64,000 nucleotides of DNA from contig CAWCAG010000005.1 of assembly GCA_963793425.1 (NCBI GenBank), forward strand, positions 1,408,001 to 1,472,000, read 5' to 3'. Numbering within the stretch: position 1 is the stretch's first letter; each line of letters opens with the position of its first letter. This document shows positions 1 to 64,000 of this stretch, piece after piece. Source of the stretch: an uncultured cyanobacterium. GTDB taxonomy: Bacteria > Cyanobacteriota > Cyanobacteriia > Cyanobacteriales > CAWCAG01. The translations under genes were made by a program, and so were the position numbers. Under the pieces are notes generated by a model. The model made no database searches, was not told the origin of the DNA, and worked only from the letters and a program-made list of their open reading frames with translations.

Positions 1-3000
1 CTATGGTTTGAAAGCAGATTTGGACAAATGTTTACAGCAATTGAAAAAAAAGGGCGAGATTGAAGTTTTTCCCCTTGCTCAACGAGATATTTCTGATAAA
101 TTTCAAATTCCTCAAAAGTTATATGGCAGAGAGGCAGAAATAGATGCCTTATTGGCAGCTTTTGAGCGTACAAGCAAAGGTATTCCCCCGAATCATCTTT
201 CTACCGGAGGAGTAGAAATGATTCTGGTTGCTGGTTATTCTGGAGTTGGTAAATCGGTTTTAGTTAATGAGATTCACAAACCTATTACCGCCAAAAGAGG
301 TATTTTTATTGCGGGAAAGTATGAACAATATCAAGGAAATATCCCTTATTTTGCTATTTCCCAAGCTTTTAATGAATTTTGTAATCAACTATTAAGTGAA
401 AGTCCAGAAACTTTAAAAATTTGGCGAGAAAAAATTCTGACAGCAGTAGGAAACAACGGTCAGGTTTTAATTGAAGTAATTCCTGAATTAGCTTTGGTGA
501 TTGGACAGCAGCCTCCCTTAGCTCAAGTTAGCCCTCAAGAAGCACAAAACCGTTTCCATCTTGTCTTCCAAAACTTTGTTAAAGCGATTAGCCAAGCAGA
601 AAATCCCCTTGTTTTGTTCTTAGATGATTTGCAATGGGTAGATACAGCTTCTTTAAAATTGTTGAAGCTCTTAATGAGTGATAAGAGCTATCGCTATCTT
701 TTAATTGTGGGAGCCTACCGAGTTAATGAAGTAGATGCTACTCACCCTCTTAAAATTGCTTTAGATTCAATTGAAGCTGAAAGTGGCGTTATTTCCTCGA
801 TTCACTTAAAAAACCTGACTAAAACTGATGTTAATACTTTGTTAACAGAAGCTTTGAATTGTGAGCCGGATTATAGCCAGTCTTTAGCTGATTTAGTTTA
901 TAAGAAAACTCAAGGTAATGCTTTTTTTACTAAGGAATTTTTAAAGTCTCTTTACGAGTCTGGCTTATTAACATTTGAATTTCCTAGTATTTCTTTACTG
1001 GTGACAGGACAAAGTAAAGGTGGCTGGCAATGGAATGTCAGTCAAATTCAAGCTGAGAATATTACTGATAATGTCGTGGAGTTAATGGCGGACAAAATTT
1101 GCCATTTAGATACGGAAACTCAAACTGTATTACAGTTAGCTGCCTGTATTGGTAATAGCTTTAATCTCTCTTTATTAACCCAGCTTTATCAAAAGCAGTA
1201 TCAAGTTAAAACAGCTACTTCTCAGTCAATACTATCTGATCTCTGGCAGGCTTTGCAAGAAGGTTTAGTTGTTCCTTTAAATGAGCAGTATAAGTTAATT
1301 AATACCGAATTGTCTGGAGCAAGCAAAGAAGAGAAAATCAATTTTAATCAATTTAAAAGAGCAATCTTTAAGTTCCAACACGACCGTGTTCAACAAGCAG
1401 CTTATGCCTTAATTTCTCCTCAGAAAAGACAACAGAAAATCCATGTCCAGATTGCTGATTTACTGTTAGAAAATACTCAGCCAGAAGAGCTAGAGGAGAG
1501 CATTTTTGATATTGTTAATCAATACAATGAAGGATTGAGCTTAATCGAAGTAGAAAAAGCCATGGAGCTAGCCAGACTGAATTTAAAGGCTGGTAAAAAG
1601 GCTAAGGTGGCTACAGCTTATGAACCGGCGGTTAAATATCTAAATATTGGTCTAGATTTATTAAGTGAGCAGAGTTGGCAAACTGAATACGATTTAACTT
1701 TTGCTTTGCATATAGAAGCAATAGAAGCTGAATACTTAAATACCAACTTTGAGCAAGCCAAATTTCTTACTGATATTGTTTTAAGTAATGCTAATACTGT
1801 ATTAGATAAAGTCAAAGTTTACGAAAATCAAATCCTCTTTTATATTACTCAAAATGAACAGCAAACTGCTATTCATATTGGCTTACGAGTACTGGAGATG
1901 TTGGAGGTTTCTCTTTACGATTCTCCTCCCCCAAACTTGGATATTAACAAGTTAGCTAGCTTGCCAGAAATGGCTGATCCAGATAAGTTGGCAGCTATGC
2001 GAATCTTGATGACTATTGCGGTTCCTGCTTACATTGCTAATCCGACAATGTTACCGCAAATTTTGTTTACGATGATTGATTTATGCGTCAATTATGGTAA
2101 CTCGCCTTCAGCACCTGTAGCCTATGCTTTTTATGGTTCCTTGCTTTGTACCATGTTCTCAGATATAGAGACAGGTTATCAATTTGGGCATTTAGCTTTA
2201 GAAGTATTAGAAAAGTTTGCGACGAGGGAAATAAAATGCAAAGTAGACTATTTATTTAATTCTTTTATTTTTCATTGGAAAGAATCTGCTAATTCTGCCA
2301 TAGAACCATTACGAGAAACTATTCAAGTAGGTTTAGAAACTGGAGATATTGAATTTGCTTGTTATGGTGCTGTGGAATATTGTTCCAATCTTTTGTTATT
2401 AGGACAGCCTTTAGATTATATTAGCCAGCAGCATCAACAATATATTGATTTGATTAGGAAAAATAAGCAAGGATATTCTTTAGCTTACGTAAAAATCTGG
2501 AGCCAGTTGGTTGAAAGTTTAAGAGGTAATTCAGAAAATCAACAACAATTAGTTGGAGAAGAATTTGATGAAGTAACGATGTTGCCAAGGTTACTTCAAA
2601 CTAATAACTTAAACTTAGTTTTCCAGGTTTATTTAGCTAAAACTATTTTAAGTTACTTATTTAAAGACTATTCAGCAGCCATGACCCATGCTTCTTTAGG
2701 AGCCAATTATGAGCCTTCTGTAGTGGGTTTATTTAATGTTGCTCAGCATAACTTCTACTATTCTTTAGCTTTACTGGCTAACTGTACTAAAAATAATGAA
2801 AGTAGGAAAGAGCAGTTTTTAAAGAAAGTTGTTGCTAATCAACAGAAAATGAGCATTTGGTCTAACCATGCTCCGATGAATTTTTTACATAAATATGAAT
2901 TAGTAGAAGCAGAAAAAGCACGAGTTTCAAATCAATATTGGCAAGCCGCAGAACTTTATGAAAATGCTATCAAAAACGCTAGGGAATCTGGCTATACTCA

Positions 3001-4624
3001 AGATGAAGCCTTAGCTTATGAGTTGGCCGCAGAATTTTATTTAAGTCGTGGCATGGCAGAAGTTGGGCAGCTTTATATGACAAAAGCTCATTACAGCTAT
3101 CAACATTGGCAAGCTACCGCTAAAGTAAAAGATTTGGAAAAGAGGCATCCTCAGTTGTTTTCTTCAACTCCTATAGTTCCTAATAAGCTTAAAAATAACT
3201 CTACAATCGCGACAACAGATCCTTCTAACCTTTTAGATATAACCAGTGTTCTTAAAGCTTCTCAAGCATTAGGTAGCGAGATTGTTTTAGACAAATTGCT
3301 GACGCGAATGATGAAAATTGTGATAGAAAATGCGGGGGCAGATAGGGGCTTTCTTTTATTAAATAAATCTGATGGCTGGGTAATTGAAGCCATGGGAACT
3401 ATTGGTGAAGAAAAAATTACCATAGAACAATTACCATTAGAAGATGCTCAACAGCAATCTCGCTTACCTAAAACTATTATTAATTATGTAAGTCATACTC
3501 ACAAAAATCTTGTCTTAGGAGATGCTGTTCAGGTGGGTGCTTTCACCCAAGATCCCTATATTATAAGTCATAAACCTAAATCAATTCTCTGTACACCTTT
3601 ACTCAACCAAGGAACATTAGTAGGTATTGTTTATTTAGAGAATAGTTTGATTGCAGAAGCTTTTACCCCAGATCGCTCAGAGCTTCTCCATTTACTTTCT
3701 TCTCAAGCTGCTATTTCTCTAGAGAATGCCCGCTCCTACAGCCGTCAAGTGGAACTGACAGATTCCTATAGTCGTTTTGTTCCCGCTGAGTATTTAGAGT
3801 TTTTGCAAAAGAAAAGTATTACCCAAGTAAAGTTAGGGGATCATGTTAGTAAAGAGATGGCAGTGATGTTTTCTGATATTCGCTCCTTCACTGCCATTTC
3901 TGAAAATATGACTCCCCAAGAAAACTTTGATTTTGTCAACAATTATCTTAGGGAAGTAAGTCCCAAAATCCGTGGCAATGATGGTTTCATTGTTAAATAT
4001 TTAGGGGATGGGATGATGGCTGTTTTTCCGAATGGGGCTGACAATGCTTTAGCGGCCGGAATTGCTAAACTGCAACAGGTGGAAATATATAATCGTCAGC
4101 GTCAAGAAAATAACCAACCTCCGATTAAAGTAGGAGTTGGCATACACGTTGGTCATATGATGGTAGGAATGGTGGGAGAAACTGCCCGTATGCAAGGAGA
4201 TGCTTTTTCTGATAATGTCAATCTCACAGCCCGTTTAGAAAGTTTGACTAAGTTCTATGGTGTTTCTTTAGTGATTAGCGAGACTACGAAAGAAAGGTTG
4301 AGCAATCCTCAGCAATATAAAATACGTTTCCTTGATAAAGTTATTCTTAAAGGTAAGAAAAATCCTATCGCCATTTTTGAAGTATTAGATGGCAACAACC
4401 CAGAGGATATTGCAGCTAAGTTAGCAACTCAAGGAGATTTTGAAAAAGGTTTGGAGTGCTATCGTTTAGGGGCAGTAGCAGAAGCAGAAGGCTACTTTAA
4501 GCAAGTTTTAACCAGCAACCCCAATGACAGTGTTTCTCAGCTTTATTTGGAGCGAGTAGAGGAACTTAAAAAAGAAGGTGTACCTAAAAATTGGGATGGG
4601 GTTTGGAGTTTGAAGCGGAAATAG
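1..4624 (+). CDS. 5'-partial multidomain protein: STAND/AAA ATPase, helical repeats, GAF, class III adenylate/guanylate cyclase (an N-terminal Ser/Thr kinase probably lies upstream of the window)
   Basis: Frame is open from the window edge (YGLKADLDKC). Walker A GYSGVGKS, Walker B LFLDDLQWVD, FQHDRVQQAAY, GAF region (SILCTPLLNQGTLVGIVYLEN), cyclase motifs MFSDIRSFT, KYLGDGMM, DNVNLTARLES. Confidence 0.9.
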   Translation, partial: YGLKADLDKCLQQLKKKGEIEVFPLAQRDISDKFQIPQKLYGREAEIDALLAAFERTSKGIPPNHLSTGGVEMILVAGYSGVGKSVLVNEIHKPITAKRGIFIAGKYEQYQGNIPYFAISQAFNEFCNQLLSESPETLKIWREKILTAVGNNGQVLIEVIPELALVIGQQPPLAQVSPQEAQNRFHLVFQNFVKAISQAENPLVLFLDDLQWVDTASLKLLKLLMSDKSYRYLLIVGAYRVNEVDATHPLKIALDSIEAESGVISSIHLKNLTKTDVNTLLTEALNCEPDYSQSLADLVYKKTQGNAFFTKEFLKSLYESGLLTFEFPSISLLVTGQSKGGWQWNVSQIQAENITDNVVELMADKICHLDTETQTVLQLAACIGNSFNLSLLTQLYQKQYQVKTATSQSILSDLWQALQEGLVVPLNEQYKLINTELSGASKEEKINFNQFKRAIFKFQHDRVQQAAYALISPQKRQQKIHVQIADLLLENTQPEELEESIFDIVNQYNEGLSLIEVEKAMELARLNLKAGKKAKVATAYEPAVKYLNIGLDLLSEQSWQTEYDLTFALHIEAIEAEYLNTNFEQAKFLTDIVLSNANTVLDKVKVYENQILFYITQNEQQTAIHIGLRVLEMLEVSLYDSPPPNLDINKLASLPEMADPDKLAAMRILMTIAVPAYIANPTMLPQILFTMIDLCVNYGNSPSAPVAYAFYGSLLCTMFSDIETGYQFGHLALEVLEKFATREIKCKVDYLFNSFIFHWKESANSAIEPLRETIQVGLETGDIEFACYGAVEYCSNLLLLGQPLDYISQQHQQYIDLIRKNKQGYSLAYVKIWSQLVESLRGNSENQQQLVGEEFDEVTMLPRLLQTNNLNLVFQVYLAKTILSYLFKDYSAAMTHASLGANYEPSVVGLFNVAQHNFYYSLALLANCTKNNESRKEQFLKKVVANQQKMSIWSNHAPMNFLHKYELVEAEKARVSNQYWQAAELYENAIKNARESGYTQDEALAYELAAEFYLSRGMAEVGQLYMTKAHYSYQHWQATAKVKDLEKRHPQLFSSTPIVPNKLKNNSTIATTDPSNLLDITSVLKASQALGSEIVLDKLLTRMMKIVIENAGADRGFLLLNKSDGWVIEAMGTIGEEKITIEQLPLEDAQQQSRLPKTIINYVSHTHKNLVLGDAVQVGAFTQDPYIISHKPKSILCTPLLNQGTLVGIVYLENSLIAEAFTPDRSELLHLLSSQAAISLENARSYSRQVELTDSYSRFVPAEYLEFLQKKSITQVKLGDHVSKEMAVMFSDIRSFTAISENMTPQENFDFVNNYLREVSPKIRGNDGFIVKYLGDGMMAVFPNGADNALAAGIAKLQQVEIYNRQRQENNQPPIKVGVGIHVGHMMVGMVGETARMQGDAFSDNVNLTARLESLTKFYGVSLVISETTKERLSNPQQYKIRFLDKVILKGKKNPIAIFEVLDGNNPEDIAAKLATQGDFEKGLECYRLGAVAEAEGYFKQVLTSNPNDSVSQLYLERVEELKKEGVPKNWDGVWSLKRK

Positions 4625-4767
4625 TTGTTCACATAAATAGCACCGGAAACACCATCACCTGGAAGTAATGACTCATTTGCAGCGTCAACAATTACGTCCA
4701 CTTTTTGATGTGTGATATCTCCCTGTTGTATCTCTATTTGCTCTTTAATTACTTTTGTCTCTACCAT
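4625..4767 (-). pseudogene. Truncated macro-domain (ADP-ribose binding/hydrolase, YmdB-like) gene
   Basis: ATG at 4767 preceded by GGGAGG. Translates MVETKVIKEQIEIQQGDITHQKVDVIVDAANESLLPGDGVSGAIY (macro N-terminal GDIT...AAN...G.GV..AI motifs), then similarity ends at the cyclase stop. Confidence 0.8.
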
Positions 4768-4969
4768 CAGGATATTCCTCCCTAAATCTCTGGAGAATAG
4801 ACTTATCAGTTGCTTCGTAGACAATAGAATTTTTTTGTCCAAGGACAGGCTTAATATGCTTGACTTCACCTGAAACTATGGGAAGGGGGATTGGCTCAGA
4901 TGCAAATGCAGCGCAGGAGCCATCAAATTGAAAGTGCTTGCAGTATTTGCATCCTTTATATTCTGCCAT
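4745..4969 (-). CDS. Small Cys-rich putative metal-binding protein, phage-like
   Basis: 74 aa with pattern CKYCKH...CAAF...IP..I..G...H..P..GQ.N.IVYE; overlaps the start of the macro gene. Confidence 0.65.
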   Translation of the reverse strand: MAEYKGCKYCKHFQFDGSCAAFASEPIPLPIVSGEVKHIKPVLGQKNSIVYEATDKSILQRFREEYPDGRDKSN

Positions 4970-5006
4970 TAAATTGTCTTTCTTCGTGTAGTTACAGATT
5001 GTTCAA

Positions 5007-5090
5007 TGCGATCGCCTATTTTATTTCGATTAATTCTGGTGGGCAAAGATAGATGAGTTTCTGAAGCTAATTCAACGACTGAATCTTGCC
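5007..5090 (+). repeat. Direct repeat A, copy 1 (HIP1 followed by a REP-like GGTGGGCAA...TTGCC hairpin)
   Basis: 84 bp matching 8314-8397 with 2 mismatches by manual alignment. Confidence 0.95.
5008..5015. repeat. HIP1 octamer GCGATCGC (representative copy; dispersed through the window)
   Basis: Also at 5218, 8114, 8315, 13928 and many coding positions; hallmark of many cyanobacterial genomes. Confidence 0.95.
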
Positions 5091-5216
5091 AACCTATTAG
5101 TAATTGATTTGCTATTAGACATATTATGATGGGCAAATAAATAATAAATTTGATTGTCCATCCTAACGAAGGTATTTTGCCCACCCTACCTAAAAGCTTG
5201 AGATATACCATCTGAA

Positions 5217-5253
5217 TGCGATCGCATTCATTAAAGCTTGCCAGAGATAAAGT
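5217..5253 (+). repeat. Direct repeat B, copy 1 (HIP1-anchored, 37 bp)
   Basis: TGCGATCGCATTCATTAAAGCTTGCCAGAGATAAAGT versus TGCGATCGCATTTATCAAAGCTTGCTAGAAAAAAAGT at 8113-8149; 5 mismatches. Confidence 0.85.
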
Positions 5254-5304
5254 CAGATTAGTTCGTTGGCTTGAGTAAATATAGTCACATGGAAGAACTT
5301 AAAG

Positions 5305-5559
5305 ATGAAGAATAGTGCGCCTCTGTTAGTTGAAGAAACAAACCTCTCGCGTATGTGGGCTACTGTATTTCTGCATATTATTGATAATTCTGGAAAAGAG
5401 ATTTCGCCACTTATAGTAACTTTAACGGGCTTGACATTTGGGCGTATGAACTGTTTCGTTGGTGTAGCAAAGCTAGATACCATCACTAAATCAGATGATA
5501 GTTTAACTACTCTCAAAAAGGTAGCTCGAAATGCGCTGCCCTCAACTACTAACGAATAA
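5305..5559 (+). pseudogene. Internally deleted thymidylate-synthase-like gene remnant
   Basis: N-terminal part (PLLVEETNLSRMWATVFLHIIDNSGKEISPLIVTLTG) joined in frame to a C-terminal-like part (LTFGRMNCFVGVAKL). Resembles, from memory, the TS-like genes preceding aGPT-Pplase1/MazG pairs; only 84 aa. Confidence 0.5.
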
Positions 5560-5578
5560 ACAGTAGAGGGAATACAAC

Positions 5579-6706
5579 ATGAAAACTAAACCTCAGAAAC
5601 ACACAACTAAAAATGCTCAGCAACACAAACAACTAAGTCTTGACTTTGGCCAATATGATTCTGAACAAAGCTCAACACCAAAGATTATTTCATATCTTCC
5701 TGGTGCTAAGCCTACAATTGTATTCAACACTTACTGGCGATTTGCTGCTGAACGGCAAAAAGTATTTTTCAAAAAGTTAGAAAATGCCCCAATACCTTGG
5801 ACTGACGACCCAATTGTTTCAACCTACAAGTTTACCAATGCTTACCGCGCTTCAGATCGTGTAAGCCAGTATTTGATCCGTAATGTCATTTACCAGAATG
5901 ATCTGCCATCATCATCTAACGAGGTATTCTTTAGGATTATCCTTTTCAAAATATTCAATAAGATCGAGACTTGGCAGCTTTTAGAAAAAAAGCTTGGTTC
6001 CCTTGTTTACGCTGAATATTCCTTTGAACGCTATGATCAAGTTCTCACAGAGGCCATTCAGTCAGGCCAAGCTATCTATTCTGCTGCATACATAATGCCA
6101 TCAGGAGGAACAAGCTTTGGACATATAGCGAAACATCGTAACTACCTCAAGCTAATCGAGAAAATGATGGCTGAGGAGCTACCAAAAAAGCTTGCTGATG
6201 CCCAGAATATGCAGCAAGGATTCGATTTGCTGCGAGGATATCCAACTATTGGCGACTTTTTGGCTTATCAGTTTATTACTGATGTTAACTATAGTGAAAT
6301 TACGAACTTTAGCGAAATGGATTTTGTGATTCCTGGCCCTGGGGCGCTAGATGGTATTCGTAAATGCTTTAGTGATTTGGGCGGACTGAGCGAACCAGAA
6401 ATTATAGAGCGCATGGGAGAGAATCAAGAGTCTGAGTTTGAGCGACTAGGACTGAATTTTCAGTCTCTCTGGGGAAGAAGGCTACAATTGATTGATTGCC
6501 AAAATCTATTTTGCGAGGTCGATAAATATGCTCGCATGAAACATCCCGGTATTGCTGGAATATCAGGTCGCTCTCGTATCAAACAAAAATACTCAGGTAA
6601 AGGACAATTTCTAGATTTCTGGTATCCACCTAAATGGGGAATTAATCAGGCTATTGAAAAATACAAAACAGTTGCTAAAGTTCATACTCCGTTGAAGTCT
6701 AAATAG
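5579..6706 (+). CDS. 5-hmdU DNA kinase helical-domain protein (aGPT-Pplase1 family)
   Basis: YWRFAAERQ...PWTDDP...YKFTNAYRASDRVSQYLI, LFKIFNKIETW, YSAAYIM, GDFLAYQFITD, GPGALDG, DCQNLFCEVDKY. Confidence 0.85.
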   Translation: MKTKPQKHTTKNAQQHKQLSLDFGQYDSEQSSTPKIISYLPGAKPTIVFNTYWRFAAERQKVFFKKLENAPIPWTDDPIVSTYKFTNAYRASDRVSQYLIRNVIYQNDLPSSSNEVFFRIILFKIFNKIETWQLLEKKLGSLVYAEYSFERYDQVLTEAIQSGQAIYSAAYIMPSGGTSFGHIAKHRNYLKLIEKMMAEELPKKLADAQNMQQGFDLLRGYPTIGDFLAYQFITDVNYSEITNFSEMDFVIPGPGALDGIRKCFSDLGGLSEPEIIERMGENQESEFERLGLNFQSLWGRRLQLIDCQNLFCEVDKYARMKHPGIAGISGRSRIKQKYSGKGQFLDFWYPPKWGINQAIEKYKTVAKVHTPLKSK

Positions 6707-6715
6707 AATCTCAAG

Positions 6716-7594
6716 GTGTCAAGCATGGATTTTCGTGAATATCAGGAACAAGCCCAAAAGACGGATCAAGTTCCCGGTAAAGAAGGAAAAGGAATAACTG
6801 TACCTCTGTTGGGCTTAGTTGGAGAAGCAGGGGAATTGCTCAGTGAATACAAAAAGTACTTACGGGACGGAGAAGCCCATAGGCTTTTTCCAGAACGTGC
6901 TGCCGAAGAGTTGGGGGATATGCTTTGGTATATTGCCAATTTATCTAGCAAGTTTGATCTTAGTCTGGAAAAAATTGCTGAAGACAATATTGAGAAAATA
7001 TTTGATCGTTGGGGATGGAAAAATTCACTACAAACACAGATACACATATTTGACAGTAATTTTCCTGGAAATGAGCGTTTACCACGTCAGTTTGATGTTG
7101 ATCTCACAGAGGTAAACGGAAACAACTCCGTAAAAATGAGAGCATTTGTCAACGGAAAACAAATTGGTGACGACCTCACTGATAATTCTTACTCAAACGA
7201 TGGTTATCGCTTTCATGATATTTTCCATCTTTCCTATGCCGCAGTATTAGGGTGGTCACCAGTCATGCGTCGCAATCTTAAATGTAAGCGAAAAAGTGAC
7301 CCTAGTATTGATGAAGTAGAAGATGGCGGTCGTGCGATCGCAATTGAAGAGGGTATATCAGCCCTTGTATTCAGCTATGCCAAAGACCATCAGTTTTTAG
7401 AAGGAGTTGATACTCTTGACTACCAGTTGCTCAAAACTATTAAAACTATGACTTATTACTTAGAAGTCTCTCAATGTTCCCTTGGTGATTGGGAAAAAGC
7501 TATCCTGAGTGGATACGAAGTCTGGCGAGAAATAGTAGAAAATGGAGGTGGGGAAGTGACTGTAAATCTTGATCAACGTACCTTAAGACGATAA
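6716..7594 (+). CDS. MazG-like nucleotide pyrophosphohydrolase with MazG_C domain
   Basis: GLVGEAGEL...EELGDMLWY (MazG fold); GDDLTDNSY..DGYRFHDIFHLSYAAVLGWSPV and DEVEDGGRAIAIEEG (C-terminal domain); 9 bp after the upstream gene. Confidence 0.9.
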   Translation: MSSMDFREYQEQAQKTDQVPGKEGKGITVPLLGLVGEAGELLSEYKKYLRDGEAHRLFPERAAEELGDMLWYIANLSSKFDLSLEKIAEDNIEKIFDRWGWKNSLQTQIHIFDSNFPGNERLPRQFDVDLTEVNGNNSVKMRAFVNGKQIGDDLTDNSYSNDGYRFHDIFHLSYAAVLGWSPVMRRNLKCKRKSDPSIDEVEDGGRAIAIEEGISALVFSYAKDHQFLEGVDTLDYQLLKTIKTMTYYLEVSQCSLGDWEKAILSGYEVWREIVENGGGEVTVNLDQRTLRR

Positions 7595-7612
7595 AAGTTT
7601 AAAGTTATTAAC

Positions 7613-8089
7613 TTAAGCTCGATAAAGCATAGGCTTTGTACTGCTTTTAAGATACAGTGGATGAAATGGACAGCCTCCTTGAGTGATTCCCAAACAGTAT
7701 AAGGGTTTAAAGCCAGTTATCCTCTCAAGAACATCCGTACAACGGTTCCTTAAAATGCCCCGATTTCCCCAAGCTACAATGATTTTATCTGCTGATTTAA
7801 CAGACTTTTCGAGGTAGCAATCATTTTCAGGTCCTACTGGATCTTTGACATTTTGCAGAGTTACTGGTTTTGAGGCCCGATAACCAAATAGGTTAACCAC
7901 TTCAAGGGAACCATAACCCCAAGACTGAGCGAAACCGATGCAGCGACGCAGGGTAGGATCATCCTTCGTTGCATCTGCGCGACTGGGGTTAAGCATAATA
8001 AAGGTGAGTTTAGGAGCATTTGTGTCCCATTCCCGCAAGAGCCAGTAGCGGTAGTATTCTGTTGAGTCTATTACTACATCTTTTATCAT
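7613..8089 (-). CDS. DUF1643 family protein
   Basis: YRYWLLREW...FIMLNPSRADATKDDPTLRRCIGFA..WGY..LEVVNLF...AWG...HPLY. Confidence 0.9.
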   Translation of the reverse strand: MIKDVVIDSTEYYRYWLLREWDTNAPKLTFIMLNPSRADATKDDPTLRRCIGFAQSWGYGSLEVVNLFGYRASKPVTLQNVKDPVGPENDCYLEKSVKSADKIIVAWGNRGILRNRCTDVLERITGFKPLYCLGITQGGCPFHPLYLKSSTKPMLYRA

Positions 8090-8112
8090 AGTTGCTTGTA
8101 AGATGGTGAAGT

Positions 8113-8149
8113 TGCGATCGCATTTATCAAAGCTTGCTAGAAAAAAAGT
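8113..8149 (+). repeat. Direct repeat B, copy 2
   Basis: Matches 5217-5253. Confidence 0.85.
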
Positions 8150-8313
8150 ATGAGTGCTTCATCCCTTCTTCAAACCACAACTAAGCTACCCCATAGCCTG
8201 TATAAGGGCGTTTATAACTTGATAGACTGCTTTAGCTTTTTTATATTTTTGGAAAGTAAAAAATTTAATAGCTCAGTATTAGTATACATATTAGTTGCCA
8301 CCTCTATCTTTAG

Positions 8314-8406
8314 TGCGATCGCCTATTTTATTTCGATTAATTCTGGTGGGCAAAGACAGATGAGTTTCTGAAGCTAATTCAACTACTGAATCTTGCCCAC
8401 CCTACG
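8314..8406 (+). repeat. Direct repeat A, copy 2, ending in REP-like TTGCCCACCCTAC
   Basis: Matches 5007-5090; internal inverted repeat GGTGGGCAA...TTGCCCACC. Confidence 0.95.
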
Positions 8407-8731
8407 CAGACAAAAGTTATACGAAAAATAGACGTGAAAGTCTACAGCTTTCCTAGAAAATGAACTAAATCAGCTTATTTTGTAGGGAAATTATGCAGTT
8501 ACCAATGCAACTATCTTGGAAAAGGGTTTTGAGTTTGTTTTCTGTGATCGCTTTAATATCTTTATGTGTACCTGTTCGTAGTTATGGCTTTTCTTCAAGT
8601 GATGTTGATATTCGTTTGAGTAGTTTAGCGATTATGAGTGCTACTCTCAAATACGTCAGGCTTTAAAGGCTTGGATTATCAATGAAAGCTGATTTCGAGG
8701 TTATACCTTCCCCAATGATCACAATTTCTCC

Positions 8732-10174
8732 TCAAACTCCCCTCAACTTTGCACTCAACTCATGTTTAATCCGATTCAGAATAGAAGTCTCATCCAAAGA
8801 CTCTAAAATGCGCGTCACCACAGCTTTGGGGCCATCAGCCCCCCAAGAAGCACCGTTAGCTAAATATTCTTTGGTTACTTGACAAATACCGTAGGTGGAA
8901 ACTCCTGCAACTCCTGCTTGGGTAATCGCCACAGAAATATAGGGGGCTAGGGATACTCCTCCTGTCGCAGGAGCAGAAAGACCTAAAATACCTTTCAGGG
9001 AACTTAAGCCTAAATTGGCGAACAGTTCGCTAGCACTAATTCCTCCCATGCTGATGGCAATTTTTTGTAACAACCCTATTGCCCCCTGCTGAGTCATGGA
9101 GATGCCGTAAAGCTTAGAAAGGGTTAAAATCGCTGCTACATCAATTACCGCCCCGGTAAACAAGTCTACGGCGGTAACGGGATTGCAGGCGATCGCAACG
9201 GCTTTTGCCATCACTGCTTTGAGGATAATTTGGTTAGCGGCTTCTTCCCGGATTTCCATTTTACGCTGTACCAATTGTTCATTAACTTCGTCAGCGTAAA
9301 GCATGGTATTGAGGGCAACTAAGGATTTACCTTCTTGGTGCAAAATCTCTAATATTTTTAACTTCAATTCTGCCATTTGCCCCTCTCCCTGAACCCTTTG
9401 CAGTTTCACACTGCCATCAGCAAGACGTTCTGCTTTAGCAACTAAAGGAGAAGCCGCAACCATGACAATCTCATCAGGAGAAAGTAATTCTCGTACTCTT
9501 TGGTCGCGAATGGTACGATAAATTAACTCCCGGTCAGCATCAGGATATTGATCAATTTTGTTAAACACCAAAACCATTGGTTTACCAACTTCCCTTAATT
9601 GGGAAAGGGCGCTATATTCTACTTTGGTAATATCTCCAGCAACAACAAACAAAATTAAATCTGCTTGTTTAGCAATTTGATGGGCTAAAGCTTCGCGAGT
9701 TTCCCCATCAACCTCATCAATGCCTGGAGTATCAATAAGTTGAATTTGTGAGTCTCCTACCCCCGGTAAAGCCACCCGTAAAACATTCTTTTCACTATCA
9801 CCAATACTTTCTGTATCCACTTGCCAGTTAGCGCTGTTGATAGTTTGAGTTACACCATGTAAAGGACCGGTTTCAAAGATATTCTCCCCCAAGAGTGCAT
9901 TAAGTACAGAAGATTTGCCCCTCCCCACCATACCAAAAGCGGCAATTTGCACGACAGCTTGATCTAACTTATCGAGCATAGCTTTTAAATGGTCAATTTC
10001 TGCTTCTAAGCCTGCTTGTTCGGTGGAAGTTAAATCGAGTTTGTTAACTAAGTTATGGAGAGATTTTTGAGCTTGTTTATAGTTTAATTCTTCTTGAATT
10101 TCTGTAAAACCAAGAATAGCGTTATCTAATTCTTCTGGTTTCCAGTTAGAGAAGTCAGGGAGTGGCTCAGACAT
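8732..10174 (-). CDS. GTP-binding protein (Era/HSR1-like) with DUF697 C-terminus
   Basis: G1 GMVGRGKSS, G3 DTPG, G4 NKID; likely start MSEPLP at 10174. Confidence 0.85.
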   Translation of the reverse strand: MSEPLPDFSNWKPEELDNAILGFTEIQEELNYKQAQKSLHNLVNKLDLTSTEQAGLEAEIDHLKAMLDKLDQAVVQIAAFGMVGRGKSSVLNALLGENIFETGPLHGVTQTINSANWQVDTESIGDSEKNVLRVALPGVGDSQIQLIDTPGIDEVDGETREALAHQIAKQADLILFVVAGDITKVEYSALSQLREVGKPMVLVFNKIDQYPDADRELIYRTIRDQRVRELLSPDEIVMVAASPLVAKAERLADGSVKLQRVQGEGQMAELKLKILEILHQEGKSLVALNTMLYADEVNEQLVQRKMEIREEAANQIILKAVMAKAVAIACNPVTAVDLFTGAVIDVAAILTLSKLYGISMTQQGAIGLLQKIAISMGGISASELFANLGLSSLKGILGLSAPATGGVSLAPYISVAITQAGVAGVSTYGICQVTKEYLANGASWGADGPKAVVTRILESLDETSILNRIKHELSAKLRGV

Positions 10175-10277
10175 AGGTAAATTAGCATTTGCAAAATTAA
10201 ATTTATTCAGGCAAGGCAGCTTTATAATATTAGGTATGAGCATATAGTTGAGGAGCATAAATTGAGTTTTAATAGGT

Positions 10278-10699
10278 ATGCCTAGCAAAGATATTTACCA
10301 TGATTGCGTTAAACGAGCGTTAATAAACGATGGTTGGACAATTACAGACGATCCCTTGAGCCTAAAAGTTAGCAAAAAAAGCTCTATTCGTTGATTTAGC
10401 AGCCAAGAAACTATTGATAGCAGAAAAGCAAGAACAAAAAATAGCGGTAGAAGTTAAAAGTTTTATTAGCTTATCTGAAATAGAGGATCTTATAAAATGC
10501 CCTTGGTCAATATATCCTATATAAAAAGATTCTAGAACGTCAACTATCAGAGCGTGTACTTTATTTAGCTATTCGTGATTCAGTGTTTAAACGCTTGTTC
10601 ATTCAAGAAATTGGTCAGATATTGTTAGAAGATCAGACGTTAAAGCTGATCGTATTTGAGCCAGAAATCAGAAAGTATACTCAGTTTGCTAGTTGCTAA
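10278..10699 (+). pseudogene. xisH: XisH-family protein, two frameshifts
   Basis: Manual translation: MPSKDIYHDCVKRALINDGWTITDDPL.. / ..LFVDLAAKKLLIAEKQEQKIAVEVKSF.. / NALGQYILY..LYLAI..LKLIVFEP. Shifts at the A-run near 10375-10381 and near 10493. Confidence 0.85.
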
Positions 10700-10825
10700 T
10701 GGTTAATGGCCATTGTTGACAATTTAAGGTTTTGTGTAATTGGTCAAATACCTATTCACAAAGGCTTTTCGCCTTCTTCAAACTTACTGAATAGCCAATA
10801 GGCATAAATAACTCTGTGGGACTAC

Positions 10826-11089
10826 TCAACAACGAAAAATCGACCATTGCTCAGCATCCGAGGTGGGCTTGTTGACAACCTCCACAGCAGAATGAGTTTC
10901 TATCCATAAACTCGCTCCACAATCTCTAGTTTTGTAGGGCTGATAAACAATGCGGCAATAGCCAAATATCTCTAATTCGTGACCAAAAATATTCCGATTA
11001 CTGCCTGGTTTGATACTGACTACTGTCCTTAAAGGAATTTCATCTCCACCACTTTTTTTAATATCTAGATCATTGAATTTAATGTGCAT
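10826..11089 (-). CDS. Hypothetical protein homologous to the C-terminal domain of 33018-33446
   Basis: NIFGHELEIFGYCRIVYQP....CGASLWIET versus NIYAHQADIKGPCRIIYSR....GGARLWIET. Confidence 0.65.
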   Translation of the reverse strand: MHIKFNDLDIKKSGGDEIPLRTVVSIKPGSNRNIFGHELEIFGYCRIVYQPYKTRDCGASLWIETHSAVEVVNKPTSDAEQWSIFRC

Positions 11090-11157
11090 CGGAACAGTAG
11101 TTTACACTGAATTAGGGGCAAAAAAGCAAGACTTTTTTGCTAAAAGAGAAATGGTTT

Positions 11158-12408
11158 TTAAAAACTTGATCTCAGTCGGGAGTTAGCCACTGCTTCTACT
11201 AAGCCGATAGAAAGAAAGTTAGTTAACAAAGCTGAACGTCCATAGCTTAGGAAGGGTAGGGGAATACCTGTAATAGGTGCTAAACCAATTGTCATACTAA
11301 TGTTGAGGATGGTTTGGAAGGCAATCATCGAAAGTACCCCAATTGCTAGTAAAGAACCAAAATCTTCTTGGGCATTAACAGCGATAATCACTAAACGTAG
11401 ACAAATTAAAGAGAAGGCAAATAAAAGCACGATACAACCAATAAAACCCCATTCTTCCCCTACCGCAGAAAAGATAAAGTCTGTATGTTGTTCTGGAATA
11501 AAGTCAAGTTGGGTTTGAGTTCCTCCGGTAAGCCCTCTTCCCCATAGTTCCCCAGAACCAATAGCAATACGAGATTGAATTAAGTGGTAACCTGTACCTA
11601 AAGCGTCTTTAGAAGGGTCTAGGAAGGAGGTGATACGGGCTTTTTGATAGTCTTGGAGAACTTCTTGCCAAAGATAGAAGCTGAATCCTCCGACAGCACC
11701 ATTAATCCCCAAGGCGATCCCGCTACTTATCCATTTCCAAGGTAGGGTTAGCCAAGCTGTTAAAGCCATTAAAGCCAACCAAGCACACCAAGCGGGGAAG
11801 TAGACGTTAAATAAAATGGCAGAGGCGATGGGAGAAATCATTAAAACTAGCCAACCAGGATTTGCCCCACCCCAAAATAGCATACCTAAAGTGATCGCCC
11901 CAAATACTAAAGAGGTTCCTAAATCAGGCTGGATGAAGATTAACAGCCAAGGTACAGCGGTAATAGCTAGAGTCCGAAAAACTGCCCCCAAGGTAGAAGC
12001 TGGGCGTTGGTGAAGCAAAGCTGCTAGGGTGATGATTACCCCTAATTTGGCGAATTCTGAAGGTTGTACTTCTATCCCGCCTAAATCAAGCCAACTTTGC
12101 GCCCCATTGGTTCTTGTACCAAAGAATTTTACCGCGAGAAGGAGAAAGTTGGTTGCACCATAAATAAACCAGTGCCAATGAATTAAGACTTCATAACGCA
12201 ACCGGGCAATGATCGCACCACAACCAATGCCCACTATGCCAGCGGTTAGATGTTTTAAATAATAGTCTGCTCCATCGTTAGTGCTGTAGATTACTAGTCC
12301 ACCAAAGGCTGTTACCCCCACGATTAAACCGAATAGCATCCAGTCTATATTTTGCCAGGGGCTAAGGAAGGACTTCCATTTGAAACTAGTTAGGGTTCTC
12401 TGTATCAT
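11158..12408 (-). CDS. rodA: Rod shape-determining protein RodA (SEDS family)
   Basis: QPSEFAK, QPDLGT, GYHLIQSRIAIGSG, IPEQHTDFIF, TGIPLPFLSYG. Confidence 0.93.
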   Translation of the reverse strand: MIQRTLTSFKWKSFLSPWQNIDWMLFGLIVGVTAFGGLVIYSTNDGADYYLKHLTAGIVGIGCGAIIARLRYEVLIHWHWFIYGATNFLLLAVKFFGTRTNGAQSWLDLGGIEVQPSEFAKLGVIITLAALLHQRPASTLGAVFRTLAITAVPWLLIFIQPDLGTSLVFGAITLGMLFWGGANPGWLVLMISPIASAILFNVYFPAWCAWLALMALTAWLTLPWKWISSGIALGINGAVGGFSFYLWQEVLQDYQKARITSFLDPSKDALGTGYHLIQSRIAIGSGELWGRGLTGGTQTQLDFIPEQHTDFIFSAVGEEWGFIGCIVLLFAFSLICLRLVIIAVNAQEDFGSLLAIGVLSMIAFQTILNISMTIGLAPITGIPLPFLSYGRSALLTNFLSIGLVEAVANSRLRSSF

Positions 12409-12490
12409 CTAACAATTGATGGTTAAGTAAATGGGCAAGGTAAGAGAGATTTATTTTGCCAGAAAGGTTTTTTTCTCTGTTTGTTCCTTC

Positions 12491-13552
12491 TTAAGCAAAA
12501 GCAGCTAGGGAAACTTTTCCGGCAATTACCTTCGCAATTTCAACTAACGCTCTCGCGGAGGGAGAATCAGGATTTTCGACAACAATTGGTATGCCGCGAT
12601 CGCCTCCTTCCCGTAAAGAGATTTCTAAGGGGATGCAACCCAATAAAGGAACTTCTAATTCTTGGGAGGTTTTTTCCCCTCCTCCAGAGCCAAATAAATC
12701 ATAGCTACAATCCGGTCGATCTGGCGGTATAAAATAACTCATATTTTCGACAATTCCGAGGACATTTACCCCCAGTTGCTGGAACATTTTTAGGCCGCGA
12801 CGGGCATCAATTAAGGAGACGTTTTGGGGAGTAGTAACAATAACTGTACCTGCCATCGGTACAGCTTGGGCTAAGGTTAGTTGGGCATCTCCTGTCCCAG
12901 GGGGCATATCCACAATCAGATAATCCAACTCTCCCCACTCTACCTGATAAAGAAATTGGCGAATAATACCATTAAGCATGGGACCACGCCAAATTACTGG
13001 TTGGTCTGGATCTATGAGAAAGCCCATAGAAACTAATTTAACACCGTAGTTAAAGGCCGGTTCTAAAATATCTCCTTGCGCCCCTTTTTGTACCTTGATT
13101 TTTGCCTTGGCTAGTCCTAACATAGTGGGGGCATTGGGACCATAAATATCTGCATCTAATAAGCCAACTTTTGCTCCAGTTTGTGCTAGGGCGACGGCGA
13201 CGTTTACCGCAACGCTACTTTTACCAACTCCCCCTTTACCGCTAGAAATGGCGACAATATTTTTAATGCCAGGAATGGATTGGCGATCTGCTACAGATTT
13301 TTGTTGAGGAGTTTCTGCGGTTACTTCTACTTCTACTTCTTCGACACCAGGTAGTTTCTTGACTGCTTTTTGACAATCTTCGACAATAAATTCTCTTAAA
13401 GGACAAGCCGGAGTAGTTAATACTAAGGTGAAACTAACTTTATTTCCTTCAATATTAACATTGCGAATCATATTCAATTCCACCAAACTTTTCTGTAGTT
13501 CAGGGTCTTGTACTGGTCGCAATATTTCTAAAACTGATTCTTTATTAAGCAT
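12491..13552 (-). CDS. mrp: Mrp/NBP35 (ApbC) Fe-S cluster carrier ATPase
   Basis: LTTPACP, SGKGGVGKS, DADIYGP, WRGPML, DMPPGTGD, ENMS. Confidence 0.95.
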   Translation of the reverse strand: MLNKESVLEILRPVQDPELQKSLVELNMIRNVNIEGNKVSFTLVLTTPACPLREFIVEDCQKAVKKLPGVEEVEVEVTAETPQQKSVADRQSIPGIKNIVAISSGKGGVGKSSVAVNVAVALAQTGAKVGLLDADIYGPNAPTMLGLAKAKIKVQKGAQGDILEPAFNYGVKLVSMGFLIDPDQPVIWRGPMLNGIIRQFLYQVEWGELDYLIVDMPPGTGDAQLTLAQAVPMAGTVIVTTPQNVSLIDARRGLKMFQQLGVNVLGIVENMSYFIPPDRPDCSYDLFGSGGGEKTSQELEVPLLGCIPLEISLREGGDRGIPIVVENPDSPSARALVEIAKVIAGKVSLAAFA

Positions 13553-13666
13553 AGGGAACGGGGAACAGGATATTTAATATAAAGTTGAGTAATTAAGTTG
13601 CTTAAACTAGTAGCTTACATTTGAGTCTAACAAATGTTGTGATCTTCTCCTCATCTCCCCATCTCC

Positions 13667-14197
13667 CTATCTCCCCAAAGCCGACACAATAGAAGGATTA
13701 ATGTTTAGGTAACGCACCACCAAACGATGTAACCAAATATTCCACAAAGCCATTGAAACTGCTGTGGCGATTCCAGCCCCCAAAATACCTAACCAAGGAA
13801 TACCAATCAGATTAAGCATGATGTTGACCCCAGTACACCAACCCATTACCTTCTAGCGATAGAAGAAACTAATTGTTGCAAGCCCTGAAAATCTTTTTCT
13901 GCGTAGAGAGAAGCAAAAAGAGGAGCGGCGATCGCATTAACTGCAATTAAAATAAAGTTGACCCAAGCTGCGGTTTTGAGAAACGGCATTAGGAAATCCT
14001 AATCCAGCCAGAAAGCCCAGCAAGAGACTCAAAGCAGTTACATATTCATAAATGCCATACTCTTTTACTCCTAACCAACGAGCAAGAAACAGTCTTGAAG
14101 TATAAGCAATGCCAAGACTTAAAAGTTGTACAACTAAGGCACTTCCTGTACCTCTAGCAAGTGTTTTTAGTAATCCCAATTGCTTAAATTGCATCAA
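13667..14197 (-). pseudogene. Wzx-type polysaccharide flippase remnant with two large internal deletions
   Basis: Three collinear fragments: N-terminus (LARGTGS...LARWLGVKEYGIY), middle (AVNAIAAPLFASLYAEKDFQGLQQLVS, about 13855-13945) and C-terminus (VNIMLNLIGIPWLGILGAGIATAVS...SALGR*, 13667-13852). Confidence 0.8.
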
Positions 14198-14362
14198 ACC
14201 GCTTCGCAGAAATTAGGGGCGAAACGTCTTATTGTAGAGTTAAGTTACTCCCTTGCCTCAGTAACAATTATTGCTCCGGTTAAATATTTAGGCAAAAACG
14301 GGAACAGTACTTGGGGTAGATGAACGTCTAGGTATTTATCTGCTGAGGTACTTTTCGTTATT

Positions 14363-15784
14363 ATGATTCAAAATTTCTCTTCTCAAAGTTCTCCCTTTCT
14401 CAAATTAACCATTTTCTGTTTTTCTTTGTTATTACTGTCAGGGATAGGCAGTTGTCAAGGGAAGATAGGGGAAACGGAGTCTAAGAGTCTTGTTGAAGTC
14501 TTGAAATACGAAGCTAGACAAAATCGTAAATATGCTAGCCAAACCAAAACCTATCAAGGTTTAGAAGCTATCCCTAATTTTATTGCAGATTTGCAAGCAG
14601 AAGATAAAGAAGTTCGTTCCGCTGCGGCTGTCGCTTTGGGTATTATGGGTGCAAAGGAACCTTCAGAGGCCTCAACTTTAGTTCCTCCTTTGAAATTAGC
14701 TTTACAGGATACTGAAGCTGTGGTGCGTTACTCTGCTGCCCTAGCTTTAGGAAGAATTGGGGCAACCTCTGCTGATCCTACGACTATTGTCGAAGCCTTA
14801 ATCACGGCTACAGAAGATCGCAATTCTCAAGTACGAGACTCCGCTACGATTTCCCTGGCGAGAATTGGCAGAAAAGACCCTTTAGTTGTACCAGCTTTAA
14901 TTGCATCCTTGCAAGATAAAAATGTTGGTGTACGTAGTACCGGGGCAGAAGCTTTAGCGAGAATTGGGAAAAAAGACCCTTTGGTTATTCCTGGTTTTGT
15001 GGCTACTTTACAAGCGAATGAAGCTCATGTTCGCTCCATTGCTGCCTACGGTTTAGGATATATGGGGGCAGAAGCTTCTAGTACTATTCCTGAACTTATT
15101 ACGGCTATAGTAGATCCTCATCCCAGAGTACGCAGGGCTGCCACTACAGCTTTGGGAAGAATTAGTAAAGAGCCAGTATTAACTGTTCCAGCTTTAATTG
15201 TCGCTTTAACTGATGAAGATTCTCAAGTACGCAGCATAGCTATTTCTTCTCTGCAAAAAATTAGTCAGCAAGACTCCTCCGTAATTCTGGTTTTATTAGC
15301 AGAACTCAAAGATGAGGATGCTGAGGTACGGGAAGGGGTTGCTACAGCCTTGAAAAGAGTTAAAGCTGAACCTTCTTTAGTTATTCCTGCTTTGTTAGAA
15401 GCTTTAGGGGATGAAAATGAGGAGGTACGCAGAGCCGCAGCCCTTACTTTAGGCAAAATAGAATCAAGAAATTCTGCTGTTATCCCAGGGTTGGTGACAG
15501 CTTTTCAGCAGGGGAATCCTCAAGTACAACAAAGTGCTAGCTTAGCTTTGCAAGAAATCGGTAGTTCCGCTACTCCTGCGGTTATATCGATAATTTTCCA
15601 TGGTAATGGAGAAATTCGTTCCCGCGCGATCGCCTTAACTTGGCAATTAATTCGCCTCCAGGTTCTTTACTGCACAGCTTTAACTATAATAGTTAGTCTA
15701 ATCGTTTTCCTCCTCCGCAATCCGCAAATTATTATTAATTTCTTATTCCTGCCCCCAGAAGAAACGGTTGTCAGTGATCAGTGA
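14363..15784 (+). CDS. HEAT-repeat protein with possible lipoprotein signal and C-terminal hydrophobic helix
   Basis: About 10 repeats of L.D....VR..AA.ALG; N-terminal LLLLSGIGSC; hydrophobic ALTIIVSLIVFLL. Confidence 0.85.
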   Translation: MIQNFSSQSSPFLKLTIFCFSLLLLSGIGSCQGKIGETESKSLVEVLKYEARQNRKYASQTKTYQGLEAIPNFIADLQAEDKEVRSAAAVALGIMGAKEPSEASTLVPPLKLALQDTEAVVRYSAALALGRIGATSADPTTIVEALITATEDRNSQVRDSATISLARIGRKDPLVVPALIASLQDKNVGVRSTGAEALARIGKKDPLVIPGFVATLQANEAHVRSIAAYGLGYMGAEASSTIPELITAIVDPHPRVRRAATTALGRISKEPVLTVPALIVALTDEDSQVRSIAISSLQKISQQDSSVILVLLAELKDEDAEVREGVATALKRVKAEPSLVIPALLEALGDENEEVRRAAALTLGKIESRNSAVIPGLVTAFQQGNPQVQQSASLALQEIGSSATPAVISIIFHGNGEIRSRAIALTWQLIRLQVLYCTALTIIVSLIVFLLRNPQIIINFLFLPPEETVVSDQ

Positions 15785-15919
15785 TCAATGTACGGCTTGC
15801 TTTTGCTGTTAGGCATCAATATGACAATTCCTAATAACTTGGCTAGCCGTTTTCCAGGTATGATCAATAAATTCAGGGTTCAAATTTTGGGCTGCCCGTT
15901 TGTTATCTTTTGACTTGCT

Positions 15920-17572
15920 ATGAATAAAAAAGACTCTAAGCAAATTTGGCTTTATGATACAACTTTAAGAGATGGTTCCCAAGGTGAGGGATTATCTTTA
16001 TCTTTAGAAGATAAGTTGAAAATTGCTCGCAGATTAGATGAAATGGGCATTCCTTTTATTGAAGGAGGCTGGCCTGGAGCTAACCCAAAGGATGTACAAT
16101 TTTTCTGGCAGTTAAAGGAACAACCTCTTAAACAAGCTGAAGTCGTCGCTTTTTGTTCTACCCGTCGTCCCCAGGTTAAAGCCGCTGAGGATCGGATGTT
16201 ACAAGGGATTTTAGCAGCGGGAACCCGTTGGGTAACTATTTTCGGCAAATCTTGGGATCTTCATGTCACAGAGGGCTTGAAGACAAGCTTAGCAGAGAAT
16301 TTAGCGATGATTGGCGACACCATTGAGTTTTTGCGAAGTCAAGGACGTAGGGTAATCTACGACGGGGAACATTGGTTTGATGGCTATAAAAATAATCCTG
16401 AATATGCCCTGAAAACTCTACAAACAGCAATTACCGCCGGGGCAGAATGGTTAGTTTTTTGTGATACCAATGGGGGGACTTTGCCCCAAGAAATTAGTGC
16501 CATTGTTCAGGAAGTTGTTATTAAACTGAATTTAATCAATCTCTCTCCAACTCCCCAACCCCAACTCGGCATCCACACCCACAATGACTCTGGTACAGCC
16601 GTTGCTAATGCCTTAGCTGCGGTAGGAGAAGGAGTAACCATGGTGCAAGGTACAATTAATGGTTACGGGGAACGTTGCGGCAATGCTAACCTTTGTACCC
16701 TCATCCCTAATTTGCAACTCAAACTAGGGTATCAATGTCTTGAGAGTGAACAATTAACGCAACTAACCCCCACCAGCCGCATCATTAGCGAAATTGTTAA
16801 CCTAGCCCCCGATGATGGCGCACCTTTTGTCGGACGTTCTGCTTTTGCCCACAAAGGAGGGATTCACGTCTCTGCGGTGCAACGCAACCCCTTAACCTAC
16901 GAACATATTCAACCAGAAGCTATTGGCAATGAACGCAGAATTGTGATTTCTGAGCAATCAGGGCTGAGTAATGTTTTAGAAAAAGCTCGTGATTTTGGCT
17001 TGGAGTTGCAGAAAAAAGATCCTGCCTGTAGACAAATTTTAGAACGGCTTAAGGATTTAGAACACCAAGGCTATCAATTTGAGGCGGCTGAAGCTAGTTT
17101 TGAATTGTTGATGCGTTCGGCTTTAGCACAACGTCAAGAGATGTTTCAGCTTAAGGGTTTCCAGGTTCATTGCGATATGCAAGAATCTGTCAATAAAGGT
17201 GACAGCAAGGCTTTGGCAACTATCAAAGTGGCTGTTGATGGTAAAGATATCCTAGAAGTGGCAGAAGGCAATGGCCCTGTTTCTGCTTTAGATGCAGCTT
17301 TAAGAAAAGCTTTGGTTAAATTTTACCCAGAAATTGCCGCTTTCCAGCTTACAGATTATAAGGTGAGGATTCTTGATGGTGAAGCAGGTACTTCAGCAAA
17401 AACCCGCGTTTTAGTTGAATCGAGTAATGGAGAAAAGCGTTGGACAACTGTTGGTGTATCTAGCAATATTTTAGACGCTTCTTACCAAGCTGTGGTGGAA
17501 GGTATTGAGTATGGTTTGTTGCTTGATTCTGCTAAGGTTGCCGTGTCTTTGAGTGAAGGGGTGAGGGGGTAA
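15920..17572 (+). CDS. cimA: Citramalate synthase (LeuA/CimA family)
   Basis: YDTTLRDGSQGEG, GGWPGANPKD, HTHND, GERCGNANL, AHKGGIHVSAV, GNGPVSALD. Confidence 0.92.
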   Translation: MNKKDSKQIWLYDTTLRDGSQGEGLSLSLEDKLKIARRLDEMGIPFIEGGWPGANPKDVQFFWQLKEQPLKQAEVVAFCSTRRPQVKAAEDRMLQGILAAGTRWVTIFGKSWDLHVTEGLKTSLAENLAMIGDTIEFLRSQGRRVIYDGEHWFDGYKNNPEYALKTLQTAITAGAEWLVFCDTNGGTLPQEISAIVQEVVIKLNLINLSPTPQPQLGIHTHNDSGTAVANALAAVGEGVTMVQGTINGYGERCGNANLCTLIPNLQLKLGYQCLESEQLTQLTPTSRIISEIVNLAPDDGAPFVGRSAFAHKGGIHVSAVQRNPLTYEHIQPEAIGNERRIVISEQSGLSNVLEKARDFGLELQKKDPACRQILERLKDLEHQGYQFEAAEASFELLMRSALAQRQEMFQLKGFQVHCDMQESVNKGDSKALATIKVAVDGKDILEVAEGNGPVSALDAALRKALVKFYPEIAAFQLTDYKVRILDGEAGTSAKTRVLVESSNGEKRWTTVGVSSNILDASYQAVVEGIEYGLLLDSAKVAVSLSEGVRG

Positions 17573-17584
17573 ACTTTAATTGAT

Positions 17585-17649
17585 TAAAGGGAATCCCCGT
17601 CTCTAGCCTCCGGCAACCATAAGCGCGAACAGAGCGGGGAGGATGTCAA
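17585..17649 (+). mobile_element. IS200/IS605-family end remnant (palindrome-associated miniature element)
   Basis: GAATCCCCGTCTCT...AGAGCGGGGAGGATGTCAA hairpin ending in TCAA, preceded by TTGAT at 17580-17584. Confidence 0.6.
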
Positions 17650-17657
17650 GATCGAGG

Positions 17658-19385
17658 TTATATTGAGACAGGAATTCTCTTGATCATCTCAAACTGCTCA
17701 AAATCCCTTTGTAGAGGGCGCAAATCACGAGGTTGTGATGTTGGCTTAAATAAACCCTCCGCTTCCCAACAATGAGGATCTAAACTCATAGCTTGAACAT
17801 TAAGCCAAATTGGTTCAGAAAACTGACTTCGTAATTCTGGCATAGTGTCTTCTATGGCTAAGAGAAAAATCACCTGTGCTAACTCTTCTAAACGTTGGTA
17901 ATTTCTTTCTAAATCAGCTATCAACTCATCAACAGTTTTATTCGCTTGCAGATTACGGCCTCTCAACTCTTTTAAGAAAGATAGCTGACCATAATCGATA
18001 AATTCATAAGCCAACTTACCTTGAGATTTATTAGTCCAATCTAAACATAATCTGCCTATCGCCATTCCTAAGCTAGGAAACTTCATAGCAGCACTGTACC
18101 AAACTTGACGATGTTCTTCCCAAGTAAGATAGGGAGTATTCATAATAATAGGGGCAAAGGAACTTAAAAAGGCAGCAATATCCCAAATAAACTTCATTGC
18201 CATTATTCCTCCTTGATCTAAACAGGTATAATTAACTTCTTGAATAAAGGAAGCTGTACTATCACTAAAAGCTAAGTAAAAGAGATTTGCTTCCTCAATT
18301 ACTTTAGGGTTGAGGTTGTTTTCCCTCTCTAGCTTAATCAGCTTGGTTAGTAAAGAGTTGCCATAGGCAATTAAATCAATACCAGGGGAGTAAAAAGGAT
18401 CAGGGAAAGTTGCCGCTTCCCCGATACAACCCCAACGTTGTTCAGAAAATATTTGTGTCGCTGAGTAGCTATATTTGGGCATCTTCATAAAATCTTCTGG
18501 AGTTTTATCTTGAAGACGAGATGCTAAGACAGGTTCGTGGTTTCCTAACCACTGATAGGCTTGTTCGTAGTTACAAAGCAGTTTGAGGGGATGAAACTTT
18601 TCTTGGGCAACAATGCCAATGCTAGTATGTCCAGAAGCCAACGGAATTAACCAAATCCAATATCCTTGCCCACATAAATGATTGGTGGAAAGATATCTTT
18701 TTTCTCCGGGAACGCGGTTATGCCAACTTTGTTTAGTAACAGGAACAAAGTCATCTACGTTAATTTTTCCCTCAACCCGAAACCACACAGCGTTGAATCT
18801 CGGATCATTTGCTTTTCTCAAACCTAACTTAGTTTGTAAAAACCGACGACGACCCATGCCATCAATTAGCCAGGGTGTTTGACAAGTATGGGTGCTATGA
18901 TTGGAACCTTGAGTATAAGTAATTTGATGAAGAGATTCTGAACCATCCCCCAGGTGAACATCTTTAACAGTGCAACCTTCTAATATTGTTATACCTGTGG
19001 AACTATTTAACTCCCTTAAATAGTTTTCTAACCTACCGCGATTAATTTGGTAAGAATGGGGTGTCGGTTGAAATTCCCCTAAGCCAATTTCAGGTCTATT
19101 TTGAAATTCATCTTGACCATTACCAAAAAAGAAACGTAGACCTAATTTAGAGATGTATTGGTCACTCTCAAAGTAATTTTCTAACTGGAGAACTTTGCTA
19201 AGATAACAAGCCCCAGGATAAACCGTAGATTCTCCTACTTTATTAGTTACTTCTGATAAAGGTCTAGTTAATCGGTCGAGAATCAGAATAGAAAGATTGG
19301 GAATTTCTAATTTAAGTTGTCTGGCTAAGGTTAATCCCGCCAAACCGCCACCACAAATAACAACATCGTAGCTATTTTCAGCCAT
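17658..19385 (-). CDS. Flavin-dependent halogenase, McnD/ApdC/AerJ-like
   Basis: GGGLAG FAD-binding motif, KVGEST, KLGLRFFF (putative catalytic Lys), WIWLIP halogenase motif, FPDPFYSPG. Confidence 0.8.
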   Translation of the reverse strand: MAENSYDVVICGGGLAGLTLARQLKLEIPNLSILILDRLTRPLSEVTNKVGESTVYPGACYLSKVLQLENYFESDQYISKLGLRFFFGNGQDEFQNRPEIGLGEFQPTPHSYQINRGRLENYLRELNSSTGITILEGCTVKDVHLGDGSESLHQITYTQGSNHSTHTCQTPWLIDGMGRRRFLQTKLGLRKANDPRFNAVWFRVEGKINVDDFVPVTKQSWHNRVPGEKRYLSTNHLCGQGYWIWLIPLASGHTSIGIVAQEKFHPLKLLCNYEQAYQWLGNHEPVLASRLQDKTPEDFMKMPKYSYSATQIFSEQRWGCIGEAATFPDPFYSPGIDLIAYGNSLLTKLIKLERENNLNPKVIEEANLFYLAFSDSTASFIQEVNYTCLDQGGIMAMKFIWDIAAFLSSFAPIIMNTPYLTWEEHRQVWYSAAMKFPSLGMAIGRLCLDWTNKSQGKLAYEFIDYGQLSFLKELRGRNLQANKTVDELIADLERNYQRLEELAQVIFLLAIEDTMPELRSQFSEPIWLNVQAMSLDPHCWEAEGLFKPTSQPRDLRPLQRDFEQFEMIKRIPVSI

Positions 19386-19474
19386 ATTATAGCTCCACTA
19401 ATTCAATGCACCGCTGAAAGTAAAATAACTTATTTATTGGGCAGTTGCAGTTGCGAAGATAACATTATCTTGCT

Positions 19475-20016
19475 TTAATGGCTTGATTTCCTCTTCAGTC
19501 GTTTTAATTCTTGATGACAGTAAAGATGTTTGCTGTGGCAATCAATTACCTCCTTATAGTTTTAGCAGCATTGATACCATTTTTAATAATGATTGGGTCT
19601 AAAACCCGATGACAAAACCAGTCTGTTGTTGACCAATCAAAGAAATAACTTTGTTTGAAGAGTAAATCAAACTCAGCTAATAAAAATTTATAGTCGATTT
19701 TATTTAACAGAAACTTTTGAAGATAAATTGTCCCGGCAAATTTATCTTCTGCAAAGGAGCTAGAGATTAAGTCAGAACAAAGTGTTAGTTGTTCTTTAGG
19801 ATCGTAGTTGTAGAGTTTATTTTCTGAATGCCACTGCTTCACTAAAGAAGTTACCTGTGGTGTTTTTATACCTCGGTATTCAATAGCACCCTTAAGGTAA
19901 TTATCGAACCATTGTTTGGTTTTTAAATCAGAGTTCTCCTTAAGTTGTTGAATTAATAATTCAACTAACTCTTCTCGTTTTTGTTGGGATATTTTTAATG
20001 TTAACATGGCTTTCAA
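19475..20016 (-). pseudogene. AlkD-like DNA alkylation repair protein, internally deleted
   Basis: YLKGAIEYRGIKTP..EDKFAG..FDWSTTDWFC stops at 156 aa; an out-of-frame C-terminal-like tail EVIDCHSKHLYCHQELKRLKRKSSH* follows directly. Confidence 0.7.
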
Positions 20017-20072
20017 TAACGAAAAAAGAAGCTAAGATCATAAATCTCCTAAGCACCGATTTAGTATCACAA

Positions 20073-20828
20073 ATGAATAAAATAACATTTCACGAACTAG
20101 CTAAAAAAGTTTTAATAAAGATAGATAGACCCCTAACACCAAATGAAATTTGGGAATTAGCTGTTGAAGAAGGACTTGACAAACAGTTAAATAGTTCTGG
20201 AAAAACGCCTTGGGCAACGTTAGGAGCTAAACTTTATGTGGTTTCAAGAGATAATCCAGACTCTATCTTTAAAACTATTGGAGAAAGACCGAAACGATTT
20301 TATTTAAAAAACAAAAAATATGATCTAGATTTTCAAGAATATGAAAAAGGAAAAACAGAGGAAGAAACGACAATTGCTATAAAATCATATTTTGAGAAAG
20401 ATTTACACCCATTTCTAGCTTACTTTAGTTTTTATTCCCTAAACTGCTATTGCCAAACAATCAATCATACAAAATCTGCTCAGAAAAGTTTTGGACAATG
20501 GGTTCACCCTGATATGATTGGATGTGTTTTTCCTATCAATGAATGGGATAATGAAGTTCTTGAGTTAAGCTCAGCAATTGGTAATAATTCTGTAAAATTC
20601 ATTTCATTTGAAGTCAAAAAAGAATTAAACTTATCTACATTAAGAGAGAAGTTTTTTCAAACTGTCTCCAATTCATCTTGGGCAAATGAAAGCTATTTAG
20701 CTGCTACAGAAATATCTCAAAATCCTGATTTCAAAACAGAATTAGGTAGATTATCAAGTTCTTTCGGAATTGGAGTAATCAAAACATCACAAGTCATAGA
20801 ATTGCTATATATTTTTCTTTTAAACTAA
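20073..20828 (+). pseudogene. HARE-HTH plus COG2958/HrgA-like restriction-endonuclease-fold protein, probably C-terminally truncated
   Basis: GKTPWATLGA (HARE-HTH), EKDLHPFL, WVHPDMIG, SFEVKK, FFQTVSNSSWANESYL, SFGIGVI, then abrupt divergence overlapping the msrA stop. Confidence 0.75.
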
Positions 20829-21467
20829 AGCCGGACAACTAACTTTTGTCCCCCCTAACCCACAGTAACCATTGGGATTTTTAGCTAAATACTGCTGATG
20901 GTATCCTTCAGCAAAATAAAACTCCGGGGCAGTAATAATTTCTGTACTAATTTCCCCGAAACCTGCCTTAGTTAAAGCTTGCTGATAAGTCTCTTCAGAT
21001 GCTTTAGCTAACTCTTTTTGAGCATCAGAATAAGCATAAATTCCGGAACGATACTGAGTACCAACATCATTACCTTGTTGCATACCTTGGGTAGGGTTAT
21101 GACTTTCCCAAAATACCTTTAGTAATTCTTCATAGCTAATTTGTTTCGGATCATAAACCACCAGGACTACTTCATTGTGTCCTGTCATCCCGCTACAAAC
21201 CTCTTCATAGGTGGGGTTAGGAGTATATCCTCCCGCGTAACCTACAGCAGTGGTGAAAACCCCCTCTAATTGCCAAAACTTGCGTTCAGCCCCCCAAAAA
21301 CAGCCTAAACCAAACACCGCCTTTGCCATTCCTTCTGGGTAAGGTGGCTTAAGGGGATTACCATTAACATAATGAGAAGCAGGCACTTGTAGAGGCTTAT
21401 CTCTTCCTGGTAAAGCTTGCTCAGGTTTAGGTAGGTTGAGCTTTTTACCGAATCCGAATAATACCAT
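20820..21467 (-). CDS. msrA: Peptide methionine sulfoxide reductase A
   Basis: [30 protein letters not shown]. Confidence 0.97.
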
Positions 21468-21570
21468 GGTTGTAAGTAGTAACTTAATTTATTAATATCT
21501 TCACTTTACTTAATGTTACCTAAACTGAGCAATTAGCAATTACCATAATTACTAATTAAGAGAAGAACAG

Positions 21571-22677
21571 ATGAAACGCAGACAACTTTTTAGTCATGTA
21601 ACCGTTGGTGTTACTAGTGCCGCTATCTTAGAAGCTTGCAAACAAGGAGACACTAATAACAGCACTGCCCAAACGGGAGATTTACCCACTATAGAATGGA
21701 ATATGGTCACTAGTTGGCCAGAATCTTTGGATACTATCTATGGCGGGGCAAAAACAGTCTGCGATCGCGTTGAGGCAATGACAGGGGGACGCTTCAAAAT
21801 CACTCCCTATGCTGCCGGGGAAATTGTACCAGGGTTGGAAGTTTTGGATGCAGTACAATCTGGCACAGCCCAATGTGGTCATACAGCCAGTTATTATTAT
21901 GTGGGTAAAAACCCAGCCCTGGGCTTCGCTACTTCCATGCCCTTTGGCTTAACGGCACAACAACAAAATGCTTGGCTTTACTACGGCGGGGGTTTAGAAG
22001 CCATGCACAAAATTTATGCCGAGTTTAATATTATTAATTTCCCGGCAGGTAATACGGGTACGCAAATGGGAGGCTGGTTCAAAAAAGAAATTAAGTCTCT
22101 CAAAGACCTCAAGGGCTTAAAAATGCGTATTCCTGGCTTGGGGGGTAAAGTAATGGAACGTTTGGGGGTTAATCCCCAAGTTTTACCAGGAGGAGAAATT
22201 TTCCTCGCTTTGGAAAGGGGGGCTATAGATGCAGCAGAATGGGTTGGCCCTTATGATGATTTGAAATTAGGACTCAACGAAGCTGCACCATTTTATTATT
22301 ATCCCGGTTGGTGGGAACCTGGTGCAACCCTAGATTTGCAAGTTAGCCTTAGTGAATGGGAGAAGTTACCGGAAGAATATCAAGAAGTACTAAAATCTGC
22401 GGCGACCGAAGCTAACTTAAATATGCTTTCTCAATATGAAGCTTTGAACCGGGAATCTTTAGCAACTTTGAAAGCAAATGGGACTAAGTTTAAGGCTTAT
22501 CCTAAAGCTGTGCTTCAGGCAGCGCAAAAGGCGGCTTTTGAAATTTATGAAGAGAATGCTAGCCAGGATAATACTTTTAAAGAAGTGTATGAACAATGGA
22601 GCAAGTTTAGGGAAGAAATTATGGCTTGGGATGGGATTAATGAGCAGAGTTTTACTAGTTTTGTAGGAAAGAATTAA
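21571..22677 (+). CDS. TRAP transporter substrate-binding protein (DctP/TakP-like) with Tat-like signal
   Basis: MKRRQL signal, TSWP, GNTGTQMGGWF, GLKMRIPG, IDAAEWVGP, YYYPGWWEPG. Confidence 0.92.
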   Translation: MKRRQLFSHVTVGVTSAAILEACKQGDTNNSTAQTGDLPTIEWNMVTSWPESLDTIYGGAKTVCDRVEAMTGGRFKITPYAAGEIVPGLEVLDAVQSGTAQCGHTASYYYVGKNPALGFATSMPFGLTAQQQNAWLYYGGGLEAMHKIYAEFNIINFPAGNTGTQMGGWFKKEIKSLKDLKGLKMRIPGLGGKVMERLGVNPQVLPGGEIFLALERGAIDAAEWVGPYDDLKLGLNEAAPFYYYPGWWEPGATLDLQVSLSEWEKLPEEYQEVLKSAATEANLNMLSQYEALNRESLATLKANGTKFKAYPKAVLQAAQKAAFEIYEENASQDNTFKEVYEQWSKFREEIMAWDGINEQSFTSFVGKN

Positions 22678-22701
22678 TAAGTGACTCAGCTAAAATTGTG
22701 T

Positions 22702-22809
22702 GTAAGGGCGGGTTTATTTAAAAAAAATGTTAATCTCACAATTTGACTCAAAACCCGCCCCTACTATTGCAAAATTCCGTAGGGTGTGTTAGCAAAGCGT
22801 AACGCACCT
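22702..22809. repeat. Two GTAG-type REP-like palindromes between convergent genes
   Basis: GTAAGGGCGGGTTT...AAACCCGCCCCTAC (22702-22764) and GTAGGGTGTGTTA..TAACGCACC (22779-22809). Confidence 0.75.
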
Positions 22810-22956
22810 TTGACTCTAGTGGTATAGCCGAAAGATAAATAATTAGGGCGATCGCACTGGGATTTTTGGCATTAACCAAATTTCTTCCCGATGTCTTTAC
22901 TGTTCCCTGCTCCCCTACCCTAGCAAGACAATTTTAATACCTAGACAGCTTACCTA

Positions 22957-24957
22957 TTACCTATGTCCAACTAACTTATCTCGCAAATTCTTAATGCGAT
23001 CGCGAAACTCAGCCGCTTTTTCAAACTCTAAATTCTTGGCGGCTGCTTTCATTTGGTCTTCCAATTGTTCAATCAATTCCGGCACTTTTTCTAAAGGTAT
23101 ATCTTCAGTCTTTTGCGTAATAACTTCTAACTCCTGGGCATTAAGTTTCCGGGAAATATCTAAATAAGCCAAAATAGAATTACTATACTGTTTAATAATT
23201 GGTTGAGGGGTAATATTATGGGTACGATTGTAAGCTGTTTGAATATTCCTACGTCGTTCCGTTTCCTCAATCGCTTTAGCCATACTATCAGTGAGATTAT
23301 CAGCATATAAAATTGCTTGTCCCCGAACATGACGGGCTGCCCTACCAATAGTTTGAATTAATGAACGGGCTGCCCGTAAAAAGCCTTCTTTATCTGCATC
23401 TAAAATAGCCACCAGAGAAACTTCTGGCAAATCCAAACCTTCCCGCAATAAGTTAACCCCAATTAACACATCAAACGCACCTTCTCGCAAAGCTTGAATA
23501 ATTTCAATCCTTTGAATAGATTGAATTTCGGAGTGGAGATACTGCACTTTTATCTCTCTTTCTTGCAAATACTCTGTTAAATCCTCCGCCATTCTTTTCG
23601 TCAAAGTCGTAATTAAAACTCTTTCATTTAAGGCTACCCGTTCTTTAATTTCTCCTAACAAATCATCAATTTGTCCTTCTGTCGGTCGAACAAAAATTTC
23701 AGGATCAATAACCCCTGTGGGGCGAATAATTTGTTCAACAACATTGTCTTCAGATTGTTCGATTTCCCAATTTCCCGGAGTAGCAGAAACAAAAATACAT
23801 TGGTTAGCTTTCTGCCAAAACTCTTCTGCTTTTAAAGGGCGATTATCCGCCGCACTAGGCAAACGAAAACCATGATCAATTAAAACTTTTTTCCTCGCTT
23901 GGTCGCCATTATACATCCCACGAATTTGCGGCACAGTAACATGGGATTCATCCACCACCAATAACCAATCTTCAGGGAAATAATCAATTAAACATTCTGG
24001 GGGTTCCCCCGCTTGTCTCCCGGCTAAATGGCGAGAATAATTTTCTACCCCATTGGAATAACCAACTTCGCGCAACATCTCTAAATCATAGCGGGTACGC
24101 TGTTCTAAACGCTGTGCCTCTAAAAGCTTGCCTGCTGTTTCGAGGTGAGTTAATTGTTGGTTTAATTCCGCTTCAATCTCTGAACAAGCTTGTTCTAACC
24201 TTTCTTCTGGGGTAACAAAGTGACGGGCAGGGTAAATATTCACTCCCTCCAAACTCTGAATAATTTCCCCGGTTACAGGATTAATATAACGAATCGCCTC
24301 AATTTCATCCCCAAAAAATTCTACCCGAATAATCCGATCTTCATAAGCGGGGCCGATTTCCAACACATCCCCTTTAATGCGAAACCGTCCCCGACCAATT
24401 TCAACATCATTACGGCTGTACTGTACCGAAGCTAAATCCCGCAATAACTTACGCGGGTCTACTTCTTCCCCCATACGCAAAGGAATAGCGGCCTTTAAAT
24501 ATTCCGAAGGTATACCCAAACCATAAATGCAACTAATCGAAGCTACCACAATCACATCCTTCCTCTCAAACAGCGATCGCGTGGCAGAGTGACGCAACAT
24601 ATCAATTTCTTCATTGATAGAAGCTGTCTTTTCAATATAGGTATCGCTGACAGGAATATAAGCTTCTGGTTGATAGTAATCGTAATAACTAATAAAATAT
24701 TCGACAGCATTTTCCGGGAAGAATTGCCGCAACTCATTACATAATTGCGCTGCCAAAGTTTTATTATGAGCCAATACTAAAGTTGGTTTGCCAGTATTAG
24801 CAATCACCTTGGCAATAGTAAAAGTTTTCCCTGTCCCCGTCGCTCCCAAGAGGGTTTGTAGGCGGTTTCCCCCTAAAATAGATTCTGTAAGCTGGGTAAT
24901 AGCTTGAGGCTGATCTCCAGTGGCTTGAAAAGGTGCTTGAATTTTGAATTCGTTCAT
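22957..24957 (-). CDS. uvrB: Excinuclease ABC subunit B
   Basis: [37 protein letters not shown]-terminal UVR domain. Confidence 0.98.
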
Positions 24958-25080
24958 ACTGGTTTTTGCTAATAGCTAGTGGCTAATTGCTAGTTGAAGC
25001 GTGGAAACATGGAAATAGACCAAATGTAGCTCATGAGTCCGAGAAAGGCTATATCATTTTATAACGAAATGCAAAAAAGT

Positions 25081-25094
25081 AGTACTAATTTACT
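25081..25094. promoter_or_regulatory. Possible cyanobacterial LexA box upstream of uvrB
   Basis: AGTACTAATTTACT, one mismatch to RGTACNNNDGTWCB. Confidence 0.35.
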
Positions 25095-25172
25095 GAAAAA
25101 CTAGTTGGTAAACTGTAAGAAAAGATTAGTCCAAAAGCGATAAGCTAGTTGCTAATTGCTATTTTTATTTCT

Positions 25173-26411
25173 ATGTTGCCAGTTAAAGAAGCCGAAGCCA
25201 TTGTTTTAGAATTATCTCAACCCCTTGATCCTCAACAGGATTTTGAGATTGTTGGTTTAGAAGAAGCCAGGGGGCGTATTTTGGCGGAGCCTGTTACCAG
25301 TAAGCTGGATTTTCCTCATTGGGATAACTCAGCGATGGATGGTTATGGGGTAAGGTTTGCTGATGTGCAGAATTGTGGCCCAGAGAAGCCAGTCAGCTTA
25401 GAAATTGTAGAAGAGATTCCCGCAGGTTATCAACCCCAAGTACAAGTACAACCAGGACAGGCAGCGCGGATCTTTACTGGTGCGGTGATGCCAGAAGGGG
25501 CAGATACCGTTGTTATGCAGGAAAATACTCAGAGTGAGGGTAATGTAGTCCAAATTTTAACACCTCCCCAATCAGGAGAATTTGTTCGCCGTCGCGGAGA
25601 TTTTTATCAAGCAGAAAAACCCTTATTAAATAGAGGAACTCTCCTCAATGCCCCAGAAATTGCTGTCTTAGCAGCAGCACAATGCAACCAGTTTAAAGTT
25701 TATCGACGTTTGCGGGTTGCTATCTTCGCCACAGGGGATGAATTGATTAGTCCCGTAGAAAACTTGCAACCAGGACAAATTGTTGATTCTAACCAATATG
25801 CTTTAACTGCATTTGTTGCTAAAAATGGCTGCACTCCTGTACCCATGGGTATTGTTAAGGACAAACCAGAATTATTAAAAGAGGCCATCGCTTTTGCCAT
25901 TGCTAGTGCTGATGTGGTGCTTTCTACAGGGGGTGTTTCTGTCGGGGATTATGATTTAGTTGACCAAATTTTGCAGGAGTTGGGGGGCAAAATCCATCTG
26001 CGTAAGGTCAGAATTAAACCAGGGAAACCCTTGACAGTGGCCACATTTAATGCAGAAAAGCCGGGGAAATCAGCTTTGTATTTCGGTATTCCGGGCAACC
26101 CGGTTTCCGCTTTAGTAAGTTGTTGGCGTTTTGTACAACCAGCTTTGCGAAAAATGTCTGGGTTGAAAGATTGGCAACCGACTTTTATTAAAGCCCGTAC
26201 CCAAAATAAATTACGTGCCGGTGGTCAAAGAGAAACTTATCTTTGGGGAACAATGAAAGTGGTTAATGGTGCTTGGGAATTTTCCTTAGCCCCAGGAACT
26301 CATAATTCTGCGAATTTAGTTAACCTGGCTGGTACGACAGCCCTTGCTGTTGTACCTGTAGGCAGAAAAACCGTTGAAGTTGGGGAAGAAGTAGAAGTGA
26401 TGTTGACTTGA
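25173..26411 (+). CDS. moeA: Molybdopterin molybdenumtransferase MoeA
   Basis: DNSAMDGY, RIFTGAVMPEGADTVVMQE, TGDEL, STGGVSVGDYD, KPGKP, PGNPVS. Confidence 0.96.
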   Translation: MLPVKEAEAIVLELSQPLDPQQDFEIVGLEEARGRILAEPVTSKLDFPHWDNSAMDGYGVRFADVQNCGPEKPVSLEIVEEIPAGYQPQVQVQPGQAARIFTGAVMPEGADTVVMQENTQSEGNVVQILTPPQSGEFVRRRGDFYQAEKPLLNRGTLLNAPEIAVLAAAQCNQFKVYRRLRVAIFATGDELISPVENLQPGQIVDSNQYALTAFVAKNGCTPVPMGIVKDKPELLKEAIAFAIASADVVLSTGGVSVGDYDLVDQILQELGGKIHLRKVRIKPGKPLTVATFNAEKPGKSALYFGIPGNPVSALVSCWRFVQPALRKMSGLKDWQPTFIKARTQNKLRAGGQRETYLWGTMKVVNGAWEFSLAPGTHNSANLVNLAGTTALAVVPVGRKTVEVGEEVEVMLT

Positions 26412-26412
26412 T

Positions 26413-27357
26413 TTAAGACCCAACTTGTATACCAAAGCCAGATAACTTAGTTAACCAAAAATTGAGGTTAGGATCGGGAATCTCTTTTTGCACTTCTTCT
26501 CGGACTCGCCAAGCTTCCTTTTCAGTTTCGCATAAAGCAAACACTGTAGGGCCAGAGCCAGACATCATTGTTCCCAAAACTCCTGCTTTTTGAAAACCTT
26601 GCTTGAGTTTTTGAATTTGAGGATACTCTGGTAAAGCAACTTTTTCTAAATCATTGTGCAACAATTGGCCAATTTGTTTCTGGTCACCATTAACAATTGC
26701 TTGGACTAAAGAACCAGAATGAATATCACTTGTCCGGGATCTAATCGCTTCAGAATCATTGAGGTAGGTACTGCCAAATTGCTGGCGATAATTATTATAA
26801 GCCCAAGGAGTAGCAATGCTTAGGTTACGGTGTTTTGCTAAAATAGCCCAAACAGAATCAAAACTTTTCAGATAATCTAACTGTTCCCCTCTACCTGTCG
26901 CGATCGCAGTTCCTCCAGAGATGCAGAAAGGAATATCAGAACCAATTTTCGCCCCTAAGACTTGTAATTCTGGTTGGGTTAAGCCTAAATGCCACATGAG
27001 GTCTATTCCCACCAAAACTGCTGCGGCATTGCTAGAGCCTCCTGCTAGCCCGGCTGCAATGGGGATACGTTTTTCGATGGTAATTTCTAAACCACCATAT
27101 TGAGCAAAGGCATTGGGAAATTCTTCGCTCATCAACCTGGCTGCTTTGTAAGCTAAATTGGTTTCATCCACAGGAACGTGGGGATTATCGCAGTGAATAT
27201 GAATTGCTTGGGTACTACTAGACCTCAACTCCACTTTATCAGCCAGTTCAATGGTTTGTAAAACCATAGCTAATTCATGATAACCATCACTGCGATCACC
27301 GATGATTTCTAAGTAGAGATTGATTTTAGCAGGGGCAATTAAGGAATAGGAACGCAT
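26413..27357 (-). CDS. ispE: 4-diphosphocytidyl-2-C-methyl-D-erythritol kinase
   Basis: APAKINLYL, IPIAAGLAGGSSNAA, MSGSGPTVF. Confidence 0.97.
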   Translation of the reverse strand: MRSYSLIAPAKINLYLEIIGDRSDGYHELAMVLQTIELADKVELRSSSTQAIHIHCDNPHVPVDETNLAYKAARLMSEEFPNAFAQYGGLEITIEKRIPIAAGLAGGSSNAAAVLVGIDLMWHLGLTQPELQVLGAKIGSDIPFCISGGTAIATGRGEQLDYLKSFDSVWAILAKHRNLSIATPWAYNNYRQQFGSTYLNDSEAIRSRTSDIHSGSLVQAIVNGDQKQIGQLLHNDLEKVALPEYPQIQKLKQGFQKAGVLGTMMSGSGPTVFALCETEKEAWRVREEVQKEIPDPNLNFWLTKLSGFGIQVGS

Positions 27358-27398
27358 CTTAGTTCATTTATCATTGATCATTTATCATTAAACATTTA

Positions 27399-28241
27399 TT
27401 ATTCCAAATTCCTCTTCTCTTCTACTTCTACTTCTAATTTGTCAGTTAAATTAATCCAGTCTTCTACACTCAAATCTTCAGCGCGGGCTTGGGGATTCAC
27501 GGCTAATTCTGCTAATACTTGGCTGAGGCGATCGCTTTCAATCACAGCTTTTAAATTATTTCGTAACATTTTGCGCTTACTAGAAAAGCCCATTTTCAAC
27601 AATGTTCCCATATAACGGGGATTATTAACGGCTTTTTCTCTAGGTTGGGGGCAAAGTCTCACCACCGCAGACTCTACTTTAGGAGGGGGGTAAAAAGCTT
27701 TGGCAGGAACGGTACAAATTAATTCACAGGTAGCCAGATATTGTACTCGTACTGAAAGTAAGCCAAAATTACGGGAACCGCGATTAGCACAGAGGCGTAG
27801 GGCAATTTCCCTTTGTACTAGCAAAACAATCGCTTCAAACTGTTCCGGTGCTGGTTCTGATATCGTTCCCAATAACTTTGTCAAAATTGGCCCGGTAATA
27901 TTGTAAGGAATATTGGCAACAACTTTGTTGGGGTTTTGAAATTGGGGAAAAGGGGCTAAGTTAGCCGCTAGATCAAAGGAAAGTATATCTCCTTGTAGAA
28001 GTAGAAAATTCTCCTTTTCTCCAAAATTTTTAACCAATTTTTGACACAAATCCCGGTCAATTTCCACCCCTACCACAGCTTCAACTTCTGGTAAAAGGCG
28101 GCGAGTCAGAATCCCCGTACCTGGACCGATTTCTAGGAGGCGATCCCCTTTATTTAACTGGGCAGCGACCACAATTTTGTTTAGGGCTTTCTCGCTACGC
28201 AGCCAATGTTGAGCATAGCGTTTTCGGGGTCGAGTAGCCAT
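27399..28241 (-). CDS. rsmA: 16S rRNA dimethyladenosine transferase KsgA/RsmA
   Basis: QHWL, LEIGPGTG, VANIPYNIT, PPPKVESAV, RKMLRN. Confidence 0.97.
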   Translation of the reverse strand: MATRPRKRYAQHWLRSEKALNKIVVAAQLNKGDRLLEIGPGTGILTRRLLPEVEAVVGVEIDRDLCQKLVKNFGEKENFLLLQGDILSFDLAANLAPFPQFQNPNKVVANIPYNITGPILTKLLGTISEPAPEQFEAIVLLVQREIALRLCANRGSRNFGLLSVRVQYLATCELICTVPAKAFYPPPKVESAVVRLCPQPREKAVNNPRYMGTLLKMGFSSKRKMLRNNLKAVIESDRLSQVLAELAVNPQARAEDLSVEDWINLTDKLEVEVEEKRNLE

Positions 28242-28387
28242 AAATTTAAGTTCACATTATTTGCCCAATTAAGCATACTAGAGTAACTACCCCTGCACCA
28301 AGCATTAATCCGGCGGGCATAAATTTACGGGTTTTCTTGAGTCGCAGGGCAAAAACTATGCAAATTTTCCAGTTAAAGAGATTGCTT

Positions 28388-28780
28388 TCAGGCAATTCGA
28401 TTGAGCAGTTGACGGCGTTTTTGCTCAAATTCGTATTCTGACATTAAACCTTCTTGACGCAACTGATCTAATTGTCTGAGAGAATCGGCGATCGCCTTAA
28501 CTTGATTCGTTTCTCTTGGGGGTGATTGACTATATTGTACTGGTTCTTTTTGATTGAAACGACGTTCAAAATCTTCTTGATCTTGAATAAAATACCAAAC
28601 TATCTCAATAGCGCAGGCAATGTGGGGGATGGGAGTTGACAAAAGCAGGAAATAAGCAATTCCCCATAAAGGTTGTCCCAAGTAAAACTTATGCAACCCG
28701 GCTAAGGGAGTGATAGTTCCTAGTAAAGCTAAGAACCCAGCTACCTTACGACTTTTTGGTTTGCCAAGCAAGTTGTCCAT
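28388..28780 (-). CDS. TM2/NINE-domain membrane protein with SHOCT-like tail
   Basis: KSRKVAGFLA..GLHKFYLGQ; LRQLDQLRQEGLMSEYEFEQKRRQLL. Confidence 0.85.
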   Translation of the reverse strand: MDNLLGKPKSRKVAGFLALLGTITPLAGLHKFYLGQPLWGIAYFLLLSTPIPHIACAIEIVWYFIQDQEDFERRFNQKEPVQYSQSPPRETNQVKAIADSLRQLDQLRQEGLMSEYEFEQKRRQLLNRIA

Positions 28781-29070
28781 TATGCCATCTCAACTAACAC
28801 CAAATCCGGTTACTAAAGTTTTCCAACCCTGCTCCCTACTCCCTACTCCCTGCTCCCTACCCTCACAAATTCTGCTAGCAAACACCAAGCTAGTATAACT
28901 TTGCTTTCCCTCCATGATATTGATTTATTCATAATTCATGGAGAAAAGAAAATTCCCCTATACGGGAATCTCTATTTTACGGTTAATTTCTACTACTTTA
29001 AAATGATAGATAAGCGCTCCAACATCATGGTTGGTTAAATATCTATCTATAAAATAAAAACTCAAAAACA

Positions 29071-29394
29071 ATGGGATTTTTTGATTCAGAAGTCGTCCAA
29101 CAAGAAGCCAAACAACTATTTCAGGATTATCAGTCTTTGATGGCCCTGGGGGGAGATTACGGTAAATTCGACCGTGAAGGAAAAAAGCTTTATATCGAAA
29201 AGATGGAAAACATGATGGAGCGCTATCGTATTTTCATGAAGCGCTTTGAACTTTCTGATGATTTCATGGCCCAAATGACCATGCAACAACTTAATACCCA
29301 GCTTAATCAGTTTGGGATCACGCCCCAGCAAATGTTTGAGCAAATGAACGTGACCCTAGAGCGCATGAAATCTGAGTTAGAAAAGCAAAAGTAA
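29071..29394 (+). CDS. DUF1825 family conserved cyanobacterial protein
   Basis: MGFFDSEVVQQEAKQLF...YGKFDREGKK...FMKRFELSDDFMAQ. Confidence 0.85.
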   Translation: MGFFDSEVVQQEAKQLFQDYQSLMALGGDYGKFDREGKKLYIEKMENMMERYRIFMKRFELSDDFMAQMTMQQLNTQLNQFGITPQQMFEQMNVTLERMKSELEKQK

Positions 29395-29402
29395 CCTCTA
29401 AC

Positions 29403-31328
29403 TTAGGGTCTGGGGAACTTAGAAGGAGAGGGAAAGTTCATCACAGGCTCGTTTTTGAGGGCTTCACTCATAAAGCGTCGCCAAATTGGTGCTGCTTGTC
29501 CACCTCCTGTAACTCCCCCTCCCATGGGGCTGTTATTGTCATTACCAATCCACACTGCTACAGAAAGTTGAGGGACATAACCCACAAACCAAACATCTCT
29601 TTCTGAGGAGGTTGTCCCAGTTTTTCCGGCTGCTGGCCTGCCTATTTGGGCTTTGGTTCCGGTTCCCCCACTAATTACCCCTGTTAAGATACTGGTAAGA
29701 GAAGCTGTTGCCCAAGGGTCGAGGATCAATTTCGGTTCTGGGGTATTATCTAACAACACAGTGCCACTACTATCAGTAACTCGGAAAATAATTGTGGGGT
29801 CAGAGTGCCAACCGTTGCTAGCAAAAGTAGCATAGGCTCCTGCCATTTCTAACGGAGTAACGCCGATAGCACCTAAAGGCAAAGACACTACTGGTTCTAA
29901 GGGGCTTTTAATTCCCAAGGCACGACAGACTTCAATTACTTTATCTAACCCTACCGCTTTACCCATTTTCACCGCCGGAACATTGGCAGACTGAATTAAG
30001 GCATTACGGATACTCATTGCTCCGGAATAACCACCACCGTAGTTTTTGGGAGAATAATAGGCCCCTCCATCTCTATATCTTACTGGAGTATCCATAACAG
30101 TAGAGTAGGGGGTGTATTTCCCGGAAGCGAAGGCAGTATAGTAAACAAAAGGTTTAAAGGAAGAACCAGGCTGACGGCGGGCTTGAATTGCTCGGTTATA
30201 CTGGCTTTTTTCGTAACTAGAGCCACCCACCAGGGCTTTAACAAAATGGGTACGGGGATCAACTGCAGCTAGGGCAATTTGGTCAGAAAAGCCGCTAACG
30301 CCACGATGAGAGCCTTGGACAACTTCCTCAGCTTTTTTCTGGAAGTTATAATCGATAGTGGTTTGAACCCGCATCCCTCCTTTCACCACAGCATCCTTAC
30401 CAAAACGTTCTGTCAATTCAGAAATGACTGCTTCTGTGATATAAGGTAGTTCAATACCTTGCCAAGCAGTGGGTTTCCCAATTAATAAGGGTTCTTTTTG
30501 GGCGGCTTCGGCTTCTTGGGTGCTAATCCACCCCAACTTTTCCATTCGCTCAAGAACTGCTGCCTGTCTACTCTTGGTGTTTTCGTATTTGATAAAAGGA
30601 CTGTATTCTTCTGGGGCTTGGATCAACCCTGCCATAACTGCTGATTCTGCTAAGTCCAACTCGGAAGCAGATTTACCAAAGTAACTTTGAGCTGCAGTTT
30701 CTACACCGTAACTATTATGTCCCCAATAAATGCCATTGAGGTACATTTCAAGAATTTGATCTTTGGTGAAAATTTGTTCTAAGCGAATCGCCAGTACAGC
30801 TTCTGCTAGTTTGCGGTTGAAGCTTCTTTCGCGGGATAAAAAGAGGTTTTTGACCAACTGCATGGTAATTGTCGAACCACCTTCGACAATACCCCCTTGA
30901 CGGTAGTTAGCAACTAAAGCCCGTCCGACACTATTGGGGTTAATCCCTTGGTGGAGGTAAAAGTGGCTATCTTCAATTGCCAATACTGCCCTTTTCAAAT
31001 TTGGGGAAATCTTCTCTAGCTTAACGACTTCACGGTTGGCTTCTCCATGAATACTAGCTAAAGATTTACCCTTAATATCATAAATATAAGTAGTTTCCGT
31101 GGGGGCATAGTTACGTAATAACCGCACATCAGGGAGGTTACGAAAGCTAACTGCTAAACCAACTAACCCTCCGGCAATAACAGAACTCCCCAACATGGTA
31201 ATGCCGAGTAAAGTTCCTCCCGTTGCCTTAACTATCCCCTTGGTAAAACTTGTGACAGGGGAAGTAGAAGGCTTTTTCTCCTTTCTCTTTTCCGGTTTTT
31301 GTTTTTGTCGAATAGTACTGGACGACAC
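29403..31328 (-). CDS. Class A penicillin-binding protein (transglycosylase/transpeptidase)
   Basis: AIEDSHF, GGSTITMQL, RQPGSSFKP, SAN, GKTGTT. Confidence 0.95.
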   Translation of the reverse strand: MSSSTIRQKQKPEKRKEKKPSTSPVTSFTKGIVKATGGTLLGITMLGSSVIAGGLVGLAVSFRNLPDVRLLRNYAPTETTYIYDIKGKSLASIHGEANREVVKLEKISPNLKRAVLAIEDSHFYLHQGINPNSVGRALVANYRQGGIVEGGSTITMQLVKNLFLSRERSFNRKLAEAVLAIRLEQIFTKDQILEMYLNGIYWGHNSYGVETAAQSYFGKSASELDLAESAVMAGLIQAPEEYSPFIKYENTKSRQAAVLERMEKLGWISTQEAEAAQKEPLLIGKPTAWQGIELPYITEAVISELTERFGKDAVVKGGMRVQTTIDYNFQKKAEEVVQGSHRGVSGFSDQIALAAVDPRTHFVKALVGGSSYEKSQYNRAIQARRQPGSSFKPFVYYTAFASGKYTPYSTVMDTPVRYRDGGAYYSPKNYGGGYSGAMSIRNALIQSANVPAVKMGKAVGLDKVIEVCRALGIKSPLEPVVSLPLGAIGVTPLEMAGAYATFASNGWHSDPTIIFRVTDSSGTVLLDNTPEPKLILDPWATASLTSILTGVISGGTGTKAQIGRPAAGKTGTTSSERDVWFVGYVPQLSVAVWIGNDNNSPMGGGVTGGGQAAPIWRRFMSEALKNEPVMNFPSPSKFPRP

Positions 31329-31713
31329 GGTGATTTCACTTCCTCACATCAGAACAAAGACTAACAGCGCTACAGTAGACAAGGGACGAAGCTTCAGGAT
31401 ATAAAATTACTCCTGAGTTAATTTGCTGTTTTGAGCGTGTAGATTACCTGATTTAATTGTTCGCTGCAAATGCTGCTTGAACCTTGGCATTTTGTAGTGC
31501 ATAGTATGGTTTGAGTATTAAGTATACAGTCCATATCCAGTAAGATAAAGGGAATTAAACTAGTAGTAGACTACAGAAGTTCAACTTCTTAAAATTTGTT
31601 TGGTCAAAAGTTAGGAAACTAGTTGCTGTTGAATTTGTTGGTACAAATGTAATAGCAAATGAGAAACCCTGCTCAACTATCCAGCTATTTTAGTTTAATT
31701 ATTTCTAATCTAA

Positions 31714-32937
31714 ATGTCTTCTTTATCTCAAAATCAAGATTTTGCTTGGCTTTATCGGGGAACTAGTGAAATTTTTCCTCATCAACCAGATAGTCAAGAT
31801 CAGAGCGAAAATTTAGTTCAACGTCTGATTGCAAGCGATCGCCCTTTGCGAGTTAAGCTAGGAATTGATCCTACTGGTACAGATTTACACTTGGGTCATA
31901 GTATACCTTTTCGCAAGTTACGAGCTTTCCAAGATGCGGGCCATACAGCCGTAGTTATCATTGGTGATTTTACGGCCCAGATTGGTGATCCAACCGGAAA
32001 ATCAAAGGTTCGGGAACAGTTAACTCCTGAGCAAGTTAAGCAAAATGCTCAAACCTATTTAGATCAACTTCATTCTGTACTTGATTTTGATCATCAGGAA
32101 CGTTTAGAAATTCGTTACAATTCTGAATGGCTAAGTAAGTTGGATATGGTCAAAATCCTAGAGCTGTTGTCTAGGATGACTGTGGGACAGATGTTAGCAA
32201 AAGAAGGATTCGCTGAACGCTACGAAAAAGAAAATCCAATTTACCTCCATGAGTTTCTTTATCCTCTGATGCAGGGCTACGATTCTGTGGCAGTGAAGGC
32301 AGATGTGGAATTGGGAGGGACTGACCAAAAATTTAATATTGCTGTGGGGCGAGACTTACAAAGGCATTTTAAACAAAAACCTCAATTTGGTTTGTTGTTA
32401 CCAATTTTGATTGGTACGGATGGGGTACAAAAAATGTCTAAATCTCTTGACAATTACGTTGGTTTAAAAGATGGCGCTTTCCGGATGTACTCTGAACTGC
32501 AAAAAGTGTCGGATGCTTTATTAAGTCAGTATTTTGAGCTGCTTACTAATTTTTCCTTAAATGAGTTACCAGAAAATCCGCGAGAATGTCAAAAGCTTTT
32601 AGCTTTAGAAGTTACTAAACAGTTTCATGGGGAAGGGGCAGCAAAACTAGCTCAAAAAGATGCTGAAAAAATAGCTCAAGGAAATACTGCTGCCGCGAAA
32701 GCAATACCAGAATATTCTTTATCGGAAGTAAAGTTTCCTGCTAAGTTATTTTACCTTTTAGGGGCAAGCGGTTTGTGTAAAAGCAGCAGCGAAGGGCGTA
32801 AAAAAGTGCAAGGGGGAGGAGTACGTTTAGAAGGAGAAAAAGTTACAGATGTTAATTTGAGTTTTGATACTCCTGAAGAGTTGGTAAATAAGGTTCTTCA
32901 GGTAGGAAAGAACAAATCTGTAAGGCTTGTTCGATGA
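31714..32937 (+). CDS. tyrS: Tyrosine--tRNA ligase
   Basis: [27 protein letters not shown]-terminal S4-like domain. Confidence 0.97.
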
Positions 32938-32985
32938 GCAATGATCAGTTAAGTCTATCTAATCATGCTATTTTTAATTCTTGAT

Positions 32986-33000
32986 AAAGAACTGTTCTTT
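32986..33000. promoter_or_regulatory. Inverted repeat, possible operator of the downstream HTH gene
   Basis: AAAGAAC-T-GTTCTTT, 17 bp before the ATG at 33018. Confidence 0.35.
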
Positions 33001-33017
33001 TAATTGTTATCCCGATT

Positions 33018-33446
33018 ATGGAAACCATCGATACAAAAAAAGCGGCCCAGATGTTAAGGGTTACTCCCAGGCGTGTACTCTATTTGCTCCAGCAAAAACG
33101 TATCCAAGGAGCTTATAAATTGGGCAAAGCTTGGGCGATTCCTTTGTATCGTGGTCAACCCAAGGTTTCTCGTGGTAAGAGAGGGCCGATGCCCCGTTGG
33201 GGTAAACCCTATTCCCCAGCAGTTAAGGTTATTTATGTTAATCGGGAAGTAATTAAAACAAACTGGAAGAAAAATGAGTTTGAACCAGTAATTAGCCTCA
33301 ATCAGAGTAATCAAACCAACATTTACGCTCATCAAGCAGATATCAAAGGCCCTTGTCGCATAATTTATAGTCGTGATAAACCCAATGATGGTGGAGCGAG
33401 GCTATGGATAGAAACTTATGGGGAGGTGGAGATGATATGCCATTGA
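33018..33446 (+). CDS. Excisionase/MerR-like HTH fused to a small phage-like domain
   Basis: IDTKKAAQMLRVTPRRVLYLLQQKRIQGAYKLGKAWAIP; C-terminal domain shared with 10826-11089. Confidence 0.75.
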   Translation: METIDTKKAAQMLRVTPRRVLYLLQQKRIQGAYKLGKAWAIPLYRGQPKVSRGKRGPMPRWGKPYSPAVKVIYVNREVIKTNWKKNEFEPVISLNQSNQTNIYAHQADIKGPCRIIYSRDKPNDGGARLWIETYGEVEMICH

Positions 33447-33512
33447 TTGAACAATAATTCCCAGTGGTAATACTTCAAGATAGAACCGACCCAAAACCTA
33501 ACAGACGCTGTT

Positions 33513-34214
33513 ATGAAATCAATTGAACGTATTATTGTCCCTTTGGATGTATCTAATCTTGAAGAGGCGATCGCCCTTGTGGAGAAATTGCCGGAAGTTG
33601 GTTTTTGGAAAGTTGGTTTAGAGTTATTTGTTAGTAGTGGTCCGGAAATTCTGTATCTACTTAAAAAACGAGACAAACGCATCTTTTTAGATTTAAAGTT
33701 TCATGACATTTCTAACACTGTAGCGGGGGCTTGTCGCGCTGCCACAAACTATGGTGTAGACTTAATCACTATCCATGCTACTGCTGGCCGTCGGGCTTTA
33801 GAAGCGGCGGTAGAAGCTTTAGGAACAGGTGATTCTCGCCCTAAATTACTAGCAATTACTTTGTTAACCAGTTTAAATTCTCGCGACCTCGCTTTTGATT
33901 TGAAAATTCCCCTAGAATTGTCGGAGTATGCTTTGCAAATGGCCTTATTAGCTAAGGAATCTGGTATTGATGGGGCAGTTTGTTCTCCTCAAGAAGTATC
34001 TCAACTAAGGCAAGTTTGCGGTCATGATTTTTTATTAGTCTGTCCTGGAGTGCGGCCAAGTTGGTCAGAAAAAGGTGATCAGAAGCGGTTTATGACCCCA
34101 GCACAAACAATTAAGGCTGGTGCTGACTTTTTGGTGATTGGTAGACCAATTACCAAAGCGGAGGAACCGACAATTGCTTTAGAAAAGATTTGTACAGAAT
34201 TAGGTAATTGCTAA
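33513..34214 (+). CDS. pyrF: Orotidine-5'-phosphate decarboxylase
   Basis: [34 protein letters not shown]. Confidence 0.97.
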
Positions 34215-34326
34215 TTGCTATGTTGAAGTTGGTTATTGCTAGATTTACAACCGAATAAAACATAGGAGTTAGTGAACTTGCTGTAAACTGCTGTCAGCTG
34301 GATCACAAGTTCACATTCATCTACCC

Positions 34327-36053
34327 TTATTTGTTGTCCTTAGAGTTACTAATTTTACGACGTGCAATAGAACCAGCACCCATAACACCAAGAGCTAACA
34401 AACTCAATCCTGAAGAAGGTTCAGGAACAGTAGCTGATGTAATAAACCCTTGTCCATTAAGAACTTGACCGAAACCTAACAACTGAAAAGAAAATTTTCG
34501 ATTTATAGGTTGGTTAGGTTGCAAAGCTATAGTCTCCGGATTACCCAAGTCGTCCAGGATAGTTTCATCGTCATCATCTGGTAGCACCGGAATTTCTCCT
34601 AACTCATCCTCAATAATTCTGCCAATCAAACTGGCAGTTGCGGTTTTTCCTTCTAGGACGTTGAAGCTATTTCCAAAGTTAAAATCTAATCCTATTGGTG
34701 GTTGGATCATTACAGCATCTGCACTGGCTATAGGGTCACTAGTATTGGTAGTATTGACAATACTCACCTCGCGCAAAGTTTCAATTGTTTCACCAAATAT
34801 ATTAAGCTGTGGTACATCAAATGTAGTATTCAATAGCAAATCTACTGAACCTATACCAGTACCTCCTTGTATCTCTCCATTAGTAAAAGTGATTGTCCCA
34901 GCTACAAAAGCTTCACCTAAATTAGAAGCAAAATTGTTTTCGATAACGGATAAACTACTGGCGAGGGCAGGGGGATCGAAAGAAACAGGAGGATCTACAG
35001 CAACTCCCCATTCGATGCTATTAGTTCCTATACCTGTAACAGTTGCATTAGGGGAAGACTCTAAGTCTGGATTTATAAATGTTGAGCTACTGATTCCTTC
35101 TAGAGTGGTATCTTCATTAAAAAACCAATTAATATCAGGATTAAACAAAATATTGGCATTTTCATAAACTATATGATCCGTACCTGAAAGGAAACGGCCC
35201 CTCGTGATCGGGCAACTGCAAATGCAGTCTCATCAAAATCAATGACTATATCTGCATCAGCGGTCAATCCAGCATAATTAAGCAAGAACGTATAGTCATC
35301 TTCTGTCCCTGCTATTTCATCAAGTCCAGTTAAAGAATATAAGATGCCAGCTACATCATCAGCAGTTAAACTCCTTTGAGCTTCATCAGAGCGTTGTTCC
35401 TGTTGCAAAACAGCTTCAGTGCTGTTAAAATCAAGGTTTTCTCCTACATCGCGATCTGCATTAGTAGAGTAGTTACTACCGTTGGGTAAGTTGGCTATAT
35501 CTCGACTATAAGTGGTTGAGTCTACAATCCCTAAACTAGTATCAAAAGGATTGTTGTCAGCAATTCGGAAGTAATTAAGATTGACATCATCGCCCCGGAT
35601 ATCATCAGCAGAGCCAATTATGCCATCTGTTCCTGGATTAACATCAAATACACCATTATTCCCAGAGCTAGCTTGTGTGTAGTTTCGCTCATTGTCATCA
35701 ACCCCAGATTGAAAACCTAAATTAGGATGATCTAAGCCTAGAGTGTGGCCTATTTCATGTAAAACAGCCGACTCGAAGTCATACAAATTATTTGGTATAT
35801 TGTTGTTATTACCAAAAGCTAGATTGCCCGTTGTGGGATTCAGAATATTCCACGTATTTATTGCATTTATGACAGAGGTTACTGAGTTATTCGCAAATAG
35901 ACTAGTTGGATCTATACCAACATCTATTATTAAATTTCCTCCAGTACCATCGTAGCCAATTTGATGGGTTACTACATCAAAACCGTTGGCTTCTCCCGCT
36001 CCTACAAAGGCAAAAGCATCAATTCGTTTAGCTGTGCCTATTACCATTGTCAT
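34327..36053 (-). CDS. PEP-CTERM-anchored zinc metallopeptidase (matrixin-like), split by a 1-nt frameshift near 35187-35189
   Basis: HEIGHTLGLDH zinc motif in the 5' ORF; VPEPSS + hydrophobic helix + RRK in the 3' ORF. Adding one base to the 3-base run joins ..GAVSF(S)GTDHIVYENANILFNPDINW. Confidence 0.8.
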
Positions 36054-36363
36054 AGATAATAAACTGATACCTACTATTCTTAATCTCTTTAAACTCTCTG
36101 AACCAGTAAGTACATTATCTTTGATGGTAGTTTGGATTAAAGTCCTGCCTTACGAGCCTTACGTCGGAAAATTTGTCATTTCAATTCTACAACTTGAAGT
36201 TCTCTACGAATAGCTCAAACTCGTATTAACGATTTTTCAATGAAATTCCCCAAAACTATTCTCTAGTCATGTTCAGATGACTTATGCTGTAAGCCAGCGA
36301 ATTTATTCGTAGGCGGTATATTGATACCAGAGCCTATTATCAATAACGAATGTTAAATGATCA

Positions 36364-36912
36364 ATGAAAAACAGCTTATTAATTATTGGTATCATCCAAA
36401 CTTTTAACTTCTTAACTTTTTTGCCAGCCAATGCTCAAAACTCTTCTTATTCTTGCCCGGAGGATGTAGAAATTTTAACAGAAAAAATGCTAATAGATTT
36501 ACCTCATTATGCTAACCGAGTTATTCAAAGAGCGCGAAGGTTAGAGCGGGAAGTGGATTTATATAGCTATGTTCTTCTGGCAGGAAAGCCGGAGTTTGAA
36601 CCTCTTGAACTTACTCCTAATCAATATAGTTCTGTTCCTCCTATCGAAGAACAACTTGAACCGCCGGAACAAATATTTTTCACAACCTTAGAAAGGCAAT
36701 ACATTAATAATAAAGTTGAGAAAAGACAAAATTATCATTGGTTGTTTTTATCTCAAACCGAGGAAGGTTGGAGAATGTCAATGGTTTTTTCTCGCTTTGG
36801 TTCTAACCTAGAAAAACGCCCCCCAACTCCACCAAGAGAAACTAGTGATAGTGTTATTGGTCAAGCGGTTAGTTTGTGGTTGAGGGATTGTCGGGCAGGG
36901 GTTATTAAGTAA
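36364..36912 (+). CDS. Conserved cyanobacterial exported hypothetical protein
   Basis: Signal-like N-terminus; LPHYANRVIQR, FFTTLERQY, HWLFL, WLRDCRAG. Confidence 0.75.
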   Translation: MKNSLLIIGIIQTFNFLTFLPANAQNSSYSCPEDVEILTEKMLIDLPHYANRVIQRARRLEREVDLYSYVLLAGKPEFEPLELTPNQYSSVPPIEEQLEPPEQIFFTTLERQYINNKVEKRQNYHWLFLSQTEEGWRMSMVFSRFGSNLEKRPPTPPRETSDSVIGQAVSLWLRDCRAGVIK

Positions 36913-36990
36913 TAAGTAATAAGTAATAAGTAATAAGTAATAAGTAATAAGTAATAAGTAATGGGTAATGTGTAATGGGTAATGGGTTAA
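36907..36990 (+). repeat. STRR-like heptamer tandem repeat (TAATAAG)n degenerating to TAATGGG
   Basis: Directly visible. Related arrays at 40140-40176, 59823-59866 and, reverse-complemented, 37363-37389. Confidence 0.95.
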
Positions 36991-37011
36991 TATTGGAGAG
37001 GGGATAAATAA

Positions 37012-37350
37012 ATGAAAATAATTAAGTTGGGTTTGATTTCTATTTTGGTTAACTTTGCTTTTGTGGAAGCAAGTTTAGCTGATTTTAATCCTATTGATCG
37101 CTTCAACTGTAGTTATGGAGGCAAAAGACTGTATGGCAAGGTGCAAATTGTTGAGAATTTTCCTGATGTTAAAGTTAAAGTTGTGGCGGCTGATGCTGAT
37201 TTAATGGTTAAGCAAGTTCAAATTTTTCCTAGTAGATGCGGAGAATGGCAAATTGTGGATGCTTTTGCCGATTTGAGGGTTAAATTTGTGGAAAGTTCTC
37301 CTGATTTCACAGTTCAATTTGTTTACAATAGTTCTGGAATTGGTCAGTAA
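37012..37350 (+). CDS. Small secreted repeat protein, possibly of the 7_1 (septoil) knot family
   Basis: Signal peptide; LYGKVQIVENFPDVKVKVV..ADLMVKQV..FPSRCGEWQIV..FADLRVKFV..PDFTVQFV repeats. Confidence 0.6.
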   Translation: MKIIKLGLISILVNFAFVEASLADFNPIDRFNCSYGGKRLYGKVQIVENFPDVKVKVVAADADLMVKQVQIFPSRCGEWQIVDAFADLRVKFVESSPDFTVQFVYNSSGIGQ

Positions 37351-37390
37351 TATTCAGATTTCTACTTATTACTTCTTACTTATTACTTAA

Positions 37391-38149
37391 TTAAATTAAA
37401 CCTTCTAATTCTAACTCTTCAATCATCTGTAAGCCCCGTGGATCTCCTACTTTAAGAATCGCTGCTCTAGCATCTTCTTTAACCCCGACATCTTCATCTT
37501 CAACTAAAGCTTCAATTAAGGCATCCACTGCTGTAGCATAAACAACATTAGAAGGTAATTCTCGACATAACTTACCTAAAGACCAAGCACAGTTACTTCT
37601 AATCGCTGCTACAGAATCTCGTCTTAAACCTTGAATTAAAGGGGGTATCGCTTCAATGACATCTTCATATTCTAAATTAGCAACTTGACCTAAAGAACTT
37701 GCTGCCCATAAACGTACCGCAGAAATATCAGTTTTCAGTGCTTCGATTAAAGGTTGAAGAGAACGGCGATCGCGGCAGTTTCCTAAAGCCCAGACCACTC
37801 CTTTACGGACATAACCATTCCAATCCTTATTTAATTGCTTGATGAGGGCTTCTACTGCCTTAGAACTAGGATTCCGACCTAAAGCGTAAGCTGCACTAAC
37901 CCTAACGAGAGGACAAACATCCTGAAGCAAGGCAATCAATTGGGGAATAGCCCGACTATCTTTGATTTCACAAAAAGCACGGGCTGCCAACATTCGCTGG
38001 GAAGAATTTGGTGCAGAAAGCAACGCCAGCATTTTTTCAGGATTTGGCAAAGGCTTGGTTTCCGCCTCATCCACAGGTTCCATCTGGTCTAAGGGACTTT
38101 CTAGCTGGGCATCCGGATCGATTACAAGTAGCTCGTCATCATCATGCAT
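37391..38149 (-). CDS. PBS-lyase HEAT-repeat protein
   Basis: Repeats VRVSAAYALGR, VRKGVVWALGN, VRLWAASSLG. Confidence 0.9.
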   Translation of the reverse strand: MHDDDELLVIDPDAQLESPLDQMEPVDEAETKPLPNPEKMLALLSAPNSSQRMLAARAFCEIKDSRAIPQLIALLQDVCPLVRVSAAYALGRNPSSKAVEALIKQLNKDWNGYVRKGVVWALGNCRDRRSLQPLIEALKTDISAVRLWAASSLGQVANLEYEDVIEAIPPLIQGLRRDSVAAIRSNCAWSLGKLCRELPSNVVYATAVDALIEALVEDEDVGVKEDARAAILKVGDPRGLQMIEELELEGLI

Positions 38150-38196
38150 GACTACTATTTTATCTTAATGTTGCCTCAGTTTTGCGCTTATTGTCA

Positions 38197-38667
38197 CTAA
38201 AAGGCTTTGACCATTTGGAGGGAGTTGGTTTGATAGCCTAAGCGTTGATACAATTTAATTGCCACTTGGTTATTCGGGAAAACTTGTAAGCTAATTTGAT
38301 GATCCCCCCTCGAAGCTGACCATTCTTGAGCATATTCTAATAAATTAGAAGCGATACCTTGTTGACGATAGGGTGGAGATACATAAACAAGGAAAATATG
38401 GCCGTGGCGATCGCCGTTAATCTGATCAATGGTATTACCCAACCAAAGACAGGCGATGGGAGTGATTATTTCTGTTGTGATGGGCTGCACAAACCACAGA
38501 GGTGTTTGGGCAGAGAAATACTTTTCTACCGTTTCGTTTAAATGAGAAAAATCTTTTTGTTCAGGAAAAAGCTCTTGATAGGTTTGGTGCATAAACTTAA
38601 TAAGTAAAGCACGCTCAGTGCCAGTTCCAATTTTCAACTCATATCCAGGAAGTAGTTGTTCAGACAC
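38197..38667 (-). CDS. GNAT family N-acetyltransferase
   Basis: VYVSPPYRQQGIASNLL, NQVAIKLYQRLGY. Confidence 0.9.
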   Translation of the reverse strand: MSEQLLPGYELKIGTGTERALLIKFMHQTYQELFPEQKDFSHLNETVEKYFSAQTPLWFVQPITTEIITPIACLWLGNTIDQINGDRHGHIFLVYVSPPYRQQGIASNLLEYAQEWSASRGDHQISLQVFPNNQVAIKLYQRLGYQTNSLQMVKAF

Positions 38668-38833
38668 AATGAATTAAGTTAATAGCTATTTAAGGATGCG
38701 AGTTAGAACCAATTTTGAGGTAATCTTGAGAAATCAATGGGGGGCTTAGCCCCTCCTTTTAGAGGCAGAATCTTCCTTTATCTAGCTTAATTCAATCCTA
38801 CAGGCTAGAAAAGGGATTAAGGTAATCAAAACC

Positions 38834-39910
38834 ATGGGCGAACAATTTAACCAAGACAGGAACAGTAATTACGCAATCTACCGTATTTTAGATGCTAACT
38901 TAGACCGAGCCAGAGAAGGACTACGGATTATTGAAGAATGGTGTCGATTTGGACTTAATAGTAGCGAAATGGCGGCAGAATGTAAACAAATGCGCCAAGA
39001 ATTGGCTCGTTGGCACAATGCGGAATTGCGTGCAGCAAGGGATACTCCTGGGGACTTAGGAACAGAACTTTCTCACCCCCAAGAAGAACAACGGACTAGT
39101 ATTGAACAGCTACTTCAAGCGAATTTATGTCGGGTACAAGAAGCTTTGCGGGTTTTGGAAGAATATGGCAAATTATATAAACCCAAAATGGGCGCTACCT
39201 TTAAGCAAATGCGCTATCGAGTTTATACCTTAGAAAGTAATTTAATCGCTTATAAACGCCACCAACAACTCAAAAATGCTTTTTTATATTTGGTAACATC
39301 TCCTAGTGAAAAGCTTCTCCCGACTGTGGAAGCAGCACTGCAAGGAGGCTTAGCATTGGTACAGTATCGAGATAAAAATGCCGATGATACAATCCGTCTT
39401 GCTAATGCTCAAAAAATGTGCCAGTTGTGCCACAATTATGGCGCTTTGTTTATTATGAATGACAGAGTAGATTTAGCTTTAGCTGTTAATGCTGATGGGG
39501 TACATTTAGGACAACAAGATGTACCAATCACCTTAGCAAGAAAATTATTAGGACAACAACGCCTCATTGGTCGTTCCACCACTAACCCAGAAGAAATGCA
39601 ACGGGCGATCGCACAAGGAGCAGATTATATTGGTGTGGGGCCAGTTTATGAAACTCCTACCAAAGCAGGTAAAGCAGCAGCAGGACATGATTATCTACGT
39701 TATGCGGCTGAAAATGCTACAGTTCCTTGGTTTGCTATTGGGGGAATTGATACCAATAATCTTCAGGATGTTTTGCAATCTGGAGCAAAAAGAGTAGCTG
39801 TAGTGAGGGCAATTATGGAAGCGGAACAACCTACTCCCATAACTCAGTATTTTATCTCTCAACTCGCCAATAATCATCATAATCTCGTCCATCTTCTAAA
39901 CCATGACTAA
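38834..39910 (+). CDS. thiE: Thiamine-phosphate synthase (cyanobacterial long form)
   Basis: RILDANLDRAREGLR, QYRDK, NDRVD, GVHLGQQD, TPTK, AIGGI. Confidence 0.96.
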   Translation: MGEQFNQDRNSNYAIYRILDANLDRAREGLRIIEEWCRFGLNSSEMAAECKQMRQELARWHNAELRAARDTPGDLGTELSHPQEEQRTSIEQLLQANLCRVQEALRVLEEYGKLYKPKMGATFKQMRYRVYTLESNLIAYKRHQQLKNAFLYLVTSPSEKLLPTVEAALQGGLALVQYRDKNADDTIRLANAQKMCQLCHNYGALFIMNDRVDLALAVNADGVHLGQQDVPITLARKLLGQQRLIGRSTTNPEEMQRAIAQGADYIGVGPVYETPTKAGKAAAGHDYLRYAAENATVPWFAIGGIDTNNLQDVLQSGAKRVAVVRAIMEAEQPTPITQYFISQLANNHHNLVHLLNHD

Positions 39911-40124
39911 TCCTATCCCTGAAATTAATTTACAAGTTAATGGTGAAGTACAGACCTGTGATTCAGGAACGAAGTTACCTCAGTTACTTGAAAAAATGGG
40001 CTTGAATCCCCGTTTAGTAGCTGTTGAATATAATGGCGAGATTTTACACCGCCAATATTGGGCAGATACGCAAATAAAGGAAGGCGATCGCTTAGAAGTT
40101 GTCACTATTGTTGGGGGTGGCTAA
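39903..40124 (+). CDS. thiS: Sulfur carrier protein ThiS
   Basis: VNGE, VAVEYNGEI, EVVTIVGGG C-terminus; overlaps thiE. Confidence 0.96.
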   Translation: MTNPIPEINLQVNGEVQTCDSGTKLPQLLEKMGLNPRLVAVEYNGEILHRQYWADTQIKEGDRLEVVTIVGGG

Positions 40125-40136
40125 TTATTAGTTGGG

Positions 40137-40210
40137 AAAAGTAATAAGTAATAAGTAATAAGTAATAAGTAATAAGTTTAATCTATATACCATTACTTTG
40201 GACAAAGATT
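40137..40210 (+). repeat. Dispersed element: heptamer array plus conserved tail of about 35 bp, copy 1
   Basis: AAAAG(TAATAAG)n TTTAATCTATATACCATTACTTTGGACAAAGATT; near-identical to 59820-59900. Confidence 0.9.
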
Positions 40211-40284
40211 GAAAAAAATAGGGATTTTAGAGGCTGAGTGCGTGAGTCCTACACTAATACCTAAAAAAGGGAAGAATTAAAGCG

Positions 40285-40935
40285 ATGCTATTAGAATTAA
40301 AAAGATTTTCTGCACCTGTTGGTCAAAAATTGCTGTTAAAAGATGTCACTTGGCCAGAATTTGAAGGTATCTTGCAAGAATTAGGTGAACATCGTAATAG
40401 CAGAATTGCTTATGATCAGGGAAAATTAGAAATTATGACCCCTTTACCAGAACATGAAGTTAATAAAGTTTTTGTGGGGGATTTTATCAAAGTATTATTA
40501 GAAGAATTAGATATAGAATTTTATCCTCTAGGTTCAACAACATTTAAAAATGAACTAATGCAACAAGGAATAGAACCAGATGATTGTTTTTATATTGAAA
40601 ATGAAGCCGCTATTAGAGGGAAAAATCGCCTCGATTTAACCATTGACCCCCCACCAGATTTAGCCTTAGAAATTGATATTACCTCTCGTACCCATCCCCA
40701 GATTTATGAAGCTTTAGGAGTTGGGGAATTGTGGCGTTTTGAACAAGGAAAGTTAAAGATTTATCAGCTACAAAAAGGTGGCTATGTTGAAACAGTTTTT
40801 AGTCCTCATTTCCCTGATTTTCCCTTAACTGAAGTTATTCCAGAGTATTTAAACAAAGTTAAGCAACAGGGAAGAAATAAAACGATGCGGGAGTTTAGAG
40901 AGTGGGTGACATCTATGATTAAATTTGGTTTGTAA
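40285..40935 (+). CDS. Uma2 family putative endonuclease
   Basis: LEIMTPLPEHE, GSTTFK, IEPDDCFYI, PPPDLALEIDITS, GVGELWRF. Confidence 0.92.
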   Translation: MLLELKRFSAPVGQKLLLKDVTWPEFEGILQELGEHRNSRIAYDQGKLEIMTPLPEHEVNKVFVGDFIKVLLEELDIEFYPLGSTTFKNELMQQGIEPDDCFYIENEAAIRGKNRLDLTIDPPPDLALEIDITSRTHPQIYEALGVGELWRFEQGKLKIYQLQKGGYVETVFSPHFPDFPLTEVIPEYLNKVKQQGRNKTMREFREWVTSMIKFGL

Positions 40936-41139
40936 GCTCGAAATTTGTCTGAAAAAACACCAAAGTAACTGATAAAATCTGGAAAGGTGGCGCTTACATA
41001 GCAAATCTTACCTTGAATTACTAGTTAGCCTGCTTGCAATCTTATTTAGGAAAGCATTTCCAAGTCTTTTTATAAGGTGGCTTAGGTTGCAGTTTTTGAA
41101 GTAAGTGAGATGTAATTGAGATAGTCAACAAGGTAAATT

Positions 41140-42666
41140 ATGAACGTTTATCAAAAATCATTCAAGCTGATTTTAGCAGGCAATAGAAACGTTCCTGCTA
41201 TGATAAACGCTATAGTTAGGGCTACTTTGCAAGCTCGAAATGATACACAAGATAGTACCTCAACCTTCCGTCAAGTACATATTTTTCATACCGAGCAGTC
41301 ATTACAGGCTCTTACAACTTCAGCAACTTGGCAAGAAGCTTTAGAATATCATGAAATCTCCTCAACTAGCTTAGTACATCATGTAACAAAAATAGAAGAC
41401 TCTAACGTTGATAGATTTAGGGATCTTGTAGAGCAATTACGAACGATTGTGAATCCACTTGATAATGCAAAAAACTATATCGATCTGACAAGCGGTATTT
41501 CATCTCTTAAGTCTATTCTTGCTGTTTTTGCTTATGTACTTGATATAGAAAATATTTATTCTTTGGAAATAGACTTCTCTGATGATCCAGCCATCAGAAA
41601 AAAACAAGCTGGTCTTTTCTACCATGAGCTAGTGCAAGAAGGTATAGGTATAGAGTACCGCAAGTTCCCCCCTATCAGAGAGTTTGATACTTTTGGAAAA
41701 TTGAACTATACCGAAGTTTTACGTCATCGCTCGATTATTAATGAGCTTGTAGGTAGTTTGACAAGCTTATTACCTACTGGACTTGATCTGGAACATTTGC
41801 GAGAGTCACTACTATCGGGAATTAATTCTCGTTTGATCGGTGAAGTTACTAAAGAATCTTATAGTTATCGTCACTCTATTTTTGCCTCATCTGCTGGTAT
41901 TGAAGAGATTTCAAATATCATCCTGACTATCGTCAAAAATGCCGACTTGGAAAATAAAACACTTGGTCAGAATCTGACTGAAGTGAGAGATGTTTTCTCT
42001 AAAAATCCTAAATATTTTGTTAATACTGAAACATTAGAACACCTTACTAGATTGATAACTTCGATAAGAAATGATATTGCCCATCCTTCTTCAGAAAATG
42101 GCTATTCAAAAGAAATAACAGCTATTCAGTCTCGGTTATCCTCTCAGTTGGCATTTGCATTTCTGCAATTTACGACAAAAACGTTGAGTGCCTTTCTAGA
42201 TCAGAATGGCCAACTTGTAGATGTTCAAGTTCTTGAAACACCACTTGAAGAAGATCATACAGTTTTTTACTTTGGCTTCGACGGTGATTCTACTGGTGAC
42301 TATTTAGATATGGCATTTGGTGAGTCGAACGAGGATAAAGTAAGACAGCGAAGTCAGATAGTACATCACGCAATTAATGAATTAAAGAAGTTGATTTATA
42401 AAGAGACAAAAGACCATCACAGCGTACTTTTTGCTGAAGGTGATAATATTCTCTTTAAAGCACGTTATCGGGTAAGTTTGCTTAACGAGCTAAAAAGAAT
42501 TTATAAGGTTAAAACCGGTTTAACGGGCAGTATAGGATATGGTGAAACTTTGCCTGAAGTTGCGTTAGCGATGCGTCTATCTAAAGCAAAAGGTGGAGAC
42601 AATGTCATGAGTATAATTTTAAAAAATTCTGAAGAAGCAGGTACTTCAGATTCAAACGCAAGCTAA
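41140..42666 (+). CDS. CARF-HEPN-mCpol (minimal CRISPR polymerase) fusion protein
   Basis: N-terminal CARF-like (VHIFHT, YIDLTSGISSLKSILAVFAYVL); central HEPN R-x4-H (RNDIAH); C-terminal palm domain YFGFDGDSTGDYL...LFAEGDNILF...TGSIGYG...ALAMRLSKAKG. Confidence 0.8.
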   Translation: MNVYQKSFKLILAGNRNVPAMINAIVRATLQARNDTQDSTSTFRQVHIFHTEQSLQALTTSATWQEALEYHEISSTSLVHHVTKIEDSNVDRFRDLVEQLRTIVNPLDNAKNYIDLTSGISSLKSILAVFAYVLDIENIYSLEIDFSDDPAIRKKQAGLFYHELVQEGIGIEYRKFPPIREFDTFGKLNYTEVLRHRSIINELVGSLTSLLPTGLDLEHLRESLLSGINSRLIGEVTKESYSYRHSIFASSAGIEEISNIILTIVKNADLENKTLGQNLTEVRDVFSKNPKYFVNTETLEHLTRLITSIRNDIAHPSSENGYSKEITAIQSRLSSQLAFAFLQFTTKTLSAFLDQNGQLVDVQVLETPLEEDHTVFYFGFDGDSTGDYLDMAFGESNEDKVRQRSQIVHHAINELKKLIYKETKDHHSVLFAEGDNILFKARYRVSLLNELKRIYKVKTGLTGSIGYGETLPEVALAMRLSKAKGGDNVMSIILKNSEEAGTSDSNAS

Positions 42667-42743
42667 CACTTCTCGAAAGTGGACGGACAATATCTGCTGA
42701 GTTTTGTCGTTTACGAAATATAAATAAAATAAACTCCTAAACT

Positions 42744-42908
42744 ATGAAAATAACCTTAACCCCAGCCCAACAAAACTTCATCCAAGCCAAAATTTCAACA
42801 GGCAAATACCAATCTACCCAGCAAATTATCAAAATTACCCTCCGTTTGTTTGAGGAATATGTCAAGACCTCAATGATAGATAACATCACAGACAACCAAG
42901 CAAAATAG
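42744..42908 (+). pseudogene. ParD-like ribbon-helix-helix antitoxin fragment with no toxin partner
   Basis: Manual translation MKITLTPAQQNFIQAKISTGKYQSTQQIIKITLRLFEEY... (54 aa, below the ORF-track cutoff). Confidence 0.65.
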
Positions 42909-42922
42909 GAGCCAACCACATT

Positions 42923-43501
42923 ATGATCGCAGTAAAAGACAATTCCCCACAGTTGACCCCTCAAGAGTATTTTGCTTGGGAAGAAAAGCAATTAGAAAAG
43001 CACGAGTATATCGACGGGCAAGTATATGCCATGAGCGGTGGCAGCAAAAACCATAGTTTAATCTCCGTTAGATTCATTACTTTGTTTGCTAATCATCTAA
43101 AAGGGAGTGGCTGCGAAACTGGTAACTCAGACCTCAGAGTTAACATTTTTGGAACTAATGATTATACTTATCCAGATGTCAGTATAACCTGTAGTGACCA
43201 GGATAAAACTACGACTCAATACATTACCCATCCCTGTTTAATTGTTGAGGTTTTATCAGATAGCACTGAAGCCTACGACAGAGGCGGCAAGTTTAGAATG
43301 TATCGCAAAAACCCAGCTTTAAGGGACTATTTATTAGTTAGCTCTAGCCGTGTTGAAATAGATTTGTATCACAAAAATGATGCAGGTGAATGGATAATTA
43401 TTAATTACCAAAAAGGAGACACCATAGAACTTGAAAGTATTAACCTCAGTTTCTCCATAGAGCAAGTCTATCGCAACCTCAGCCTCACACCAGAATCTTG
43501 A
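42923..43501 (+). CDS. Uma2 family putative endonuclease
   Basis: KHEYIDGQVYAMSGGS, YTYPDVSITC, LIVEVLSDSTEAYDRGGKF. Confidence 0.92.
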   Translation: MIAVKDNSPQLTPQEYFAWEEKQLEKHEYIDGQVYAMSGGSKNHSLISVRFITLFANHLKGSGCETGNSDLRVNIFGTNDYTYPDVSITCSDQDKTTTQYITHPCLIVEVLSDSTEAYDRGGKFRMYRKNPALRDYLLVSSSRVEIDLYHKNDAGEWIIINYQKGDTIELESINLSFSIEQVYRNLSLTPES

Positions 43502-43578
43502 GCCGTTTTAGACAATGCCTGAGTTTGATTTAGCGATCGCCCAGTATATCCCATTTAAGAAAATCATCTTTCACATCC

Positions 43579-43607
43579 TTGACGCTTTTGTATTACAACT
43601 GTAATAT
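43579..43607 (+). promoter_or_regulatory. Sigma70-type promoter of rtcB with overlapping palindrome
   Basis: TTGACG (43579-84), 17 bp spacer, TAATAT (43602-07); inverted repeat TATTACA-AC-TGTAATA (43591-43606). Confidence 0.65.
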
Positions 43608-43641
43608 GTAATTAGTTATCAAATAGAGAGGCGATTTAGCC

Positions 43642-44823
43642 ATGCCCTACGAAAAACTAGACTTATCTACACAAAAACCAGTGCTTTCTTGGGCAGATCA
43701 TAGCCTTGGTTCCCAGGAAACCAAAATGGCTAAGAATGTTGCTTCTCTGCCCTTTGTTTTTAAGCACGTTGCCTTAATGCCAGATGTTCATCTTGGTAAA
43801 GGGGCTTTGGTTGGCTCTGTCGTTGCAACCAAAGATGCAGTCATTCCTGCGGCTGTGGGAGTTGATATTGGTTGTGGTATGGCAGCGATTAAAACGCCTT
43901 TTGTTGCTGAACAACTGGAAGGTAAACTCAAGAAAATTCGTACCGATATTGAAGCCGCTATTCCTGTTGGTTTCAACCAGAATAAAGAAACTGACAAAAC
44001 CGTAACTAATTGGCAAGGATGGCAAGACTTTAAAGAATTGCATCCTGGGGTCAAACACTTGGATGGGAAAGCCCTGAAACAAATGGGTTCCCTCGGCGGT
44101 GGCAACCACTTTATTGAACTATGTCTTGACACAGAAGACCAAGTATGGTTGATGTTACACTCTGGTTCTCGACACATCGGCAATAAGTTGGCACAATGTC
44201 ATATTGGTACAGCAAAGGAGTTAGCGAAGTTAGCTGAAAATTCTTTACCAGATCGCGATCTTGCTTACTTTGTAGCGGGGACTCCTGAATTTGCGGCTTA
44301 CTGGCGAGACTTACAATGGGCGCAAAATTATGCCCGTTATAATCGCGATGTAATGATGAAGCGTTTTAAGGCGATTGTGGAACAATACTTAGCCGGGGGC
44401 AAGCCGACTAAGCCTTTGCTTTCTGTTAACTGTCACCACAACTACGCCGAAAAAGAAGTTCACTTTGGCGAAGAAGTCTACGTTACCCGTAAAGGTGCTG
44501 TCCGTGCGAGGGAAGAAGACTATGGTATTATTCCTGGGTCTATGGGGGCTAAATCCTATATCGTTAAGGGTAAAGGCAACCATGACAGCTACTGTAGCTG
44601 TTCCCACGGTGCAGGGCGTTTGATGTCTCGTACCAAAGCGAAAAAGAACTTTACTATTGACGATTTGGTTAAACAAACCGAAGGGATCGAATGCCGTAAA
44701 GATGAAGGGGTTTTAGACGAAATTCCTGGGGCTTACAAACCTATCGAAACGGTAATGAAACAGCAAAAGGATTTAGTAGAGGTTGTTGCTACTTTAAGAC
44801 AAGTAGTTTGTGTAAAAGGCTAA
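43642..44823 (+). CDS. rtcB: RtcB family RNA 3'-phosphate/5'-OH ligase
   Basis: MPDVHLG, VGVDIGCG, GSLGGGNHFIE, HSGSR, HHNY, RKGA, PGSMG, SHGAGR, DEIPGAYK. Confidence 0.96.
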   Translation: MPYEKLDLSTQKPVLSWADHSLGSQETKMAKNVASLPFVFKHVALMPDVHLGKGALVGSVVATKDAVIPAAVGVDIGCGMAAIKTPFVAEQLEGKLKKIRTDIEAAIPVGFNQNKETDKTVTNWQGWQDFKELHPGVKHLDGKALKQMGSLGGGNHFIELCLDTEDQVWLMLHSGSRHIGNKLAQCHIGTAKELAKLAENSLPDRDLAYFVAGTPEFAAYWRDLQWAQNYARYNRDVMMKRFKAIVEQYLAGGKPTKPLLSVNCHHNYAEKEVHFGEEVYVTRKGAVRAREEDYGIIPGSMGAKSYIVKGKGNHDSYCSCSHGAGRLMSRTKAKKNFTIDDLVKQTEGIECRKDEGVLDEIPGAYKPIETVMKQQKDLVEVVATLRQVVCVKG

Positions 44824-44845
44824 CTTAAACTCATATTTCTTTACC

Positions 44846-44875
44846 ATAGAGGCATCCCCTGGGGAATGCCTCTAT
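44846..44875. terminator. Strong hairpin after rtcB
   Basis: ATAGAGGCAT-CCCCTGGGGA-ATGCCTCTAT. Confidence 0.6.
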
Positions 44876-44895
44876 TCGATTTTAAACACAAGGTA

Positions 44896-45849
44896 ATGAA
44901 AGAACTTTATCCACCCATCCAGCCTCACCGCCAAGGAAACTTACAGGTTTCTGAGTTACATAAAATTCATTGGGAAGAATCAGGGAACCCTCAAGGCAAG
45001 CCAGTTATTTTTCTTCATGGTGGCCCTGGTGGGGGAATTGTCCCGGTTTATCGCCAATATTTTAACCCGGAAAAATGGCGAGTGATTATTTTTGATCAAC
45101 GGGGTTGTGGGCAAAGTACTCCCCATGCAGAGTTACGAGAAAATACTACTTGGGATTTGGTTGAAGATATTGAGAAAATTCGCCAACATTTAGGAGTGAG
45201 TCAATGGCTAGTTTTTGGGGGTAGTTGGGGTAGCACTCTTTCCCTGGCTTACAGTCAAACTCACCCAGAAAATTGTTTGGGTTTAATCCTGCGGGGTATC
45301 TTTATGTTACGTCGCCAAGAATTGCTATGGTTTTATCAAGAAGGTGCAAGCAGAATTTTCCCTGAAGCTTGGCAAGAATATCTTAAGCCTATTCCCATGG
45401 CAGAGCGCCAAGATTTAATCTCCGCTTATTATCAAAGATTAACCAGTGCAGATCCTCAAATACGCAAAGAAGCAGCACGGGCTTGGTCAATTTGGGAAGC
45501 GAGTACCAGTAAACTATTACCATCTCCCCAATTAATCAAAAATTTTGGTGCCGATCGGTTTGCTGAAGCCTTTGCCAGAATTGAATGTCATTATTTTATG
45601 AACGGCGGCTTCCTTGAAGATGAAAACCAACTCCTACAAAATATTGACTCTATTCGCCATCTTCGAGGGGTAATTGTGCAAGGGCGTTACGATGTCGTCT
45701 GTCCGATGATTAGTGCCTGGGAATTACATCAAGCTTGGCCAGAAGCAGAACTTGTTATTATCCCCGATGCTGGGCATTCTATGACTGAACCAGGTATCCG
45801 CAGTGCTTTAATTACCGCAACAGATCGTTTTTATAGCACTACGCAATAA
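44896..45849 (+). CDS. pip: Proline iminopeptidase
   Basis: LHGGPGGG, DQRGCG, GGSWGSTL, QGRYDVVCP, DAGHS. Confidence 0.95.
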   Translation: MKELYPPIQPHRQGNLQVSELHKIHWEESGNPQGKPVIFLHGGPGGGIVPVYRQYFNPEKWRVIIFDQRGCGQSTPHAELRENTTWDLVEDIEKIRQHLGVSQWLVFGGSWGSTLSLAYSQTHPENCLGLILRGIFMLRRQELLWFYQEGASRIFPEAWQEYLKPIPMAERQDLISAYYQRLTSADPQIRKEAARAWSIWEASTSKLLPSPQLIKNFGADRFAEAFARIECHYFMNGGFLEDENQLLQNIDSIRHLRGVIVQGRYDVVCPMISAWELHQAWPEAELVIIPDAGHSMTEPGIRSALITATDRFYSTTQ

Positions 45850-46082
45850 GGTGAGGACATCTTGAAATCTCTAAACTACAATACATCCTCATCTTCATCT
45901 TCCCTACTCCCTACTCCCTAGCGCTTTAGGATTGCGATCACAGCAGAAATGCAAAGCCTCCTAGAGCGTATTCTGTCTAGATGGTACTTCTGCTGTTATT
46001 GTTAAAGCAACTTGCCTTTTAGCTACCGCAACCGCGATTCTCGATAGAATAGTTGAGAGAATGCCGAATCTAAACTTAAGCA

Positions 46083-46850
46083 ATGACCTCAACTCCAGAA
46101 TTAGAAAAGCCTGCATCAAACAACGAAGATAACTATCTCAGTGAATTACCAGATGAGATAGAAATGTCGTTATTCGACCACCTCGAAGAATTACGGCAAC
46201 GCATTTTCTATGCTTTAATCGGTACTGTCGTGGGAATAGTTGGTTGTTTTTTGGCTGTACGACCCATTGTTCAGTTACTAGAATTGCCTGCTGATGGAGT
46301 CAAGTTTCTCCAATTAGCCCCAGGAGAATTCTTTTTTGTATCCATAAAAGTAGCTGGTTATAGCGGCATAGTTATTTCTAGTCCTTGGATTCTCTACCAA
46401 CTGATTCAATTCATTTTACCGGGCTTAACAAGGCGGGAAAGACGTTTAATTGGGCCGGTTGTTTTGGGTTCCAGCGTCCTGTTTTTCCTGGGTTTGATTT
46501 TTGCTTATGTAGCTTTAATTCCGGCGGCACTGAACTTTTTTATTAGTTATGGTGCAGATGTGGTAGAACAACAATGGTCAATTGATCGCTACTTTGAATT
46601 TGTCTTACTTTTGTTGTTCAGTACTGGCTTAGCTTTCCAAATTCCCATTGTGCAACTACTCTTAGGTTTGTTAAGGATCGTCTCCTCCAAAAGCATGATT
46701 TCTGGTTGGCGTTATGTAATCTTGGGGGCTTTAATTCTGGGGGCAGTACTAACACCTTCAACAGATCCTGTTACCCAATCTCTCTTGGGAGGTGCGGTTT
46801 TGAGCCTTTATTTTGGTGGTATCGGTTTAGTTAAGTTAATTGGTAGGTAG
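46083..46850 (+). CDS. tatC: Twin-arginine translocase subunit TatC
   Basis: MSLFDHLEELRQR, FILPGLTRRER, FQIP, LTPSTDP. Confidence 0.97.
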   Translation: MTSTPELEKPASNNEDNYLSELPDEIEMSLFDHLEELRQRIFYALIGTVVGIVGCFLAVRPIVQLLELPADGVKFLQLAPGEFFFVSIKVAGYSGIVISSPWILYQLIQFILPGLTRRERRLIGPVVLGSSVLFFLGLIFAYVALIPAALNFFISYGADVVEQQWSIDRYFEFVLLLLFSTGLAFQIPIVQLLLGLLRIVSSKSMISGWRYVILGALILGAVLTPSTDPVTQSLLGGAVLSLYFGGIGLVKLIGR

Positions 46851-46895
46851 TTCAAAGAAGGGAGTAGGAAGTAGGATTAAACTTTTTTAGAGATA

Positions 46896-47780
46896 ATGAA
46901 TAAACAAAAATTTAGTAGAATTTGTAGCTTATCGTTGGGGTTGTTACTCCTTTGTGTTAGCCCTGCTTATGCTTCTGAAGTTTCTATTCCCGTTGCTTCA
47001 GAAGAACAACAGCCCCACCAAGAGAAGATATTAACAGAACTAGAACAAGCTAATATCATTTATCTAGGAGAAAATCATGACAGTCTTGAAGATCATCAAG
47101 CCCAGTTAGAAATTATTCAAGCCCTGTATCAAAAAAATCCTCACCTTACCATCGCCTTAGAAATGTTCCAGCGTCCTTTTCAGGGGGCCATTGACGCATA
47201 TTTAGCTGGAGAAATTACCGAAGAGGAGTTAATTGAACGTAGTGAGTACGAACAACGTTGGGGGTTTCCTTGGGAATATTATGCACCCATTCTTCGTTTT
47301 GCTAAGGAACATAATTTATCAGTTTTAGCTCTCAATGCCCCCACAGAAGTAACCAGGAAAGTTGCCCGTCAGGGTTTAGAAAGTCTCACGGAAGAAGAAA
47401 AAACTTATCTTCCCCCCCTTGCTGAGATTCGTACCGATGATGCAGAATATCGGCAGATGTTGCAAGAAATCTTTCAAATGCACTCCCATCAAGGTCATGG
47501 TAATAGTGCTGGCTTCGAGAATTTTTTTGCAGCACAGGTGGTTTGGGATGAAACTATGGCTAAAACTATTGCTGAGTTTTATCAAACTAACCCCAGCCAA
47601 CAAATTATCGTTTTAGCAGGCCAAGGTCATATTGTTTACGGTTATGGTATACCCCAACGAGTTGCCAGAAGAATTAAGCAAGATTCATTTACCCAAATTT
47701 CTGTATTATTAGGAATTACTGAAGAAGAGATAACCCCAGAAAATGAAGAGGCGATCGCCGATTATTTTTGGTTCCAATAG
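46896..47780 (+). CDS. ChaN/PhuW-like haem-uptake family protein
   Basis: IYLGENHD...HQAQL, ALEMF, QVVWDETMA, LAGQGHIVYGYGIP. Confidence 0.85.
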   Translation: MNKQKFSRICSLSLGLLLLCVSPAYASEVSIPVASEEQQPHQEKILTELEQANIIYLGENHDSLEDHQAQLEIIQALYQKNPHLTIALEMFQRPFQGAIDAYLAGEITEEELIERSEYEQRWGFPWEYYAPILRFAKEHNLSVLALNAPTEVTRKVARQGLESLTEEEKTYLPPLAEIRTDDAEYRQMLQEIFQMHSHQGHGNSAGFENFFAAQVVWDETMAKTIAEFYQTNPSQQIIVLAGQGHIVYGYGIPQRVARRIKQDSFTQISVLLGITEEEITPENEEAIADYFWFQ

Positions 47781-47833
47781 AGTGACCCAATTGAAATTCT
47801 GGTTAATTGATAACTGATAACTAATAACTGAAA

Positions 47834-48838
47834 ATGACCACCCCTGAAGAAATTTCCACGAAACTAAGCGCACTACAACAAGAAGCAACAACTGCGATCG
47901 CAGTATCAGAAACCTTAGAAGAATTAGAACAGTTGCGAGTCAACTATTTAGGCAAGAAAGGGCAGTTATCGCAAATCTTACGGGGTATGGGTAAATTATC
48001 CCCTCAAGAAAGACCTCAAATCGGGGCTTTAGCTAATCAGGTTAAAGAAGCTTTACAAGGAAGTTTGATAAGTTGTCGTGAGGGTTTAGAATCAGCCCAA
48101 ATCGCTACCCAATTAGAAGCAGAAACCATTGATGTAACCATGCCTGGGGTTAGTCGTCCCTTGGGTAAAACTCACCCCCTTACCGCCACTATTGAAAAAG
48201 CGGTAGATACTTTCGTCGGTTTAGGTTACACCGTTTCTGAAGGGCCAGAAATGGAAACAGATTACTATAACTTTGAAGCCCTCAACACTCCCCCAGATCA
48301 CCCAGCAAGGGATATGCAAGATACTTTCTATCTCCCTAATGGTAATCTCCTCCGTACCCATACTTCCTCAGTACAAATTCGCTACATGGAAACCCATGAA
48401 CCCCCCATCCGCATTATTGCCCCTGGGAGGGTTTATCGCCGGGATACGGTGGACTCTACCCATTCAGCCGTGTTCCACCAAATAGAATTGTTAGCTATTG
48501 ATCAGGGGCTAACTTTCACTGATTTGAAAGGGACAATCAAGGAATTTTTGGCTCAGATGTTTGGTTCCAACCTAGAAGTTATTTTCCGTGCCAGCTATTT
48601 CCCTTTCACTGAACCTTCAGCAGAGGTTGATATTAAATGGCGAGGTAAGTGGTTAGAGGTGATGGGCTGCGGTATGGTTGACCCCAATGTCCTTAAGGCA
48701 GTTGGTTATGACCCAGAAGTTTATACAGGTTTCGCAGCCGGTTTTGGGGCGGAAAGGTTTGCTTTGGTTCTACACCAAATTGATGATATTCGCCGTTTAT
48801 ATAGTAGCGATTTGCGCTTTTTACAACAGTTCCCATAA
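47834..48838 (+). CDS. pheS: Phenylalanine--tRNA ligase alpha subunit
   Basis: [38 protein letters not shown]. Confidence 0.98.
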
Positions 48839-48859
48839 ATTTAAAATCAAGTTTTAAAT

Positions 48860-49627
48860 TTACTGCTCATAGTCCAGAATTACCTGTACCCAATGAGGAG
48901 GGCGAGGGATGGGATTACCTAATTTATCTAAAACTAATAAAGCTATTAAGTGGACGACAAATAAATAAACAAGATTACTAAAAGTAATTACCACTAAAGC
49001 GATCACTTGAATTAATAACATATTAGGCTGGGCCAGAATTCCTAATTGCAGGAACAACCAATCAGCTATTTCTGTAATTTGGGTAATTACATATACCCAA
49101 AGGTCTTCTCCAAGAAAGATAGACAGTAGCCAGAAGCGGAAAAAGAAACCAAAGCTGCCCAGTATGGTTCCCAATAAAATAGAGGAAATCCAGCTTGCAC
49201 CTCTGCGCCACATATAGCCTAACTGCACCCCCATTAAGCCATAGGGCATCACAAACAGGATGCTACGAGTTGGACCCATCAAAACAGATAATAATAGCCC
49301 AGAGACTAAAGCTGCCATCCAAGCAGCACGATTGCCTCGACGCAGGCAAACTAAGGCAACGGGAATGGGAAAGAAAATGCGTAAAACTGGCCCCAAAGGG
49401 AAATAATAGTTGATTAGCCAAATTAGACTAGCAGTACTGGCTAAAAAAGCTGTCTCTACCATCGTAATGGGAGCGCCAAGACTAACCACCGAGGAAGAAA
49501 TAACTGATTGTTTTTCTTCTTTGGTAGCTAGGGAGGAGGATTCTTCAGCATCAACCCAATTAGTCTCATCGTCCCAAATTTCTTCTTGTTGCTGCTGAGA
49601 GCTATATTCCTTGTCCTGAGAAGTCAT
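48860..49627 (-). CDS. DUF2232 (YybS-like) membrane protein
   Basis: MVETAFLASTASLIWLINYY; multiple hydrophobic helices. Confidence 0.8.
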   Translation of the reverse strand: MTSQDKEYSSQQQQEEIWDDETNWVDAEESSSLATKEEKQSVISSSVVSLGAPITMVETAFLASTASLIWLINYYFPLGPVLRIFFPIPVALVCLRRGNRAAWMAALVSGLLLSVLMGPTRSILFVMPYGLMGVQLGYMWRRGASWISSILLGTILGSFGFFFRFWLLSIFLGEDLWVYVITQITEIADWLFLQLGILAQPNMLLIQVIALVVITFSNLVYLFVVHLIALLVLDKLGNPIPRPPHWVQVILDYEQ

Positions 49628-49738
49628 ATTAAGTTCGTTTGATAGCTTCGCTCCTAGGAAAATATATCAAATTCGTCTACCTCCCATGGCCATAATTTTC
49701 TTGATCAATAAAGTTTTTCTATTCCCAATATTCCCAAT

Positions 49739-50446
49739 CTAAGCAATTATCCGTTCTAAAGCTTGTATATCAGGAATACGCAGAACATTACTATCGCGAG
49801 CAATTAAATTTCTTTTCTCTAATTTAGTTAAGACACGAGTAACTGTTTCCCTCGCTAAGCCACTGAGACTACTAAGTTCTCGGTGAGGTAAATTAGGAAT
49901 CTCTGTACCAAGTTCTGCTTGTTTTCCTTGCCCCTCCGCTAAAAATAAAATTGTATCCGCCACGCGAGATAAACTATCCGCCTCTCGCAGTCTCAACCTC
50001 CGGTTAACTTGGCGTAGCCGTTTCGCCATAAGTTGTGCTAGGCGCAAACCAGCTAAGGGTTCGCTGCGGATTAATTCAGTAAAGTCTTGGGCAGGTACGC
50101 TGCTAATTTTGGTAGGGGTTAAGGTAATGACATCAGTAGAACGAGGTACTTCGTCCATAGCAGCCATTTCCCCAAAAACTTCTCCGTTACCAAGAATGTT
50201 TAAGGTAACTTCTTTGCCATCTAAATTGTAGGTGCGAATCTTGACCCAGCCTTCGAGGATGAAGTAAACAGAACCCCCCCAGTCGTTTTCTAATAAAATA
50301 ACTTGGTTAGAAGGGTGGCTGCGAGTGACCACATGACAAGTGGCTTTTTCGACACTCGCTTCAGGTAAGCCAGAAAAGACAGGCGCTGAGCCTACTAGCT
50401 TACTAATATCTGAGTCAGATTCGCGGGAGCTGTATCGGTCTTCCAT
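49739..50446 (-). CDS. Crp/Fnr family cNMP-binding transcriptional regulator
   Basis: GEVFGEMA..PRST cNMP pocket; HRELSSLSGLARETVTRVL helix-turn-helix. Confidence 0.95.
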   Translation of the reverse strand: MEDRYSSRESDSDISKLVGSAPVFSGLPEASVEKATCHVVTRSHPSNQVILLENDWGGSVYFILEGWVKIRTYNLDGKEVTLNILGNGEVFGEMAAMDEVPRSTDVITLTPTKISSVPAQDFTELIRSEPLAGLRLAQLMAKRLRQVNRRLRLREADSLSRVADTILFLAEGQGKQAELGTEIPNLPHRELSSLSGLARETVTRVLTKLEKRNLIARDSNVLRIPDIQALERIIA

Positions 50447-50890
50447 TAGCCCAAAGCAAATGTTAACAATCCCACGGCAGATTTACCGCAAGAATTTTTC
50501 TTACAGAGATAATTTCTTTGCTCTGTCCAAAGCATAGATAGTTTAACCCACGGTAGTTTTTGGTAGATAACTATTTTCTTCTCTATTATGGTTTTTTGTA
50601 CAGACTAAATATAACTCTATAGGTGAATTTTTCTATAGCGACACTTATCCTGACTGAGGTTTAAGTTCCTTGTCAAGAGTAGTAGCACTTGTTTAAATTT
50701 GGGGAGCATTTTAACTAGTCTTGAATAAGTCTATCATTGGTTTAACAGCTCAGGGCATCGGGGAAGCAATAGCCTGGGAATTATTTCCTAACTTTACTCC
50801 CTAACCTTAAAGTAATGTATGTGCTAGCCAATACGAGTCCCTCTCACAAAACTTCTCATTTGTAACTTTCAACGCCAAGGGTTCCCAACT

Positions 50891-52687
50891 GTGACTTCTC
50901 ACCAAGATATTCAATCTCTGATTGCCGATTTAGATAACCTTCTTCTTAATGCTGATACTGATCAACAGGAAGTTCTAGAAGAGGTTCGCAGCTATTTAGT
51001 AACCTTGCCCTTATCCTCGCCCCAGCAAAGTGGGGAGGGGGATCTCACTGCCACAGAACAAATAACTGCTGAGGCGATCGCAAAAGCTGTTTTGGGGGAG
51101 ATGGAGAGTTTACGGGCTGAGATGACTGGTTCTGTAGAGAAGGAGTTAGCTGTACTACGCCAGCAACGAGAAGCGATGGAAAAAGATATCAAGAGGCTGG
51201 AAGTACAGCAGCAACAGATGATGGCTGAGTTTTTACAGAAGTTAGGGAGTAGCTGTGTAGAAACTTTGACGCGAGAAGTAACTAATACTTTGGAGAAGTT
51301 GGAGATGCAATTTTTGAGCAACAATTCTCCAGATACTCCCGCTGCTTTTCAGCACAGATTACGCTTGGAACAACTACAACAGTTCCAAAGGCGTTCGGAT
51401 CGCTTGTTGGTGAATTTAGATACGACCCTCCAAACGGTTTTTCAAACCCTAGAAAGAAATTTATATTCTTACCAAGAATCTTTGTCCCAAAGTGCAGAAA
51501 ATATTCATAGTTTGGGGCAACAAGGGGAGACGATGTTTACCTTTTTGATTAATCGTCTGCTCCAGCAGTTGGGGGAACCAGATTCTGTTGCTGATGCTCA
51601 AAAAGAGTCTGATTTACAGCCACCAGAAGAGGAGGCAGAAGAACCAGTTGTTGTAGAAGAAATTTCCCCTCTTTTGCCTGAACAAACGCAATTGTTTCCC
51701 TTTGCGGGAACGGAAATCACTTCACCAGGGGAGATTTGGCAAGAAGAAGAGGATCTTGGGCAACCTCAGAAATCTTCAGAAGTAGATAATTTGCTATACC
51801 TCGATTTGAGTCGCGAAAAAGTGGCTCTGCCGGGGGTTTATGGTCGTTCTGATGATGCTTCAGAATTTACCGAAGAAGTGGATACACAGAATGAAGAGGA
51901 AAATAGCGACATTGATGTGATGGAAGATGTTTTATTTGATTCTTCAGAGAATGTTGAGGCTAATCAGTTTGCTGAGAACGATTCTAAGGCTGAGTCTAAT
52001 TCTCCTCAAGAAGTTTTGTTTGGCGAAAAAGTTACTGAAGAAAGTGATGAGGTAGAACAAGTTGAAACCATTACTGCTTTGACAGATGTTTTGGAACAGG
52101 CTGCTGTTGATCTAGAGCAAATTACTGATTCAGAAGAAGGAGAGGTGGCAACACGATTAAATTCTGATTTAGAGGATTTTGTCCCTGCTTCTCCTCATGA
52201 GAATTTATTGCCCACAGAAGATCGGAGTCGGGAAGCGGCGCTGCCAGATATCATTGACACTAACACCCTCGAAAAGCTAAATGAAGATTTAGAACTTTTT
52301 GAAGAAGGGGGCAAAGAGGAGGATGAAGGGCCTGATACAGAAATACAGTTGGCTGATGGCGAAACCATTTTAGCAGCAGAAGAATCTGAACCGGATACAG
52401 AAATTCAGTTGGTAAATTCTCCTAATGATATAGAATTGCCAGAATTTGCCTCTGAAGACCTAGAAAACAATGAAGAAATGGTCGATAGTAGTTCCAGTTC
52501 AGATGCAGAAGTTTTGACACCGCCAGAAGAATTATTGGGAGAAAATTTAGAGAACTTGTTAATTGAGAGTTTTGCCAACGAACAAGAATTATCATCCCAA
52601 TTGCAGATGGACAAAATCACTGGATTTTCTCAAGAATTTTTCTGGGATGAGTCGGAGGAAGAAGAGGAAAAAGAAAATAATGACTAG
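50891..52687 (+). CDS. Coiled-coil protein with long acidic, probably disordered C-terminus
   Basis: Q/E/L-rich N-terminal half; very E/D-rich C-terminal half with a duplicated PDTEIQL. Confidence 0.8.
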   Translation: MTSHQDIQSLIADLDNLLLNADTDQQEVLEEVRSYLVTLPLSSPQQSGEGDLTATEQITAEAIAKAVLGEMESLRAEMTGSVEKELAVLRQQREAMEKDIKRLEVQQQQMMAEFLQKLGSSCVETLTREVTNTLEKLEMQFLSNNSPDTPAAFQHRLRLEQLQQFQRRSDRLLVNLDTTLQTVFQTLERNLYSYQESLSQSAENIHSLGQQGETMFTFLINRLLQQLGEPDSVADAQKESDLQPPEEEAEEPVVVEEISPLLPEQTQLFPFAGTEITSPGEIWQEEEDLGQPQKSSEVDNLLYLDLSREKVALPGVYGRSDDASEFTEEVDTQNEEENSDIDVMEDVLFDSSENVEANQFAENDSKAESNSPQEVLFGEKVTEESDEVEQVETITALTDVLEQAAVDLEQITDSEEGEVATRLNSDLEDFVPASPHENLLPTEDRSREAALPDIIDTNTLEKLNEDLELFEEGGKEEDEGPDTEIQLADGETILAAEESEPDTEIQLVNSPNDIELPEFASEDLENNEEMVDSSSSSDAEVLTPPEELLGENLENLLIESFANEQELSSQLQMDKITGFSQEFFWDESEEEEEKENND

Positions 52688-52756
52688 TTGCTAATGGCCA
52701 ATAGTTTCCCCCCAATTCCTTGCTCTCCAGCTCCCTAATTTTCCATCTCTTTCCTC

Positions 52757-54496
52757 ATGAAACAATCAAAAACTGATAAAAATCTTTGGTATCTAGGCAT
52801 AGATTTTGGTACTACTAGGCTGACGGCAATGTTGTTTAACTCTGCCTCTGGTAAGCAGTATCCGCTTTATTGGTCTTTTTTAAATAAGCAAGGAGCTTGG
52901 GAATCTAGTTTTCGCTTGCCAGCAGTAGCCTATTATGGGCCGGAGGTAAAGGAGACAAAGAAGAAAGATGATGAGGCTTTTTCTCCTTTTGTGGTTGGTA
53001 CTGCTGCTTATAACTTTCAACAACACTCAGGTATTTTTTTAGAGAATTTTAAGGCTTTTTTCCATCTAGCCGTTCCTTATTATCGAACTGAAGGCGGTCA
53101 ATGGGAACCGAAGTTGCGAGGGTTTGGTTCCAGGTTGGTTTCTTTGCATTTGGTGCAAATAGCTTTACAGACTTTATTACAAACTTTAGTTCCTGCTTCA
53201 GAAGAAAAGGAGGAACTGGCCCAGTCTTCCTCTATTTTGGGGGCAGTAGGTTGTGAGCAAGATACTCTCAAAGGCACTTTGCAGGACTTAGAGGGTGTGA
53301 TTGTTAGTCGTCCAGGTGGATGGGGAGATACCTACGGTTTTAACCTGCGAGAATCTATTTTAAAGGCAAATTTGGTGGCAAGACCAGAGCAAATTTTCTT
53401 TTTGGAAGAGGCGATCGCAGTTTTACTGGCTAATCTTCAGGGACAAGAAGAGGAGGAAGCCCCCCAAGGTGCAACTTTAGTTATTCAAGCCGGGGCAACT
53501 ACAACAGAATTGCTTTTAGGTAATATACCCGAAGATTTAGCAAATTTAACGCGACAAGATTTAGCTCTTTATAGTTTTAATTTTGGTGGTGATTCCTTAG
53601 ACCAAGATATTTTTTGTCAGTTGCTTTATCCTTATTGGTCACAGCAACAACCCACTTTTAAACTAGAAACAGACTCTTTTCCAGTTGTGGCCCAGGTAGA
53701 AGCAGAAAGGCGCTCTCAATTGGATTTGACTTTAAAAAGTTCTCCAGTTGGTCAATCTCTTTTAGAAGCAGCTAAGTTGGCTAAGTTTATCCTTCAATAT
53801 CGTCCCGAATTAACTTCACCTATTGGGGATTTACGTTGGCATCTTAAGAAAGAAGATTTAGAAACGAAGGTAATTCAACCTTATGTTCAGCAAATTAATC
53901 AATATCTAAATCAATTACTTAGCACTACAGGAATTTCTGACCAATTAGTAGAAAGAGTAATTTGTAGCGGTGGCACAACCGTAACTATCTGGCCTGTTTT
54001 AGCACAATGGTTAAAACAAAAGTTACCTAATGCTCAAATCATTCAAGATACAGGAGAAAATAGCTTAACTAGAGTTGCTTCTGGTTTAACTCATTTAGTC
54101 AGGTTTCCTCAGTTAGTAAAACGCTTACAACATCAGTATAGTGATTATTTTCTCCTACGGGAATTGTTGGGAATTTTCCCACAAGAGCCTCAATCTTTAA
54201 CAACAATTTTCAACTCTTTAGAGCGTCGCGGTATTAACACCGATGCTTGTTATCAGCGCTTGCTTGCTTTGATGAAAGGAGAGTTACCCAGGGGTTTGAT
54301 ACCTTTAACTTCTGAATATAGTTGGCTATCCTTACCCCCAAATTCTGAATTTAACCTGGAACCTCTGTTTATGGTTCAAGAAGATGGTCTTTATGCTCCT
54401 AATCAAGAACAATATTTAAAGTTAAAGCAACATCTACAAGCAATTTTGTTAGCAACAGAGCAGAAGTTGGAAGATCCTTTGAGCTTTGATTTATGA
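52757..54496 (+). CDS. Divergent Hsp70/actin-like ATPase-fold protein
   Basis: LGIDFGTT, EEAIA, AGATTTEL, GGDSLDQDI, CSGG. Confidence 0.75.
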   Translation: MKQSKTDKNLWYLGIDFGTTRLTAMLFNSASGKQYPLYWSFLNKQGAWESSFRLPAVAYYGPEVKETKKKDDEAFSPFVVGTAAYNFQQHSGIFLENFKAFFHLAVPYYRTEGGQWEPKLRGFGSRLVSLHLVQIALQTLLQTLVPASEEKEELAQSSSILGAVGCEQDTLKGTLQDLEGVIVSRPGGWGDTYGFNLRESILKANLVARPEQIFFLEEAIAVLLANLQGQEEEEAPQGATLVIQAGATTTELLLGNIPEDLANLTRQDLALYSFNFGGDSLDQDIFCQLLYPYWSQQQPTFKLETDSFPVVAQVEAERRSQLDLTLKSSPVGQSLLEAAKLAKFILQYRPELTSPIGDLRWHLKKEDLETKVIQPYVQQINQYLNQLLSTTGISDQLVERVICSGGTTVTIWPVLAQWLKQKLPNAQIIQDTGENSLTRVASGLTHLVRFPQLVKRLQHQYSDYFLLRELLGIFPQEPQSLTTIFNSLERRGINTDACYQRLLALMKGELPRGLIPLTSEYSWLSLPPNSEFNLEPLFMVQEDGLYAPNQEQYLKLKQHLQAILLATEQKLEDPLSFDL

Positions 54497-54615
54497 TAAT
54501 TTGCTAATGGCTAATGGCTAATGGCTAGTTGCTAGTTGTTATCGGTTAATATGTAACTAATAAATGTTTAATGTAGCCTACGGCAAGGCTTACGCCAATT
54601 AATGATAAATGATCA

Positions 54616-55155
54616 ATGAACTTACCTACTTGGATTACTTTTTCTCGCTTACTTGGTTTACCTTTTATTTTGTATCTCCTCCACAATCCTACAACTCAAG
54701 GTAGATGGATTTGCTTGGCTATTTTCTTGATCGCAGCAGGGACAGATTGGGTAGATGGTTACTTAGCCAGGAAATTAAATCAAGTTACAGATTTAGGTAA
54801 GTTTCTTGACCCTTTAGTTGATAAACTGTTGGTGATAGGTTCGTTTTTAGCACTGATAGAAATGGGCTTAGTTCCGGCTTGGGGAGTTTGTTTAATTTTA
54901 GCTAGGGAACTTGCTATTTCTGGGTGGCGAGTTAATCCTAATTTGACTAGTTCTATTCAAGGAGCTAACATTTGGGGCAAGTTGAAAACAGTCAGTCAAA
55001 TAGCTGCGATCGCACTTTTAATTGCGCCTTTGCCTTCAACTTGGCAAACAGCTTCTTTAGTTGTTTTTTGGTTGTCTGTAGCTTTAACTTTGGTTTCTGG
55101 AGTTATTTATATTTATCCTCAAACTTTAGGTAGCAAGGTTTCTTCAGTAGAGTGA
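54616..55155 (+). CDS. pgsA: CDP-diacylglycerol--glycerol-3-phosphate 3-phosphatidyltransferase
   Basis: MNLPTWITFSR, TDWVDGYLAR, GKFLDPLVDK, GKLKT. Confidence 0.95.
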   Translation: MNLPTWITFSRLLGLPFILYLLHNPTTQGRWICLAIFLIAAGTDWVDGYLARKLNQVTDLGKFLDPLVDKLLVIGSFLALIEMGLVPAWGVCLILARELAISGWRVNPNLTSSIQGANIWGKLKTVSQIAAIALLIAPLPSTWQTASLVVFWLSVALTLVSGVIYIYPQTLGSKVSSVE

Positions 55156-55170
55156 TAAAAAAGATTTTAT

Positions 55171-58100
55171 TTAAAAATCATGTCTTTTTTCACAAAGATA
55201 ACGATCACTCTGATCAACGTAAGGATTGTTAAGTAAATAATCTCGCAACCAATGGCCACCACGCATTAGTAAGTCCTCTAAATAATCTAACTCAAAATTC
55301 CATAACATCACCGTGCGATCGCCGCTAGCAGTGGCAATAGTTTTACCGTCAGGGCTAAAGCTGATACTGGTTACAGCATCTTTATGTCCTCGGAAGGTTT
55401 GTAACTCTTCCCCTGCTAAGTTCCATAATTTCAGGGTTCCGTCGGCACTAGCGGTAGCAATAGTTTTACCATCAGGACTAAAACGGACTGCTAAGACAGA
55501 ATTGTTGTGACTAGCTAAGGTTTTAATTTCTTCTCCTTGCAAGTTCCAAAGTTTTGCTGTCCCATCTAAACTAGCTGTGGCGATCATTTTACCATCAGGA
55601 CTAAAAACAACTCTTAAGATGCCGTGATCGTGTCTAATTAGAGTCTTTAATTCTTCCCCTTTTAGGTTCCACAATTTGACAGTGCTGTCATCGCTAGCAG
55701 TGACAATTAAATTATTTAAAGGGCTGAAATTAACATCAAAAACTGCTCCTTGGTGTCCTTGTAAAGTGAGAACTTCTTGCCCTTGTAAGTTCCAAATTCG
55801 GGCAGTACGATCAAAACTTGCTGTAGCAATTTTTTGACCATCAATGCTGAAGTTAGCACAGTAAACTTTGTCTTGATGTCCTTGTAAAGTGAGAATTTCT
55901 TGCCCTTGTAAGTTCCAAATTCGAGCGGTATGATCAAGACTTGCTGTGACAATTTTCTGCCCATCAGGACTAAAGCTTAAGCCATTAACTGCATCCTCGT
56001 GTCCTTGGAGGTTTTGTAACACTTCCCCTTCAAGATTCCAAAGTTTAGCAATTTTGTCGCCACATCCTGTGGCTAAAGTTTGACCATCAGGACTAAAACG
56101 AACGCAAGTAACATAGTTATTATGACCCCGGAGAGTTTGTTTGGCCTCTTCTTCCAAACTCCAAAGTTTCACGGTTTTATCTCCACTTCCTGTCGCTAAA
56201 GTTTTACCATCTAAGCTAAAACTAAGGCTATAAACGGCATTTTCATGACCAGAAAGGGTTTGTTGTTCTTCTCCTTTCAAGTTCCAAAGTTTCACTGTTT
56301 TATCACCGCTTCCTGTGGCGATAGTACTGCCATCTGGACTAAAAGTGATGCTATAAACTGCTTCGGTATGATGGCTTAGGGTAACAATTTCTTCCCCTTC
56401 CAAACTCCAAAGTTTAGCGGTTTTATCATCGCTAGCAGTTGCTAGCAAGCCACCCACAGGGCTAAAAGCAACTTTGTAGATGGGGCTGTCATGGGCCAAA
56501 TTGTTCTTAGCAGTTCCCCGGCTAAATTCCATATTTTTACTGTGCCATCTTCACTCGCACTAACTAATAGTTTACCGTCAGGACTAAAACTAACTCGATA
56601 AACTGCCCCTTCATGACCTTGGAGAGTTTTAATTTCTTGCTCTCCATTAATCGACCAAAGCTTAATAGTTTTATCCCGACTAGCGCTAGCTAATAATTTA
56701 CCATCAGGGCTAAAACTAACTCGATAAACTTCATCTTCATGACCAGAAAAGACTTTTAATTGCTCTCCTTCCAGGTTCCACAAACGAATGGTTTTATCGC
56801 CACTAGAAGTAGCAATAGTTTGGCTATCTGGGGCAAAAGTTACCCGATAAATAACAGCTTCATGACCTCTAATTGTGTTTAGTTTTTCACCTTGACGACT
56901 CCAAATTATTACGGTTTTATCCCAACTCGCGGTAGCTATTTTTTCCCCATCAGAACTAATAGTAACGCTAAAAACTGCGGCATCGTGACCTTGTAAACGG
57001 TTGCGTTCTTTAACGCCTTGAATAGTCTGGCGTAATCTATCCATGGTTTCGATTTTAAGCTTTTGGGTAACTTGGGCGTGGAGTAGCTTTTTTCCTGCTT
57101 TGACACTAGCTACTAATGCCCCTAATTGATCATGGGATAGTAGGAGAGTTTTTGCTAAAGAATTAAGGGCTTTTATTTCAGCAACTTCCGCTCTTTGACG
57201 CTGTTTTTTCTCCTGTGCCAGAGATTGTTTAAGTTGTTGTTTGGTTAGTTCTAACTCTAAGGATCTTGGTTGGTATTTTTGTCTAATTAAATTAACTAAA
57301 TAGTCATGAACAAGCTGATAATATTCTAGTTGAGAGCCTGGGTAACGGGCAATCAAACCAGAACCAACTAAAATGGTTAAAACTAAATTTAGCTGTTCAT
57401 TAGGTGATTCTGTATCTGAAGCAAGTTCTTCTTTGGTTTGGAAAGGACGAGTGTTGTTTTCATCGGTAAGATAATACAAAACTCTTTGGGCTGCTTGTTC
57501 ATTTTCTTGACCACAATCTTCAACTACTGTTGCTAAATAATGCTCCACAAGCTTTTCTTTTGGTCCACACACTTTATACTCCGTTAAAGAAGTAATATCT
57601 TCTCTTTGTAATTGCGCTCCTACAATTTGTAATTCAATCGGCAAAACTTCTCCTAAATCCCCGGCCAAATCCCTAACTAACTGCTCAATTAATTCTGATT
57701 CGAGATGAAATTGAGCGCGGTCTGTTAAACTTTGAATTACTGATTTAGCGTCTTGAGCAGTAAAGTTACCTAAATAATAAAGGATGTCTTTATCAAGAAT
57801 ATTGTTGTCAATGATATTTAGTTTTGTAGTACGGCTACATTCTAAAAGGTAATGTAAATAATCTTCGCGAATGGAAATAATAACCTTAACATAAGGTATC
57901 GCTAAACATTGGCGGAAAAACTCATAAAATAATTTTCTACTTTGCCGTTCTTTATGAACAAAGAAAAATTCTTCAAATTGGTCTAAAATTAAAACAGTTA
58001 AAAGGTTACTTTGGGCATTTTCTTGCAGTCGGTCAATAATTTGCTGAATGCTGGGTTTGCTTTGACCTAAGATTAAATGTTGGGGTGATCCCGGCTTAAA

Positions 58101-59792
58101 AGCAATGTCTTTTAAAGCATTATCAATTATTCCTAACCAATCACTATAAACTCGTAACAAAATAGGTACAGCTTCTCTACCTTCAGGATTTGACAGTTTC
58201 AAAGCAGGTAATAACCCGGCTTCAACAATAGAGCTTTTACCCACCCCAGATTGCCCATAAATTACTGTCAACTTACGGGCAGGTAAAGTAATTCTTTCTA
58301 ACAAACGGTTTACATCTTGCTGTCGCCCAGAAACCGCGACAATATCTTCAAAAGTATTATCCTGGTCTTGCTGTCCGCTCAAAACTTTACTAGCAACCAT
58401 CTGACGGTGAGGCTGAAGCTTACCAGCTCCAATAAAAGCCCGCAAACCGTATTGAGTCTGAATTTCTCTCCTCGCCTGCTTAATTTTAAAAGCCCGAAGA
58501 TATTTCCCCTGCTCAAAATACAAAGTTCCTAACTCATCTAAAATTGAAATATAAAGTTGAGGGTCATAACTAGGAGAACATTGATCCCCAGCGATTTCCA
58601 AATGTGCGATCGCCGTCGTCATTTTCTCCAACCGTTGTAATTGAGGAACCGTTTGTCCTAAACTTCGGGCAAGCAGAAAATGATACAAACCTTCGGCTTG
58701 GGGTTGAGATTGGGGAATTTGGTCAAAAATTTCTAAAGCTTGTTTCGCTAATTGATTTGCTTCTTGCCAATGAAACTGTTCCAAAGCTACTTCTGCTAAA
58801 AATCCGTAGTCTTGGGCAATTTGTTCTGGCTCACCATAATCTTGGTGTAAAGTCAAGGCTTTTTGAGCTAAATTTTGCAGTTGTTCCCAAGCTTTCAAAC
58901 GCCTGAGAACTTCCCCTAATTGACTAATATGTTCTGCTACTAAACTAGGTAATTGGGCTTGTTCAAAAATAGCTAAACATTGTTGTAAACAATCGCTAGC
59001 TTGTTGCCAATAATGCCGCCTTTTTTCCTGTTGTTTTTCCCCTTCTGAGTAAAACACAAAAGCTATATTTAATAAAACCGTACCTTGGCGTTCTAAATTA
59101 TTACTTTCTTGCCAAAAAGTTAAACTCTTTTTGTAGTGAGCGATCGCCTGCTCAATTTGATTATTATTGATAGCCAAAGAAGCCAGAATAAATTCCCATC
59201 CTGCCTCTTGCTTAGGGCTTAAAACCCCAGGACGTTGCGCTAAATCTTGTTGAACTGCTTGCAACTCATAATCATCTAAACCAAAGCTAGAATCAGCAGA
59301 AAAAGCTCTTTCTACTTGTTTTTCCACAAAAGCTCTTAACTCTTCATCGGGCATTAAAAAATGAATTGGTGCGCCTCCCCAACTACTTAAATCGGGGGCT
59401 AAACGACATAGTTTTTTTAAGACTTTATCTGTAACCCAAACCACTAAAGGAAAAGGAAAGTTAGCCTTAACTTTATCCCGCGCCCGATTTACTGTTACTA
59501 AGAGTTTATCAAGGTCTTTAACCTCTTCTAAACCCAAAATCATCAAGCTTTCTGGTTCCTTATCTTGATAATCATAAGCAACCATTTCTCGAATAGTTTG
59601 AGTTAATTGAGGCAGAAATAATTTATCAAAACCAACTTCATACTCTTTTTCCAGTTTCTTCAGAAAATGCGTCCGCACATGGGTATAATTACACCAAACA
59701 AAATGCAAAGAAAACCGTCCTTGTGCTAGTTTCATCGTCCTAGCTAAGGTTTTCAAAGAACGTTCGTTTTCTTCTTGAGCAATATCTTTCAT
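55171..59792 (-). CDS. Degenerate NTPase-like N-terminus, TPR, STAND NTPase, WD40 repeats; split by a 1-nt frameshift near 56498-56500
   Basis: TPR helices, GQSGVGKSS, LILDQFEEFF, LVHDYL, about 14 WD40 repeats across the two ORFs. One extra base joins ..LLRTI(L)AHDSPIYKV. Confidence 0.85.
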
Positions 59793-59819
59793 AGCAGAGA
59801 ACGGGGAACAGAGTCTGGT

Positions 59820-59900
59820 AAAAGTAATAAGTAATAAGTAATAAGTAATAAGTAATAAGTAATAAGTTTGACCTATATACCATTACTTTTGACAAAGATT
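59820..59900 (+). repeat. Dispersed element: heptamer array plus conserved tail, copy 2
   Basis: AAAAG(TAATAAG)n TTTGACCTATATACCATTACTTTTGACAAAGATT. Confidence 0.9.
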
Positions 59901-60022
59901 AAAGAAACACTTCTTGATAATACCTACGATTTTATAAGAGTTTGGTAGTAGTGTTTCACAGAAGGGGAATTAGGGAACTAGGGAGATGGTTTGACTGATT
60001 ATTGTTCGGCTTGCCGTTACCG

Positions 60023-61431
60023 CTAGGCATCATTGTTCGGCTTGCCATTGTCGTAGACATCATTGACCCAAAGTTTGTACTTTTTAGTTTCTAAAAGCAG
60101 AGGATTAATACCGAACCAATTACCTTCTTCGTCGCGATATTCAAAGACGAACATACTACGTAAAAGGAGTTGATATTCTTCTTCTCCTTTCACCTTTTGT
60201 TCTTCCACTACCTTAAATAATAACTCCCATTCCCGATCATCGATAGCCAATAAAAGGCGATCGCGAGATTCCCTGATAATTCTTTCTAGAGTATTAATAG
60301 AAATAGGTGGATCTTGTTCTTGAATGCAACGATAAACCATCCCTAATAAATTGCGGATATGACCCCCGCTAATACGGCAGACCCGATCTAAGGTTTGGAG
60401 GTCATCAAACACCTCTGTAACGTAGTTGAGACGTTCTTGGGGGCTAAATCTGGGAAGGCTTTAGCTAAGATCAATTGCCGTAGTAATTCTAAACCCTCTT
60501 GGTATATTTCTCCGGTACGAGACTGCACCGCAACCATCGGTAACATTTTGGGGTCAATTCCTCCCCCCAAGCGATTTTTCATCGCTTCTCTTTCGTTAGA
60601 AAATATTAAAGCTAAGGGAATAGTATAAACCAAATGACAATTGAGTTTGCGTAGTTGATCACCACGATCTACAAACAGATATTCTGGTTGCAACCTCCCA
60701 GAAGAAAGGGGACGGTTATCAATGCGATCTAAGTTATCAATGATTACTACTAAACCATATTTGCCACGACTACGAAGTTCTTCGATGGCAACTTCGAGGA
60801 TTTCTTTGTTGATGAACTGTAAAATCCTTGAGGTTTGGGGTTCTAAATACTGCCTTAATTTAGAACGCAGTTGCTGAGAGTTTTTGGTAGTAGTAGTAAT
60901 TCTAGCAATACCCATAGGTAAAGAAAAAGCTAACTCCCCTTCGCTACTAGCTTCCAAAGTTCCTACACCGGGAAATTCAGCTTCTGCATTAACCACAATA
61001 GGAGTTTTTAAAAAGTCTGCTACCCCTCGTAAAAAAGCTTTGAAACCTTTAGGTTCAAGGTGAATATTACTCTCTTCCAAACTCTTGCTTACCTGACGGG
61101 CAATGGCGAGTAAAATATCAGTTATATCAACATCAGTTTCATCCAAATCTTCCGTAGACTCAAAATAAACTACATGAAAGCCCTGATCTTCCAATTCTGC
61201 TTTCAGGCGCAATAATTCTGTAGACTTACCGCAACCGATATGCCCTGTGAATAACTGACAAGTGGGCTTGCGGGGGGAAAGTCGTGTTATAGTTCTTTTC
61301 AATGCTTCAATAACTTTGCCTCCTCGCACAGAAGCAAAGTCTATATAATACTGCCTATCCTCAGCATTTTCTATCACCAGTGTTCTACTAGGATCGCAGG
61401 CATCAAAAAATCTTTGTAAGTTTAACTCCAT
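60023..61431 (-). CDS. P-loop ATPase upstream of the STAND-WD40 gene, split by a 1-nt frameshift at the G-run 60439-60443
   Basis: TGHIGCGKSTEL, VIIDNLDR, SGGHIRNL, FGINP. One extra base joins ..DLAP(Q)ERLNYVTEVFDDL. Confidence 0.85.
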
Positions 61432-61694
61432 AAGACTGTATCGCTTCCGTTGCTTTAGATATTCCCTTGTAAACTTTCTCTTGCTCTTGTTGAATTCTAC
61501 GGGGCTTAGAAGAGCAATTCCGGCTAGCTACCCTTTAATTTAATGGTTATTTACGGGTAGGGTTTTTGACAAGGGGGTGAGACAGTTGAGGAATTGTCAT
61601 TACCTATTGGTAACAAGCTATTCTAATTAATATTAGTTTGCTTAAAATGGCGCTAGAATCAGTTTAGCTCAAGCTTTACCCGCTTCTTTCTGCT

Positions 61695-64000
61695 ATGGCT
61701 GAAGAGAAATCTAAAACTAAGGAAACTAAAACTCCCCCTGAATCGAAGGTTGCGATCGCCACCGCAACTAAAAGCGCCCAAGGTTTTGTGCAAACAGCAG
61801 TTAATGCTTTGATAAAATTTGTACCTATTGGTGGGAGTGGTTTTGCTTTTTTCTCTTTCCTCCTGCAACAGCAGTGGGTTTTAGTTTTAATTACTTTCCC
61901 GGCGACGGTGTTAGCTGTGATTTGGGCTGCTTATTCCGAAAGTGTTTTAACTCGGTTTTATAAGATTTACAAAGAAAAAGGGACAAAAGATGTTGATTCC
62001 TTGATGGCTTGGGTAGAGAAAATAGATCAGGCTATCAAAGAGACAATTAAATGGCAATTATCTGGAGTTGAAGACAAGTATTTAAAGTGCCAGGGTGATG
62101 ATTGTTTGTTTTACTCCACAGAAGGAACCCACAGTACTTTTAAACCTTTGCTTAAAGATGTTTTTGTTCCTTTGGAATTAAGCGGTAACTTTCTCCGGGA
62201 TACCATAGGGGAAAATATACCTAATCCCCGTGGTTATAAGTGGGATAAACAACTGATTCAATTAATGAATCAAAATGATGGTTTAACCATTTGGGATGTC
62301 TTAAAAAGAACTAAGAAAAATCCTTCTTATCGCACCTTAGCAATTTTGGCTTGGGGTGGTTATGGTAAAACAACTTTACTGCGTCACATCACCTACACCT
62401 ACGCTCAAAAGAAGTTACAAAGGGGTGTACCAAAACTTTTACCTGTGCTGCTTTTATTACGAAAATGGCAAACTTTAATTGTTAAGGAAAAGCCGGATTT
62501 AATTACTTTAATTGAAGAGCATCACATCCCCTCCCTACCCCAAGGAAAAAACCTCAAACGACCGAAGAATTGGGCGAGAAATTTGTTAGCTCAAAACAAA
62601 ATGTTAATCATGTTTGATGGCTTTGATGAGGTTAAGGAAGATTCACGGGAGTCTGTGGGGCAATGGATTGCCCAGATGATGCACGATTACTCCTCTGCTT
62701 ACTTTATTTTAACTTCCAGACCAGCAGGATATAAAAGTTATAAGGCGGAAAACAAACCCAATACTTTACGGTTAAAAGCTTTTAATGAAGACCAAAGGGA
62801 AAGGTTTATTCAAAAGTGGTATTTGAGTCGAGAACGGCAAATTAGTGCTGAACCTAATAACCCTGTGGTTAAGGAAGTTGCCCTACAAAAATCTGCTAAT
62901 TTAGTTGAGCAATTACAAGCTAGGGAAGAGTTAAATGATTTAGCCAAAAATCCCTTATTGCTAAATATGATTGTTAACTTACACAGTGTTGCACCAACGG
63001 ATCTTAGTGATTTATCTCGACAAATTCAATTACCCCAAAGAAGAAGCGCTTTGTATCGGGAAATCTTCCGTTTGCAGTTAGGGGATAGACCCTTGGTTAA
63101 GCAAATTGCCATGTGTTTGGAGGCGGAGGAATCTCAAAGGATTTTACAGGGTTTGGCTTTATTTATGGTGCAGGAAAATAAGCCAGCTATTGAGTATGGG
63201 GAGTTACAGGAAAGACTGCAAGAAGAAGTTGAAAAGTTAGATGAATCTGTGGATGTTGATAAGTTTATTAAGCAGATGAGTGATGTGAGTGAGTTGTTGG
63301 TTAAACGGGATGAAGATTATGAGTTTGCTCATCTTAGTTTTCAAGGTTATTTGGCAGCGAAGGAGATAATTCGTAGTAATAGGGAAGATTTATTAATTGC
63401 TAATTGGCAAAATTCTTGGTGGCGAGAAACTATTTTGCTTTATGCGGCACAGGTTAATCCTAATAATTTGCTGAGGCAGTTGATAGATGTTGGTACAGAA
63501 AAAGCGGTTGCTTTAGCTTATGATTGTCTTAAAGAAACTCCTCGTAAAGTTGAGCTTGAAGTAAAAAATAGGATTGAGTTAGAGGCAAAAAAGGAGTTAA
63601 AAGAATTAGAAATAAAGGTAGGAAATTTACTTTATCAACCTTTAGAAACTTACCTCAAAAATGGCCAGTGGAAGGAAGCAGATGAAGAAACTTATCGGGT
63701 AATGCTTCAAGTTGCAGGAAAAGAAGAAGAAGGATTACTTTGGGAAGAAGATATTAACAAGTTTCCCTGTGAAGATTTACGGACAATAAATGATTTATGG
63801 GTGAAATATAGTCAAGGAAAGTTGGGCTTTACTGTACAAAGAGATATATGGTTCTCCTGTGGTGGTAAAATAGGAGAATATAAATGGGAACCTGACGAAA
63901 AGTTTGCAGAGAAAGTGAGATGGTATAGTAATAAGAAATGGTTTGGGGAGATGGAGTATGACCTTTTAGCACCAAGAGGACATCTCCCAGCGGTGTTGTC
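61695..64000 (+). CDS. 3'-partial protein: N-terminal hydrophobic segment, NACHT NTPase, GUN4-like C-terminal domain (absent from the ORF track because no stop is in the window)
   Basis: Manual translation from ATG 61695: AWGGYGKTTLL, LIMFDGFDEV, LTSRPAGY, NPLLLNM, FAHLSFQGYLAA, then LKNGQWKEADEET..FPCEDLRTINDLWVKYSQGKLGF..APRGHLP. Confidence 0.88.
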   Translation, partial: MAEEKSKTKETKTPPESKVAIATATKSAQGFVQTAVNALIKFVPIGGSGFAFFSFLLQQQWVLVLITFPATVLAVIWAAYSESVLTRFYKIYKEKGTKDVDSLMAWVEKIDQAIKETIKWQLSGVEDKYLKCQGDDCLFYSTEGTHSTFKPLLKDVFVPLELSGNFLRDTIGENIPNPRGYKWDKQLIQLMNQNDGLTIWDVLKRTKKNPSYRTLAILAWGGYGKTTLLRHITYTYAQKKLQRGVPKLLPVLLLLRKWQTLIVKEKPDLITLIEEHHIPSLPQGKNLKRPKNWARNLLAQNKMLIMFDGFDEVKEDSRESVGQWIAQMMHDYSSAYFILTSRPAGYKSYKAENKPNTLRLKAFNEDQRERFIQKWYLSRERQISAEPNNPVVKEVALQKSANLVEQLQAREELNDLAKNPLLLNMIVNLHSVAPTDLSDLSRQIQLPQRRSALYREIFRLQLGDRPLVKQIAMCLEAEESQRILQGLALFMVQENKPAIEYGELQERLQEEVEKLDESVDVDKFIKQMSDVSELLVKRDEDYEFAHLSFQGYLAAKEIIRSNREDLLIANWQNSWWRETILLYAAQVNPNNLLRQLIDVGTEKAVALAYDCLKETPRKVELEVKNRIELEAKKELKELEIKVGNLLYQPLETYLKNGQWKEADEETYRVMLQVAGKEEEGLLWEEDINKFPCEDLRTINDLWVKYSQGKLGFTVQRDIWFSCGGKIGEYKWEPDEKFAEKVRWYSNKKWFGEMEYDLLAPRGHLPAVL

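Follow-up and report, generated by a model that had tools for sequence, protein, structure and literature searches.

The thymidine hypermodification clusters of phages M6/YuA, ViI, PhiW-14 and SP10 were compared with the locus studied here, as described in the available parts of two papers (PMC5889632, PMC8989533). In those parts, the 5-hmdU DNA kinase of the phages is a separate P-loop kinase, the aGPT-Pplases are predicted to be glycosylase-like helix-hairpin-helix proteins, and M6 gp55 is dispensable for the in-vitro reaction (PMC5889632, PMC8989533). Judged by how the genes are arranged in YuA, a related phage, gp55 would be the HMUDK_hel-type (aGPT-Pplase1-type) paralogue. Among bacteria, the E. 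coli system DS-4 (‘NTTI’) comprises TS, an adenylate-kinase-like protein, HMUDK_hel, TIR and Nmad2, and its anti-phage activity was validated by phage plating in E. coli, as reported in the available text of PMC13092281. DS-4 HMUDK_hel is listed there as a stand-alone protein of 340 aa in which PF18723 covers residues 27–324 (PMC13092281, Tables S6-S8). The same paper (DefensePredictor) also names, in the text to its Fig. 6F, a predicted, unvalidated aGPT-Pplase/MazG/MazG-C defence system, and the legend lists ‘UDG’ and ‘HTH’ in addition without assigning them to a system (PMC13092281, accessible part). Judged by the shared domain names, this predicted system is probably the same cassette family as the one described below.

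The window, i.e. the whole 64,000-nt stretch of DNA that was analysed, contains at positions 5305–8089 a segment that encodes, by its open reading frames (ORFs) and Pfam matches, proteins of the HMUDK_hel, MazG+MazG_C and DUF1643 types, the last from a convergent gene. Four genes had been called there in an earlier, sequence-only reading, and the ORF list, Pfam and alignment to relatives bore out all four. These are the remnant of a TS-fold gene, here called X (5305–5559, plus strand, 84 aa), a stand-alone HMUDK_hel gene (5579–6706, plus strand, 375 aa), a gene for MazG fused to MazG_C (6725–7594, plus strand), and the DUF1643 gene (7613–8089, minus strand, 158 aa), which is convergent with the MazG gene. 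The MazG ORF is open from a GTG at 6716 (6716–7594, 292 aa), and the true start is likely the ATG at 6725. At E ≤ 0.1, PADLOC-DB 2.0 (2023) contained no family matching any of five window proteins.

The 375-aa protein matched PF18723 with E = 6.8e-113 and 377.1 bits (cut-off 25), over residues 47–326 and profile positions 2–280 of 281, and is present in a single copy in the window’s genome. Its phage homologues are only 22–34% identical to it, and a sequence search of solved structures gave nothing usable. By Pfam the protein is the helical domain alone, with no P-loop domain, and it does not qualify as a 5-hmdU DNA kinase; the segment as a whole likewise had no P-loop kinase domain in the Pfam search. 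A fused Thymidylate_kin domain was found by Pfam in three relatives (L021, L038 and L061). The sequence-only reading had described this gene as ‘5-hmdU kinase-like’, a label that does not suit a protein lacking the P-loop domain that its relatives carry in fused form. That reading also treated phosphorylation of 5-hmU by the aGPT-Pplase1 family as established, a statement not borne out by the phage work, in the available text of which the kinase is the separate P-loop protein (PMC5889632, PMC8989533). For HMUDK_hel by itself, the name ‘kinase’ should be avoided.

The next protein matched MazG_C (PF18722, 1e-82, 276.8 bits vs a cut-off of 29.7), and its MazG match lay just above threshold (PF03819, 22.9 bits vs a cut-off of 22). 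Three acidic residues, E37, E64 and D68, which we take to be metal ligands, were invariant in 24 MazG sequences, and in profile searches the N-terminal part matched solved MazG-type and dCTP pyrophosphatase chains with E values of 2e-4 to 1e-2. Together the domain match and the conserved acidic residues identify the N-terminal domain, at the level of sequence, as a predicted all-alpha NTP pyrophosphohydrolase of the MazG type. For MazG_C, the ESM Atlas yielded no usable match.

Although the 84-aa ORF at 5305 had no Pfam match, it aligned to the first ~47 and the last ~36 residues of gene X, a gene of ~275 aa that immediately precedes HMUDK_hel in relatives. An in-frame junction connects the two ends, ~47 codons of the N-terminal part and ~36 of the C-terminal part, and the roughly 190 codons deleted between them include FPC(L)Q, a conserved cysteine motif. 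An AF2 model of an intact X homologue (pLDDT 91.7) gave MilA as its best Foldseek match (E 1e-8, probability 1.0), and thymidylate synthases occupied most of the top rows among 395 matches at E ≤ 1e-3. The same homologue matched TIGR03283 at 1.4e-9, below the family cut-off. In a profile alignment the FPC cysteine column of X fell on a cysteine of MilA that is presumably the catalytic one. These predicted-structure and profile matches place intact X in the thymidylate synthase / pyrimidine hydroxymethylase superfamily. The earlier term ‘TS-like remnant’ was therefore apt, because the ORF matches both ends of an upstream gene that in relatives has the TS fold.

The DUF1643 protein matched PF07799 at 6.2e-49 (165.9 bits vs a cut-off of 22.5) and had 608 homologues at E ≤ 1e-5. 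The DUF1643 domain is found widely, in phages too. Some Pseudomonas phages have it, and these were considered as possible members of the M6/YuA hypermodifying group; YuA, the one phage of that group checked, has no DUF1643. The domain has been described from staphylococcal cassette chromosomes and from an IS element as well, and two papers that mention it assign it no function in their available text. A sequence search of solved structures and the ESM Atlas gave nothing usable, and its AF2 model (pLDDT 88) had no Foldseek match at E ≤ 1e-3, a uracil-DNA glycosylase (UDG) appearing at rank 35 with E 0.07. With VIA-align, UDG alignments were among the longest in the list (121–132 of 158 residues, Z 5.4–6.1), but unrelated folds tied with Z up to 6.4, and profile comparison lent a DUF1643–UDG relationship no support (hhalign probability 0.6%). 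In a public protein collection DUF1643 is fused to two DNA methylase families, RNase HII, GIY-YIG-type domains and HTH, and these fusion partners act on DNA.

The proposal made from the sequence had raised the question whether DUF1643 is associated with such operons elsewhere, and this association was found in three forms. Among 80 loci related to the segment, 13 have a convergent DUF1643 gene. A co-directional HMUDK_hel-DUF1643-MazG/MazG_C operon is present at 5 of 29 other DUF1643 loci, all cyanobacterial and without matches to X, HTH or M78; the five belong to one family and three genera and are not independent, gene maps covering three of the five plus a fourth that is cut by a contig end, and Pfam one operon and flanking genes. 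Finally, a 630-aa ORF in one genome joins HMUDK_hel (residues 65–346) to DUF1643 (468–604), and a protein with both domains is present in the public collection too (P0123); the natural fusion predicts that the two proteins form a complex. In a sample of 301 genomes of the phylum, 56 have DUF1643 and nine have HMUDK_hel; DUF1643 is present in six of the nine, and in all six the two genes are adjacent.

The 80 related loci define a larger cassette, which in full form consists of a small ORF, an XRE-HTH gene, an M78 (ImmA/IrrE-like) peptidase gene, X, HMUDK_hel (in many cases with a P-loop dNMP kinase fused to it) and MazG-MazG_C, with AcpS-like, dCTP-deaminase-like (DCD-like) or DUF1643 genes often attached. 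The census counted X in 68 loci, M78 and MazG_C in 57 each, HTH in 56, the small ORF in 43, an AcpS-like gene in 24, a kinase match, usually fused, in 21, and DCD-like and TS genes in nine each; some of the loci end at contig ends, and assignments were confirmed by Pfam on example loci. The XRE HTH and the M78 peptidase head the operon in 56–57 of the 80 loci and are fused to each other in L038. None of HTH, M78, the small ORF or the core of X is present in the window. What remains intact and conserved in the window are the genes for HMUDK_hel, MazG-MazG_C and DUF1643; the regulators are gone, and so is the catalytic core of X. The sequence-only reading had not remarked that the window copy is the truncated remainder of a larger cassette with regulators.

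Identities of 57–82% link loci across cyanobacteria, Acidobacteriota, Pseudomonadota, Planctomycetota, Bacteroidota and Bacillota. PF18723 occurs in 3 of 41 relatives, the window’s genome included, and is not found in a genome of the same genus, in which the flanks of the segment lie on different contigs. With PADLOC, specific defence neighbours were seen at 6 of 23 loci and none at the other 17, as a raw count; the scan took the first 150 of 399 flanking proteins, which represent 23 of 58 dereplicated loci. The neighbours were pAgo with a Cas4-like nuclease (twice), a type IV restriction enzyme, NERD-UvrD, PDC-S17 and PDC-S70.

As the earlier reading had noted, the segment is bounded by repeats. 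Two 93-nt direct copies, 95% identical, lie at 5002–5094 and 8309–8401, and the left copy is hairpin-capable and contains GCGATCGC. They are not a unique pair: the repeat family has six matches in the genome, four of them further partial copies elsewhere with 76–88% identity. We considered the repeats as attachment sites of an integrated element and rejected this idea, since the family is dispersed and Pfam found no integrase or transposase family among the nine ORFs in 4543–8371. By eye, the genes next to the segment look like housekeeping genes, and what seems to be a truncated macro-domain ORF lies between the flanking genes along with the dispersed repeats. Independent unitigs from four sequencing runs of one study, three of the runs marked as a possible source of the window’s DNA, reproduce 5020–8343 including the deletion junction near 5445, which they cross without indels; in two runs a single 3324-nt unitig has 0 differences to the window. 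The Logan unitigs end at both repeat copies. A cyanobacterial origin is consistent with the 33 occurrences of GCGATCGC, presumably HIP1, against 0.14 expected, and with the closest related loci, which by identity comparison and a quick tree search (L001, L002 and L064 excluded, their extracted ranges having a stop) are likewise cyanobacterial.

Taking these observations together, we consider it probable that the segment derives, by partial decay, from a cassette of anti-phage type that is sporadic, has spread horizontally and acts on pyrimidine nucleotides and DNA bases. MazG would hydrolyse a (d)NTP, canonical or modified, and HMUDK_hel and DUF1643, the latter as a DNA-acting partner, would engage a base in DNA. 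In the full cassette, removal of the repressor by the peptidase would be followed by synthesis of a C5-modified pyrimidine nucleotide through X and the kinase; the window would retain only the pyrophosphatase and the DNA-acting half. Because the regulators and X are lost, the window copy may be silent or inactive. Other points against this reading are that PADLOC recognises none of the proteins, that 17 of the 23 loci have no specific defence neighbour, that the genes around the segment look like housekeeping genes by eye, and that M6 gp55, the putative phage paralogue, is dispensable in vitro. A defence role, one of the possibilities raised from the sequence, fits both the validated DS-4 and the predicted aGPT-Pplase/MazG/MazG-C system, as presented in the accessible parts of a 2026 paper (PMC13092281).

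An alternative is that the segment is inert, the leftover of a decayed mobile cassette whose ORFs are open only since the decay is recent, with no function in the cell. The gutting of X by an in-frame deletion is in keeping with this, as are a similar truncation in locus L001, the missing HTH, M78 and small-ORF genes, the lack of any intact X or X match elsewhere in the window’s genome, the dispersed repeats and the macro-domain ORF seen by eye between the flanking genes, and a promoter/terminator scan that did no better than shuffles (13 promoters found vs 11.2 expected). We nevertheless regard it as unlikely. The three ORFs have no frameshifts or stops, and every invariant residue is retained in their products: 71/71 positions in HMUDK_hel (invariant in 28 relatives), 54/54 in MazG-MazG_C and 34/34 in DUF1643. 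D258 is one of the conserved HMUDK_hel residues, and DUF1643 has the motifs NPS and HPLY. Values of dN/dS were 0.12–0.16, 0.11–0.14 and 0.28–0.32, respectively, and 0.15–0.18 for the X remnant although it is dead, dN/dS at these distances being blind to a recent loss of constraint. Moreover, other cyanobacteria have an operon of these three families that includes neither X nor regulators; retention of the trio does not depend on the lost genes.

A more elaborate form of the anti-phage reading, in which the cassette is an inducible ‘base-substitution’ immunity, is improbable as a whole. On infection, the M78 peptidase would remove the XRE repressor; MazG, the TS-like enzyme and the kinase would redirect the pyrimidine pool to a C5-modified dNTP; this dNTP would enter replicating phage DNA; and the physically coupled HMUDK_hel-DUF1643 pair would turn the modified base into lesions. 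The HMUDK_hel/DUF1643/MazG-MazG_C trio, as retained in the window and present in other cyanobacteria, would then be a stand-alone version directed against phages that bring their own modified pyrimidines. If this were true, DUF1643 would represent a new family of enzymes that process bases in DNA.

It is quite unlikely that the genes serve housekeeping, with MazG-MazG_C cleaning non-canonical or oxidised pyrimidine dNTPs and HMUDK_hel and DUF1643 removing lesions from the cell’s own DNA, e.g., 5-hydroxymethyluracil, an oxidised thymine. MazG-type enzymes are generally known to include house-cleaning pyrophosphatases, RNase HII and DNA methylases are among the fusion partners of DUF1643, and the window copy has no regulators. 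DUF1643 as such may have a housekeeping role, because in one cyanobacterial family of small genomes it is near-universal (12 of 13 genomes) and HMUDK_hel is present in none of the 13. However, HMUDK_hel and MazG_C are rare and patchy (9/301 genomes in one sample, 3/41 in another) and have spread across phyla at high identity, and the full form stands under XRE/M78 control beside a TS-like enzyme and a kinase, unlike core repair genes. Quite unlikely, too, is self-modification, in which the cassette would hypermodify thymine or another pyrimidine of host DNA for nuclease protection or marking: the full cassette does have phage-like parts (TS-like, dNMP-kinase fusion, pyrophosphatase, dCTP-deaminase-like, HMUDK_hel) with phage homologues located in thymidine-hypermodification clusters, but no aGPT-Pplase2-type transferase, PLP or radical-SAM enzyme was seen in the Pfam-scanned loci, inducible XRE/M78 control is a poor fit for a standing genome mark, and in the window, which has a dead TS-like enzyme and lacks a kinase, the pathway cannot start.

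The window copy itself is a degraded, unremarkable example; the interest lies in the family. HMUDK_hel has no assigned activity even in phages, yet is part of a validated E. coli defence system, as far as the available text goes (PMC13092281). It travels with MazG-MazG_C, and its linkage to DUF1643 recurs, in one case as a fused gene. The locus and its relatives give a concrete three-protein set for biochemistry, and a testable idea, that bacteria might use phage-style pyrimidine chemistry against phages.

How far, then, is this a ‘phage-type module’, as it was first called? The description holds in part. The HMUDK_hel family is shared with the phage clusters; MazG_C was not found among 50,697 phage records, in which five records matched the N-terminal MazG part only. 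In YuA, HMUDK_hel adjoins a P-loop kinase and a dUMP hydroxymethylase, and the full, ancestral bacterial cassette is similar in having a TS-fold gene and, at 21 of 80 loci, a dNMP-kinase match. Unlike the phage clusters, it is chromosomal and under XRE/M78 control, and in the Pfam-scanned loci neither a clade-2 transferase nor a PLP or radical-SAM enzyme was seen. The window, considered alone, has a mere remnant of the TS-like gene and no kinase or second Pplase ORF, and is not a phage hypermodification cluster. HTH and M78-peptidase regulator pairs such as ImmR/ImmA and CapH/CapP occur in mobile elements and defence systems; the full cassette has such a pair, the window has neither gene, and by analogy induction of the full cassette would be cleavage-based. 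Brig1-type DNA-glycosylase defences act against modified phage DNA and offer a model for how glycosylase-like HMUDK_hel and DUF1643 might act on phage bases. In domain content the cassette family resembles DS-4, which also has TS, a small P-loop kinase and HMUDK_hel in one operon; where DS-4 has a TIR protein and Nmad2 at its end, the partners in the window are MazG-MazG_C and DUF1643.

The segment represents a larger cassette in truncated form. Its three remaining genes are HMUDK_hel (PF18723, an aGPT-Pplase1-type protein of 375 aa; 5579–6706, + strand; Pfam E = 6.8e-113), a MazG gene with a MazG_C domain (PF18722; ORF 6716–7594, +; MazG_C 1e-82, the MazG domain barely over its cut-off), and DUF1643 (PF07799, 158 aa; 7613–8089, −; 6.2e-49). 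The MazG gene likely starts at ATG 6725, because relatives start at MDF and the ESM Atlas entry for this protein begins at that residue. PADLOC gave no match for the window's cassette proteins. On the left lies a 1540-aa multidomain gene (2–4624, +, open at the window start), whose C-terminal end has, by eye, GAF-like and nucleotide-cyclase-like regions; a GTPase-like gene runs from 8732 (−) on the right. Directly after the 1540-aa gene are two short ORFs without a Pfam match (4543–4869 and 4745–4969, both −): one opens like a macro domain, by eye, before continuing into the gene beside it, and the other is 74 aa and cysteine-rich. The sequence GCGATCGC, which we take to be HIP1, occurs 33 times in the window versus 0.14 expected, once within the MazG gene, an abundance compatible with a cyanobacterial origin.

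An 84-aa ORF upstream of HMUDK_hel (5305–5559, +) had been called a TS-like remnant in a sequence-only reading, and alignment to relatives bore this out. In relatives an intact gene of ~275 aa, here called X, lies directly 5' of HMUDK_hel; the ORF corresponds to the first ~47 and last ~36 residues of X, with ~190 codons, the conserved FPC(L)Q motif among them, deleted in frame. Relatives' X proteins had no Pfam match; X scored 1.4e-9 against an archaeal thymidylate-synthase model, under that model's cut-off, and its profile matched the CMP hydroxymethylase MilA weakly (E 0.019), with the cysteine column paired to a MilA cysteine. For the X of L033, a complete locus in a relative, the AlphaFold model (pLDDT 91.7) had MilA as its top Foldseek match (E 1e-8, probability 1.0), and thymidylate synthases filled most top rows of 395 matches at E<=1e-3. 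The remnant is thus a gutted TS-fold gene, and an intact X was not found elsewhere in the window's genome. Logan unitigs from four runs of one study (three of them a possible source) spanned 5020–8343 without indels, two of the runs as a single 3324-nt unitig with 0 differences; since independent unitigs reproduce the region, the deletion is not a genome-assembly artefact.

To describe the full cassette, the best 80 of 138 HMUDK_hel loci were kept. HMUDK_hel identity was 70–82% in many cyanobacteria and 57–69% in Acidobacteriota, Pseudomonadota, Planctomycetota, Bacteroidota, Bacillota and others. Searching with parts of L033 and three other loci (tblastn; some of the 80 loci are cut by contig ends), we found X in 68, the M78 peptidase and MazG-MazG_C in 57 each, HTH in 56, a 98-aa ORF in 43, an AcpS-like gene in 24, a dNMP-kinase match in 21, DUF1643 in 13, and a dCTP-deaminase-like gene and a classical TS in 9 each. 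In example loci Pfam confirmed HTH_3 and Peptidase_M78 (fused in L038), ACPS and DCD, Thymidylate_kin fused N-terminally to HMUDK_hel (L021, L038 and L061), and a TS in place of MazG (L061). The AcpS-type phosphopantetheinyl transferase gene, which exceeds the acpS model cut-off, accompanies the cassette in several phyla and is mostly convergent after MazG-MazG_C (among others L033 8049–8453, L038 8051–8458 and L043 7959–8354; these three −). One Bacteroidota locus (L076, 5357–7708) lacks MazG_C; there HMUDK_hel has a GNAT acetyltransferase on one side and, on the other, an AlkB-type 2OG-Fe(II) oxygenase in convergent orientation.

The window lacks the AcpS-like gene as well as the small ORF, HTH, M78 peptidase and X core, and a Coleofasciculus locus (L001) is truncated in a similar way. 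Such losses would suit an inert relic, but we regard this as unlikely, given that HMUDK_hel, MazG and DUF1643 retain every position (71/71, 54/54 and 34/34) that does not vary among 28, 23 and 35 relatives, respectively. Of the positions conserved at >=90% they retain 116/117, 97/97 and 49/50, and all three genes look intact. Against three relatives dN/dS was 0.12–0.16, 0.11–0.14 and 0.28–0.32, respectively; because the dead X remnant also scores 0.15–0.18 (77–84 codons), these ratios record old constraint and are no proof of present function.

The link between HMUDK_hel and DUF1643 is real and recurrent, as their association in such operons elsewhere shows. The 13 DUF1643 loci among the 80, all cyanobacterial, have a convergent DUF1643 gene 2.0–2.6 kb downstream of the HMUDK_hel start, and the genes past it vary between genomes. 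A quick HMUDK_hel tree, with L001, L002 and L064 left out, placed 11 of the 12 included convergent-DUF1643 rows, the window among them, in one clade of 12; its remaining member is L005, a locus ending inside MazG, and L024 fell elsewhere. Co-directional HMUDK_hel, DUF1643 and MazG/MazG_C genes occurred at 5 of 29 other DUF1643 loci in the phylum sample, from one family and three genera. Their HMUDK_hel formed a separate clade (support 100, quick tree); Pfam covered one of these operons plus flanking genes, and four of the five, mapped more widely (one contig-cut), had no X, HTH or M78 match upstream. The two domains are also fused, in a 571-aa public-collection protein (P0123) and in a 630-aa ORF of genome G004 (HMUDK_hel 65–346, DUF1643 468–604). 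After the latter come another HMUDK_hel, an AAA_28 protein and a pair of TS-like genes (cluster L170, G004:C89, 6391–14340); the TS-like proteins are long, and one has a pterin-binding DUF4346 domain.

Among 301 genomes sampled across the phylum, 56 had DUF1643, 9 had HMUDK_hel and 6 had both, adjacent in 6/6, the genomes being kin and not independent. One small-genome family carries DUF1643 in 12/13 genomes and HMUDK_hel in none, so DUF1643 is not tied to the cassette. That family would favour a housekeeping role in repair and sanitation, an improbable reading given the patchiness of HMUDK_hel, which also occurs in just 3 of 41 relatives, the window's own genome counted. PF18723 was not found in the same-genus genome G001, where the segment's two flanks lie on different contigs, which places the segment at a rearrangement point. 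The cassette family is patchily spread across phyla.

A 93-nt direct repeat flanks the segment (5002–5094 and 8309–8401, 95% identity). Four more partial copies lie elsewhere in the genome (contigs C7, C5 and C1; L083–L086), which marks it as a small dispersed repeat and not a unique end pair. The family is ~70–100 nt long, with window sites at 5002–5094, 5165–5189 and 8309–8405, and carries GGTGGGCAAAG ... CTTGCCCACC as an internal inverted repeat. A ~80-nt insertion sets the left copy apart from the others. Contigs from two runs connect 8384 to 5176, probably reflecting another repeat copy.

For DUF1643 itself, the consulted passages that name it assign no function. Its AlphaFold model (pLDDT 88) had no Foldseek match at E<=1e-3. 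VIA-align to uracil-DNA glycosylases gave Z 5.4–6.1 over 121–132 residues, among the longest alignments, with unrelated folds reaching Z 6.4; hhalign to a UDG alignment gave a probability of 0.6%. Other fusions, to N6/N4 and C5 DNA methylases, RNase HII, T5orf172/MUG113 domains and HTH (8 proteins, each on few contigs), point to DNA as its putative substrate.

We infer that the cassette family works in anti-phage conflict. In the available text of the DefensePredictor study (PMC13092281), the validated system DS-4 comprises a thymidylate synthase, an adenylate-kinase-like protein, a PF18723 protein (340 aa, named 'putative DNA base hypermodification protein'), a TIR protein and Nmad2; aGPT-Pplase, MazG and MazG-C are predicted, unvalidated defence domains, with Burroughs 2015 as the cited source, and the table of predicted novel defence genes includes two DUF1643 proteins. 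PADLOC on the flanks (150 of 399 proteins) gave specific defence neighbours at 6 of 23 loci, a raw share uncorrected for background. Directly 3' of the cassette, a class II prokaryotic Argonaute and a Cas4-like nuclease are intact in L021 (8144–11172) and in pieces in L032 (6820–8039). In the full cassette, XRE/M78 de-repression may be followed by production of a modified nucleotide by X and the kinase; MazG would hydrolyse a pyrimidine (d)NTP, and HMUDK_hel and DUF1643 would act on DNA bases. Self-modification, another alternative, also seems improbable.

The sequence-only reading saw a phage-type module and took the aGPT-Pplase1 family of phages to phosphorylate 5-hmU in DNA. The latter is not supported: in the available parts of Lee 2018 (PMC5889632) and Lee 2021 (PMC8989533) phage 5-hmdU DNA kinase activity belongs to a P-loop protein, the M6 reaction in vitro needs only gp54 (the kinase) and gp51 with gp55 dispensable, and aGPT-Pplases are predicted glycosylase-like helix-hairpin-helix proteins, clade 2 moving amino acids onto DNA. 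Pfam found in the window's HMUDK_hel the helical domain only (residues 47–326) and no P-loop domain; HMUDK_hel alone is not a kinase. Phage YuA encodes a putative kinase (gp13), an HMUDK_hel homologue (gp14) and a dUMP hydroxymethylase (gp17), an order suggesting that M6 gp55 is the counterpart of gp14; DUF1643 was not found in YuA. The phage-type label stands in part: the MazG_C part had no match among 50,697 phage records, 5 of which matched the N-terminal part only. DUF1643 matched 151 phage records (up to ~49% identity among the matches listed, all <60%), and phages do carry HMUDK_hel homologues, 489 records at 22–34% identity to the window protein.
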